A program made the translations under genes and the position numbers. This document shows, piece after piece, positions 1-64,000 of a stretch of DNA of 64,000 nt. Numbering within the stretch: position 1 is the stretch's first letter; each line of letters starts with the position of its first letter. This stretch comes from Mustelus asterias (Eukaryota), in assembly GCF_964213995.1 (NCBI RefSeq), contig NC_135804.1, forward strand, positions 95,542,001 through 95,606,000, read 5' to 3'. The notes beneath the pieces were generated by a model, which had not been told where the DNA came from, did not search any database, and saw only the letters and a list, made by a program, of their open reading frames with translations.

Positions 1-1289
1 ACCTTTTCTTCAGCAAGTGTGAAGCTGTGTAAATGTGGTATTCAGTCAATTTTGAAGGGACGATTCACTAAATATGAATTAACGTAAGCACTTAAGTGAA
101 GGAACTTGGAGGAGAAGACAATGGTGCAGAGCGCACCTTTGTTGCATCATAATATGAAAGCACTTTATGACTGTGTGAAGGGGAGATATGTGCTTGTACA
201 TCGCATTAATGGCATCCTATGAGACTGGCTGAGAGAAACAAACCCTTCTCATCCTTCTAGATTTCAATACTCTCCTGGCTTGTTTCCAATTTCCACCCTC
301 CATAGTATTGAGCTCATCCAAAATTCAGTTACCCATATCCTAATTTTCATCAAATCCCATTTACCATCGCCACTGTGCTTATGAACTAACGTTTGCTACC
401 AGTACTCACTTGTACTAATAGGCCTGGTTATGGCGCAAGATTAGGAGACATATGTCATGATAGTAAGCATAGGATACAGAGGAAACTGCAGTAGGAAGTC
501 GAGAGTTAAAGGCAGCAGTCCCATGGTGGAATAATGTTGATATAGGTAGGGTAGAGTTGACATGGAACATTAACAAACTGTTATCCAAGTTCCCAAAAGT
601 GTGGTAGGTGAGAAGTCCTGAAGCTGTTTGAAGGATAGAGTATCAAAGACACTGCATTGATGAAGGTATTTCCCCGGAATGAAAATCCAAGAGGTGCAGA
701 ATCAGTTGCAGGACATACTTAACAGTGGTAAAGTTGGAGGTCACCACAAGGTCTGCAAGTGGCAGGGAAAAATTCTTCAGCCCAGGAACTAAACTGCAAT
801 GAACCTGAAAGACCAATAGAACATTCATTGATTCAGTAGGTAAGAGCTGTAAGATGTTCAAAGTTGCTTTAAACATTATGCAACATATCAGCGATACACC
901 ATATCAGACTGTACTGTAGGGTTTCTATGATTTCTACACTGGCTGAGTCCAGTGTAGAAATGTCACATTGATATACTGCAATCTCCAGGAACTTGAAATC
1001 CAAACCTGAAAAATAACCCATTGCTCTGCAAGGATGGCTAAGAAGTAGGGTGGGTTTCAGAGATGGGCAGTGGCAATTTAAACTAGTAATTAATTTGTAA
1101 TTTGGACTAAAATACACTCACACTCAGGAACTGGAAGAGATGGTAAAAAGAAAATCCTGCATGCTTGTTAACATCTTTCATGACCTCACAAGATCCCAAA
1201 GCACTTAACAGCCAATTAAGTACTTGTGTAATGTAGGAAATGTGGCAGCAAATTTGCACAAAGCAACTAATCGTCATTGTCAGCATCTA

Positions 1290-1895
1290 TCCATCAATCT
1301 AAGATGAGGGGCATGCAGCAAATCCACAGGGGCTAGGATAGTTTCATCATGGTGCATTTTTGCTGACGGCTGACGAGTTCAATCCATGAACAAGTGCCAC
1401 ATCTAAGGTGGTTATCAGGTGTCATTGTGGATTGTTGTTTTCCATGTTGACGCCTGATGCCAAGCTCCTGTAGCCACTGATAGTGATGATGGCGCATGCT
1501 GGCCCACAGGTGATTGTTATTTTCCTCTGGCATCTGTTGGTGTCTCCCAATATAAATTCATATTTAAGATCTTCATGTCATGTTAGCAAGCATCCTTGAA
1601 GAGGAGCTTTAAGAATCCTACTGGTCTTCTCCAGCTATCTTGCCATACATAAAATCCTTAGGTATGTGTTCACCATCCTTCCGGCAAATATGCACAAGCC
1701 AGCAAAGTTGCCTCTGCTTAATGACTGCCAACATACTTGGGTGTTTTGTCTTTGAGTGGACTGCCAGCTGCATGAGTGATTTTTGTCATTCCATGAGATA
1801 CCCAGAATATGCCACAAACAGCAAAGGTGAAAGTTGTTGAGCTTTCTTGATAGTGATTGGTAGTCCATGTTTCACAGCGAGACAAGTTGCTAAGA
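1290..1895 (-). mobile_element. Degenerate RTE-clade LINE, 3' RT fragment
   Basis: Broken minus-strand frames give LNNFHLCCLWHILGISWNDK, resembling the RTE/BovB C-terminal motif (FHxRCLRxILxIxWxD). Boundaries approximate. Confidence 0.7.
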
Positions 1896-2974
1896 AGACA
1901 TCTATCATGTTATCCTTGGATCACTTGTTAATAGATATCTTTAACTTCTTGCCTTTGCTTATCTCAACTCTAATTTGACCCAGTTTTGGGGATGTTACAT
2001 TCATTAGGTGATGGATGAACCTTTATACCTAGATCTTTTATCTCATGGTTTCCTGAGATAATCTGCAACTGTTCAACCCCAGAATAGCAGGACTATCTGG
2101 TTTGGTGAAAAAATATGCATTTAATACCTTTTCCTTTGTCGTTCCATTGATTTGATTTGGGCTGTTCCTAGCTATTGTATCTCAGATCTCCATCCTATTA
2201 GCATGACATGACTCGGTTTCAGAGTGCCTTTCCTTGGGTAAACATTTTCTTTTAAATTTTCAAGAAAGATCATACGGTACAGTCTGAGTGGGATTATGTT
2301 CCCTGTGCTCTGCGAACCAGTTTCAGCTTCAAATTTATTATTGAGGACTTATTCCTCCTCATCTTCCTGGTTGGAATGTTTGTATGAATTTATTTTCACT
2401 GGCATCAGTCATGTGCAGCCATTTCATGCTGCATTTTGTCATTTTTTAGGCTATGGGTGGTTTGGTTTCTGTTATGTGTATTCGTCCTGTTGCTCTGTCT
2501 TTGATAACCCATTTACCATCTTTCTTTGTACTGCACTTCATTTTCCAGTGATTTGGCTTTCCACGAGTTCTGTAGTTTGATCCATATGTGGGACATTATC
2601 TTCTGTCTGAATTCATGTGGTGGTCCACAGCTCTAGCATATCCATCTCTCTGGTGTGCATTTGTCACTATTTCACAATATCAACCTTGCATCTCTTGACT
2701 TAACTGGAAGTTAACCATTTGGGTAGTAACCATTTTCATCTGTCTACTTGTGGCTTCATGTGCTCTGGCTGTGTCTCCAGCCTGCCATGTTGTCAGCTTG
2801 TCTTTTCCAAAACCAATCTTTTTGTACTTCAGGGTGTGCAGAGTCCCAAATGAGCTAATCCAGCAGCCTTTCATATGTGTCCTTAAATTTACATTTCCTG
2901 GCTGCATTTTATAATCTTATAAAATTGTCAACTGACTCACCTGATTCCTGCCTTAGATCTTAACTTTATTAAAA

Positions 2975-3470
2975 AATCATTAACAGGATGTGGATATGGC
3001 TGGGTCAGCATTTAATGCATTCTTTAATTTTCTTTGAAGATGGTGGTGAGTTGCCGCCTTTAACTGCTGCAGTCCATGCGGTGTAGGCATACTCATGGTA
3101 CTGTTACTGAGGGACTTCCAGGAGTTTGACCCAGTGACAGTATTTCCAAGTCGCAACAATATTACCAAGTCGGGACAGTGAGTGACTTGGATGTGAATTT
3201 CCAATTGGTGGTGTTCCTATGTGTCGTGGGCCCTTCAAAATTATAACAGTTGTGGGTTTGGAAGGTACTGCCTAAGAGCCGTGATGAGATCCTGCAGTGC
3301 GTCTTGTGGCCAATACACATTGCTACCACTGTTCGTTGATGGTAGGGGGAATAAATGTTTGTGGAAGGGATGCCAATCAAGCAGGTCACTTTTCCTGGAT
3401 GGCATCATGCTTCTTGTGTTGTTGGAACTGCACTCATCCAGGCAAGTGGAGAGAATTCCATCATAAGTGG
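2975..3470 (-). mobile_element. Non-LTR retrotransposon 3' end (CR1/L2-group)
   Basis: Frames give LIGIPSTNIYSPYHQRTVVAMC and WKSLSNSTMSMPTPHGLQQLKAATHHHL. The same family recurs at 16620-17185, ~30130-30390 and ~49850-49960. Confidence 0.65.
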
Positions 3471-3626
3471 GTTTTTACAATAGTTGACAATTTTAACTCC
3501 AGATTTTTAAAATTCTATTTAAATTCCACCATCTGGGGTGGTGGGAGTCGAATCTGCATCCCCAGACCATCACCCCGAGTCACTGGATTACTAGCCCAGT
3601 GACTACCAGTATACCATCACCTCCCA
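3470..3626 (-). mobile_element. tRNA-derived SINE 5' part
   Basis: Minus strand starts GGGAGGTGATGGTATACTGGTAG (A-box-like) with a downstream GATTCGACTCCC B-box-like motif. A related copy lies at 55770-55966. Confidence 0.55.
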
Positions 3627-4004
3627 AGTAGTTATCAGTAGATCTGATAATTTGACTTTGACTGGAGAGATGAGCTCGGTCTCATGTCACAGGATGGAAA
3701 GCCAAATTCTGGGACAATCCTGGAAAATCTACAACAGTTGGTCACTCTGCCCATAATTTAGAAATGAGCACCCTTTAGACTCGATGCTGGAGCTTTTTGA
3801 GTGCATCTATTCCTTGCTATTCTTTATGGGGCTTGTAGACTGATAAATGGACACACACATTGACTTCAGTGCAACAGTGAATTTGGCATCATGAGATATA
3901 TTTTTTAATAAATTGAACAAAAATGAGTGAGGGTGGCAGCCCCTGGTGGGACACTGCAACTAAACGAAATCTCAAAGGATTGTTAACTAAACCAGTTTCA
4001 AGAC

Positions 4005-4093
4005 AGCTCTGATGAAGGGTCATCCTTGCTCGAAACTTTGGCTCTATTCTCTCTCCACAGATGCTGTCAGATTTTCCAGCGTTTTCTGTTTCT
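4005..4093 (+). mobile_element. Penelope-like element terminal remnant with a degenerate minimal hammerhead
   Basis: AGCT-CTGATGA-A-GGGT(CATCCTT)GCTC-GAAA-CTTT-GGCT: hammerhead core boxes with stems I and II, but the stem III palindrome is broken. Confidence 0.5.
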
Positions 4094-4131
4094 ATAAACC
4101 AAAGTATGATTCCCAGGGGTGATGCACCCTA

Positions 4132-4335
4132 CCATAAGACCATAAAATATAGAATTGGGCCATTTGGCCCACTGAGTCTGCTCCACCATTCAATCATGGA
4201 TGATAAGTTTCTCAACCCCATTCTCCTGCCTTTTTCTCCATAATCTTTGATCCCCATACCAATCACGAACAAACAATCACTGTCTTAAATACACTGCAAT
4301 CCTGACCGCCACAGCCTTCTGTGGCAATGAATTCA
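4132..4335 (-). mobile_element. CR1 LINE 3' tail fragment
   Basis: Reverse complement of the CR1 3' end (..GGGCCAAATGGCCCAATTCT..TATGGTCTTATGG), matching other CR1 tails in the window. Confidence 0.65.
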
Positions 4336-4514
4336 ATGAGATATATATATTCACATAATTAGTTCCTAACTATTTACGAATAATATAAGTCTGCCCTGTT
4401 CTGCTAAGGGGATTTTCACAGTAATTTCGCTGCAGTGTTAACGTAGTCTGCTCATGACACGAATACATTAAAATTAAATAAAGCTGGCGCTTTTGCCAGT
4501 AGTCGAGATGGTTG

Positions 4515-4580
4515 ACCCATTGGGGGCTGCCATTTTTGATATTGGCGGAAGCAGGAAATCCGGTTTGGCCCGGAAGTAGA
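4515..4580 (+). promoter_or_regulatory. C1GALT1C1: Housekeeping-type promoter of C1GALT1C1
   Basis: Local CpG enrichment; ATTGG (reverse CCAAT) at 4519 and 4541; YY1-like GCCATTTT 4529-4536; ETS sites GCGGAAG at ~4545 and CCGGAAGT 4570-4577. Confidence 0.65.
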
Positions 4581-4637
4581 GACGGGGAAGGCTATTGTGT
4601 GTTTGCGGCTGTTTTCGGGTGGTGCCGTGAGGCTGAG
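4570..4637 (+). other. C1GALT1C1: Putative non-coding exon 1 of C1GALT1C1 (intron 4638-4922)
   Basis: Donor GAG|GTGAGG at 4638; polypyrimidine tract and AG acceptor ending at 4922, 6 nt before the ATG. The transcription start is approximate. Confidence 0.55.
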
Positions 4638-4928
4638 GTGAGGTTGTGAGGGGAGATCGGGAAGGGAGCGTCAGGAGAGGGGCAGCTGCAGCCTGTCCTG
4701 GGCTGGGTTCCGGGACCAGTCAGTTGCCCTGGTGATGGAGCCAGCGCTGCCCGGGTCCCCTTCCGTTGCCTGGGACTCGGCGCCTGGAGCAGCTTTCACT
4801 CCCTCACCGCCTGACTATCACTGTCTAAATCAACATTAGATACAGCTTTTTTTTAAAAATCGATGCTGATAAACATTCTGCTTGAAGTGACTTTATTCTC
4901 TTCTTTTTCCCCTTCATTCAAGGCGAAG

Positions 4929-5885
4929 ATGATGACAGAAGGCACTTCCTTCATGAAGGGTGTGATGTTGGGGGGATTGTTTTGTTTGGTCTTCACCTTT
5001 TTTGCCAACACTAAGATGCGCGGAGACTCAGGACTGCGAAGCCACGAACACCACCACCTCAAAGCACCCAACAAGGAAGAACTGCTGAAGCTTCCCGAGG
5101 CAAAGCGTATGGAGCTCAGTCTCACCATCCGTGTGCTGTGTCTGATCATGGTTACACCCAAAGAAATTGGTTATTGGGCCTCCGCGATGGAAACGTGGAG
5201 CAAACATTGTGATAAGGCTGTCTTTTACAGCCCGGAGACCATAAAAATCTTCCAATCAGTCAGCCTTGAAACAGAAGATAAATGGATCCAGACCAGAAAA
5301 GCCTTCAAGCATGCCTATGAAAACTACAAAGATAATTTCAACTGGTTTTTCTTGGTGGAGTCAACGACGTTTGCCATTATTGAAAATCTTAAGTTCTTTT
5401 TGTTGAATAAAGATCCAGAACAGCCCTTCTACGTGGGTCATACAGTCACGTCTGGTGATTTGAATTATGTAGAATCCTCTTCAGGTGTGGTCCTAAGTAT
5501 AGAAGCATTAGAAAGGCTCTACAGGGTCCTTGATGATCCTGTGAAATGCCCAGAAAAGGGGAGTCTGCTGTGGAAAATGTCTGAAGAAAGGGAACTTGCA
5601 GTTTGTCTGAAGTACACAGAAGTTATTGCTCACAATGCAGAAGATGATGAAGGAAAAGAGCTATTCAACTCAAAAAATATAAATACCCTCATTGGGGAGG
5701 CAATGTCGAATAACCCAAATGAAGTTGTGGAAGGATGCTGCTCAGATGTGGCCATTACTTTTAATGGGAATTCACCTAATCATATGCATGTCATGATGTA
5801 TGGCGTTTACAGGCTGCGACCATATGGGCATACATTTAACGATGCGTTGATTTTCATGCCACCTGTAGGCTCAGACAATGATTAA
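4929..5885 (+). CDS. C1GALT1C1: C1GALT1-specific chaperone 1 (Cosmc), 318 aa, single coding exon
   Basis: MMTEGTSFMKGVMLG...HEHHHLKAPNKE...WSKHCDKA...FAIIENLK...EGCCSD...MHVMMYGVYRL...GSDND aligns by eye along the full length with human COSMC, also 318 aa. The ORF-track start at 4863 lies in the intron. Confidence 0.97.
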   Translation: MMTEGTSFMKGVMLGGLFCLVFTFFANTKMRGDSGLRSHEHHHLKAPNKEELLKLPEAKRMELSLTIRVLCLIMVTPKEIGYWASAMETWSKHCDKAVFYSPETIKIFQSVSLETEDKWIQTRKAFKHAYENYKDNFNWFFLVESTTFAIIENLKFFLLNKDPEQPFYVGHTVTSGDLNYVESSSGVVLSIEALERLYRVLDDPVKCPEKGSLLWKMSEERELAVCLKYTEVIAHNAEDDEGKELFNSKNINTLIGEAMSNNPNEVVEGCCSDVAITFNGNSPNHMHVMMYGVYRLRPYGHTFNDALIFMPPVGSDND

Positions 5886-8800
5886 AAGCTTCGACACTAG
5901 AGACATTCCGTGATATGAAGTATGAGAACTATAAAAGGAAATGTTTCTGTTGTTTAATATGTACTTCTAGTTTTGTAAAATTTCCAAAAGAGAAATTGTT
6001 CCTAACTGAAAATGTGCCTTCAATGTTAATAAGCATAAATGAAATGACTAACAAGGTGGCTGAAAAAAATTGATACTCAATGTTTGCTTAAACTACAGGG
6101 TTGACAGCAACATGTTTTAGTTACTGAACCGCAGAGATGATGTTGCTAGGAGTCAGTAAAACATTTTGGCAAGCATCAGAAACTTTTGTTAAATGTTCAT
6201 GTGAACTTTGAAAAAGCAACCAATGATTGTACAATCATTTATCATTCCAGACCTAAGTTCTGAGCTGTGTAATGTAAGGGTGGTTATAAGCATGTCACTG
6301 GTGGTAAAGGTGATAAATTCTTAGTCTCATACAAGAAACCAATGTTGAAATGTATTAGAGTAGAATTTTCCTTCATGCGTATAGGATCTGTTATGTTTGG
6401 ATATTGTACTGTATTAAGACTGGGTGTTGTGTAATGTAGCTCAATATTTTTATTTTTCTGCTAAGGTGGATCTGGCCTGTCCCTTGAAATCACAATCTAT
6501 TACTGTTTTTAAAGAAAAGTGCAATGCTGAGGACAAATAGTTTAATCAATAGTGTTGGGTGATGTTTACATGTTGGCACATACAAACATACGAATTAGGA
6601 GCAGAAGTAGGTCACTTGGTCCCTTGAGCCTGCTCCCCCATTCAATAAGATCATGGTAGGTACAATTTCAAGCTCTAACCTGCAAAATTGCTCCAATAAC
6701 CTCAACCTGTAATTGATCAGTGTGTAAATTTACTGCCATTTTCAAAAGTAATTTTTTCTCAAGTGTGACATTGCAATTTAATTAATGCTCTGGACTTGTG
6801 CGTGTAGGTTTTGCAGCTGATGTGATTGTGTCACACATCTGCTTCAAACCTTCAACATACTTGACATTGCACGCTATACATTCCACTTGGACCTAGTTAT
6901 AAAAAATAACAATGATTAAGCAGAACAATGATGCATATAAAAGAAAATAATTTTCTGCAGGTTTTTTCTGAATTTGATAACATTACGTAAGAGAAATAAT
7001 TGGAGCTTTTCAAATATTTGCCAAACTATAAACATTATATTTATGTAGCATATTTAATGTAGTACAACATCCCCAAAACACACAGCAGTGTAATGTAAAA
7101 AATTTCCTCAGCAACAGCAATTTACCTCTGATCTCAGGACGTGCCTATTTGGACCAATTCTCTACAGGGAACATCTGAACGGTAACTTTGAAAGGATGCC
7201 TTGATGTAAAGTGGTAATGTCAATGGGATGATAGTAATTACTTTTGCAGGGGGTAAAATATTTGCACACAGTAAAAGATGCTTTTCTGAGAGGGTAATTG
7301 TTTCACCAAAGAAGGAACTTCACCGCAATTGCCCATATGTTAGTTAACAATTCCCAGCTTCATTGCCCAAGTACAGCAAACAGGAATTTGTTGAAAATAA
7401 AAATGTTACCAGCAAAACGTTCATTATGATATGGTTCTAGAATAGCTTTATTTCGCAACTTTTCTTGTTAGTACGTTTTAATTTCCCTTTGCTTGACCTT
7501 CAAAGTGGAGTAAATGAAAGTTGCTATCAGATCTTGTGCCTCTTTTAATCTCCCAAGTTGCACCTTTTGTTGGGATGTCAGCTATTAAGATGTGCCATGC
7601 AAGATTACTAATTGTGGTTGTAATTCCAAATATGATTACATATCTTCCCCCTGAGGTTTAAATACCAGGGATGTCCTACCTTTTAGAGCTCAGAATCTGG
7701 GGCACATGTCATAGGTGAGCTGCATAAGGCCACATAGAAATGCAATCTCCTATTCACACAGTTACTACATACAAAAACATTGAGGTCCCAAAAACAAACC
7801 CCATACACTAAGATACAGTTTCAAAGCACAATCACATACAAAAAATTCAAAGCATTTCTTCCTCCTCTTCATTTCTTTCCCTGCTAGTGTCCTTTCAATC
7901 TCCTTTTACTTCCCTTCCCATAATCACATTTTGTTCTTATTCTTCAATACTTCCTTGCCTCTCCCCCTCTCCCGTAAATCTGCTTTTCCCTCTCTTAAAA
8001 CAGTGGTGTCTAGTCCAATGGGTGGGGAGGGGTTTAATACAGAGGAAACTGGAAAAAAGTCAAGTAAGCAACAATCAGGCTTGGAGCACAGCACCAATGA
8101 TCTTGGAGATGGGAGGCCTCAATCAGTTGGGTTTGTAGAGAGGAAGTGCATATAGATTTTTAATAATTATCAATATAAATTAGTATTACTAGAAAATGGG
8201 AAGTAATTTTATCTGAGATTGTCAGCACTTTAGTTTATAATTTTGTGAATATATCAATTTAATATTGAATATTTCCTGACCTACATTATTTATGGATTAA
8301 TTGAGATTCAAACAAGTTCTCTCCTGTTTGAGCAACTTTTTTGATTTTGAGGAACAATTTGTCAAAAGTAGATTTTTTTTCCAAGGATGATATGAAGGTA
8401 GTTTAATCCAAACTGCATTTTGTATTTGCAACACAATTGCTAAATGCAGCGTACGTAAGAGTTCATGGATGTTGGACTTGGATAGTGAAACACAATTATA
8501 CAATTATGCATTCATAGATAGTGTAAAGTTTCATCTCAGCATTGTGGCTTTGATTTCAGAAAAGTATAACACAAGCTGTGTACATAGAACCAGTAATAGA
8601 GAAATGTATTTGCTGTCTTGGATTACATAATGGGAGAGCATTCTGAGCTGTACAACAAGAAAGCTGCAGCTTTATCACTGGTGGTGGTGGTACTTCCAAT
8701 GATGACCTTGACATCACATGATTTTTTTTTTGTAGATTATTGGTATCAACATATTCAATGAGGTGGGGAGAGGGGTTGCTAATGGTCTTTTCTTGCCCTG

Positions 8801-9309
8801 CTTCTTGTGTTCTAATGTATTTGTATTGGGGAAAACTTGTTTCATGTTTTCTATTTAAAATAAAATTTAACTCTGTAAAGATTGAGTCATATTGGGAAAT
8901 AAATCTAATACGAGCACCTTTCCTAGTGACGTTCATGTCTAAACTGTGAACCAATCTTTGAAATTGGATATTCAGCCTTTATTGAAATAATTTCAATACG
9001 GGTTATTCCAAACTGAATCATACTGATGCAATTTTTAAAAATATATCCCAAGTCACTTTATAATCTAAGGTTTGAGAGTATCCTTTGTGATTACAAGAAA
9101 ATTATTAGTAAATATACCTTACAGATGATTAAGTGACAAAGTACAAAATGTTCAATTAATTAGAAGTACACTGATATTTTTGTACAGACTTTAAAACTCA
9201 ACCCAATATTGGAATACTTCTATGAAAATTGTGGCTCAATAGCTAGTGTTGTGGTGTAGTCTCTTAATTTTCTATGAAATAGAATTTTAAAATTCAAATG
9301 TATGTTATA

Positions 9310-10830
9310 GAATCTTAGGATGATTGCAACACAGAAGGCTGCTATTCGCCCTGTCATGTCAATGCTGGCTAGTTAAGAGCTACGCAGCTAGTACTCCTTC
9401 TGTCTTTTCCCCATAGCCCTGCAATGTTTTCTCTTCAGATAATTAGCCAATTCCCCTTTGAAAGCTACAATTTAATCTGCCTCCAGCACACACTCGGGTG
9501 CAATTTGGATCCTAACCACTTGCTGTTTGAAAGAAGTTTTTTCCCTCATGTCACCTCTGAGTCTTTAGTCAGTAATTTTAAATCTGTCATTTCTTGCAGT
9601 TGTACTTATTCCATTTCATACAATCAAAGCAACTCCACCATTCTTTCCTTCCTCCCTGTCCTTATGAAAAGTATTTATACTTGAATATTTAGTTTCCAGT
9701 TTTGATCATCTTGTAACCACATCTATAAGATAATTTCCATTAACTTCAATTTATGCCGTTGATTCATTTATTTTGTGCCGAATACAACAACACTTAAGAA
9801 CCATTAATTTTACTTTTTTTTCCCTTATTGGCCTTATTTCTGTCATCTTTTTTATATTTGGACACCCTGCCCTTCTTGTCACACCCTGGTCATCATTACC
9901 TAAATAGCTGCCTTGTAATGCTGCCATACCTTTTTGCTTTGTAACCCTACATAGACCCACTCCAGAAACATCCCCCCTCTACTTAGGTTAAAACCATCTC
10001 TACTGCCTGAGTTATGCGGTTGGCAGGAACACTGGTCCCAGCACAGTTCAGATGTAGCCTTCCCAATGGTACAGCCCCCACTTTCCCCAGTGCGCCACAA
10101 ATCCATACCCACTTCTGCCACAACAGTCTTTGAACTATATGTATTCATCTCATTTTACGTGCCTGTGCCAATTTTCACAGCACAGGTCATAATCCAGACA
10201 TAACTTTGAAGATTCTGTTGTTTAATTTAGTGCCTGACTCCTCATTCTACCTATGGCATTGGTACCTTCATAGACCATGATAAGTTCCTCTCCAGCCCAG
10301 AGCATATGTCCTGAACCCTGGAACCGCCTGGACACTCGCTCCTTACTACAGAGAACAGTGTCAATCTCCCTCTTTATACTGTCCCCTACTACCACCACAT
10401 TCCTATATGCTCCCTCCATTGAATGGCTTTCTGTACCATGGTGCCATAGTCTGTCAGCTCATTCATCCTGCAACCCCACCACCCCTCATCCAAACAAATT
10501 GAAAGAACCTCAAACCTGTTGGACAATTGCAGAGGCTGATACTGCTACAGTCCTGCCCTCTGGGTCCCTTTACCTGCCTCAGCTGCAGTCACACTCTCCT
10601 GTCGCTAATCACTTTCCCAACCAGAAGATTTTATTCTATAAAATGTATGACTGACTCTTGAAATAAAGCGTCCAGGTAACTCTCTTTCCCTGATGTCAGT
10701 GTCCACAGCTCAGACCCCACCGCAGTGACTCAGCTTTGCTGCAGATACTTACTGCAGTCATGTTTGCCCTGGATAACACCAGTATCCATGAATTCCCTCA
10801 TGCTGCAGCATTGATGCATCATTTGGGCTG
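9310..10830 (-). mobile_element. Old, internally deleted CR1 LINE (ORF1 esterase remnants plus 3' tail)
   Basis: NVVVVGDSIKREIDTVLC (SGNH/GDSL block I of CR1 ORF1) at 10222-10419; CR1 tail near 9310-9550. Confidence 0.65.
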
Positions 10831-11469
10831 CCATACTTATGATCTTTAAATAGTTACTTTTTTATTCAATTATTTATTTTCTTTAAAATCTTATCATAAA
10901 CTGCAGGAAAAATTCAAACCTTCAAAAAAATGTACCTTGGCCACTTACCAGACATTCACCACATACTCATCAACAGCTCACCTCCACCCCCATAGAACTG
11001 CAGAAACGTAATTCCTACAGGATGAAAAAGTTAGGAGTACAAAGCAGTATCGTCCTCACTAAACTCCCTCTTCTCGCCAAACTTCCACGTTCTGCCCAAA
11101 GCCGCACTTGTGTCTTAGTGGAAAAACAATCATTCACCATTACTCTGTTCACTGTCACACAGCAAATTTCAGATCCAGGCTGCCACTGTCCCTTCTATTG
11201 CACACTGACTCCTAGTTAACCTGCTAAAAGAAAATATTTAATTCCAAACATGCATGCATTTAAAGTATTGCACTATATAAGCCATCTTATATAAGCTAGT
11301 TTATGTTCCAATAAAGTTACAACTTGTCTTGCATGCCATGCAACTACAATGTCTAAACTAATCAAATGTGTTGTCTTTTCTTCTCTCGTGAAGACATTCC
11401 TCCTTTGAAATTGCTGCTTTAGCTAACTGCTTAATCTACCAATTCTGCTGTTCCCATGTCTTAAGGTAA

Positions 11470-11915
11470 GTGTGCTAGTGAGGCCTGTGATCCAAGGTTC
11501 TATTATACCCTACGGAGAAAAATTTCTACCCCACTCTGCGTCAAATGAGCGGCTGTTTATTTCTAAATAGTGACCCCTAGTTTTAGATTGTCTGACGAGA
11601 AAACATCCTCTCCACATTGTCAATATTCTCCTTATAAAGGTTTTGATCAAGTCACCTTTTCCTCTTCTAAACTGAGTACAAGCCTAAACTCTCCAACCTT
11701 TCCTCATAAGACAAAACCCACCCATCCCTGGCATTAGTCTAGTAAAGCTTCTCTGTACTGTTAACACACTTTTACCTTTCTTTAAATAAGGAAACGCAAT
11801 CCTCCAGATATGATCTCACCAATGCCCTGTACAACTGAAGCATATCCCTCCTATTTTTGTAATCAATTCTCCTCTTACTAAACAATAATATTCTATTTGT
11901 TTTCCTTAACTACTT
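11470..11915 (-). mobile_element. Degenerate CR1 LINE 3' fragment
   Basis: Similar at nucleotide level to the RT-distal region of other CR1 copies (e.g. CCCTGGCATTAGTCTAGTAAAGCTTCTCTGTAC). Confidence 0.6.
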
Positions 11916-13780
11916 ACTGTATTACCATTACACCCTGTTACCTTACCAGGACCTTTCCATTTCTTAAAAATCTCTCTTTTCTAATCCACCATCGCTCCAG
12001 AATTAAAGTCTATCTAGGACAGTTTTATATGCCTCAGAACTCTTTGGATTTTTTCCAAGATCTCAACCCTGATGAAAGACCCTCTCCCTGTATCTCAAGT
12101 ATTCAATTGAGCAAAACAAATCACGGATGATCAGGCAGGAGGACAATCACCCAGCGCAGAAGAAAATTTGCAATTCTTCCCCGAGACAAATTGATACGGC
12201 CTATACCTTCCAATCATATAAAATGAATTATTTGCATGAACCGTGTCATACCATTGGAGTTGTCAACTTGAAGTTTGGCTGATCATCTGAGATTATATGC
12301 AGTATTTCATTTATCACCACACCATTCCTTTTGGAGTCATTTTCTGAAGGGACTTTCAGCCATGGTATTCATAATCACACAATGTTCATGTTCCTAAACT
12401 CATCATGAGCAATTCCCCCTCCATTATCAGTCAGAAACTTCATCAGTAGGCAAACATTTATTGTCCATACCCAGCCTTGAGATGGGCTAGCCTAGCCAGC
12501 AAAGCCTACATCCCTGGAATGAATAAAGTGCAGTTCCTATCTGTTTCTCCGTGGCTTTATCTACAATAACTCTTTTGTCCTTGCCATTAGTCTCCCAACA
12601 GTAATATATCTGGTCTCTGTGCACAAAGTGTAAAATGAAAATTGTCTTTGTCCCATACATTTAGATCCATTATAACTATCCCATGAAAAGTCACATGCTA
12701 ATGGAAGGCTTACAATAAGGCATGGGGGTGTCCTCTGATACCTTTTATGTAATTTACATTGTGCATTAATCTCTAACCCTTGTATTCTCAGCATCAACCA
12801 AGCTTTATTCTTTAGCAGGATTTTAAATCTTTGACAAGGGTTAGTGAATTATTTGTGTGGCTTTAGGGGATACAACAATGCTGATTGAGTAAACTGCACT
12901 CCACTGTCTTTCAGAAAACAAATGTTTGATCATGTTTTTTCATAGAAAGCTTACTTAACAGCACTAGAGATTCAATAAGTATGAATAAAGTGGTTTACTC
13001 CAGCTATCTTTCATGGAATCACCACGCTTTTTAGTGACAATGTGTTGTCATCCCCAAACCTAAAACAAGTAGAACTTTCATATTCCTTGTTCTTACATCA
13101 AACCTCATCACCGAATGATTCTGGATAACATTTTAACCAATGTGTTCTACATATGCTATTCAGGTGCAACCACTATATAAACACCATATAATTAAATGGA
13201 TCCGCAACTAATGCACTCATCGAACTAAAACTTGCGACTGGCACAATTCCTTCAGATCATGATCTCCTTCAGCCTCTGAATTCTGTGTCATGCATCACTT
13301 CAAGAACCTTAATGTTCAGTTTTGGACAGTTCATCACAGATATTTTGAGTGATACCTGAAGCACATATTACCTGTTCCCCGATCATTTCTGGGGTTTATT
13401 CACCTACTACCGCTCCATTCCTGTCATCTTCTCTGGTATCCACATCTATTAAAAATGCTTTCAAATTTGTACTGGCACCTGCATCCAATATCTGGATGAT
13501 CTCAAAGTGCCTCAATCCTTTGAGACAACATGCAATATCTTTTTTGTGCCCTTTTTTTGCTGCTGAAAAGGACTGTTTCCCCAGGAATATTTTCAAGGCA
13601 GCAGACATCTGCTCCAAAAGCTCCATCTGCTCTTTCCGAGAACTGAGGTCATAATGGTCAGGCTCGGGGAGGGAGAATCATATCCTGACAATTTACACTT
13701 GCTTCCAACCATTCTTCACAAAAGCTACTCATTGTAATCTGCCTTAAATTTTTAATTTCCGACCTTCACTTTCAGGCAAT

Positions 13781-13795
13781 CATTCTCTGCTACCA
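13781..13795 (-). promoter_or_regulatory. tRNA-iMet primer-binding site of the Copia relic
   Basis: Minus strand TGGTAGCAGAGAATG is 14/15 complementary to the initiator tRNA 3' end (..CATCCTCTGCTACCA) and directly follows the candidate LTR end TAACA. Confidence 0.8.
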
Positions 13796-13989
13796 TGTTA
13801 AACTTCTTATAGTCAGTTAATGAAGATCAGAAGTCAGTTCTTTTTGCAGTTTCAAATTTAGTCACAAAGTGAAACATTACAAATGTATTACTCCTAACTA
13901 TAACCCACCAGCAGTGTCTCGATGTGCACAGGTAATTATCCAATGAGTCCCCCCACTTGTAGACACAATTTTAATTTATACAATTAACA
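13796..13989 (-). repeat. Candidate 5' LTR of the Copia relic (194 bp)
   Basis: Bounded by perfect inverted termini TGTTAA...TTAACA and adjacent to the PBS. The distal boundary is inferred from the terminal repeat only; no partner LTR was found. Confidence 0.5.
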
Positions 13990-15340
13990 ATAGTTGCTTA
14001 ATTAAAATTAAAGAGAGATGAGGGATGTTTAATGAACAGGGCTAGTTAGTTTTGATTTTTAAAATGTGTAGGGTTGATATGGAAGCTGTTCTCTTACTAG
14101 TTAAAAATGGAAGCAACTCAGTTGGCAGCATAACACACACTCCTGCCAGAAGAGAAAAGGAAATGTGTAAGTACAAGCAGCTGCATAAGCACAAAAGTGA
14201 AAATAGAGGGGTACTATAAGCATTCGTAAAAGTGCAGTGTCTATACAGACAGAAGGCAGAGGAAAAATAAAAAGAGCATTGTGCCTTTAAATTGGTGGAA
14301 CAAGACTTAAGTAAAAAGACCAGTGAATAGAGTTCAGCTGATTTCTACCTTCATTATTTCTTAATTAAATATGAGCTGGTATCAAATTTTAAAGGAAGTA
14401 ATTGCTAGCCTATCAAAGACAGTTGAAACATGTAGATATATATAGATTTGTATGTTTTTGAACAGTAAGCTACTTTACAGCAAATTGACTTGCAAAATGC
14501 TGATAGTGCAGACATTTCCAAAGTCTGCAGCGCATATCCTGATTCACTCCAAATCCTGTTCATCCATTACAATTCTGAATATTGATCTACCCCCTACATT
14601 GGGTCCTGGTCAGGCAACGCCTCTATCTTAAAATTCTCATTGTTGCATGGAATCCCTGCATGCCTGAGCACATATTTCTATAATCTGTTCCACCCCTACA
14701 AACCTCTTAAGTCTCTAAGCTCCTCTAGTTCTGGTCTATTTTAATTGCTCCAGCATTGGTGTCCATGACTTCAGCTGTCCAGGCCCTAAGCTCTGAAATT
14801 CCTTCCCTGAAACTCTACACCACCCACTCCCCCTTAAAGGCACTCCCTAAAACCTATCACTTCCCAAGCTTTTGCTCAAATACCCTAATATTTCCCTATA
14901 TAGCTCAGTAAAACATTAAAGACACTATGTTCAAGATTGTTCTGAGGGATGCAAAGGATCCCAAAAAGCAAAAAATGCTGGAATTTCACAGCAGATCACT
15001 TGAGAAAACAGATTTTAGTAGAATCAGAAGAAATGTGAAAGGGAATGGAGAAATAAGAGATTGCTCAATGATTCAGATGATGAAAAAAAAAATCAGATTA
15101 TAAATATCTGATAACTACAAAATTATCAATAGCAAATCGGTTCACCATATTTTAAACCCAGGTAGCAATAGTTCGAGTTCAGTAAAAAAGGAGATAGTTG
15201 GCATATTATCTATTGCTATTGACGACCCAGTATTTTAAATAAATCCATTACATCGCCTCAACCATGCTTATTCTGCCACTTTCTGAAATATAGATCATGA
15301 CCGGACAGGCTTATTTTATCCATTAATCTTAAATATTGAG

Positions 15341-15346
15341 TTTATT
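15341..15346 (-). terminator. MCTS1: Candidate poly(A) signal of MCTS1
   Basis: AATAAA on the minus strand ~570 nt after the stop codon; an alternative ATTAAA lies at 15554-15559. Confidence 0.4.
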
Positions 15347-15917
15347 TTTCAACTATTTTTAATGTTACACTATCAAGTATCATGTCAGTAATATAACACA
15401 CCAGTTTGCTTGGAGTAAGGTTTTTCCCATACAGCATAAGAGAAATACCCAGATGAAGCCTAAAAATGTATCATAACCCTCCAATTGTGATATGTAAAAG
15501 TATGATCTCCAAGTTCTATAAAAAGATAAACCTTGTATAATCTTGGGTATTAATTTAATGAACATATTTGAAATTAACTATGCAACCATGTTTGTACAAA
15601 CCCACTATACAAGCTAAAGACATCTACATTGTGATATTTGATTTTAAGTCAAGTTGTTGCCAATTTCTTTCTGCCGCATACCTTGATGTGATTACAAGTC
15701 CTTTTGTAAGTTGGACAAGTTTAAATAGGTTAAAATAAATCCAGGACAGACGGAACACAAAATTGTTTTCTTCCCCCACCTTGAAGTGTTGGGTTTACAC
15801 AAAGCAAAATTAAAAAAATACAACTCTTAAAATCCAACACTGCCAATGTTTCCATGTCTTGCAGCTGGGTCTGTCCATGTTCTCTTTCTAGCAGATATCT
15901 CATTGCTGGTATTTGTG

Positions 15918-15999
15918 TTATTTGTATGTCTTCATGTGCCAAAGGCCATCATTTAAGTAATGCATGTTCTCAATTCCAATACCTTTGTTGACTTGCTCG
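15918..15999 (-). CDS. MCTS1: MCTS1 coding exon 6 (last)
   Basis: ccacag|C GAG CAA GTC AAC AAA... = (I)[26 protein letters not shown]. 82 bp; brings the CDS total to 546 nt (181 aa). Confidence 0.96.
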
Positions 16000-16619
16000 C
16001 TGTGGACAAAGTAAAATCAAAATGGATTTGACCATTTGTATATGAACAAAATTTCTTTCATCTATTTTAAAATATAATTTTGAGCAGGGGTTGTTTTCAA
16101 TTCAACCAGCGGAATCCATAATGATACTGCCACAACTAATACCAAAAATCAGCTTCAAAGACATTTTCAGTAATGCATTTACAAATCGTCTAAAGTTAGC
16201 TAGTAGTTTAAACTGAAGGGCAAGTGTACCAAAATTCTGAAAACTAATGTTTGCTCCATTAATGAGTAACCCTTGGGATGTCAACATTTATAAAAATCCC
16301 TGCATTTATACGCATTTTATTAAATCAAAAGATGTTACACACAACTAATTACTTTTCAAGGGCAGCAGCTCAGGTAAGCAAAAAAATAGTTTTAATCAAT
16401 CTGTCCTATAACTACTGACAGTTCAGCTGATGGTCTTTCAGGGCAGATAAGCTAAACCAACATTACTGCTGGTAGCACTCTGCGGCATGTCCCTCCAAAG
16501 GAATGAGAAATCATTACAGTTTGTTTCTCAGTGTTGATGGAAACCAGTACCAAACACTATCAGCAGTCAATTGATATGTGGAAACAAAATAAGATTAGGT
16601 CAGAAGTTGGAAATTCTGC

Positions 16620-17185
16620 AATGAGTAACTCACCTCCTGACTCCCCAAACCCTGTGCACTATCCACAGGACACAAATCAGGAGTGTGATGAAATATTCTC
16701 CACTTGTCTGAATCAGTGCAGCTCCAACGAGATAAAAGTTCAACACGATCTAAGATAAAGCAGCCCATTTTTTTGACACTCCATCCACTTTAAATGTTCA
16801 CTCCCTCCACTACGACATACAGTGGCTGCAGTGTGTACCATCCACAAAATGCATTGCAGCAACTCACCAAGGGTCTTTCAAAAGCACTTCCCAAATCTGT
16901 GACCTCTACACCACCAAAAAGGACAAGGGCAGCAGATGCATGGAAATACAACCCTCTGCAAGTTCCCCTGCAAGCCACTTACCATCGTGACTTGGAATTA
17001 TACTGCTGCTCCTTAATGGTCACTGGGTCAAAATACTGGAACTGCATTCCCAACAGCACTGTAGGTGTACCTACACCACCTGGGCTGTAGTGGTTCAAGA
17101 AGGAGGCTCACCACCACCACCATCTGAAGGCCAATTAGGGATGGACAGTATATACTCTGAGACAATGACACTCGCATCCCATCAT
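16620..17185 (+). mobile_element. Non-LTR retrotransposon 3' end (same family as 2975-3470)
   Basis: GSKYWNCIPNSTVGVPTPPGL and the tail GGCTCACCACCACC..GGCCAATTAGGGATGG. Confidence 0.65.
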
Positions 17186-17430
17186 AACTCTTGTTTCGTT
17201 TTGTCAGCTCAACTTCTACTCTGAATAAACAGCCATCCTTCCTGGTTGAATAATCAAGTAGAATAGAAAACTTAGAAATTTTGAAAAGTCAGCACAGTTC
17301 AAAGTTTAAATTCACTCAAGAATGAAATGATCCTGTATGTTTTGAACTATGGACCAAAGGATTGAATAAAAGTGTGTAAAAAGGGGCACAGGTATAAACG
17401 CAGAGATCTCGTCTCTATTGCAACAGCATA

Positions 17431-17846
17431 GGCTGGATTTTAACTTACCCAATCCACAGGCCCAGAAGTCAGGAAGGCATACTATGGAGTTTTAACTTGA
17501 CGTCCAATTGGACAGGGAACAATTCGATCGAGGATGCACTGTCAGTTAAGTAAGGGTGAGGTGTTCATTCACCTCCTGCAGCTCTAACAGTCCTCCCCTA
17601 GATTTAGTTGCGAGGTTTTCCAAGGCTCAAGGAACATGACCACGGTAAAATTTCAAATGAGGAATAACAATGAGGCATGCAACCTCATTATAAAAACTGA
17701 AAGACCAATCACCTCTCTAGAATGGATTGGTTGTTTGTCTGCCTGATCCCCACCTACTGCTAAGACTGGAAGGAGGAAGGTTGGAGAGGAGCTTGGATCA
17801 GGATTTGTTTTCACCTCCTCCCTGACCTGGAGGTTAAAATGGCCCC
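17431..17846. mobile_element. Putative MITE / non-autonomous DNA transposon
   Basis: Imperfect terminal inverted repeats GGCTGGATTTTAAC ... GTTAAAATGGCCCC; non-coding interior; no TSD established. Confidence 0.35.
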
Positions 17847-18094
17847 AGTTGCTCAATTCTCACCTCAGAACACTCTTCACAGCGTACCACATCAACATCT
17901 TACAGTTATGTGAGATTGTCATGTATGTGTAATTGAGGACACTTTTGTTTACGGGTCCATACCTACTAGGAACTGGATTGAGACTTTCAAACTCAATCTT
18001 GCTATCTTCCCAATCAGCTATAGTTGGATGAAAGGTCACTGCATGATTCAATTCTCCTTAAAACAATAAAACACCAAAGTTAATAAATATTTAC

Positions 18095-18162
18095 ATTTTA
18101 TCTGCTGGCATCTTCATAACTCCCACCGAGAGGGCATGTTGCTTGCCTTCTGCCATTATAGC
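18095..18162 (-). CDS. MCTS1: MCTS1 coding exon 5
   Basis: ttaag|GCT ATA ATG GCA GAA GGC... = AIMAEGKQHALSVGVMKMPADK(I)|gtaaat; 68 bp. Confidence 0.96.
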
Positions 18163-19500
18163 CTTAAGAATATTCAGTTAAGGAAGATACCAAAAAGCAA
18201 AGTACATGCATACAGACAATCACCAGTGGTAATAAATACTGGCCTAGCCAGTGACATGATACCAATATCCCATGAATGAAATAAAAAAATGATCTTCTCA
18301 AATTAAAAAAAAGAGAATGTTTGACAAAGGTTGTATGAAGTCCATTTTTCAATATTTCTCTTTTACTCTAGTCTAAATAAGGGCATGAATTTACTCAAGA
18401 ATTAAATACTGTAAAAGAACTCTCCCAATGGATTAATTCGTAAACTATGGGGAACACGTGTCCTGTGAGGTAGGACAGGAAAGAAAAACAATGAAAGGAG
18501 AATGTAGCTATGTTTCAGCAAGCATCAGTGATGAAGACAAGAAGCATCAACTCTCTGAAGTAATTACACTCCTCCCCCTCCCACCCCACCATCAGTGGTG
18601 GGTCTGAATTTAGAATGAGAAAAGTTGACAGGAGATGCACGCAGTGATAAGAATTTTTAATGTTGACTTTGTGCATTAAGCAATATTTCTTGTTCTTTTC
18701 AGTAGTAAAATACAATTCGCACATTTGGGATTTTAAAAAGGCGATTTATGATCATAGAATCAAATCTATGATTCTATAATCTAAAAAAGCTATTTATGAA
18801 TTTCCTGGATTATGAAATGAAAAGAGTCCTGTATCAATGTTGCTTTGCCGAATTTACATTTTTTTTGATGCATTAATAAAGTTTATTAGATCTCAGTCAG
18901 GGCAACAGTTACACTATGACAACTGACTTCAGTACATCTGGGATAGTGAGAGAAAGAACAACTAGATTTCATTCTTCCAATTGCTTTGAGTGAACATGCT
19001 GCAAAATGCATGAATCAATATCAGGTGAGGATAGAAAGTGGCTGCACTATTTTAACTCACAACTTCAGTAGCAAGCCAACACTCACTATCAAAGTTGATA
19101 TATAAATAACATTCACATAGGTAAAATAGTGGAAGGCTGAAAATGCCCCTGCAAAAGTCAATGGATTCAGGGGGCGGTGTTTGAAATAGAAAGGAACAAA
19201 ATCGAAACCTGTCAATGTGTCAAAGATCTTGCTCAATCGTTAGTCAACCACAAGAAACCTACATCATACCCTACGGTAAGTATTTCACCCCAAGTATTAC
19301 CCCATATATCATCACTTCTTCAAAGACTAATATCTTATCACGTTAAATTGCAATTGCTATGAAGATGAGATAATAAAACAATTCAATGGGCAACACACTT
19401 ACCCGGAAGAATCAGCCTTCCTGTTAATAAATACTCTTTATTTTATGAAAAATGACCCATTTTTGGTTTCTGGTAAATAAATGAGTCACATCAAGGATAC
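18163..19500 (-). other. MCTS1: U12-type (minor spliceosome) GT-AG intron 4 of MCTS1
   Basis: 5' splice site GTATCCTT (19500-19493); branch site TTCCTTAAC (18185-18177) 12 nt before the AG; no strong polypyrimidine tract. Confidence 0.92.
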
Positions 19501-19634
19501 AACTATAGTGTCAGTGTCTGCTGGGTGAAGCTTAGCTCCAGGGGAAGTTAGACCAGGACACATGATATTGGCCCCACTGAGCACAAACTTGATGGCCCCT
19601 TTATCAACCTGTTGATGTGGCAAGATAGTAGGAT
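19501..19634 (-). CDS. MCTS1: MCTS1 coding exon 4 (PUA domain)
   Basis: tcacag|AT CCT ACT ATC... = (Y)[44 protein letters not shown]|gtatcc; 134 bp. Confidence 0.97.
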
Positions 19635-22600
19635 CTGTGATGAAGAATTGGAGATCGATAACATTATACTTACACAAAACATTTCAAAATTAAACATCTT
19701 CATTACAGCCCAATTACTGTTAGTCACAAAATACATACCTCAAGACATGTTTGCACATAAATTATTAATAATAATCCAGGCTAATCTACCATAAATTCTT
19801 TCCAAAGGAACTTGGCAAATAAAACTTCTGTCGTCAATTTAAGATGGTTCTTTTCAATTTTTGTCTGTTCCTCTCCTGAGGCTTTGACTCTGCTCTGATC
19901 TTGTCCACTGGCCATTTTTCATGCGTTTGGAATGTCCCTGGACTGTCAGGGGTAGCATCAGAGCTCAGTCTTATGCATATCCAAGATGCACTTGTATGGC
20001 TGACCAGGGTTGTGGGGTGGAAATCATGAGTAGGAACCTTGAATGTAGCAATCAGCAGTAGTAACCTTGAATGTACAACATAGAGAGTTTTTTTTTTTAA
20101 GGTGTCTGGCTGTTTGTCAGACAGATCAACTTGTACCACTGGCCAAAAATTGAGAACCATTTAGTGCTACACAAAGCTGTGTCATGTATTAGGCAAAGTT
20201 ACAATCAATTCAAAGTTTATTTAAATTGTGTCAGCTTGTGTTAGAGTGGTAGCACTCTAACCTGTGTCCAAAGGTTGTGTGTTTAAGCCACAAATCAGAA
20301 AAACATTTTTTTCTATCTGCTCAAATTATACAAAAAGATGGCATGATTAAGTCTGGCAGGATATTAGGCTTTTCATCAGATCGTACTATTCCCATTGACA
20401 TGCAGGGAAGAAAAATTTACAGGGCCAATTAAACAAGGGTCAAAGGGCTGGAGTTGAACATGCCATGCCTTATCTTGAGCCAGGATTCCCCACCTGTCCT
20501 TTAACGGTATAAGCCCCCAATAATGAGAATCCCTATTCTCCAGCCCATACGAGACTGGCCATATATCTGGGGGATGGTATGTTCAGCAAAATGGGGTGCA
20601 CCAACCTCTAAAAGTGGAGGAATCCTGAGCCCAGAAATCAGTGAAATTACTCTAAATTTTATATGTTGTTATTTAAAATACAACTTTTCTTCCAACAGGA
20701 ATCAGTTTTGCCAGCATCTTGTAATACTCGGTAGCTGATCAGTATTTGAAGGAAAACAATTTTAATTTCCCCATTCTTTTTAACAAATGACAGTGCCATA
20801 GCTTTTGTGCTTTCCACTGTTCAATAAATGTTGGTAACCGCTAAATTACTTTCAGACCAGAGTTGCTAAATGGGTGCCAATAAATCACAGCTTTAATAAA
20901 TTTAGGACTGACAGACATGCCAATATTTTTACAGCTTGTTTTAAACTTAACCAGGAATACAAATGACCATAAGATATTAATTATGATTTGTATATACTGT
21001 GATTAAACGACAAGTACTAATCGGAGAGCAAAACATGTCAAGTGTGATACACAGATAGCAGATCCATTACACTGCCAACGGTGCTTTGCCGTCTGCGAAG
21101 CAATAAAGAAACTCCATGCACATGTGCAAGCATGTATGAGCAGGAGTGATTTTTTGCCCCATTAAACTGTATCACGAGTGGGGAGGTTTGGTAGGAAGAG
21201 GAAAATTTAAAATATGTTGCTAAAAATCTAATACCGTTTGTACTTATGTTTAACATTTTAACTGCGAGTATTTTTTCACTTGCAAGTCTCATCCAGGGCC
21301 CCAAGTAGGAGGATAGAAGAAGCTATGTACTGGCAGCAACTGAAAAAGTTAATTAATGAAGGAAACTAGTGGGAACTGGTCTCTACTCTTCCTGGACTCA
21401 GCTCATCCTTCTGGTCAGAACATACAAATTCAGACACTGCGCAAACAGCACTGAGTGCAGCTTTGGGCAGGGTGTGGGGGTTTGGGGAGAAGAGGGAGTT
21501 CAATGAGGGCAGAATTCCTTTGCTTTTCTAACTTTTTCATGCTGCGGGAATTAGTTTCTGCTGTCTTACAGGGGAAAAGTGGTGAGCTGTTGGTGGGCAT
21601 CGGGTGAATATCTGGCAAGTGGTCAAAGTCTATTTTCCAAAAGTTTAAATTTGTCCTGTAGTTTGTGAACAGGACAAATTTAAACTTTTAAAAGTTTAAT
21701 GTGGGGACTCATGGATACTGGTGTTATCCAGGGCAAACACATCTGCACTAAGTGCCTGCGGTCTGAGGAGTTTCAGCTCAGAGTCATTGACGCTGTGGAC
21801 AGCGTGACACATCAGAGAAGGAGGGTTATCGGGACGCTTTGTTTCAAAAGGCAGTCACATCCCTTGGGATATAATCTTCCATCTTGGAAAGTGGTCACCC
21901 TTGGAAAGGGTGTGACTGCAGCTGAGGCAGGTAAGAGGATCCAGAGGGTAGGAGTGTCAGCCACTCAATTGGTCAAAAAATTTGAGGTTCTTTCAGCTTG
22001 TTTGGATGACTGTGGGGCTGCAGAGTGATGAGTCATGTTACTGTGGTACAGAAAGCCATTCAAGTGGGGCTAGAACACAAGAAGGTAGCGCTCATAGGGG
22101 AAAGTATGAGGAGGATAGACACTCTTCTCCATAATAAGGAGAGAGAGTCCAGACGGTGGTGCTGCGACTCAGTGCCAGGATTCAGGACTGGGCTGGAGGG
22201 GAATTTGCAGTGGTGGGGGAGGATCCTGTTGTTGTGGTCCATGTAGGTATCAATGACATAGGTAGAACGAAACAGAAGGTTCTGCATAGAGAGACATTAA
22301 ATTAAACAACAGAACCTTCAAGTCTGATTATTACCTGAGCCGTGTGCAAATTGCCATAAAATTAGAGAAATTAATACATGGCTGAAAGACTCTTGTAGAA
22401 GTGGGTTTCGATTCTTGGGGCACTGGCATCAGCACTGGGGAAGGTGGGGTCTGTATCATTGGGACTGCCTGCATCTGAACCATGCTGGTTCTTGCAAACT
22501 GCATAATTAGGGAAGTAGAAAGGGCTTTAAAATAAATTGAAGGGGGATGGTTCTGGAAAGGGAATATGTAGGCTAACAAAGCAAAAGGATATGGCAGCTT

Positions 22601-23129
22601 TACAAGACAGGAAGGGACAGAGTGTACAAACAAAAAAGCCAAAAATAGGATCAGAAAGGTACAAAAATGGCAACAAGGCAAAATTAATGGTTCTACTTAA
22701 ATGCACGTAGTATTCGGCACAAAATAAACAAATCAACGGCACAAATTGAGGTTAATGGGTATGATCTTTTAGCCAGATGGCCTACTCCTGCTCCTAGTTC
22801 TTATTATAGAAATGTGGTTACAAGGAGATCAAAACTGGGAACTAAATATTCAGGGATGTGTGACTTTTCAAGAGGACTGGCAAGGAGGAAAGGGTGGTGG
22901 GATAGTTTTGTTAATATGAGATGGAATAAGTACGATACTGAACAATGATCTTGGATTGGAGGTAGAATCCATATAGGTGAAGGTAAGACGTTTGTAAAAA
23001 TAGTCCATGACTCACAACGAAGGCATACCCCAGTGAGGAAGGAGGATTCTAGGAATGGGATAAATCAACCAAGGAAGTTAAGGATAGTATTAAATTGAAA
23101 GAAAAAACATACAGGGTGGAATTCTCCCA

Positions 23130-23404
23130 GGGCAGCACGGTGGCACAGTGGTTAGCACTGCTGCCTCACAGCACCAGGGATCTGGGTTCGATTTCCGGCT
23201 TGGGTCATTCTCCCCGTGTCTGCATGGGTTTCCTCCGGGTGTTCTGGTTTCCTCCCATGGATTGGCCATGCTAAATTGCCCCTTAATGTCAAGGGGCCTA
23301 GCAGGGTAAATATGTGGGGTTACAGGGTTAGGGTGGGATTGTGGTTGGTGCAGGCTCAATGGGCAGAATGGCCTCCTTCTGCACTGCAGGGATTCTATGA
23401 TTCT
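23130..23404 (+). mobile_element. HE1/V-SINE-type tRNA-derived SINE
   Basis: GGCAGCACGGTGGCACAGTGGTTAGCACTGCTGCCTCACAG head, GGTTCGATT B box, V-domain GGGTTTCCTCCGGG and a (GATTCTAT)n tail. Confidence 0.85.
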
Positions 23405-23700
23405 TCTTTTAAAAAATTCTAAGTGCCGAATTTGCATGAAAACGGGAGTAATTCACACTGCTTTTTTCAGTGGGAGTTCAGAGAAGAATCTCCCACGCTC
23501 TGTGCACTGCAGAGGCCACTAGCGTGGATATCATTAAATTTCAGGGGACGGGGCCTATTCCCACTGCCGAGGCGGAAATCAGCGTGCTGAGCGAGCCCAC
23601 TGTGCATGCGCCGATCTGCAAGTGACGAGATTGGCACATACACAGTGGCCCTGCACTGATGGTCTCCCGATTGCTGGCTATTCCATGACCCCCGCCATGC

Positions 23701-23798
23701 CGGTTCTGTCCTGACCGCCCCCCCCCCACCCCGGTTCTGTCCTGTCCACCCACCCCCCCCCCCCCTCGGTTCTGTCCTGTCCACAACCCCCCCCCCCC
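23701..23798 (+). repeat. Tandem repeat, 3 x CGGTTCTGTCCTG + poly-C
   Basis: Three directly visible units of ~31-36 bp. Confidence 0.8.
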
Positions 23799-25169
23799 AG
23801 ATCACTGGCCTCCCTCCCTCTCCCACCGATCCCTATGCAGAGTGGCAGGGGGACCCCCCACCCCCACAGATTGCCCCAGGCCCCACCCCATCAGGCCACA
23901 CCCCTAGGCCTGTGCCCCATGTACCCCGCCCCTTTGGCACTGCCCCATGCCCCCTGGACATTGGCACTTTGGCCCTTGGACAGTCAGGGACACAGGCTGG
24001 CACTGCCAGAGTGCCAATGCCCAGGGGCACTTCCCCCACCGCCCGACCCTCTGGAGATGTCCCCAATTGCCCCCCTTCACTCTCGTGGGATCGGGCCGCA
24101 AGCTCCCCGAAGGTGGGGAGCTACTGCAATCCCCGCTGGAGTGAAACACTCTGGCGGGGGAGGGATGGGGGGAGGAGATGCTCACAGGCCCGGAGACTTC
24201 CGTCCCGGGCCCGGTAATCTCATTTAAGTGAGATTAAAATGACCTTGTTAATGGTCTTTGCGCCTCTCTGCCGATTTTCAGTGCGGAGCAGATGCCAACG
24301 GAAATCCAGCGCTGGGAGACAGTCGTGGGACGCGAACTTCGCGTATCAGCCGACACTACAATCTCCCGGCCTGCTGTGCTAAACTTTTTAAAAACCAACA
24401 AAAGATGACCAAAAAATGAGGAGGGAGAAGATAAACCATATGGGTAAACTAGCAATTGAGACTGGGGAAATAATAATCGTGAATCAGGAAATAATAAGAG
24501 TTAAACAAATACTTTGTGTCAGTCTTCATGGCGGAAGACACTGATGACATTCCAAAAAAACTAAATAATCGGGGGGAGGGGGAATAAATACCATAACTAA
24601 AGAAAAAGTACTGAGGAATCTAATGGGGCTAAAGGCCGATATGTCCCCTGGACCTGATGGATTGCATCCCAAGATATTAAAGGAAGTAGTTACAGAGATA
24701 GTGGATGTACGAGTACTAATCTTCCAAGAATTCTTAAATTCTGGAAACGTCCCAAACGATTGGAAAACTACCTATTCAAACAGGGAGGGAGAGAAAAAAA
24801 AACAGGTAACTGGAAGTTAACTTCACTTCTGTCACTGGGAAAATGTTAGAATTCATTATAAAGAATGTAATAGCAGAGCATTTAATAATGCACAATATAA
24901 TCAAGCAGAATCAGCATGGCTTCATGAAGGGGAAATCACGCCCAAACAAATTTATTAGAATTCTTTGTGACTTCTGGTTCAGCAATGTAGAAGAAAAGCA
25001 CACGATGTCTCTCCTGACAGGTGTTTTACTAACTTTTCACCATGCCAATATATTCCTGTTTGCTTCCATATAAAACCAACTTTAGGCCTCATGCCCAAGT
25101 ATTTAAAACATTCAGGCATGAAAAAAAAATAAAATGATAAAGACACATCTGCCGAGACAGCTGCAGTTA

Positions 25170-25700
25170 AAATGGTGGCCAGCTACCCTACAATTTTGAC
25201 TACTGAAAATATGAGTGAAATTCCTGTCACACAGCTTGACAAATCCTGACAAAGTTTGGATCTGAAGCTGAAGAATTCACTGGAAGAGTCCTTGGGTTCT
25301 ATTTGGTCTTCTGTCGATACCATTCATTCAGCTGTTGATTCTCACGCCAACACCCTTACCGACATTGAGACCACAGTGACAGGATTTACACACCGGGTCC
25401 AAGCTGACTGCAGCAATTAAGGAAAATGTGTCATTGCAAGCCAAAGTCAATGACCTAGAAAACTGGTCAAGACGACAAAACTTACGCATAGTTGAATGTC
25501 ACTTACCATGGCCATCTAATCGGGATTTACTGGGACACAAGAGCAGATCTGACAAGGAGGCAAACAGCATTTAACATCAAATCCACGCTGTGCAAGAAAG
25601 GAGCAAACTTTGGATTGATTCACTCTGCCCATCTCCAAATCACAGTGAACAAGAAGATCACTTCTTTGACACACCAGATGCAGCAGTGTATACTCAATTC
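25170..25700 (+). mobile_element. L1/Tx1-clade LINE ORF1 relic
   Basis: Coiled-coil-like stretch followed by KVNDLENWSRRQNLRIV, matching the L1 ORF1p LENxSRRxNLRI motif. Confidence 0.65.
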
Positions 25701-27060
25701 TTGATGGGCTTCCTATTTGATGCCTTGGTTGATTTAATGGGAGCAACAACTGGAAATTATACTCTTTCAATACTGGTCATTGTTGTTTATATTCAGGATC
25801 ACCTGTTGAACCCAAAGTCAGTCTATTTTCTCGGCTCATTCTTGGCTATGGGGAATGAAAGCATCAGACCTCTATGGGTTATTTTTTCACAGCAATTGAA
25901 TGCTGCATATCCCTGTTTCAGGTTGGTAATCTTGGCTGTTTCTTTCAATCATGGTTAAAATATTTGGTTACCCTGATTCAAGACAAAACGTGAGATAGCC
26001 GAGTTTAATTATTAAGCTAACCATGAGGTCGATAAATTTTGGGTATCATGCATCTGAATACCTGTACTGGCCACTTAATAATCTCAAAATTAGGAGCATG
26101 TTCACTTGCTCAAATGCATTTGAGCTCTAACTATGTGGTTATAACTAGCAACTTTTCATTGGTGTGTTATATAGTTCATGGGAGCAATTCTCCCAGCCCG
26201 CTGCGCTGCTTTTGTAGCGCAGCAGGCCGGGAGATTCAAGTGGAGGTCTTTTAGTGGGCTTCCCACGCATTTCTAGCCACCCACTAGAATCGTGTGAACT
26301 CACCAAACCTCCGACCCCCCCCCCCCTTCCAGGAGTGCTTAATTTTCCCCAATCTACCTGTTATTTTCAGCTCCATAGTTTTGTTCATTTTCACTGTTCA
26401 TCCTTTCCTCAACTATCTCCAAACACATTATTGGAAGGGATTTTATCATTGCCTCAAAGTCATTGAGGTTCTATTTCAAGATTGTATGATCTCATGCTGT
26501 CTTCTGGCCCCTCTCCTCTCCACAAGATAAGAAATGATCGGGAAGCAGAGCATAGGCTTTTTTAGTTTAACTCATCAACAAACAGGTTGGGCTGCACCCA
26601 ATTTGACCCATAGACTCGTCAAGCAACAGCCCAACATGGTTTTACTCAAAATCATATCTTACAGACAATGTCTCCAGCTCCTCCATCATCATCCCTGTCA
26701 CGCTGGCATGGTAGACCTACCAGAGGGTGCTGACAGCACAGTGGAAGGGAGTTGTCCTGGGAGTGTTCAATGTTGACTACAGATAGCATGAAGTCCCATA
26801 GCATCAGGTCAAACGCAGGCAAGGAAACCTTCTTCTGATTACCACTACAACCCTCCCACATCAGGTGAATCAGTGCTCCCACACTTGGAACAAGACTTGG
26901 AGGAATCGCATCATTAGTGACCGAGCCCTGAAGGACATATCTGCAGACTGGGCCTTCCGCAAGTTATGATGTGGAGATGCCAGCGTTGGACTGGGGTAAA
27001 CACAGTAAGAAGTCTCACAACACCAGGTTAAAGTCCAACAGGTTTATTTGGTAGCAAAAG

Positions 27061-27097
27061 CCACTAGCTTTCGAAGCGCTGCTTCTTCATCAGGTGA
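27061..27097 (-). ncRNA. Minimal hammerhead ribozyme (Penelope type), intact core
   Basis: UCAC-CUGAUGA-A-GAAGC(AGC)GCUUC-GAAA-GC-UA-GUGG. Confidence 0.7.
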
Positions 27098-27278
27098 GAA
27101 TCAACATGAGGGACAAATCTACTTGATCTTGTCCTAATCAATCTGCCAGTCGGAGATTGCATCTGTCCACAATAGCTCTGGTAGCAGTAACCATGGTCAG
27201 AGGTCTCACAACACCGGGTTAAAGTCCAACAGGTTTATTTGGCAGCACAAGCTTTTGAAGCGTTGCTCCTTCATCACT

Positions 27279-27313
27279 CATCTGATGAAGGAGCAGCGCT
27301 CCGAAAGCTTGTG
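27279..27313 (+). ncRNA. Minimal hammerhead ribozyme (Penelope type)
   Basis: CAU-CUGAUGA-A-GGAGC(AGC)GCUCC-GAAA-GC-UU-GUG. Confidence 0.65.
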
Positions 27314-28419
27314 CTGCCAAATAAACCTGTTGGACTTTATCCTGGTGTTGGGTGGCTTCTTACTGTGCTTACCCTAGTCCAACGCCGGCATCTCCACATC
27401 GGGAGTAACCATGGACAATCCTTATAGAAATGTAGTCCTGTCTTCACACGGAGGACACCCGGCACTCTGGTGTGACACTGGGCCACATTCAGCAGCTCAA
27501 AATCGGGCCTCCACAAGGCACTAAAAGCCATCAGCACCAGAATTGTAGCCCACCACAATCTGTAACCTCATAGTTCAGCATGTCTGTCACTCTACAATAA
27601 CCAAGGGACTAATCAGAGTTCAACGAGTGTAGGAGAGCATGCCAGAAGCAGCACTGGTAATGCTACATACAAGCTAGACCACAGAAGCAGCATGCTGTAG
27701 ACCACAGGCCAGCCTGTTAAAGGTTTCCATCCGGCCCACCAACCAGTGTTCAAAATACAAACAAATATAAGTGGAAGAGACATCTTCAATAAGGAGCTGC
27801 TCTGCCATTCATAGGCTGTTTCTTTCCCACTTTTGCTGTGATCATTGGAAGGGAAACAGTCTGTGATTGGAAGAACAGTGAGAGGTAAGTAGTAGCTTTC
27901 AGCCTGAGGACCGGAGCAGCAATGTTAAGACAGGCTGCAGAATGGGAGGCGTCAAGGGAGCTGCTGTCAGTATTCAGTGAGGTTCTCGGGGGAACAAGAC
28001 TCACCAAGCAGATCTCGAGGAGTTTACAGGTTACACTATACCCATAGACAGAATACCAATTATAACAGTCTGACCATGGACGACACACTCTCCACATTCT
28101 CTCCAATAATGCAGGTGATGGGTTCCGAGAGCTGAAATCAAAATACTTTCATTGTCTGAAATTGGATCCTGTGGCTATGCCAATCACTATCATCCCAACT
28201 GTTTGAGAGAGAGAATGCCAGACAAACGAGACGGCTATCCCAAACTTCCCTCAAACACTCCCAGGAAGTGGCTTCAGAACACTATCAATGCATCAGATGT
28301 TTGGTGGAAGTGGGGCACTGGTGGGATAGAAAAATCTGAAATAGTATGAAACACAAGGAATAAGCTGGTGTCAGGTAATCACAAGGTAATTGACAGATAT
28401 GTAAAGATTTTTTAAAAGT

Positions 28420-28865
28420 AAAAGTTTATTTATTAGTCACAAGTAAGGCATACATTAACACTGCAATGAAGTTACTGTGAAATTCCCCTAGTTGCCACAC
28501 TTTGGCACCTGTTCAGGTCAAAGCACTTAACCAGCACGTCTTTCAGACTGTGGGAGGAAACCCACACAGACACGGAGAGAATGTGCAAATCCCACAAGGC
28601 GCCAGGGACCCGGGTTCAATTCCAGCCTCGGGTCACTGTCTGTGTGGAGTTTGCACGTTCTCCCCACGTCTGCATGGGTTTCCTCCGGGTGTTCCAGTTT
28701 CCTCCCACAGTCCAAAGATGTGCAGGTTAGGTTGATTGGCCATTGGTCAGGGGGATTAGCAGGGCAAATACATGGGGTAAGGCAGTTTTGGCCTGGGTGG
28801 GATTGTGATCAGCGCAGACTCGGTGGGCCGAATGGCCTCCTTCTGCACTGTAGGGATTCTATGAA
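28420..28865. mobile_element. Two back-to-back V-SINE fragments (minus ~28420-28595, plus ~28596-28865)
   Basis: Both carry the V-domain; the plus copy ends in the HE1 tail GGGATTCTATG. Confidence 0.7.
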
Positions 28866-28949
28866 TAGAATGATAGAACAGGCTTGAAGGGATGAATTAC
28901 CAACTGGTGTTCCTGTACAGCAGGAAATACAGCAGGAAATACAGCAGGA

Positions 28950-29792
28950 TATTGTCGGGCAATACAGCAGGATATAGATAGGCTGGAAAATTGGGCGGAG
29001 AGGTGGCAGATGGAGTTTAATCCGGATAAATGCGAAGTGATGCATTTTGGAAGAAATAATGTAGGGAGGAGTTATACAATAAATGGCAGAGTCATCAGGA
29101 GTATAGAAACACAGAGGGACCTAGGTGTGCAAGTCCACAAATCCTTGAAGGTGGCAACACAGGTGGTGAAGAAGGCATATGGTATGCTTGCCTTTATAGG
29201 ACGGGGTATGGAGTATAAAAGCTGGAGTCTGATGATGCAGCTGTATAGAACGCTGGTTAGGCCACATTTGGAGTACTGCGTCCAGTTCTGGTCGCCGCAC
29301 TACCAGAAGGACGTGGAGGCGTTAGAGAGAGTGCAGAGAAGGTTTACCAGGATGTTGCCTGGTATGGAGGGTCTTACCCAAAGTGGGTAAACTGGGGTTG
29401 TTCTCCCTGGAAAGACGGAGAATGAGGGGAGATCTAATAGAGGTGTACAAGATTATGAAGGGGATAGATAGGGTGAACAGTGGGAAGCTTTTTCCCAGGT
29501 CGGAGTTGACGATCACGAGGGGTCACGGGCTCAAGGTGAGAGGGGCGAAGTATAACTCAGATATCAGAGGGATGTTTTTTACACAGAGGGTGGTGGGGGC
29601 CTGGAATGCGCTGCCAAGTAGGGTGGTGGAGGCAGGCACGCTGACATCGTTTAAGACTTACCTGGATAGTCACATGAGCAGTCTGGGAATGGAGGGATAC
29701 AAATGAATGGTCTAGTTGGACCAAGGAGCGGCACAGGCTTAGAGGGCCGAAGGGCCTGTTTCCTGTGCTGTACTGTTCTTTGTTCTTTGTTC
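28950..29792 (+). mobile_element. 5'-truncated young CR1 LINE
   Basis: MEFNPDKCEVMHFG...[15 protein letters not shown]...LFSLERRRMRGDLIEVYKIM...WNALP; (GTTCTTT)n tail. Confidence 0.92.
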
Positions 29793-30697
29793 CCATTCCT
29801 AAATTATCTTATCTTCCTGAAAGTTTGCCCACTAGCCCCATGAGTGAGGAAATAGTTGAAATGTGGCCTTTCACATGAAAAGGTTGGACACCCGTGCTGT
29901 AGATATAGAGCTAAGCAAGTCACAACCAACAGATCAAAGCTCTGCAGCCCTGCCACACAATCCATTGTGAATGGTGGTGGACAATTAAGCAACTAACAGG
30001 AGAAGAATGCTTCATGAACATCCCATCTGCAATAATGGTAGAACCCAGCACAAATGCCAGGCAATGATCATCTTCAAGAGAGAATTCAACCAACTAACCA
30101 TGGCATTCAACGGCATTTCCATTACTGAAATCCCCCCAACATCATCTTCTGGGCCATCACGTGAAAGTTCTCCTCCGTGTCACACACCATCCTGGCTTGG
30201 AAATATGTCGTTTCTTTACTGTTGCTGGATCAATATCCTGGAATTCATTCCCTAACAGCACTATAGGTATATCTCCATCACAAGGACTGCAGCAAATCAA
30301 GACGGGTTCACCACCACTTTCTTGTGGACAATTAGGGACGGGCAATAGATGCTGGCCTTGCCAGCAACACCCACGACACCTAAATTAATAGAACAACCTG
30401 CCTCGAAGACACTACTTATCTTTCGTGAACTCAGATTGACATCCCAACTCCCAAATTACAATTCCACTTCCGAGAATAATCCACAAATAATGTTGGACGA
30501 ACTCATTGTATTATTCTCTGAGAAAAGTTCATAAAAATGCATGTAGAAAATAATGTAGCACCTATTATTTCATGATAATACACTCAGGCGGCAGCTTAAC
30601 AATTATGACAAAACTGGGTAAAGTTAGCATCATTTCCATAATGTAAAAAGTTGTCAGTTTACAAATCCTCAAATAGACTTAATGGCAGTAAACCTAC

Positions 30698-30795
30698 ATT
30701 TATGAAGTAATCGTAAGGTGGGGTAGAAAGGTCCCTCTCTCTGTCTGAAGAACAACAATTCTCCATTAACAGTCAGGATCTCTATATGTTCATGG
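30698..30795 (-). CDS. MCTS1: MCTS1 coding exon 3
   Basis: ctgcag|C CAT GAA CAT ATA GAG... = (C)[32 protein letters not shown](Y)|gtaggt; 98 bp. Confidence 0.97.
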
Positions 30796-31376
30796 CTGCA
30801 GAGAATAAAAAAAAGAGTATCAGGCTCTCAAGTTATGAAAATAATAATTCTGTTAAAAATAATCATGCCCATGTTACAGAAAGATCCTGCTATTTGTTAA
30901 ATAACCATCCCCCCCTCAGAAATAATGTTGAAAAAACAACAATGGCATTTTCTATATTCATAAAATAATGCACTTAGGAGATGTACATTTCTTGAAGTGA
31001 ATACTTGCACAGTCCATTATTACACCACAACATTTCAAAACTTTTCACATCTTACAAGACCATAAAAAATAGGAACAGGAGTAGGCCATTCAGCCCTTCG
31101 CATCTGCTCTGCCATTTAATGAGATCATGGCTAATCTAACACTCACTAAGTCAATTTTCCTGCTTTCTCTCCATTCCATTCTCAGCCTTTATAACATACA
31201 AGGTCTCAGCCTCCACAGCTTTCTGCAGTAAAGAATTGCAAAGATTCACCACTCAGAAGAAATTCTTCCTCAAATCCTTCTCAAATGAGCTGCCCTTATT
31301 CTGCAATTACGCCCTCTGGTCCGAGTGGAAACAACCTCCCAATATTTACCCTGTTTAACCCCTGAAGAATCTTAGG

Positions 31377-31665
31377 TACTTTTTGAAGTGGAGTAGGCAG
31401 CCATTCTACAGCAACATATCACAAACTGCAATGAGATGAATAAGCAATGAGGTGGAGAAGCTAAACAATACTGTGGTGGGGTCATCAACGGCACCTGAAC
31501 CACAGGAGAACTGAGATCTTGACCATGGCCTGAAATCTCAGTTAAAAGATTGCACCTTCGACAATTCAGCATTCCACCATTGTCACACTGCAATATCATT
31601 TTATATTTTGACTCAAAATCTCAATCTTTTGACCCAGAGATTAAAATGCCGCTAACTGAAATAAA
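31377..31665 (-). mobile_element. Ancient Deu-domain-like SINE fragment
   Basis: TACTTTTTGAAGTG..GCAGCCATT..ACAGCAA..CACAAAC..GCAATGAGAT resembles the Deu domain recalled from AmnSINE1/SacSINE1. Similar pieces at ~1180-1265 and ~50030-50240. Assignment is from memory of the consensus only. Confidence 0.4.
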
Positions 31666-34214
31666 TTGACACAACTGACAAGCTTCTGAAGCATGTTACA
31701 GGTCCTTTCTGTATGGGGACTTGTGTAATTTAATTGCATATTGTTTGTGCAAATACTTATTCCTCTTACATGATAAAACAAGGTGCAAACCTAGAACAAA
31801 CCATTTCAATTCCAAGGTGCAGCACGCAGGCACCATCTCACACTGTGTTATATTCCAGGAAAATTACACCATTTGCAATTTTGCACAATTGGCATTTTTT
31901 TAAAATTTGCCTTTTCACAAATTTTGTGGTCATCATTAAAGTTTGTTAACACTGGGGAATAGAACCAAGAACTGCTCTTAGTAAGTACAAGCACCAAGTT
32001 AGTCAGCTGTTCAGCTATATAAAGGGTATCAGGATTATGTTTTCACCCTACTTCCACATACACACATTTTCCAGCAGGGGGCCAGTGGCTTTTTTCCCCT
32101 ATCCTCTGCCCAGAAAGAGATCAACTGTAGCATCCCAACTGCTGCACAGACTGGGAGAAACACTGTTGAGGAGTCAAATATGATTCTAAATGATGACATA
32201 CAAGCAGTGTCTTGCCACTCAGATTTCAGTAAAGTGTAACAGTAGGAAAGATAATATGCTAACTTATCCTGAGTAGTACAAGTTTTATCCTTTCAAATTT
32301 TGTCTTCTCAGCTATATAAGGCTAAAAAAGTATTGAAAGTTACATGTACGTCATTTGTGCCTGACTAATCTAAAATATTAAGAGTATCAAATAACATGTA
32401 TTCTGGCTTAAGTGCAGAATTTGAAACTCCAGACATGTACAGATCAAATCACGCCCAGCGTACAGTACACATACGCAAGACATATTGGAACCATTCAGGA
32501 AATAGAGGCATTGCAGAGAACTGCAATAAAGGCCAATCTCTGGTGACAGACAAACCATGACAAATGGCTTGACGAGCTATAGATCTTGAGACTCAAAAAG
32601 AAACGTCTCAGAGGAGATCTTATAGAAGTACAAAATATACTTAACAGGATTGGGAGTAAACTTAACATTACTGCAATATGGCATGGCAGCAGGACCAGAG
32701 AACTAACTTAAATCAAATATCAGGAATTATCCTTTTATACAGATGGTAATCAACAATTAATGAATGGACAACCAAGTAAAAGATATGGAGGAGTCAGGAA
32801 AATGAGGAATTATGAAATTTTTCTTTTGGTAGTAATAGTTCTCTTATTTGAAAACAGGCTGATGGGCGTGATAGATGCAACTGGATTAAGAAACAGAGAC
32901 TGGAAGGATCAGTAGGTGGTTTTAGTACGTTTATGAACAGAAGGAACCAAGAGGAACGTAAATAAGAATTTATTTAAAGGCAACAAAGGGGAACGTGTAC
33001 AAATTGTAAAATTGTAAGTAAGTGAGGCAAAGATGGAGTAAGTTCACTTTTTAAAATATAGGAGCTATGAAGTGCAAGCTCTGGTAACAGTGAACTTCTG
33101 AGAGATTGTGGGAAAGGGTAGAGAGATCAAAGGGAGGGAACACATTTAAGAAAATACTGAAGCCTGTGTGAGGGGTTAGCTGCTTAAATCTCCCAGAAGA
33201 CCGAGGGGCAACTGGGAAACTCCCTGAAGATAGCTTGGAAGCTGGTAATATCTTCAAGCAGAAAACATGGTGATTGGTAATAGGCAAAAGACACTGTTGA
33301 CAAGTCCAGACCTGGAGAACCAGGTTGCTGTCACCATCAGAGAACATCCCAAGTGTAACACAGCATTGTGCGTAAAGTACTGAAATTCTATTGATTTAAA
33401 AATCTATCCGGACTGTTGCCATCAGAGAAGGGAAGGTTAGCTCCGAGTGTAATTTAGCTAAGATCGTTTTTGGAACTGTTTTTAAAATGTACTATTAATT
33501 GTGTGAAACTTTTTTTGTGTTTATGTGATTTTAAAAATTCTCTTCATTAATAACTGTTTACTTTAATATAAAATCATCAATTGGTCGGAGACATCACTTC
33601 CTGATTTCAGAAAACCTCCTCATTATATACAAATTGCAAAAAACCATTTTGGCTGCTGGTACAACTTTCCCTTCCGGATTTAGCAGCTCAGTGTTTACCG
33701 TCAGTCAAGCCTTGGATGCATTTAAGAAACAACTACATGCTGTAAATAAGATGATCGGTTTGTATTTCAGAGGGCATCAAATGGACTATAGGGCCTCCTA
33801 CAGCTCAACTTATCTTGTGATCTTGCAATATTTTCTTCAGCATACTGAAACTAAAATGCTACATCTACTGGTAACACTGATTTAGATGCCAAACATTGTG
33901 ACCAAATTTAGAAATAATGTGAAAATGATTCTGTGAAATGATGAAGTCAGCGATTAGAAAGTTACATTTTTGTGTAATCAATATAGGAATATGAAAATTG
34001 GACTTCAGGAATGGAAGAAAGCTAGCTGGAAGTGCTTTGAGTTAACGTACAAAAATGTATCGAAAATGAATTGGATAAAAAGGAATGAGAGAACTAGCAT
34101 AAGAATGACAGAAATTATAAGAGAAATAACAGCATTATTTGAGAGTCACAAGGAAAGCTTGTGAATAGAAAGGAATATTGGAAAGGGTTAAATGGCAGTT
34201 AGAATGTGATTCTA

Positions 34215-34575
34215 ACGGCACGGTAGCACAGTGGTTAGCACTGCTGCTTCACAGCTCCAGGGTCCCGGGTTCGATTCCCGGCTCGGGTCACTGTCTGTGT
34301 GGAGTTTGCACATTCTCCTCGTGTCTGCGTGGGTTTCCTCCGGGTGCTCCGGTTTCCTCCCACAGTCCAAAGATGTGCGGGTTAGGTTGATTGGCCAGGT
34401 TAAAAATTGCCCCTTAGAGTCCTGGGATGCGTAGGTTAGAGGGATTAGCGGGTAAATTAGCGGGTAAAAAAAAAAGGGATTAGCGGGTAGGGCCTGGGTG
34501 GGATTGTGGTCGGTGCAGACTCGATGGGCCGAATGGCCTCCTTCTGCACTGTAGGGTTTCTATGATTCTATGATT
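34215..34575 (+). mobile_element. Full-length HE1/V-SINE
   Basis: tRNA-like head with A/B boxes, V-domain and CR1-shared tail ending TTCTATGATTCTATGATT. Nearly identical to the copy at 54861-55162. Confidence 0.9.
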
Positions 34576-34724
34576 AAAGATGGGATGGAATTGGCAGGCG
34601 TGACTTTAAGTGTGGACTGCACAGATCACCAACCACGTGAACAGAACTGACACTTAGAGAGAAGAGAAATATCACAATAACTAAATTTTCTTTACATTTA
34701 GAATGCAAACAAGTTAAATTGTAC

Positions 34725-34877
34725 CATTTTACTATTTTTACAGGGTCCTTCTTTGGCATGATTTGGTTTAACCATGGTTCAATGACTGGAAACTGATCCA
34801 CCAACTGATTCTTAATGCCTTTAATAACAGATGTTTTCAGTTGGATGCAGTTTGAAACATTTTCCTTCTCATCAAAT
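34725..34877 (-). CDS. MCTS1: MCTS1 coding exon 2
   Basis: ttaacag|A TTT GAT GAG... = (K)[50 protein letters not shown](C)|gtacaa; 153 bp. Confidence 0.97.
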
Positions 34878-35887
34878 CTGTTAAGATAGAAAAGAAATGA
34901 ATCATTGTCATTGCTGATGTTTCTAAAACACAATAGACACTCCACTCCAAACAAATACAATCACTTGGACACCATATACAACGTTTCAAAATTGTTCTCT
35001 CTTTTACCAAGGATGCTGATTTTGCTGAGGTTCCACAACTGTCTGTATCCATCAAGTACCTCATCCAAGTGGTTGTTCTTCATTCCTCACCCAGACAGTG
35101 AGTTTCAGCAGGCACTTTGACCACAGAAGACATCAGTCAAAGCTGACACTGTCCGCATACCATTTGAGGTCACCATATAAAATCAGAAGGAGTAACCCTG
35201 GCCAATTTCACATATCCACCACATTAACACAGGCTCTGTGACAAACTTACCATTACCATTAGCTAACCGAGAACTAGCTGGTGCTGGAACTCGATGGTTC
35301 TGCTGCTACACCCAAAATAATCCCTCAGATCAATCCATTGAGAACCACTGCAATTCGCTGTTCTGATGATCCGTAATCGACTTGAAACGTTAGTTTCTCC
35401 CCCAAATGCTGTCAGTCAGGACATGAATGAATATTTCGAGCATCTTGTGTTTTTAATTTCAGATTTAAAAGGCAGGATCGCGCACTATTTTGCTTTTGTA
35501 TTTCTGTTTGAAATGGGGGGCGGGGGGGGGGGAAGGACACTGGTCCTTTTTAAACAAAATGACATTTAAATTATTCAACACCTGCTCTGGTGACAAAAAA
35601 AACCTGTCAAGGCAGATGTTCAGCTGGAAACGCTCATCCGCGTGTTTTTGTTGGGAGGAAGGGAGAAAATAACTGGATAAAATCCGGCTAAAAAGGAGGA
35701 AGACAGCCCCAGAAATTCTGAAGTATATTTCAAACCTAGTGCATTAAATGATCCATTCATCGCAGGTGGAAAATAGTCATGAAAACGAAGTGTAACCAGT
35801 TCAAACCAACAAAAATTGGCTCTCTAAACATGATTTAAAAATTGCTATTTCTGAGTAAAAGACAACCGTATCAAATGTAAAACTCAC

Positions 35888-35898
35888 TTTTTAAACAT
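35888..35898 (-). CDS. MCTS1: MCTS1 coding exon 1 (MFK + AA)
   Basis: cacc ATG TTT AAA AA|gtgagt: Kozak context, consensus donor, and a phase that joins exon 2 to give MFKKFDEK. Confidence 0.9.
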
Positions 35899-36554
35899 GG
35901 TGCAGCCTCAGAAACTCCAACCACACGAGGCCCAACAGGAAATATATCTTCTTACGGCAGGTCGCAACTACATAACAAATCACAGCAACTGCTGTAAACT
36001 GGATTCTTCTCCCTATCTTCAACAGTTACAACCAGAGGGCAGCAGAGTAGCTAAAAACTCCAGTTGGTACAAAAAGCAAAATAACCTCCTGTCATAAAAC
36101 ACTCCATGATAATCGCAAGGGGCAATAAGTTAACCAAATATCAATATATATATTTTTGTTTTCTATTCCACTTGTGATTGTTCCAAGCTGTACCCCATTT
36201 TCACAGCATTATTCAGGCAAGGTTGTTCCACTTCTGCACTCATGATCTGCCCATGATGATAATTGGTGTAAAACATTGGACTGGAAGCAAGCAGAAAAAT
36301 CTATGCTTCTTTCTGTGAAATGATTTCTCAGGCATCACCAAACCTCCTCAGCGCTATTCTTCATGTGCGACCCAATTGATGTTCCTCATCTGAGCATCAT
36401 TTTTGTGTGTAATCCTATATAATGTGTGATGCTTATCTAAACACTGATCTTAATGCGTGGCAATAAAGAACGTGTTCTTCGTCCATTTGCCAATCTTAAA
36501 TTTGTGACACCAAACTGTGTTCCTCATCTTTGCAACGTTCTCCTTATGTCAGGA

Positions 36555-36975
36555 TAAAGACCACAAGGAACTACAAAAGGTCATGAATGTAGCCCAATCC
36601 ATCACGCAAGCCAGCTTCCCATCAATTGACTCTGTCTACACTTCCCGCTGCCTCAGCAAAGCAGCCATCATAATTAAGGACCCCACGCACCCCAGACATT
36701 CTCTTTTCCACCTTCTTCCGTCAAAGAAAAGATACAAAAGTCTGAGCTCACATACCAACCGACTCAAGAACATCTTCTTCCCTGCTGCCATCAGACTTTC
36801 GAATGGACCTACCTTGCATTAAGTTGATCCTTCTCTACACCCTAGCTGTGACGGTAACACTACATTCTGCACTCTCTCCTTTCCTTCTCTATGAATGGTA
36901 TGCTTTGTCTGCATAGCGTGCAAAAAACAATACTTTTTACTGTGTTAATACATGTGACAATAATAAATCAAATAT
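36555..36975 (+). mobile_element. Rex1/Babar-like LINE 3' end
   Basis: LQKVMNVAQSIT..PSIDSVYTSRC..IIKDPTHP.HSLF.LLPS..RY.SL..TNRLKN.FFP.AIRL; tail AATAAATCAAAT. Confidence 0.75.
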
Positions 36976-37364
36976 CATTTTTCATGTGTGACAATATAAA
37001 GTGTGTTCCTAATCTAAATACTATTCTATGTGACAACATAGCATGTGATATTCAATTAAATATCATTTTTCATTGAATTTCCATTAAATATTTTTAAGAC
37101 AGAGATAGATAGATTCTTGTTAGGCAAGGGAATCAAAGGTTATTAGGGATAGATGGAAATATAGATTTTGAAACACAAACAGATCAGCCATTATTGAATC
37201 TTATTGAATAAATGGTGGACCGTCTTCAAGGGGACGAATGGCCTAATCTGCTCCTATTTTGTATGTTCGTATTTTCATCACGTGACCTTACACACCATGT
37301 GTTATCAGGTATTTCAGCCACGGAGAGCATTGCAACTGAATTTCAATCTTTCCTCAAGGGACTA

Positions 37365-37772
37365 TACTCATTTAGAATTTAGAAGAATGAGGGGGGTCTT
37401 ATCTAAAATTATGGAGGGAATAGATAAGATAGAAGCAGGGAGGTTGTTTCCACTAGCGGGTGAAACTAGAACTAGGGGGCATGGCATCAAAATAAGGGGG
37501 AGCAGATTTAGGACTGAGTTGAGGAGGAACTTCTTCACCCAAAGGGTTGTGAATCTGTGGAATTCCCTGCCCAGTGAAGCAGTTGAGGCTACCTCATTGA
37601 ATGTTTTAAAGGCAAAGATAGATAGATTTTTGAACAGTAAGGGAATTAAGGGTTATGGTGAGTGGGTAGGTAAGTGGAGCTGAGTCCACAAAAAGATTAG
37701 CCATGATCTTATTGAATGGCGGAGCAGGCTCAAGGGACCAAATAGCCTACCCCTGCTCATAGTTCTTATGTT
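37365..37772 (+). mobile_element. CR1 LINE 3' end
   Basis: LEFRRMRG...TRTRGHG.KI.G.RFRTELRRNFFTQRVVNLWNSLP; GTTCTTAT tail. Confidence 0.88.
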
Positions 37773-37809
37773 CTCTTCTGGTGTCCTCAGCAGATGATGT
37801 TTTATACTG

Positions 37810-38385
37810 ATTTGATTTATTATTGTCACATGTATCAGTATAGAGTGAAAAGTATTGTTTCTTGCTCACTATACAGACAAAACATACCATACATAGAGAA
37901 GGAAAGGAGAGGGTGCAGAATGTAGTGTTACAGTCATACGGTGTAGAAAAAGATCAACTTAATACGAGGTAGGTCCATTCAAAAGTCCGATGGCAGTAGG
38001 GAAGAAGCTGTTCTTGAGTCGGTTCATATGTGGCCTCAGACTTTTGTATCTTTTTCCTGACGGAAGAAGGTGGAACAGAGTATGTCCGGTTGCATGGGAT
38101 TCTTGATAATGCTAGCTTCTTTTCCGAGGCCGCGGGAAGTGTAGACAGAATCAGTGGATGGGAGGTTGGTTTGTGTGATTGATTGGGCTTTGTTCACGAC
38201 ACTCAGAGTCTCTTGTGGTCTTGGACAGAGCAGGAGCCATACCAAGCTGTGATACAACCAGAAAGGATGCTTTCTATGATGCAATTGTAAAAGTTGGTGA
38301 GAGTCGTAGCTGACATGCCAAATATCCTTAGTCTTCTGAGGAAGTAGAGGCATTGGTGGGCTTTCTTGACTATAGCATCGGCATG
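37810..38385 (-). mobile_element. Rex1/Babar-like LINE 3' end
   Basis: VKKAHQCLYFLRRLRIFGMSATTLTNFYNCIIESILSGCITAWYG. Confidence 0.8.
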
Positions 38386-39444
38386 GAGGATAGGAAAGGA
38401 ATGGGACTCCTCGCTCATTCTTCCTTCTTCCAATGCAGATGATCTGAAACTAATTGTGGAGACCAACTACTTCCCTGATGAAAATATTAAACTGAGCAGA
38501 CAGAGGGCATTGAATTAAAAAGCTTCCTTTACAGCTCAATTACTCACTACCTTCAAGGAAGATAGATTCAATTTTTGTAGATATATTTACGCATTAAATC
38601 TTAACAGGAAATAATAATTTTTTTTGTCAAGTTCCAAGGAACTTTGAAAATAATGAGCTGTATTCGCTTGTTTGCAGTGACAAAAAAAAATTGAGCCAAG
38701 TCTCACTTAAAGTCTGTGGCAGGCAATTTCTGGTCTCACCACAGGACATTCAGTATCCAGGGTAAGCCTGGTCATCTATATCCTAGAGACGTTGGCAGTA
38801 GGTCAGTGTACAGTCAAGAGTGATGCTGAGATATTTTGGTTTTGGGTTCTGGGAGAGTCGTTGGCCACACAACTGGACTTTAAGTCCTTTACTGGCCTTC
38901 AACTTATTCAGGTAGAAGGCTGAAACAATAGTCTTGGCAGCATTTGGTCAAAGTCTCCACTTTCTGATGTAGGCTTCCAGTGAACATAGATTTTCAGTGA
39001 ATGTTTTCTTAATACCCTGGTGTTCTTTAGCCTGGAAAGCTAGGGCCAAATCATCTGATATGCAAAGAGCTACAATTTTCTTTGGGGTTGGGAGGGGGGG
39101 AGGGGTCACTGGTATATATGTTGGTGCAAGGACTGATCGCTGCAGGAACTTGTCAGTTATGCATGGGTGACTGATTTGATTTCCAAGGCACACACAGACC
39201 TGTCAATTGTAGAACACTGAAGCAAGATGATCATGAATCTCATATTGAAACTAGTGGGTACCATCTTGGGCACCACATCCAACACACTATCCACTGTCTT
39301 ACTCACCTTAGTCTATTTAACAGCCAAGATTGCACTGCAACCTGGCTACACAAATGTGGTAGATATCCACCTCTAGGAAGTCAGGAGGGATATTTCTAGA
39401 AAGTTGAGACCAACACAGTTGAAGTTCCCTCCTGTGCTAGCACA

Positions 39445-40217
39445 CATTTGACATGTTAGTTACGACTCTCACCAACTTTTACAGATGCACCATAAAAAAC
39501 ATTCTTTCTGGCTGTATCACAGCTTGGTATAGCTCCTGCTCTACCCAAGACCGCAAGAAACTACATGATGGCACAGTGGTTAGCACTGCTGCCTCACAGC
39601 ACCAGGGACCTGGGTTCGATACCAGCCTTGGGTCACTGTTTGCACATTCTCCTTCTGGTGCTCCGGTTTCCTCTCACAGTCCAAAGATGTGCAGGTTAGG
39701 TGCACTAGCCATGTTAAATTCTCCCTCAGTGTACCCGAACAGGTGCCCGAGTGTGGCGACTGGGGGATTTTCACAGTAACTTATTTACAGTATGAATGTA
39801 AGCCGACTTGTGACTAATAAATAAACTTTACTTGAAAGGTCGTGAATGTAGCTCAATCCATCACACAAACCAGCCTCCCACCCATTGACTCTGTCTACAC
39901 TTCCCGCTGCCTCGGAAAAGCAGCCAGAAAAATTAAGAACCTCATGCATCCCGGATATACTCTCTTCCATCTTCTTTCATTGAGAAAAAGAAATAAAAAT
40001 CTGAGGTCACATACCAACCGACTCAAGTACAGCTTCTTCCCTACTGCGATCAAACTTTTGAATGGACATACCTCGTATTAAGTTGATCTTTCCTAGCTCT
40101 GACTGTAACACTACATTCCGCACTCTCTCCTTTCCTCCTTTATGAATGGTATACCATGCAAGAAACAATACTTTTCATTGTATACTGATACATGTGACAA
40201 TAATAAATCAAATCAAA
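39445..40217 (+). mobile_element. Rex1/Babar-like LINE 3' end interrupted by a V-SINE (39568-39830)
   Basis: TTLTNFYRCTIKNILSGCITAWY..QDRKKL | SINE | KVVNVAQSITQTSLP; the LINE frame resumes after the SINE. Confidence 0.8.
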
Positions 40218-40754
40218 CATTAAACACCTGATATCCACAAGGAAAACATCCTCCTCACAAAATACTATCATCTGGTGGCTAACAAAGCACTCCCATTGAC
40301 ACAGGACATCAAAAAACAAATCACCATTCACCATTTGAAATTCCATAACCTCAATTAGCACACACTCTACACCCTACAAATTGATGACAGCCCCATCTCT
40401 CGATGGCACACTTCCTGGTTGGCTGCAAACATCATCAAGCACAACTTGGTAACTGACCCAACTACTGAAGTCCCAGGTTTCAACCTTCCATAGAAAATCT
40501 GGACAACCCTCAACCGCTTGAGGATGGGCCATGAGTGATATGGCTACTTGCTCCACAGGTAACAGCTCAAATTGCGACTCTGGCCATCGAAGTCACACCA
40601 TCATCCATAGACTGAACTCCTGCCCTGAGAAATCCATCCCTGGTGGCATCACAACTGAAAGGGTTAAAACTGTTTCATTGGAAAGTATCCTTTAGCAAAT
40701 AAAACCCCAAACAGGGAAAAGCAAGATTGTTGGGCAGCAGTAATCTTGGAGTAT

Positions 40755-41268
40755 TCAGAGTATTGTGAGCAATTCTGGGCCACATATCTAAGGAAGGATG
40801 TGCTGGCCGTGGAGAAGGTCCAGAGCAGATTCACAAGAATGATCCCAGGAATGAAAAGCTTGACATATGAGAAGCATTTGAGGACTCTGGGTCTGTATTC
40901 GATGGAGTTTAGAAGGATGAGGGGGGACCTCATTGAAACTTACAGAATACTGAAAGGCCTGAATGGATTAGATTTGGGGAAGATGTTTCCTTTTGAAGGA
41001 GAGACTACGATCCGAGGGCACAGCCTCAGAATAAAGAGATGACCCTTTACAACCGAGACGAGAGGAAATTTCTTCAGCCAGAGAGTGGTGAATCTGTGGA
41101 ATTCATTGCCACAGAAGGCTGTGGAGACCAGGTCATTGAATGTATTTTAGATAGAGATAGATTTTTAATTGGTAAGGAGATCAAGGCTTACAAGGAAAAG
41201 GTGGGGGAATGGGGTTGAGAAACTTATCAACCACGATTGAAGGGCGCAGCAGACTTGGTCGGCCAAAT
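40755..41268 (+). mobile_element. CR1 LINE 3' end
   Basis: EYCEQFWATYLRKD..EKVQSRFTRMIPG..GLYSMEFRRMRGDLIETY. Confidence 0.88.
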
Positions 41269-41269
41269 G

Positions 41270-42652
41270 AACAAAGAACAAAGAAAGAACAAAGAACAAT
41301 ACAGCACAGGAACAGGCCCTTCGGCCCTCCAAGCCTGCGCCGCTCACGAGCCCACTAGACCATTCTTTTATATCCCTCTATTCCCAGTCTGTTCATGTGG
41401 CTATCTAGATAAGTTTTAAACGATCGCAGCGAGTCTGCCTCAATCACCTTGCTTGGTAGTGCATTCCAGGCCCCCACCACCCTCTGTGTAAAATACGTCC
41501 CCCTGACATCTGTGTTGAACCTTACTCCCCTCACCTTGAACCCGTGACCCCTTGTGTTCGTCACCTCCGACCTGAGAAAAAACTTCCCTATCTATGCCCT
41601 TCATAATTTTATACACCTCTATTAGGTCACCCCTCATCCTCCGTCTTTCCAGTGAGAACAACCCCAGTTTACCCAATCTCTCCTCTTAGCTAAGATCCTC
41701 CATACCAGGCAACATCCTGGTAAACCTTCTCTGTACTCTCTCCAAAGCCTCCACGTCCTTCTGGTAGTGCGGCGACCAGAACTGGACGCAGTATTCCAAA
41801 TGTGGCCTAACCAACGTTCTTTACAGCTGCAACATCATATGCCAACTTTTATATTCTATGCCCTGTCCAATAAAGGCAAGCATGCCATATGCCTTCTTCA
41901 CCACCCTCTCCACCTGTGCTGCCACCTTTAAGGATCTGTGGACTTGTACACCCAGGTCCCTCTGTGTGTCTATACTCCTGATGGTTCTGCCATTTATTGT
42001 ATAGCTCCCCCTTACATTAGATCTAGCGAAATGCATCACTTCGCATTTATCTGGATTAAATTCCATCTACCATTTCTCCGCCCAATGTTCCAGCCTATCT
42101 ATATCCTGCTGTATTCTCTGACAATGTTCATCACTATCTGCAACTCCAGCAATCGTCGTATCGTCCGCAAACTTACTGATCACACCAGTTACATCTTCCT
42201 CCAAATCATTTATATATATCACAAACAGCAGAGGTCCCAGTACACAGCCCTGCAGAACACCACTAGTCACAGACCTCCAACCAGAAAAAGACCCCTCCAC
42301 TGCTATCCTCTGTCTTCTATGGCTAAGCCAGTTCTCCACCCATCTAGCTAGCTCACCTTTTATCCCGTGAGATTTAACCTTTTGCACCAGCCTGCCATGA
42401 GGGACCTTGTCAAACGCTTTACTAAAATCCACATAGACGACATCCACGGCCCTCCCCTCGTCAATCGTTTTTGTCACCTCCTCAAAAAACTCAACCAAAT
42501 TTGTGAGGCATGACCTCCCTCATACAAAACCATGCTGTCTATCGCTAATGAGATTATTCAGTTCTAAATGCGCATATATCCTATCTCTAAGAATCTTCTC
42601 CAACAACTTCCCTACCACGGATGTCAAACTCACCAGCCTATAATTACCCGGG
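41270..42652 (-). mobile_element. CR1 LINE, 3' part (split by the Gypsy insertion)
   Basis: RT motifs DFSKAFDKVPH, QGCVLGP and KFADD; (GTTCTTT)n tail. Continues at 47409. Confidence 0.92.
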
Positions 42653-42982
42653 TGTGGTGAACCATCGTTGGTTCCCACTAGATAGTACTGAGCCAGGGTC
42701 TGGCCAGTACTACAAGTATGTATATATGTTGCTGTTGGGCTTAGGGATGGGTTGTTCTACTTGTTGCTGTTGGGGTTAGGGTTGGGCTGTTACACCTTGT
42801 ATTATAGTTATTGTGGTACATCCCAGTCGGGCTCCGCCTCCTGGGAGAGGTATAAAGGTCACTGCTCTGTCTGGGACCCCTCAGTCTGGGATCGTGTATA
42901 TAATTAGTAGCTTCGCTGTAACAGCAAATAAAAGCCTTTATTTCCTGAGCATCTCAAGCCTCGTGTGTGATAACGCGCATCA
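42653..42982 (+). repeat. Gypsy 5' LTR (330 bp)
   Basis: TGTGGTGA...GCGCATCA; GC box CTCCGCCTC, TATAAA at 42851, AATAAA at 42927. Confidence 0.95.
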
Positions 42983-43037
42983 ATTTTAGTTGCTGTTAAG
43001 TAAACTCTCGTCGAAAGAAAAAAAAACGATAGAGAGT

Positions 43038-43742
43038 ATGGAGCAGATATTGAAACCTGAACGTCTTACACTGGATCCACGTGCGGTGGGCGCCTCTAAC
43101 ACCTTCGACCACTGGTTGAAATGTTTTGAGGACTACCTGGCAGCCTCCGCAGCGGTCACCACAGATGATGACAGACTCCGGGTCCTCCATGTGAGGGTAA
43201 GCGACACCGTATACCTCGCGATCCGTGCGGCCACCGACTACACAAAGGCCCTCGAGCTTCTTAAGAAGCGTTACATTAAACCGCCAAACGAAATGCATGC
43301 TCGATACCTCTTAGCCACTCGACGACGGCAGCCCGGCGAAACGACGGAAGAATACGCGAACGAGCTCCTACAGCTAGCCAGGGGCTGTAACTGCAAAGCA
43401 GTGTCGGCAGATCAGAATATGAACGACCTCGCTCGAGATGCGCTTGTGGCGGGAATCGGATCATCTTACATCCGACTCAAACTACTGGAGCAAGGTAATC
43501 TTGACCTCACTAAGGCAATAGAACTAGCGGATATGTTGGAGACGGCCTCCAAAAGCCTAGTATTGTATCGTGAAGACCACTTGGAGACAACGTGGCAGGA
43601 GCAGTCGCTGATCCCTCCTCGTCCCTCGGGTTCGAAAAGCTGCGTGATGGCATGCCCACACTCGGGCCTGACGACGGCAGCAGCTCCGGGCAGCCCGCGG
43701 TGTTACTTCTGTGGGGGAGCGAAGCATACTCGGCAACGGTGA
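43038..43742 (+). pseudogene. gag: Gypsy gag, ending at an in-frame TGA within the first zinc knuckle
   Basis: MEQILKPERLTLDP..FDHWLKCF..RRRQPGET..CYFCGGAKHTRQR*; the frame continues into a second knuckle CSTCGKKGHYSKVC. Confidence 0.85.
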
Positions 43743-44516
43743 AACGCTAAAGCTGTGTTGTGCTCCACCTGCGGTAAGAAGGGGCACTATTCGAAAGTAT
43801 GCCGATCTAAACCTGCTTCTAGGAACAGCAGTGCGGCCTACGATTCCTCGGAGCCCGGCTCTTTGTCGTCGGCATCGTCGAGGGTTTCGTCCACGTGCGA
43901 GGCCAGGACGACGCCATTACAGTCGACGGAGTCGGAGATGCGTGACCACCAGGGGTCACTGAGTTTGGCGCCATCACCCACGTGCGACCTATGGGAGCGG
44001 CCATGTTGGTCGGCACCGACCACGAACGACCAGCAGGGGTCATCCTCGTCAATCTCAGCTGCCTGCAGTGGCGCTCATGAACCAACGGTGGCGTCGATCA
44101 TCCTGGACCAGGCCAAGCCTCATAGACTTGACAAGTCTATGATGGACATTCAGGTAAACAACCACTTGATTTATTGTCTGTTTGACAGCGGGAGCACTGA
44201 GAGTTTTATCCACCCAGACGCTGTGAAGCGGTGTGGACTCCGGATTCAACCTGTCAAACAGACAATTTCTATGGCATCAAGGTCCCAGTCTGTCACCGTG
44301 CTAGGGAGTTGCGTGGTAACTTTAACGGTGCAAGGCATGGTTTACGAGCGTTTCAAGCTCCTGGTGTTGCCGCACCTTTGCGCGCCAATACTTCTCGGAC
44401 TAAACTTCATGGTCCACTTGAGGAGTGTAACCCTACAGTATGGTGGGCCACTCCCTCCGCTTTCAGTGGGGAGAACAGCAGCCTCCAAATTGCCTAACGT
44501 AGCCTCTCGACGCTGA
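43743..44516 (+). pseudogene. Gypsy second zinc knuckle and aspartic protease (same frame as gag)
   Basis: CSTCGKKGHYSKVC; protease LFDSGSTESFI ... ILLGLNF. Confidence 0.85.
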
Positions 44517-47023
44517 AGATTACCACACCCTCCCTGTTCCAGAATCTTGTGCCAGGCTGCAAGCCCATTGCGACTAAGAGTAGGCGTTACAGCGCTGAGG
44601 ATCGGATCTTCATTCGATCTGAAGTTCAGCAGCTCCTCAAGGAAAGGATCATACAACCTAGCGCTAGTCCATGGAGAGCGCAGGTCGTGGTGGTCAAGAG
44701 TGGGAACAAACCCCGGATGGTCATTGACTATAGTCAGACCATTAATAGATACACGCAGCTGGATGCGTATCCCCTCCCGCGCATATCTGACATAGTCAAT
44801 CAGATTGCGCAGTACCGGGTGTTCGCCACCATAGATCTCAAGTCTGCCTACCACCAACTCCCCATTCGCCCAGAGGACCGACAATACACGGCTTTTGAGG
44901 CGGATGGTCGCTTGTATCACTTTCTCAGGGTTCCCTTTGGTGTCACCAATGGGGTCTCGGTCTTCCAGCGTGCTATGGACCGAATGGTGGACCAGAACGG
45001 GCTGCGGGCTACCTTCCCGTACCTGGATAACGTCACCATCTGCGGCCATGACCAGCAGGACCACGACACAAATCTCCTGAATTTCCTACGCACTGCATCT
45101 CGCCTGAACCTGACCTACAACAGGGAGAAGTGTGTGTTTCGTACGCGCCGTTTAGCCATCCTCGGATACGTGGTGGAAAACGGGGTCATTGGCCCTGATC
45201 CAGACCGTATGCGTCCCCTCTTTGAACTTCCCCTGCCCACTAGTGCAAAAGCACTGAGAAGATGCTTAGGTTTCTTCTCTTATTATGCACAGTGGGTTCC
45301 CAATTACGCGGACAAAGCCCGTCCGCTCATCAAGTCCACTTCTTTTCCCCTACCACCAGAGGCTCGATTGGCCTTTGATAAACTAAAAGCCGACATCGTG
45401 AAAGCTACGATGCACGCTGTTGATGAGTCCATCCCCTTTCAGGTGGAGAGTGATGCATCTGATTTCGCCTTGGCCGCCACACTTAACCAGGCGGGCAGGC
45501 CCGTCGCATTTTTTTCCCGCACCCTCCAAGGCCCCGAAATTCGGCATTCAGCGGTGGAAAAGGAGGCCCAGGCCATTGTGGAGGCCGTCAGGCACTGGCG
45601 CCATTACTTGGCGGGAAAACGGTTCACCCTGATCACGGACCAGCGGTCCGTGGCGTTCATGTTTAACAACACGCTGAGGGGCAAGATCAAGAACGACAAG
45701 ATCTTGCGGTGGAGAATTGAACTCTCCACCTATAACTATGACATCATGTATCGTCCAGGGAAACTCAATGAGCCCTCGGATGCCCTCTCGCGTGGAACAT
45801 GTGCCAGTATACAGGAGGACCGTTTGCAGGCTCTCCAGAATGACCTATGCCATCCTGGGATCACCCGGCTCTACCACTTTATAAAAGCCCGCAATCTGCC
45901 CTACTCGGTGGAGGATGTCAGGTCCATAACAAGAAGCTGTCAGGTATGCGCGGAATGCAAACCGCACTTTTACCGACCTGACCGGGCACAATTAGTCAAG
46001 GCCACTTGTCCCTTCGAAAGACTGAGTGTCGACTTTAAGGGCCCCCTTCCCTCAACAGATCGGAATGTGTACTTCCTCAATATCATTGATGAGTACTCAA
46101 GATTCCCTTTTGTTGTTCCCTGCTCTGATACATCCGCTGCCACGGTTATCAAGGCATTCCGTGATCTTTTCACCCTGTTTGGGTACCCCAGCTACATTCA
46201 CAGCGACAGGGGCTCGTCGTTCATGAGCGATGACTTGAGGCAATACCTGCTCTCATACGGAATTGCCTCTAGTAGAACCACGAGCTACAACCCTAGGGGT
46301 GACGGACAGGTGGAACATGAGAATGCTACAGTCTGGAAGGCTGTCTTACTGGCGTTGAAGTCAAAAAGCCTTCCAGTCTCCCGTTGGCAAGAGGTGCTCC
46401 CTGATGCGCTCCATTCCATACGCGCACTCCTGTGTACGGCAACCAACGCTACTCCCCATGAGAGGCTGTTTTCATTCCCTCGGAAGTCTTCCTCTGGGAC
46501 CTCATTACCGTCTTGGTTGACGTACTCAGGACCTGTCCTCCTGCGGCGACATGTTAGGGCCCGCAAGTCCGACCCGTTGGTCGAACAGGTCCATCTCCTC
46601 CACGCCAACCCTCAGTATGCCTATGTGGCATACCCTGACGGGCGAGAGGACACGGTCTCAATCCGAGACCTGGCGCCAGCAGGGGACCTAGAAACCCCTG
46701 TCGCTCCCATACCCCCTGTTAGAAACCCCATAACTATTGTTTCCCCTCCGGACACGGCGCGGGCAGCATCGGGACCATTACTTAACCCTTTTACTCCCGT
46801 GTACAGCTTGCCTGAGTCCAGAGGATGGTCGCCACTTCAGGGCGTGTCGGAACTGCTCAATGGATTACCATCACCTCGGGGTCAACCGGCCCGTGAGACT
46901 GTGGAGGAACAGTTGGACATCGCCTTGGGGAGAACGCCACCGCGAGTGCCTACTCCGGTGTCATCGCCGGTATTGAGGAGGTCACAACGACGGTGCGGTC
47001 CCCCTGACCGTCTGAACTTATAG
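44498..47023 (+). CDS. pol: Gypsy pol (RT, RNase H, integrase), open frame shifted -1 relative to gag-pro
   Basis: PRMVIDY, IDLKSAYHQ, PFGVTNG, YLDN; RNase H ESDASD..EKEAQA..TDQ..DALSR; integrase HPG..CQVC, SVDFKG, HSDRG, QVE. No own ATG start; probably non-functional in this copy. Confidence 0.85.
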   Translation, partial: RSLSTLKITTPSLFQNLVPGCKPIATKSRRYSAEDRIFIRSEVQQLLKERIIQPSASPWRAQVVVVKSGNKPRMVIDYSQTINRYTQLDAYPLPRISDIVNQIAQYRVFATIDLKSAYHQLPIRPEDRQYTAFEADGRLYHFLRVPFGVTNGVSVFQRAMDRMVDQNGLRATFPYLDNVTICGHDQQDHDTNLLNFLRTASRLNLTYNREKCVFRTRRLAILGYVVENGVIGPDPDRMRPLFELPLPTSAKALRRCLGFFSYYAQWVPNYADKARPLIKSTSFPLPPEARLAFDKLKADIVKATMHAVDESIPFQVESDASDFALAATLNQAGRPVAFFSRTLQGPEIRHSAVEKEAQAIVEAVRHWRHYLAGKRFTLITDQRSVAFMFNNTLRGKIKNDKILRWRIELSTYNYDIMYRPGKLNEPSDALSRGTCASIQEDRLQALQNDLCHPGITRLYHFIKARNLPYSVEDVRSITRSCQVCAECKPHFYRPDRAQLVKATCPFERLSVDFKGPLPSTDRNVYFLNIIDEYSRFPFVVPCSDTSAATVIKAFRDLFTLFGYPSYIHSDRGSSFMSDDLRQYLLSYGIASSRTTSYNPRGDGQVEHENATVWKAVLLALKSKSLPVSRWQEVLPDALHSIRALLCTATNATPHERLFSFPRKSSSGTSLPSWLTYSGPVLLRRHVRARKSDPLVEQVHLLHANPQYAYVAYPDGREDTVSIRDLAPAGDLETPVAPIPPVRNPITIVSPPDTARAASGPLLNPFTPVYSLPESRGWSPLQGVSELLNGLPSPRGQPARETVEEQLDIALGRTPPRVPTPVSSPVLRRSQRRCGPPDRLNL

Positions 47024-47074
47024 ACTGATGATGAATTATTCTGTTTTTTTTGTACCCCGCCGGCCTTTGTCTTC

Positions 47075-47088
47075 AAAGGAGGGATGAA
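47075..47088 (+). promoter_or_regulatory. Polypurine tract
   Basis: AAAGGAGGGATGAA immediately before the 3' LTR. Confidence 0.85.
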
Positions 47089-47403
47089 TGTGGTGAACCA
47101 TCGTTGGTTCCCACGAGATAGTACTGAGCCAGGGTCTGGCCAGTACTACAAGTATGTATATATGTTGCTGTTGGGGTTAGGGATGGGTTGTTCTACTTGT
47201 TGCTGTTGGGGTTAGGGTTGGGCTGTTACACCTTGTATTATAGTTATTGTGGTACATCCCAGTCAGGCTCCACCTCCTGGGAGAGGTATAAAGGTCACTG
47301 CTCTGTCTGGGACCCCTCAGTCTGGGATCGTGTATATAATTAGTAGCTTTGTTGTAACAGCAAATAAAAGCCTTTATTTCCTGAGCATCTCAACCGCGCA
47401 TCA
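47089..47403 (+). repeat. Gypsy 3' LTR (315 bp)
   Basis: By manual comparison it differs from the 5' LTR by 6 substitutions and a net 15 bp deletion near the U5 end. Confidence 0.95.
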
Positions 47404-47408
47404 CCGGG

Positions 47409-47702
47409 CTATCCTTGCTATCTTTCTTAAATAACGGGACCACATTTGCTATCCTCCAATCCTCTGGGACCTCACCTGTGTCCAGTGAAGAGACAAAGAT
47501 TTCTGTTAGAGGCCCAGCAATTGCATCTCTCGCCTCCCTGAGGAGTCTAGGATAGATGCCATCCGGCCCTGGGGATTTGTCTGTCTTAATGTTTCCTAAA
47601 AAACCTAACACTTCCTCCCTTGTAATTGAGATTTTTTCTAACGGGTCAACACATCTCTCTGAGACAATACCAGTCAACATGTCCCTCTCCTTTGTGAATA
47701 CT
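47409..47702 (-). mobile_element. CR1 LINE, 5' continuation beyond the Gypsy insertion
   Basis: DKSPGPDGIYPRLLREA..GEVPEDWRIANVVPLFKK, contiguous with 42652 across the TSD. Confidence 0.9.
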
Positions 47703-47742
47703 AATGCAAAAATGGCCTAATGCTCCTATATCTTATGATTAT

Positions 47743-48163
47743 GATCTGAGCAGGTGTGCCCCAGTCAGGATAAGAAATTAGTTGAAAAGTGACTTTTAGC
47801 AAAATAAACCACCAAATCCGGAAAGGCAGAACAGATAGGTAGCAGATGTACTCTAGACCGGATAAGAAATGGTACCAAAGCACAAGATCAGGGTGAGAAT
47901 GGAGGTCTCTATTTGTGTGAACAATGCCGAATGCACATACACACAGGAAACAAGGTTCTAGAGTCGAAGACAAGTTTTGTACGTGACTGTAAGTGACAAA
48001 ATTAGAAGTGGATCATGATATGTGTACATGACTAATTGTATATAAAAATGTGACTTCATTGTAACCAGATTGCCCAAGACTGTCTCTCCTTTTGTACATT
48101 GAAATAAAGCTTTGAAACCTGTTCAGGAATCTCTTCTGGTGATGACCGAATTATCCCATAACA
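47743..48163 (+). repeat. Possible solo LTR of another family
   Basis: TATATAAAA (~48039), then AATAAA (~48103), ending CCCATAACA; left boundary and TSD unclear. Confidence 0.35.
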
Positions 48164-48599
48164 ACAACTATTCACAGTTTCAGTGAAGCCATTGAGTGGA
48201 TTGTTAATCTCAACATCAAATTATAAATTATTCCCATGCCATATAAAAAAAAACAATGGTCAAAACTTTCCAGTTGTGCATGCTGGTGGAATCTTCTGGT
48301 CCCACCGACGGTGCACCCCGGCCACAGATTTCCCAGCGGCAAGGGCTGCATTCAACAGGAAGCCCCTTTGACAACGGCAGAACCAGAAGTTCCCACTGCC
48401 GGTCAATGGCGGGCCGTCTTCGGCGCTGCGAAACACATGGCAGGTTGCACGGTAAATCCTGTCAACTATCTCCGTGTCAATGTAATGTCCAGGTTGTGCC
48501 AGGTCACAGACAAAATATACCAAATAAGTGGCAGACAAACATACTTCTGATACAGAATTTACATGAGAATTTTTCACATATTACCCAAAAGCTAGGTAG

Positions 48600-49370
48600 G
48601 CTGTATTGCATGATTTCTTTTATTTAATTTATCTGAGAAGATTCCTAAGTGTGAAATGATTCGTTCTGGTAGAATGAATGATAAAAGGCAGTGGAAACAA
48701 AATGGTACAATTTTAAAAGTGGTTGGGAAACAGAGAGACCCTGGGCTGTATATGTCTTGAAGATGGCAGGAAAAAATTGGAATGTTGTTTAAGAGGCATA
48801 CAGGATCCATGGCTTTATAAGTAAAAGGCATAAATGCATAAACAAGGAAATCATATTAAGCCTTAATTTAAGAAACTGATTAGATCCAGATGGAGTCCTG
48901 TGGCCAATTATAATTACCTCACTTAAGATGAACGTTAAGAAGCTGCAGGGGAGATTTAACGGAAAGCTACCAGGAATGAAATATTCCAGTTACATGGAGA
49001 GTCTAGAAAAATTGCAGTTGCTTTCCTTAGATTAGTGAAGGTTAAGGGGAGTATTAATAGAGATGTTCAAAATCTTGAACGGTTTTGGGAAAGTAAATGA
49101 AACTATTTTCAGTGGCGGAAGGGTTAATAACCAGTTGACACAGATTTAAGATAATATGAAAAAAATAGAGGCAATGTGGGTTTTTTTTAATGTAGCAAGT
49201 TATGATCTGGAATGCACTGCTTGAAAGGCTGGTAGAAGCAGATCACTAATAATTGTCACAGGAGAATTGAAAGGGAAAAAAATTGCAGGGCTGTGGGTTA
49301 AGAACAGTGAAGTACCCGCACGGGCCTGGTGAGCCGAAAGGCCTCCTTCTACACAGTATTATTTTATGAA
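48600..49370 (+). mobile_element. Old degenerate CR1 LINE 3' part
   Basis: Eroded KCEMI.., RLRGVLIEMFKIL and WNAL motifs plus a CR1-type tail GCCGAAAGGCCTCCTTCT. Confidence 0.7.
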
Positions 49371-50942
49371 ATTGCAAAATCTGAGGAGCCTCGAATTTTG
49401 GTTTTGGACTTCATTGCAATCAAGTTGATGCTGTAGGGGGGAAGAGAGCAGATGTGCTTCAACTTTGTGCCATTGATAGTGAGATTTGACAATCTTGTGA
49501 GAATCTCAACCAGTTTATCAAAGCATCAATCTCAGCAGGAGTACAAATGTAAGGAGATGGCAGTGCTTTGCAGTGGGGAAAGCCCAATTGCATTGACTTT
49601 TAACAGCAAATGCTGACAAGTGACAGCACAATCAAAATTCTGATTTTTGAATGGATACTTGTTCACGTGCTCTTGTTTTCTGTCTAAATCCTGATCTTAC
49701 AAGTGTCATCAATCCAATAGCAGCAGATTCCCTTTGAAATGAGAACAAAGCTTCTTGTCAGGAATACTGGTGAGAAAACGAAAAAGACTTGAACTCAAAT
49801 CTCAAACACACTTCATAGATATTAACTACTGTAAAGTGTAGCTGACTTTTAAAAATTAATTTATAAGATTTGGGCATCGTTGGCTGGACCTGCATTCATT
49901 GCCCATCCCTAGTTGCCCTTGAGAAGGTGGTGGTGAGCTGCCTTCCGGAACCGCAGCAGACAGTTATGCAGGCAAATACAGTCGTCATTTTTACAAAAGA
50001 CACAATCAGAAATTAGTTACTTTGCATTTGGTATTGTTGATCTCGGGGATTTGGAGGATTCCACTCTTTTCCAAATAATGCAATAGAACCTTTAATGTCC
50101 ACTTGAACAAGAGTGTAGCACTGTCTTACTACTGCAATTGAGTGTCATCCTGGATTATGTACTCAGGGTCTGGTGTCGGATTTGAACTCATAATCTTTTG
50201 ACTCAGAGATAGAAGTACAACAACCGACTCAAGGTGAGTACAAGCTACATACCTGACAATTGTTGCAGCACTTAGTTTTCAGATGATTGCATGTGAATTT
50301 CCTCTCCAATACCTCCATTTTTCTTGCAACCAAGGATGAGGTTCCTTATTTAAAATTTAGTTCACTATTTCCGTTCTCTATAAAGTCAAATTATTGTCTG
50401 CAGACAGTTTCAAAAATACTACACTAAGCTCATTTAATCAGAGACACAAAATAGGCACAAGTGGAAGGAAAATAACTTCCTCCTATAATTTCTTCAAATA
50501 TCAATTTAATAAGCAGTGAACTATCTCTTCAATGCACTTAACCGAGGCAAACATTGAGCTCCACTACCCTATGCATTATTTAAGATTATATTTTTTGTTC
50601 AGAATTCTGCTTGCAATAGGTTTTGAGCATTTGATTAAGACGTCTCATGGTCAGAATGGTCTCCTGAAACCCTGATTGCTTTCAGGAGTATCACAGAATT
50701 CAATCATACAATTTTATAACACATCTTACCTGTGCTTACACATTGAAAGAACTATCCAATTAGACCCACTTCTGCTCTTCCCCACAGCCCTGCAATTTTC
50801 TTCCCTTCAAGTGTTTATCCAATTTGCAATTGAAAGTTACTTGTGAAACTGCTTCCCCCACCCTTTCAGGCACTGTTTTTCCAATCATAATTATTCAATG
50901 CATAAAAACATTTTTCCTCATTCACCTCAATCAAGGTGACTG

Positions 50943-50979
50943 TCACCTGATGAAGGAGCAGTGCTCCGAAAGCTCGTGA
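50943..50979 (+). ncRNA. Minimal hammerhead ribozyme in a Penelope terminal remnant (50934-51029)
   Basis: UCAC-CUGAUGA-A-GGAGC(AGU)GCUCC-GAAA-GC-UC-GUGA: perfect stems I and II, predicted cleavage after C50975, followed by AATAAA. Confidence 0.75.
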
Positions 50980-51805
50980 TACCAAATAAACCTGTTGGAC
51001 TTTAACCTGGTGTTGTGAGACTTCTTACTTTACTCTATAACTACAATATTGTCAATACACTTACATTTAAATTGATCTGCTTAAAACGCCAACAGGTATC
51101 AATCAATCCCTTGGTACATTTCATCACATTAGTGTTGCCAACTGTGAGTAAATGCTTACTGGAAGTTCCATCACCATGTCTTACCCGCCCCCTGCCCCCC
51201 CCCCCCCCCCACCCCCCCCACCTCCACTCGCTTGCCACTAGTAAACAACACATCCATTCCTGTGATGCTTCCATGCAATTGGAAAGCAAAAAGACTCATT
51301 ACCCAAGTGGATGATGCTTGACTGTTAGCCAAACAGCCTTTCTTCCCATTTTCAATATCTTTATATCTGGTGGATAAATGTTCAAAGAAAATGACAAAAA
51401 AAACTTTTTAAATGACCCAATGATTTTTCTACAAAGTTGTGCACAGCAGTATCCTGGAGATTGACCTTCAAATCTTAGAGACTCCAGACCAGTCTTGGAG
51501 GGTTGGTAATCCTGGATCACATTCATCCAGGATACCAAAGTAAGTCAATATGGTTATATCCTCAACAAGCACCAAAGGATTAGCTAGCTGAAGATGGGTG
51601 TAAGGAGTCTTTTGAGGAGTATAAACAGAGGCACCGACCAACCCACTGGCCTGCTTCTGTGAAGTAGATGCTATGTAATTCCATATAACCAAGGATTTGA
51701 CATTTTTGATAGCATTTTACCAGATTCACCTGAGAAAGGGCCCTACCCCCAGACCTTTTTGTGCGTCCAAGGGAAAAATTTTACAATTACCCAGCCCAGC
51801 CCAAC

Positions 51806-52950
51806 ATTAGGGAGGTTAGTTAGGAAGGTTCAGTCGCTGGGTATACATGGGGAGGTAGTAAATTGGATTAGACACTGGCTCAATGGAAGAAGCCAGAGAG
51901 TGGTTGTGGAGGATTGCTTCTCTGAGTGGAGGCCTGTGACTAGTGGTGTGCCGCAGGGATCGGTGTTGGGTCCATTGTTGTTTGTCATCTACATCAATGA
52001 TCTGGATGATAATGTGGTAAATTGGATCAGCAAGTTTGCTGATGATACAAAGATTGGAGGTGTAGTGGACAGTGAGGAAGGTTTTCAAAGCTTGCAGAGG
52101 GATTTGGACCAACTAGAAAAATGGGCTGAAAAATGGCAAATGGAATTTAACGCAGACAAGTGTGAGATATTGCACTTTGGAAGGACAAACCAAAGTAGAA
52201 CGTACAGGGTAAATGGTAGGACTCTGAAGAGTGCAGTTGAACAGAGGGATCTGGGAATACAGGTACAGAATTCCCTAAAAGTGACGTCACAGGGTCGTAA
52301 AGAGTGCCTTTGGTACATTGGCCTTTATAAATCGGAGTATCGAGTATAAAAATTGGAGTGTTATGGTAAGGTTATATAAGGCATTGGTGAGGCCAAATTT
52401 GGAGTATTGTGTACAGTTTTGGTCACCTAGTTACAGGAAGGATGTAAATAAGGTTGAAAGAGTGCAGAGAAGGTTCACAAGGATGTTGCCAGGACTTGAG
52501 AAGCTGAGTTACAGAGAGAGATTGAATAGGTTGGGACTTTATTCCCTGGAGCGTAGAAGATTGAGGGGAGATTTGATAGAGGTGTATAAGATTTTGATGG
52601 GTATAGATAGAGTGAATGCAAGCAGGCTTTTTCCGCTGAGGCGAGGGGAGAAAAAAACCAGAGGGCATGGGTTAAGGGTGAAAGGAGAAAAGTTTAAAGG
52701 GAATATTAGGGGGGGCTTCTTCACGCAGAGAGTGGTGGGAGTGTGGAATGAGCTGCCGGATAAAGTGGTAAATGCGGGGTCACTTTTAACATTTAAGAAA
52801 AACTTGGACGGGTTCATGGATGAGAGGGGTGTGGAGGGATATGGTCCAAGTGCAGGTCAGTGGGACTAGGCAAAAAATGGTTTGGCACAGACAAGAAGGG
52901 CCAGAAGGCCTGTTTCTGAACTGTAATTTTCTATGGTTCTATGGTTCTAT
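51806..52950 (+). mobile_element. 5'-truncated CR1 LINE
   Basis: [34 protein letters not shown]; (GGTTCTAT)n tail; one frameshift near 52290. Confidence 0.93.
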
Positions 52951-52976
52951 TACAGGGATGTGAATTTCAAATTAGG

Positions 52977-53153
52977 CTGGCATGCTGGCACAGTGGTTAG
53001 CACAGCTGCCTTGCAGCACCAGGACTTGTGTTCAATTCCAGTCTCAGGTCACTGTCTGTGTGGAATTTGCACATTCTCCCCGTGTCTGCATGGGTTTCCT
53101 CCAGGTGCTCAGGTTTCCTCCCACAGTCCAAAGATGTGCAGGTTAGGTTGATT
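52977..53153 (+). mobile_element. HE1/V-SINE 5' part
   Basis: SINE head and V-domain, truncated by the tail of the adjacent minus-strand CR1. Confidence 0.8.
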
Positions 53154-53154
53154 G

Positions 53155-54738
53155 AACGTAAGAACATAAGAAATAGGAGCAGGAGTAGGCCATCTAGCCC
53201 CTCGAGCCTGCCCCGCCATTCAATAAAATCATGGCTGATCTGAAGTGGATCAGTTCCACTTACCCACCTGATCCCTATAACCCCTAATTCCCTTACCGAT
53301 CAGGAATCCATCTATCCGTGATTTAAACATATTCAACGAGGTAGCCTCCACCACTTCAGTGGGCAGAGAATTCCAGAGATTCACCACCCTCTGAGAGAAG
53401 AAGTTTCTCCTCAACTCTGTCCTAAACCGACCCCCCTTTATTTTGAGGCTGTGCCCTCTAGTTCTAGTTTCCTTTCTAAGTGGAAAGAATCTCTCCACCT
53501 CTACCCTATCCAGCCCCTTCATTATCTTATAGGCCTTTATAAGATCCCCCCTCAGCCTTCTAGATTCCAACAAATACAAACCCAATCTGCTCAGTCTCTC
53601 CTCATAATCAACACCCCTCATCTCCGGTATCAACCTGGTGAACCTTCTCTGCACTCCCTCCAAGGCCAATATATCCTTCCGCAAATGAGGGGACCAATAC
53701 TGCACACAGTATTCCAGCTGCGGCCTCACCAATGCCCTGTACAGATGCAGCAAGACATCTCTGCTTTTATATTCTATCCCCCTTGCGATATAGGCCAACA
53801 TCCCATTTGCCTTCTTGATCACCTGTTGCACCTGCAGACTGGGTTTTTGCGTCTCATGCACAAGGACCCCCAAGTCCCTCTGCACAGCAGCATGTTGTAA
53901 TTTCTTTCCATTTAGATAATAATCCAATTTGCTATTATTTCTTCCAAAGTGAATAACCTTGCATTTGTCAACGTTATACTCCATCTGCCAGATCCTCGCC
54001 CACTCACTCAGCCTGTCCAAATCTCTCTGCAGACCTTCTACGCCCTCCACACGATTCACTTTTCCACTTATCTTTGTGTCGTCTGCAAACTTTGTTACCC
54101 TACACTCAGTCCCCTCCTCCAGATCGTCTATATAAATGGTAAATAGTTGAGGTCCCAGTACCGATCCCTGCGGCACGCCACTAGTTACCATCTGCCAACC
54201 AGAAAAGCACCCATTTATTCCGACTCTCTGCTTCCTGTCGGATAGCCAATCCCCAATCCACGCTAACACCCTACCCCCAACTCCGTGTGACCCAATCTTC
54301 TTCAGCAACCTTTTGTGAGGCACCTTATCAAACACCTTTTGGAAATCCAAAAGCACCGCATCCACCGGTTCCCCTCCGTCATCCGCACTAGTCACATCTT
54401 CATAAAAATCCAACAAGTTCATCAAGCACGACATTCCCCTCATGAATCCATGCTGCGTCTGCTTAATCAAACCATTCTTATCCAGATAGCCTGCTATTTC
54501 TTCTTTAATGATTGATTCCAGCATTTTCCCAACTACAGACGTTAAGCTAACCGGCCTGTAGTTACCTGCCTTTTGTCTATTTCCTTTTTTAAACAGCGGC
54601 GTAACATTAGCCGTTTTCCAATCCGCCGGCACTACCCCAGAATCCAACGAATTTTGATAAATAACCACTAACGCATCCGCTATTACCTCTGACATTTCTT
54701 TCAGTACCCTGGGATGCATTCCATCCGGGCCCGGGGAT
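53155..54738 (-). mobile_element. 5'-truncated young CR1 LINE with an uninterrupted 489 aa RT frame
   Basis: ORF 53250-54719: NYRPVSLTS, QHGF, DFQKVFDKVPH, GVPQGSVLGP, KFADD, through to the native stop; (GTTCTTAT)n tail. Confidence 0.95.
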
Positions 54739-54860
54739 TGGCCATGCTAAATGTAAAACCACCTCCCATCCATTGACTCCATCTATATTTCCCGCTGCCT
54801 TGTAAAAGCAGCCAGCATAACCAAGAACCCAATGTACCCTGATATACTCTCTTCCACTTC

Positions 54861-55162
54861 ACAGAAATCATACAGTGCAGAAGGAGGCCATTCGGCCCAT
54901 CGAGTCTGCACCGACCACAATCCCACCCAGGCCCTACCCCCACATATTTACCCGCTAATCCCTCTAACATACACATCCCAGGACTCTAAGGGGCAATTTT
55001 TAACCTGGCCAATCAACCTAACCCGCACATCTTTGGACTGTGGGAGGAAACCGGAGCACCCGGAGGAAACCCACACAGACAGTGACCCGAGCCGGGAATC
55101 GAACCCGGGACCCTGGAGCTGTGAAGCAGCAGTGCTAACCACTGTGCTACCGTGCCGCCCGG
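54861..55162 (-). mobile_element. HE1/V-SINE
   Basis: Reverse complement of the 34215 copy with a small internal deletion; inserted into a Rex1-like fragment. Confidence 0.88.
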
Positions 55163-55443
55163 GAAAAGATACAAAAGTCTGTTTCCTCCTGTTTCATGCC
55201 ATAGTCAAAATATGAGCAGGCTAGGTCAATTGGCCATGCTAAATTGCCCCTTAGTTGCACTGTAGAAAGCATCCTTTCTGGATGTATCACAGCTTGGTAT
55301 GGCTTCTGCTCTGACCAAGACCGCAGGAAATTACAAAATGTTGTGAATTTAGCCCAGTCCTTCACGCAAACCAGCCTCCCATCCATTGACTCTGTCTACA
55401 CTTCCCACGACCTTGGTAAAGCAACCAGCAGGATACTCGCAGG

Positions 55444-55762
55444 GTAGAATCATTGAAGTGCAGAAGGAGGCTATTTGGCCCATTGAGCCTGCGCCGACAA
55501 CAATCCCACCCAAGCCCTATCCCCGTACCACTCATATTTACCCTGCTAGTTCCCCTGACACTAAGGGGAAATTTAGCATGGCCAATCAATCTAGCTCGCA
55601 AATCTTTGGACTGTGGGAGGAAACCGGAGCACCCGGAGGAAACCCATTCAGACATGGGGAGAACATGCAAACTCCATGTAGACAGTCACCTGAGGCAGGA
55701 ATTGAACCTGCATCCCTGGAGCTGTGAGGCAGCAGAGATAACCACTGTGCCACCATGCTGTC
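55444..55762 (-). mobile_element. HE1/V-SINE
   Basis: Head, V-domain and tail on the minus strand. Confidence 0.85.
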
Positions 55763-55769
55763 CTTAAAG

Positions 55770-55966
55770 GACATGAGTGAACTAGATGGGTTTTTATCAC
55801 AATCGACAATGGTTTCACGGTCATCAGTAGATTCTTAATTCCAGATTTTTACTGAATTCAAATTTCACCATTTGCCTTGGTGGGATTCGAGCCCAGGTCC
55901 CCAGAGCATTACGTTGGGTCTCTGGATTCTAGTCTAGTGACAATACCACTAAACCACTACCTCCCC
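55770..55966 (-). mobile_element. tRNA-derived SINE 5' part (family of 3470-3626)
   Basis: Minus strand GGGGAGGTAGTGGTTTAGTGGTATTGTCACTAGACTAG..GGGCTCGAATCCCACC. Confidence 0.6.
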
Positions 55967-56089
55967 CAAATACCACCCGGCCCTATCCCCTAAATCCCAG
56001 GTGCGATTGTGGTCGACACAGGCTCAAAGGGCTAGATGGCCTCCTGCACTGTGGAGATTCTATGTCTCTAATATGGTGACACCTTCAAT

Positions 56090-56598
56090 GTTGCGTACAG
56101 TTCTGGTCACTGCATTATAGGATGTGGAAGCATTGGAAAGGGTGCAGAGGAGATTTACCAGGATGTTGCCTGGTATGGCGGGAAGGTCTTATGAGGAAAG
56201 GCTGATGGACTTGAGGCTGTTTTCATTAGAGAGAAGAAGGTTAAGAGCTGTCTTAATAGAGGCATATAAGATGATCAGAGGATTAGATAGGGTGGACAGT
56301 GAGAGCCTTTTTCCTCGGATGGTGATGGCCAGCACGAGGGGACATAGCTTTAAATTGAGGGGTGATAGATATCGGACAGATGTCAGAGGTGGGTTCTTTA
56401 CTCAGAGAGTAGTAAGGGCGTGGAATGCCCTGCCTGCAACAGTAGTGGACTCGCCAACATTAAGGGCATTTAAATGGTCATTGGATAAACATATGGATGA
56501 TATTGGAATAGGGTAGGTGAGATGGGCTTTAGATTGGTTTCACAGGTCGGCGCAACATCGAGGGCCGAATGGCCTGTACTGCGCTGTAATGTTCTATG
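56090..56598 (+). mobile_element. CR1 LINE 3' end
   Basis: [30 protein letters not shown]; GTTCTAT tail. Confidence 0.9.
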
Positions 56599-56740
56599 TT
56601 GTCATATGTTGGGAGCAAGCTTTATGAATCATGTATGAGGTGAAACAGTGGTCAGTGTTTCCAAAAGTGCGAATGGTACTTGAGCAGCACCTCTGACTGA
56701 CAAGGCCTGGAGGGTGGGAATTTTGAGGGCAAGAGAGAGG

Positions 56741-56813
56741 CCCCGCCCACAGTGACGTCAGAGGACTTGACGCCTCCCGGCATGCAATGGGGCGCCGGAA
56801 GTGCCGCCATTTT
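56741..56813 (+). promoter_or_regulatory. CUL4B: CUL4B core promoter
   Basis: GC box CCCCGCCC at 56741, full CRE TGACGTCA 56753-56760, ETS CCGGAAGT 56795-56802 abutting YY1 GCCGCCATTTT 56803-56813; start of a CpG-rich island. Confidence 0.8.
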
Positions 56814-57009
56814 ACTCTATTGACAAAACAAGTGACCGAAATTTTGCGGAGGGTTTTGAAGTCGGTTCTAATTTTGTTTTTTTCCCCCATCCCCCCTCCC
56901 CAATTTCTTTTTCATTTTTGTTCGAGACCAGGGTGCGTGTGCGCGCGCGAATGTGTGTGTTTTTGTTTAAAAAACAACAACAATAGGACGGCGTCGGCTT
57001 TAAGTTTTC

Positions 57010-57409
57010 ATGTTTCGAACGGGCCTCTCTTCACAAAATTCACCGCAGGAGGTGCGACAACAGGCTGATGTTAGTCCGAGGAAGCGAAAGTTAGCCGAGG
57101 CCGGCGAGTTCGAGCACCAGCACCAGACACCTCAGCAAGCCCAGCTCTTCCCCTCCGCCGCCCCCAAGTCTTCCTCCACCTCCTCCTCGTCGTCGTCCTC
57201 CACCTGCTGCAACCACCAGCCTCAGAAGAGAGTCAAGTTCGAGGACTCGCTGGACTTTGTTGGACTCGATGTGATGATGGCGGAGGAGCAGAGGAAAAAC
57301 AGCGGCTGCTCCGTGCTCACGGGGCATGCCAACGGCCTGACCAAGTCGACCACCTTCGCCAACAGCAAGCCGGGAACGGCTAAAAAATTAGTTATTAAAA
57401 ATTTCAAAG
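57010..57409 (+). CDS. CUL4B: Cullin-4B first coding exon (gene continues beyond the window)
   Basis: MFRTG..QEVR..RKRKL..poly-Ser..[44 protein letters not shown] matches the human CUL4B N-terminus; donor AAAG|gtacag at 57410; synteny with MCTS1. Confidence 0.93.
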
Positions 57410-60400
57410 GTACAGTAGAGTAATAAGAGATCTTAATGTTTTAACATGACATGTGGCATTTGGAAAATTCACGTTCTGTAATGTTGGAATTCTGTTTTTA
57501 AAGCATTTTCCATGACCTTTCCCAACTGCTCCTTCCAAATCACAAAGCCCACGCACATTTCTTTCAATCTCGACACTTATAAAAGGAGACATCGAATCCT
57601 CGAAAGCAGCTTAGTTATTTTGTTTTCCACTCCTTTAATTATATTAAGTCGGTTTTCCCTTTGGCCTACAAGTTTCCTAAAAGACAAGGTGAACATTTTC
57701 ATCACATTACAGGCAATGACCGAACTGTTTCATTACAATCTCTGTTTTGTTAAAAGTTTCCTTCAGTTAAACTTTACTTCCATGTGTGGTAAATCTAACG
57801 TGATTTTAAACATTCTGATTGACAATTCAAATGGAAAACATCTCCACTTGGAACCCAAGGTTGTTTTCCTTATTTGTGTTTTAAACACCTTTACTATCCT
57901 GATAAAATGTGTGTTCAACATCTGAACCATTCAACCAATGTGGTCTTGCTGTTCACTAAAATTGCTTGTGCTGTTGCTAGAATTATTTAAATATGTGTTT
58001 TAGGCTGAGTATTTTATTTAAAGAGGTTTGCTGATTATTTATTCACTTTATAAATGAAAATAGCATGTGTTATGAAGGGAGCAGTGTGATTATAGATTGT
58101 GTTTAAAAATTTGGTATTTTGCAATAGGCCAGTAGTTACATTTAAACCTGTTTCTTAATCTGAATGCAGGACATGATGGATTTTAGACTAGATTTTTTGC
58201 TTGTCTTTGTTATTGTTGAGTTAAATGTATCTGTCATTTGTACATCTTAAACAAGATTGGCCAATACATAACGGAGTGTGGATCAGATCTGCAATATTTT
58301 GGTCATTATGGCTGAATTGGAATGGCATCTTTGGAAGCAATTGTAGCACTCACACTGGAGGGTTGGTTCAGATTAGTTTATTTTGAAATAAGATGAATAT
58401 TGAAGTTGTGATCATCCTGGCTTGTGGTTTTGCATTTTTACGAAGTGTATATTCTGATCTCAGTTTGGCAGATGATAAGGGCAACAACAATTGGAGGGTA
58501 AAGGCAGCACACTATGGAAACATTAAAAATATTCCCAGGTTTTATTCCAACTGCAATCACCTGCAAACGCACAATCTATGTGCATATGTGAGGAACCAAT
58601 AGACCTATATTCTAAGACTTGTGCCCCTTGCAAGAATTGGAAGAGAAGAAAAAATGGCAAGTAATAATTAAAATATAGATAATATGTGTACAGGCAAGGG
58701 ACAGAAGTTTCTGTGAATAGTTAATCTCTATTTTAGTTCTTGGCTGTTAGTCAAAATAAAGTTGCTCAACCTGGGTGCTGTGTGGTATATGGAAGGAGAG
58801 TACAGCATTTAACATTTTGAGAGTATCTATTGGGGGAAGAAAATGCAATTTATGGTGCTATGTCTAATATTGTCTCGTGCATTAGCTACATGTAATTAAT
58901 TGGAAATCTAGATATAGCTAATTGTATTTTTAATTAGTAAATAAAAAGAGTTATGGACACCCTCCGGAAGTCTATGATCTCAATACTGTCACACTTCTAT
59001 CCATATGGTAAAATGGTAGTACAAAAGGCAGAGTGCACAAGCTTTTGTTTCCATCCTTTACTATCTTAGTTATTGAATGGTGCACATGTTAAGTATATGT
59101 ACACATCAATTAAATTCACCTCTTTCAGCATTTGCCAAGCATTTCCTTCTGAAATTTCTGGATGTTGGTAAAAGAAAGTGTCACTGTAGCCACACCTGTA
59201 GTTAGCCAGCCATTTCTATTAGACAACACTGCCTTGTCCTAGATACATTAAAAATATGATAAATATGGTATCTCAGAAGAGAATTGCCCCATTTAGTGCA
59301 TTGAAGTAGAGTACTGAAGGTGTCATGTCAGGTGTCTCGGCTACAAAAATAATTTTAGTGGATACCTTTGAGATGTTGAGATTGGATTGGCATCCCTGCT
59401 TGATCCTGGATATCAAACTCAGAGCACTAATTCAATTTGAAAATATTTTGCAGCAAGTAAAATGTGAGACCAAATGGTGATCATTTCCGTTATGCCATGA
59501 TTGGTACTCCTGCAAAGGAATGGATGTTGATTCCTGCTCCAAATGAGGAGTTGTCTGCAGCATCAGTTGTTGAGTGGTCTTCGCAAAATGACTGTTAAAT
59601 GCACTCCCTAGTGTGGGACTGAACTATAGGGTCAGGTGTTTCTCAGTTTGTGCTGATTGGGAGAAAGGACAACTAAATTGGTATTGGAATTTTATTTGGT
59701 GTGGATGGAAATCAACTTGCATTCAGAATTTGATTGTACACTTTGTAGAAGCAGGTATGAGCTTTTGGATTTGACTTGTTGGCAGATTCCTCCCTCTCTA
59801 CTGATAAGTAGCCTGATAAATTATGGCTACTTGAGCAAAATACTGGTGTGTGTAGAATTGTATTCCAGCATGATTCAGAACCTTGTGGGTAAAGGAAAAG
59901 AGCAGCCTATGAAAGCAATTAACTGAATATGTTGCTTTGGGACCTACTTTGGTCTCCTATTGACTGCGTTCTCACTGTAGAGATTGGGAAATTCCTTTGA
60001 GGAGAAATGTTTTGAGCCACATATATAATACTTGGATGAGTTGTACTGGTGGAAGCAGTTTAAGATTGTGAACTAAGAATATCAGTCTATAATTTGAATA
60101 TGACTTTATATTCAAGATGAAAAGTACACTGAAGAAAGTAGCAGCCTATATCAGTGTTGCATCCTTCTCTCATTCTGTACCTTGGCTGATTCAATGTAAA
60201 TTTGTGTTCCCATCTGTGAAGTGTGTGCAGAATAAGACAATTGTCATTATTATGGGTGTTGAAACTCTTCAGCTAAGGTAGGGAACTAAAAGTTTAAAAT
60301 TGTTAACAGTAATTCCTTTTGCACTTCATAGAGAACTGCCCCTACAGTTTCAGTCAACAATTAAGGCAGATCATCATGACTTGAAATTTGAGTCAAATTC

Positions 60401-60889
60401 TACCTTTAACTTTTACTTCCTTGGGTGGTGAGATTTTTCTCAGGGGATCAATGGAAAGTACAGGATCAGAGTAGACCCTGAAGTTCAGCAAACTCTGCTT
60501 CCAAGAACAAACTCAAACACTCACTGCTTCCAATATCGAACCAATTCAACATGTTTTTCATGAATTTTTCAACATGAATTACTGTGTCTGTAATACCTCC
60601 ATTCTACATAACGAAAGTGGAAGATAAAGGCAGAATTTGTCTTGAGATATGAATCCAGTACATATTTGGCTGTGAAGCACCTTCGATGCCCTAAGTTTGT
60701 GAACGGTTCCACAGGCCCCATTGATTGTAGCAGAGTGTTCATGCAATATCTGGCCAGTGTATGATGTAAATGTAAGGATCTTTAATCATTAAAAGCTTTT
60801 TTTTAAACTAAAGGAGCAGTTCTTACAGAATAGCATCTCAAATCTGTGGTGCTGATTCCTGCCCCTTCCCAGAGTAACATGAGACAAAT

Positions 60890-63380
60890 GTTGAGATATC
60901 TGACTTCTACCGTAAATCTTTTTTTTTCCTTGAATAAAGTGACCAATACTGTACACAGTACTCTAGATGTGATCGCACAAATGCCCTGTACAGCTGAAGC
61001 ATATCCTCAGAATCACAGAAATGTTACGGCACAGCAGGAGGCCATTTGTTCCATCATGTCTGTACCGGTTCTCCAAATGAGCATTATGGCTTCGTGCCAC
61101 CCCCTGCCTTTTCCCCATATTCCTGCACATTGTTTCTGTTTAAGTAATTATCTAATGTCCTCTTGAATACCTTGATTGAATCAATGTCCACTACACTTCC
61201 ACGCAGTGCATTCCAGATCCAAACCACTCGTTGTGTGGAACCAATTTTCTCTCGTATCATGTTTGCTTCTTTTGCAACTCACCTTAAATCTGTGCCATCT
61301 TGTTCTTGAGGCTTTTACGAGCAGGAACAGTTTCTCTCTAGCCCCGTTGTGATTTTGACCACCTATCAAATCTCCTCTTAGCGTTCTCCTCGCCACTCTA
61401 TCCTTATAACTGGAGCTTCTCATCCCTGCAACCATTCTTGTAAGCCTCTTTTGCATGCTCCAATGTGTTTGCACTTTCCTATAGTGTGGCACCCAGAACC
61501 GTACAACACAGGTCCCACTAGTTTCTTCTGTAAGTTCAACATAACCTCCTTGCTATTGTACTCTATGCCCCTATTAATAAAGCACAGAGCATTATATGCT
61601 TTATTAACTGCTCTCTCCATCTGTCCTGCCATTTTCAGTGATTTATGCACATGTACATCCTCTCTGCTCCTGCACCCTTTTCAGAATTTTACCATTTACT
61701 ATATATTGTCTCATGTTCTTCCCACAAAAATGCGTCAACTCACACTTGTCCGCATCAAACTTCATCTGCCACCTATCTGCCCACTCCACCTTGTCTGTCC
61801 TTCTAAAATTCTGCACTGTGCTCTTCACAGCTTACAATACTTCCAAGTTTTGTGTCATCTGCACACTAAAATTGTCCCCTGCACAGCAAGGTCTATATCA
61901 TTGATATATATCAGGAAAAGCAAAGGTCCCAATACCAATCACTCGGGAACACCACTACAAACTTTACTCTAGCCTGAAAAATTTCCCCTTCCACTATCTG
62001 ATGCTGCTACACCAGGGATCCAAAATCTGCTACTGGATGTTGTGAACAGGAATTTCTGATCTACAAAAACTGTTACCGACAGCATGCAGAAACAGTCTAA
62101 AATCTTTGGAGCAACAGATAAAGGGATTCTTGAAGAACAATATGACTATGAATTTGTCGGGGGCGGGGAGGAATCAGAACAGTGCACTCAATGTGATGTG
62201 GGAAGGTAAATTAATTGTTATTAACTTAGGGATTTCCATTTCAAAGTATGTTCCCTTAAAAAGGAAATGTAAGGCAAGCAAATCCTGAGCTCCCTGGATG
62301 AAAAGGGAGATAGAAATTAAGATAAGGAAGAAAAAAATGTGCTTATGACAGGTATCAGATAGAAAATACAGATGAGAAACACTGACCATTACACTCTACT
62401 TCCCATTATTCAGCAAATTTTGTATCCATATTGCTTTGTCCCTTCTATCCCATGAGCTATAACTTTTCTCAAGTCTGTGTCGCGCTGTATTGAATGCCTT
62501 CTAAAATTTCAAGTACACCACATTAACTGAATTACCTGCATCAACCCTTTCTATTACCTCTTCAAAAAAAAACTCCCAAGTTAGTTGAACACTATTTGCT
62601 CTTTAGAAATCCATGCTGGCTCTTAATCATCCCACATTCTTCCATGCAAGACTACTATCACGAATAATTGTTTCAAGAAGCTTGCCCACTGCTAATGTTA
62701 AACCGACTGGCCTGTAACTGCTGGGGCTAGTCTTACAATCTTTTTTGAACAAGGGTGTGACTTTTGTGTTCTCCAGACCTTTGGCACCACCCCTTAATCT
62801 AGAGTAGATTATTGTCATCACCCCTGCAATTTCCATTCTCGCTTCCTTCAATATCCTAGGGTGAATCTCATTGGTCCCAGTGCCTTGTCAACTTTCAATA
62901 GCGACAGTCTATTCCACACTTCATTAATTTTGAACCCTTCCAGGGTCAGAATGTTTTCGAATGTCAACATGTCCTGGATAACATCTACCTGCTTGGTAGA
63001 GATGGATACAAAGTATTAATTTACTACTTCAGGCATGCTCCTTATCTCCATATGTGAATCCTCTTTTAGGTCCCTAGTCGACCCGACTCGTTTCATCACC
63101 CTTTTGCTATTTAAATGCCGATGGAATACTTCGGGATTCCTCTTCATGTTGGCTGCACATCTTTCCCCATAATGCCTCTTTGTTTCTCTAATTTTCACCT
63201 CCCCTCTGAACCTTTTGTATTGCTCTTGCTTCTCATCCGTATTTTCTATCTGATACCTGTCATAAGCACATTTTTTTCTTCCTTATCTTAATTTCTATCT
63301 CCTTTTTCATCCAGGGAGTTCAGGATTTGCTTGCCTTACATTTCCTTTTTAAGGGAACATACCTTGAAATGGAAATCCCT
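60890..63380 (-). mobile_element. Old degenerate CR1 LINE in CUL4B intron 1
   Basis: Eroded motifs EWADRWQMKFDADKCEL, VTPLFKK..SYRPVGLT, RTLRGDLI. Confidence 0.75.
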
Positions 63381-63669
63381 AAGTTAATAGCACCATTAAT
63401 TTAGCTTTCCACATCACATTGAGTGCACTGTTCTGATTCTCCAACCACCCCGCTCCTCCTCCTCCTCCTCCTCCACCCCCCCCCCCCCCCCCCCCAAATT
63501 CATAGTCGTATTGTTCTTCAAGAATCCCTCTATCTGTTGCTCCAAAGATTTTAGACTGTTTCCGCATGCTGTTGGCAACAGTTTTTGTAGATCAGAAATT
63601 CCTGTGCATAACATGCAGTAGCAGACTTTGGATCCCTGTCGTAGCAGCATCAGATAGTGGAAGGGGAAA
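61982..63669. repeat. Long inverted repeat, arms 61982-62381 and 63227-63669
   Basis: Arms are reverse complements at roughly 90% identity by eye; ~845 bp spacer; the right arm has an extra (CCT)n/poly-C tract. Confidence 0.92.
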
Positions 63670-64000
63670 ATTGAAGAGCCCCATTGACTTTTAATTCAAG
63701 AATGTAGACAGACATTACATTTGAAATATAGGTAGCTACGATGAATACAGAACTGGATGTAAGTGTATTGGTCGCTTTGCATCTCTGTAAGGTCTTCGTT
63801 AACATTTATTAAGAGTGGATTTGGGAGTAAAGTTAGATGGAATGAAAGAAAAGACCAAACTTCAGCTTATGTACAATTCACTTAAAACAATCCATGTTAA
63901 CAAACAGACAATTGCTTAGATGAGTCAAAATAGTATAGCTATTATTTCCGTGCATCAATGTCTCTTTCAAAGTTACCAGTTATGTCTGGAGAGTGCACTT

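Follow-up and report, generated by a model that had tools for sequence, protein, structure and literature searches.

The window (64,000 nucleotides of genomic DNA from Mustelus asterias) harbors a Ty3/gypsy element of 4.75 kb, with long terminal repeats (LTRs) that begin with TG and end with CA, a target-site duplication, a polypurine tract, and the coding order protease, reverse transcriptase (RT), RNase H, integrase (PR-RT-RH-IN). The features on which the analysis depends are listed below; a slash marks a predicted RNA cut.

42648..42652, + strand: target-site duplication, left copy (5 bp, CCGGG; identical 5 bases at 47404-47408)
42653..42982, + strand: 5' LTR (330 bp, TG...CA)
42851..42887, + strand: predicted promoter (TATAAA at 42851-42856; initiator-like CTCAGTCT at 42880-42887, with its A at 42883)
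42897..42903, + strand: second TATA-like element (ahead of 42923 by 26 nt; the T-A lineage described below has it interrupted or changed)
42919..42933, + strand: LTR arm, the predicted self-primer segment (includes AATAAA at 42927-42932)
after 42933, + strand: predicted cut in the LTR arm, TAAA/GCC
42984..42998, + strand: self-complementary primer-binding site (PBS), 1 nt past the CA of the 5' LTR
43038..44516, + strand: gag-protease frame (with a pair of CCHC-type knuckles; the window copy has an in-frame stop at 43740-43742)
44498..47023, + strand: RT (YLDN motif)-RNase H-integrase (in a frame different from that of gag-protease in the window copy; without chromodomain)
47075..47088, + strand: polypurine tract
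47089..47403, + strand: 3' LTR (315 bp; 15-nt deletion near its 3' end)
47355..47369, + strand: second copy of the arm, in the 3' LTR (no PBS behind it)
47404..47408, + strand: target-site duplication, right copy (5 bp)

The window copy is broken, with a stop at 43740 interrupting gag-protease and with RT-RNase H-integrase out of frame with it. LINE-type reverse-transcriptase remnants, which we take to be CR1-like, are found at 53250-54746 (minus strand) and at 41583-42640 together with 47409 onward; the Gypsy element seems to have inserted inside the latter. Own-genome searches covered the host genome of 3.68 Gb.

The leader pairs with the element's own LTR

The leader at 42984-42998 is the reverse complement of LTR bases 42919-42933 at 14 of 15 positions, with A42983 between LTR and leader; when the LTR was resampled 20,000 times under a first-order Markov model, no match of this quality arose. 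G42989 is private to the window copy, 28 of 29 other copies carrying T at that leader position, and pairing is 15/15 in 27 of those 29. The first-pass annotation had described this complement, a duplex whose LTR strand has its 3' end 1 nt from the LTR edge, the lack of a canonical tRNA PBS, and the absence of the leader behind the 3' LTR. All four points were borne out: a site starting with TGG just after the 5' LTR, as expected for a tRNA primer, is missing from the element and its relatives, the register of the duplex is fixed across families (see below), and no PBS follows the arm copy in the 3' LTR. The folding energy of the whole 161-nt region is not unusual (z = -0.92), and the case for the duplex therefore rests on covariation rather than on folding energy.

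Conservation between families

From metagenome and genome-bin contigs, 87 related loci were collected, of which 34 lacked a gag start and one had too little upstream DNA; the duplex is present in 44 of the 52 that could be judged. The eight loci without a scored duplex comprise three damaged copies of duplex-bearing families, one locus (L075) that pairs at 10/11, and others with no recognisable junction. A 'CA..TGG' flag raised in the locus survey was disregarded, since in most cases it reflects the start codon of gag. Seven of the contigs carrying this eukaryotic retroelement (L111-L117) are filed in bacterial genome bins, where they probably represent host contamination. No relatives were found in scans of IMG/VR.

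For a closer comparison, 27 families were chosen for a perfect repeat of 11 or more nucleotides; by this choice all 27 leaders match their own LTR, over 11-19 nt, while only 6 of 702 cross-family leader-LTR pairs reach 11 or more. Over their first 11 nt the 27 families have 25 different leaders. Watson-Crick pairing is retained in 26-27 of 27 families throughout -1 to -13, where a single column contains as many as four pair types; it falls to 20/27 at -14 and to about half at -15 and -16, and reaches background from about -18. The register, TAAA/RCC ... CA-N-TTTA, is fixed across families, with the leader starting 1 nt after CA in 25 of 27 and the other two fitting after re-registering. An initiator-like motif, T-T-W-A-G-T, places A at -11 in 19/27 families and G at -10 in 24/27. 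In 17 of 27 families a second hairpin begins exactly at +1 (13% in shuffles), although this hairpin is absent from the window element's family in the same scan. Between the 5' arm and the PBS there are 24-79 nt, and local folding predicts probabilities of 0.83-0.99 for the 11 core pairs. As a control, two other Gypsy groups of the host genome carry TGG sites.

The first-pass annotation had held that loss of the complement in relatives would refute its proposal. Instead, arm and leader covary both within and between families, and the leader-LTR complement is confirmed as real and conserved.

Covariation among copies in the host genome

An exact pattern search of the host genome found the common (C-G) pair of arm position 7 at 135 junctions. 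All 47 double-sided changes at this position are compensatory (45 T-A, 2 G-C), and seven copies have one-sided changes. At position 2, double-sided changes occur in 133 copies and are compensatory in 50/50 of those listed; this allele, found in the genome search, had earlier been hinted at by contigs of four RNA runs. Double changes at arm positions 4 and 6 were not found by exact pattern search of the same genome. The pattern counts are lower bounds, requiring exact matches and fixed spacers, and a T-A sub-lineage with a 51-nt spacer lies outside those for positions 7, 4 and 6. Since the T-A copies form one lineage (43 diagnostic sites) and the two G-C matches are one duplicated insertion, covariation within the genome amounts to three events, not 180.

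Among 60 copies fetched in full, the T-A copies have T in both LTRs wherever both arms could be read. L061 has a change that is present in both LTRs and the leader. In one copy, L279 (L279:70-5318), the 5' LTR and the leader share a compensatory change that is absent from the 3' LTR; its target-site duplication is intact and its LTRs are ~4% apart. In L289 and L290 the LTR complement of the leader is 4 and 3 nt longer, respectively, than in sister copies, and a further copy (L195) has an internal inversion containing part of an LTR. Lineage painting identified the seven one-sided copies as point changes rather than lineage recombinants, and they therefore cannot separate a 5' from a 3' primer. 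The allele pairs of this family provide ready markers for mapping the primer.

These data bear on whether the primer might be a host tRNA fragment or another small RNA. Half-tRNA priming exists in copia lineages (PMC6317226), but the diversity of leaders among the 27 families and the three allele pairs that follow the LTR within a single genome both speak against such a primer here, as does the lack of any Rfam match near threshold over 42600-43100. Because the PBS tracks the LTR allele by allele, a tRNA cannot set it; this alternative, largely refuted by the covariation, is extremely improbable.

Fold-back insertions

Two short copies prompted a search of the host genome for fold-back insertions, which yielded 19 matches representing 18 independent insertions. 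All have the same structure: LTR (1-330), a single A, and an inverted LTR running from 281 to base 1. Target-site duplications are of 5 bp in 16 and 6 bp in one, and are missing from two. At least four sub-lineage haplotypes are represented among the fold-backs. Divergence between their halves is 0-3.2% (0-4% for the two LTRs of whole copies), and they account for 7 of the 135 C-G junctions (~5%). Given the duplications, the several haplotypes, and a divergence between halves like that between whole-copy LTRs, we regard them as repeated, integrase-made by-products.

These insertions (L223-L241, L284) are ~612 bp long with two TG ends, and to annotators would resemble a MITE family; L223-L241 each have a different sub-lineage match and flanks of their own, and L284 is a further fold-back, from the position-2 lineage. 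No description of LTR fold-backs like these was found in the literature on self-priming retrotransposons. They serve as dated fossils of an intermediate in reverse transcription. In Tf1, ~50% of cDNA ends in single-stranded PBS (PMC11042837), which would give a fold-back product. The insertions show that PBS DNA and LTR arm pair on reverse-transcription products. They do not prove the primer, as any nascent plus strand with a copied PBS could snap back.

The frequency of fold-backs also raises the alternative that template switching between inverted repeats, during reverse transcription or host replication, keeps up the complement at the DNA level, and that the complement has no role in RNA. 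The concerted change of 5' arm and leader alone in L279, whose duplication is intact, and the 3 nt of LTR complement added to the leader of L290 fit such a process. Homogenisation, however, leaves unexplained why 27 families share one register and why the tRNA site is missing, and it accounts for neither the conserved TAAA/RCC nor the +1 hairpin. We consider this explanation very improbable.

The poly(A) signal

Of the 27 families, 18 have AATAAA or ATTAAA within the arm, three have it only in the loop, and six have it in neither. The first-pass annotation had offered, beside or in place of self-priming, a duplex that hides the 5' poly(A) signal. The duplex might indeed serve chiefly this purpose, with priming left to something else: the hexamer falls within so many arms, the leader stands only behind the 5' LTR, a transcription start at 42883 would place the hexamer inside the transcript, and there is a precedent in the HIV-1 polyA hairpin, an RNA stem over AAUAAA able to repress 5' polyadenylation (PMC2645353). 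Nine families, however, keep the duplex with no canonical hexamer in it, three of them with the hexamer unpaired in the loop; moreover, occlusion does not need the fixed 1-nt offset from CA, and it leaves the element without a primer. A search for poly(A)-tailed retrocopies that would show use of the hexamer gave no match, which is not proof of their absence. Hiding of the signal as the main function thus appears improbable, if slightly less so than template switching. It fails as a conserved feature and is at most secondary, although hexamer and arm overlap so often that an additional role is suggested, which occlusion may have in the 18 families.

Classification of the element

Pfam and PDB searches found no chromodomain in the window integrase, nor in any of nine sequences scanned (the window tail and eight homologues) or in 120 homologues by precomputed Pfam annotation, bearing out the initial impression that none is evident. 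The nearest named proteins are from rays and sharks (70-80% identity), followed by marine assemblies and a sea anemone (53-68%). In comparison with Ty3, RT-RNase H of the element scores 189 bits, lower than the 268 bits that a tRNA-site Gypsy group of the host genome scores against Ty3. In a quick RT-RNase H tree (78 rows, with only two outgroups and one long, broken row, L083), the clade is separate from the two TGG-site Gypsy groups of the host genome (SH-aLRT 98-99). No chromovirus was found in that genome, in which none of 17 Chromo matches has Pol nearby, and DUF4939 had no match anywhere in it. The host genome also contains a young Gypsy family (L242-L254, L260) whose open frame spans ~1,995 aa and whose TGG site lies 4-5 nt past the LTR.

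Of 50 aligned homologues, 40 have YxDN as the RT motif; of 60 copies in the host genome, 46 have YLDN, 5 have another motif and 9 were not read. Ty1 with this Asp-to-Asn change retained polymerase activity but no longer transposed, a defect partly rescued by RNase H mutations (PMC2148107). The clade may be included among the unplaced mollusc clades of PMC6238403; in four of the five supplements of that paper, no matching motif was found.

Probable priming with the element's own RNA

Taken together, the covariation, fixed register and fold-backs lend good, if indirect, support to the tRNA-independent self-priming first suggested for this locus, the part of the initial interpretation that stands; occlusion as a conserved function does not. 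As judged from sequence, the element, like Tf1, likely uses its own RNA instead of a tRNA to start reverse transcription, through the 5' copy of the arm (probability roughly 0.6). Self-priming by one arm copy or the other, 5' and 3' readings combined, is highly probable.

According to this proposal, the 5' arm would fold onto the PBS through a 13-bp core, the RNA would be cut at TAAA/RCC, and the freed RNA 3' end would prime minus-strand DNA 1 nt from the CA end. In Tf1, RNase H makes the corresponding cut. Plus-strand strong-stop DNA would then end in single-stranded PBS, whose normal partner would be the minus strand; in ~5% of junctions, this PBS would snap back on its own LTR arm, to be integrated as LTR plus inverted LTR. 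With the PBS re-templated from the LTR in every cycle, both arms would change together, and short snap-back extensions could account for pairing past 11 nt. For such lengthening, L290 (three extra paired bases) and L279 are single cases; the L279 pattern, with its unchanged 3' LTR, is not predicted by simple primer copying.

The Tf1 primer is 11 nt long (PMC7175516), and the A at -11 in 19 of 27 families looks as if transcription began 11 nt before the predicted cut. Several observations run against so close a parallel. The better promoter, which retains TATAAA in 56 and the initiator-like element in 54 of 58 5' LTRs, puts the predicted start at 42883, with 36 nt between it and the arm, whereas an abundant lineage has a broken version of the TATA that would suit initiation at -11; the primer of the window family would therefore not be the first 11 nt of the transcript, as it is in Tf1. 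Pairing that is near-universal to -13, and often extends to -19, also argues against an 11-nt 5' primer.

The primer could alternatively be the arm copy of the 3' LTR, of the same or a second packaged RNA, released by the same cut. Pairing to -13 in 26 of 27 families and its gradual decay to -19 resemble an internal segment without a cap boundary, and a primer beginning at U3 would also yield the fold-back structure directly. Against this stands the 5' arm itself: being so near the PBS, with such high core pair probabilities, it would, if transcribed, be a competitor of the 3' copy for the PBS. Furthermore, haplotype sharing is about as frequent between the halves of fold-backs as between the LTRs of a normal copy, and hence gives no sign of two different RNAs. 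We regard a 3'-arm primer as possible but doubtful, and favor the 5' arm.

Similarly tentative is a more far-reaching reading, which concerns a large animal Gypsy clade extending from sharks and rays to cnidarians: that this clade may have invented self-priming independently of the chromoviruses, with one motif doubling as poly(A) signal and end of the primer, this primer coming from the 3' LTR or another RNA molecule, with the PBS rebuilt in every cycle by snap-back on the element's own strong-stop DNA, and with a natural YxDN polymerase site of the kind that abolishes transposition in Ty1.

Comparison with known systems

Self-priming has been described for Tf1/sushi elements, Tcn1 and copia TAR (PMC6317226, PMC4600332, PMC5341516, PMC3601003, PMC6934838); proof exists for Tf1, while predictions concern mainly chromoviruses and a few lineages of copia. 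In the literature, no case was found in a chromodomain-less animal Gypsy clade, although Butler 2001 or Repbase Reports may describe the clade itself. If the proposal is true, this clade shows that self-priming is common in animals and has arisen again: a single vertebrate genome contains hundreds of its young copies, and many of its families are from invertebrates. Self-primed elements would presumably be out of reach of tRNA-fragment silencing, and annotation that requires a tRNA site misses them.

The closest parallel is the Tf1/sushi group of chromoviruses, in which Tf1 and Tf2 of S. pombe, Tj1 and Tosmo likewise lack a tRNA site. There, too, the PBS adjoins the 5' LTR and pairs with an LTR segment, and the group shares with the window clade a core of ~11-13 bp, extra stems beside the duplex, and a plus strand able to end in PBS DNA. 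The window clade differs in having no chromodomain, in its YxDN site, and in a duplex that takes in the poly(A) hexamer in 18 of the 27 families; its neighboring stem is seen as a local hairpin (17/27 families) rather than as a demonstrated three-duplex pretzel, and the arm of the window family may sit 36 nt inside the transcript. The element is one that, in our reading, works like Tf1 but in which the chromodomain, one of the marks of the Tf1/sushi group, is lacking.

In its compact build, with two CCHC knuckles and no chromodomain, the element resembles Gypsy elements of the Mag lineage (A/B/C clades, SURL). Like the TGGCGACGAG-site group of the host genome, it has one residue more in the RT D-Y-x-x-T-x-N motif, presumably a further Mag-lineage likeness; that group, however, has a TGG site and falls outside the window clade in the RT-RNase H tree.

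Tcn1 and the copia TAR elements (Houba, Osr-1) are predicted plant self-primers based on the same kind of LTR complement (PMC6317226), but belong to a chromovirus branch or another superfamily and to other hosts; neither covariation nor fold-back evidence was seen for them. They show that self-priming arose more than once. Finally, the HIV-1 polyA hairpin, which likewise covers the hexamer, is local, is present at both ends, and belongs to a tRNA-primed virus, whereas in the window element the partner of the hexamer-bearing arm occupies the PBS position and is found at the 5' end only.
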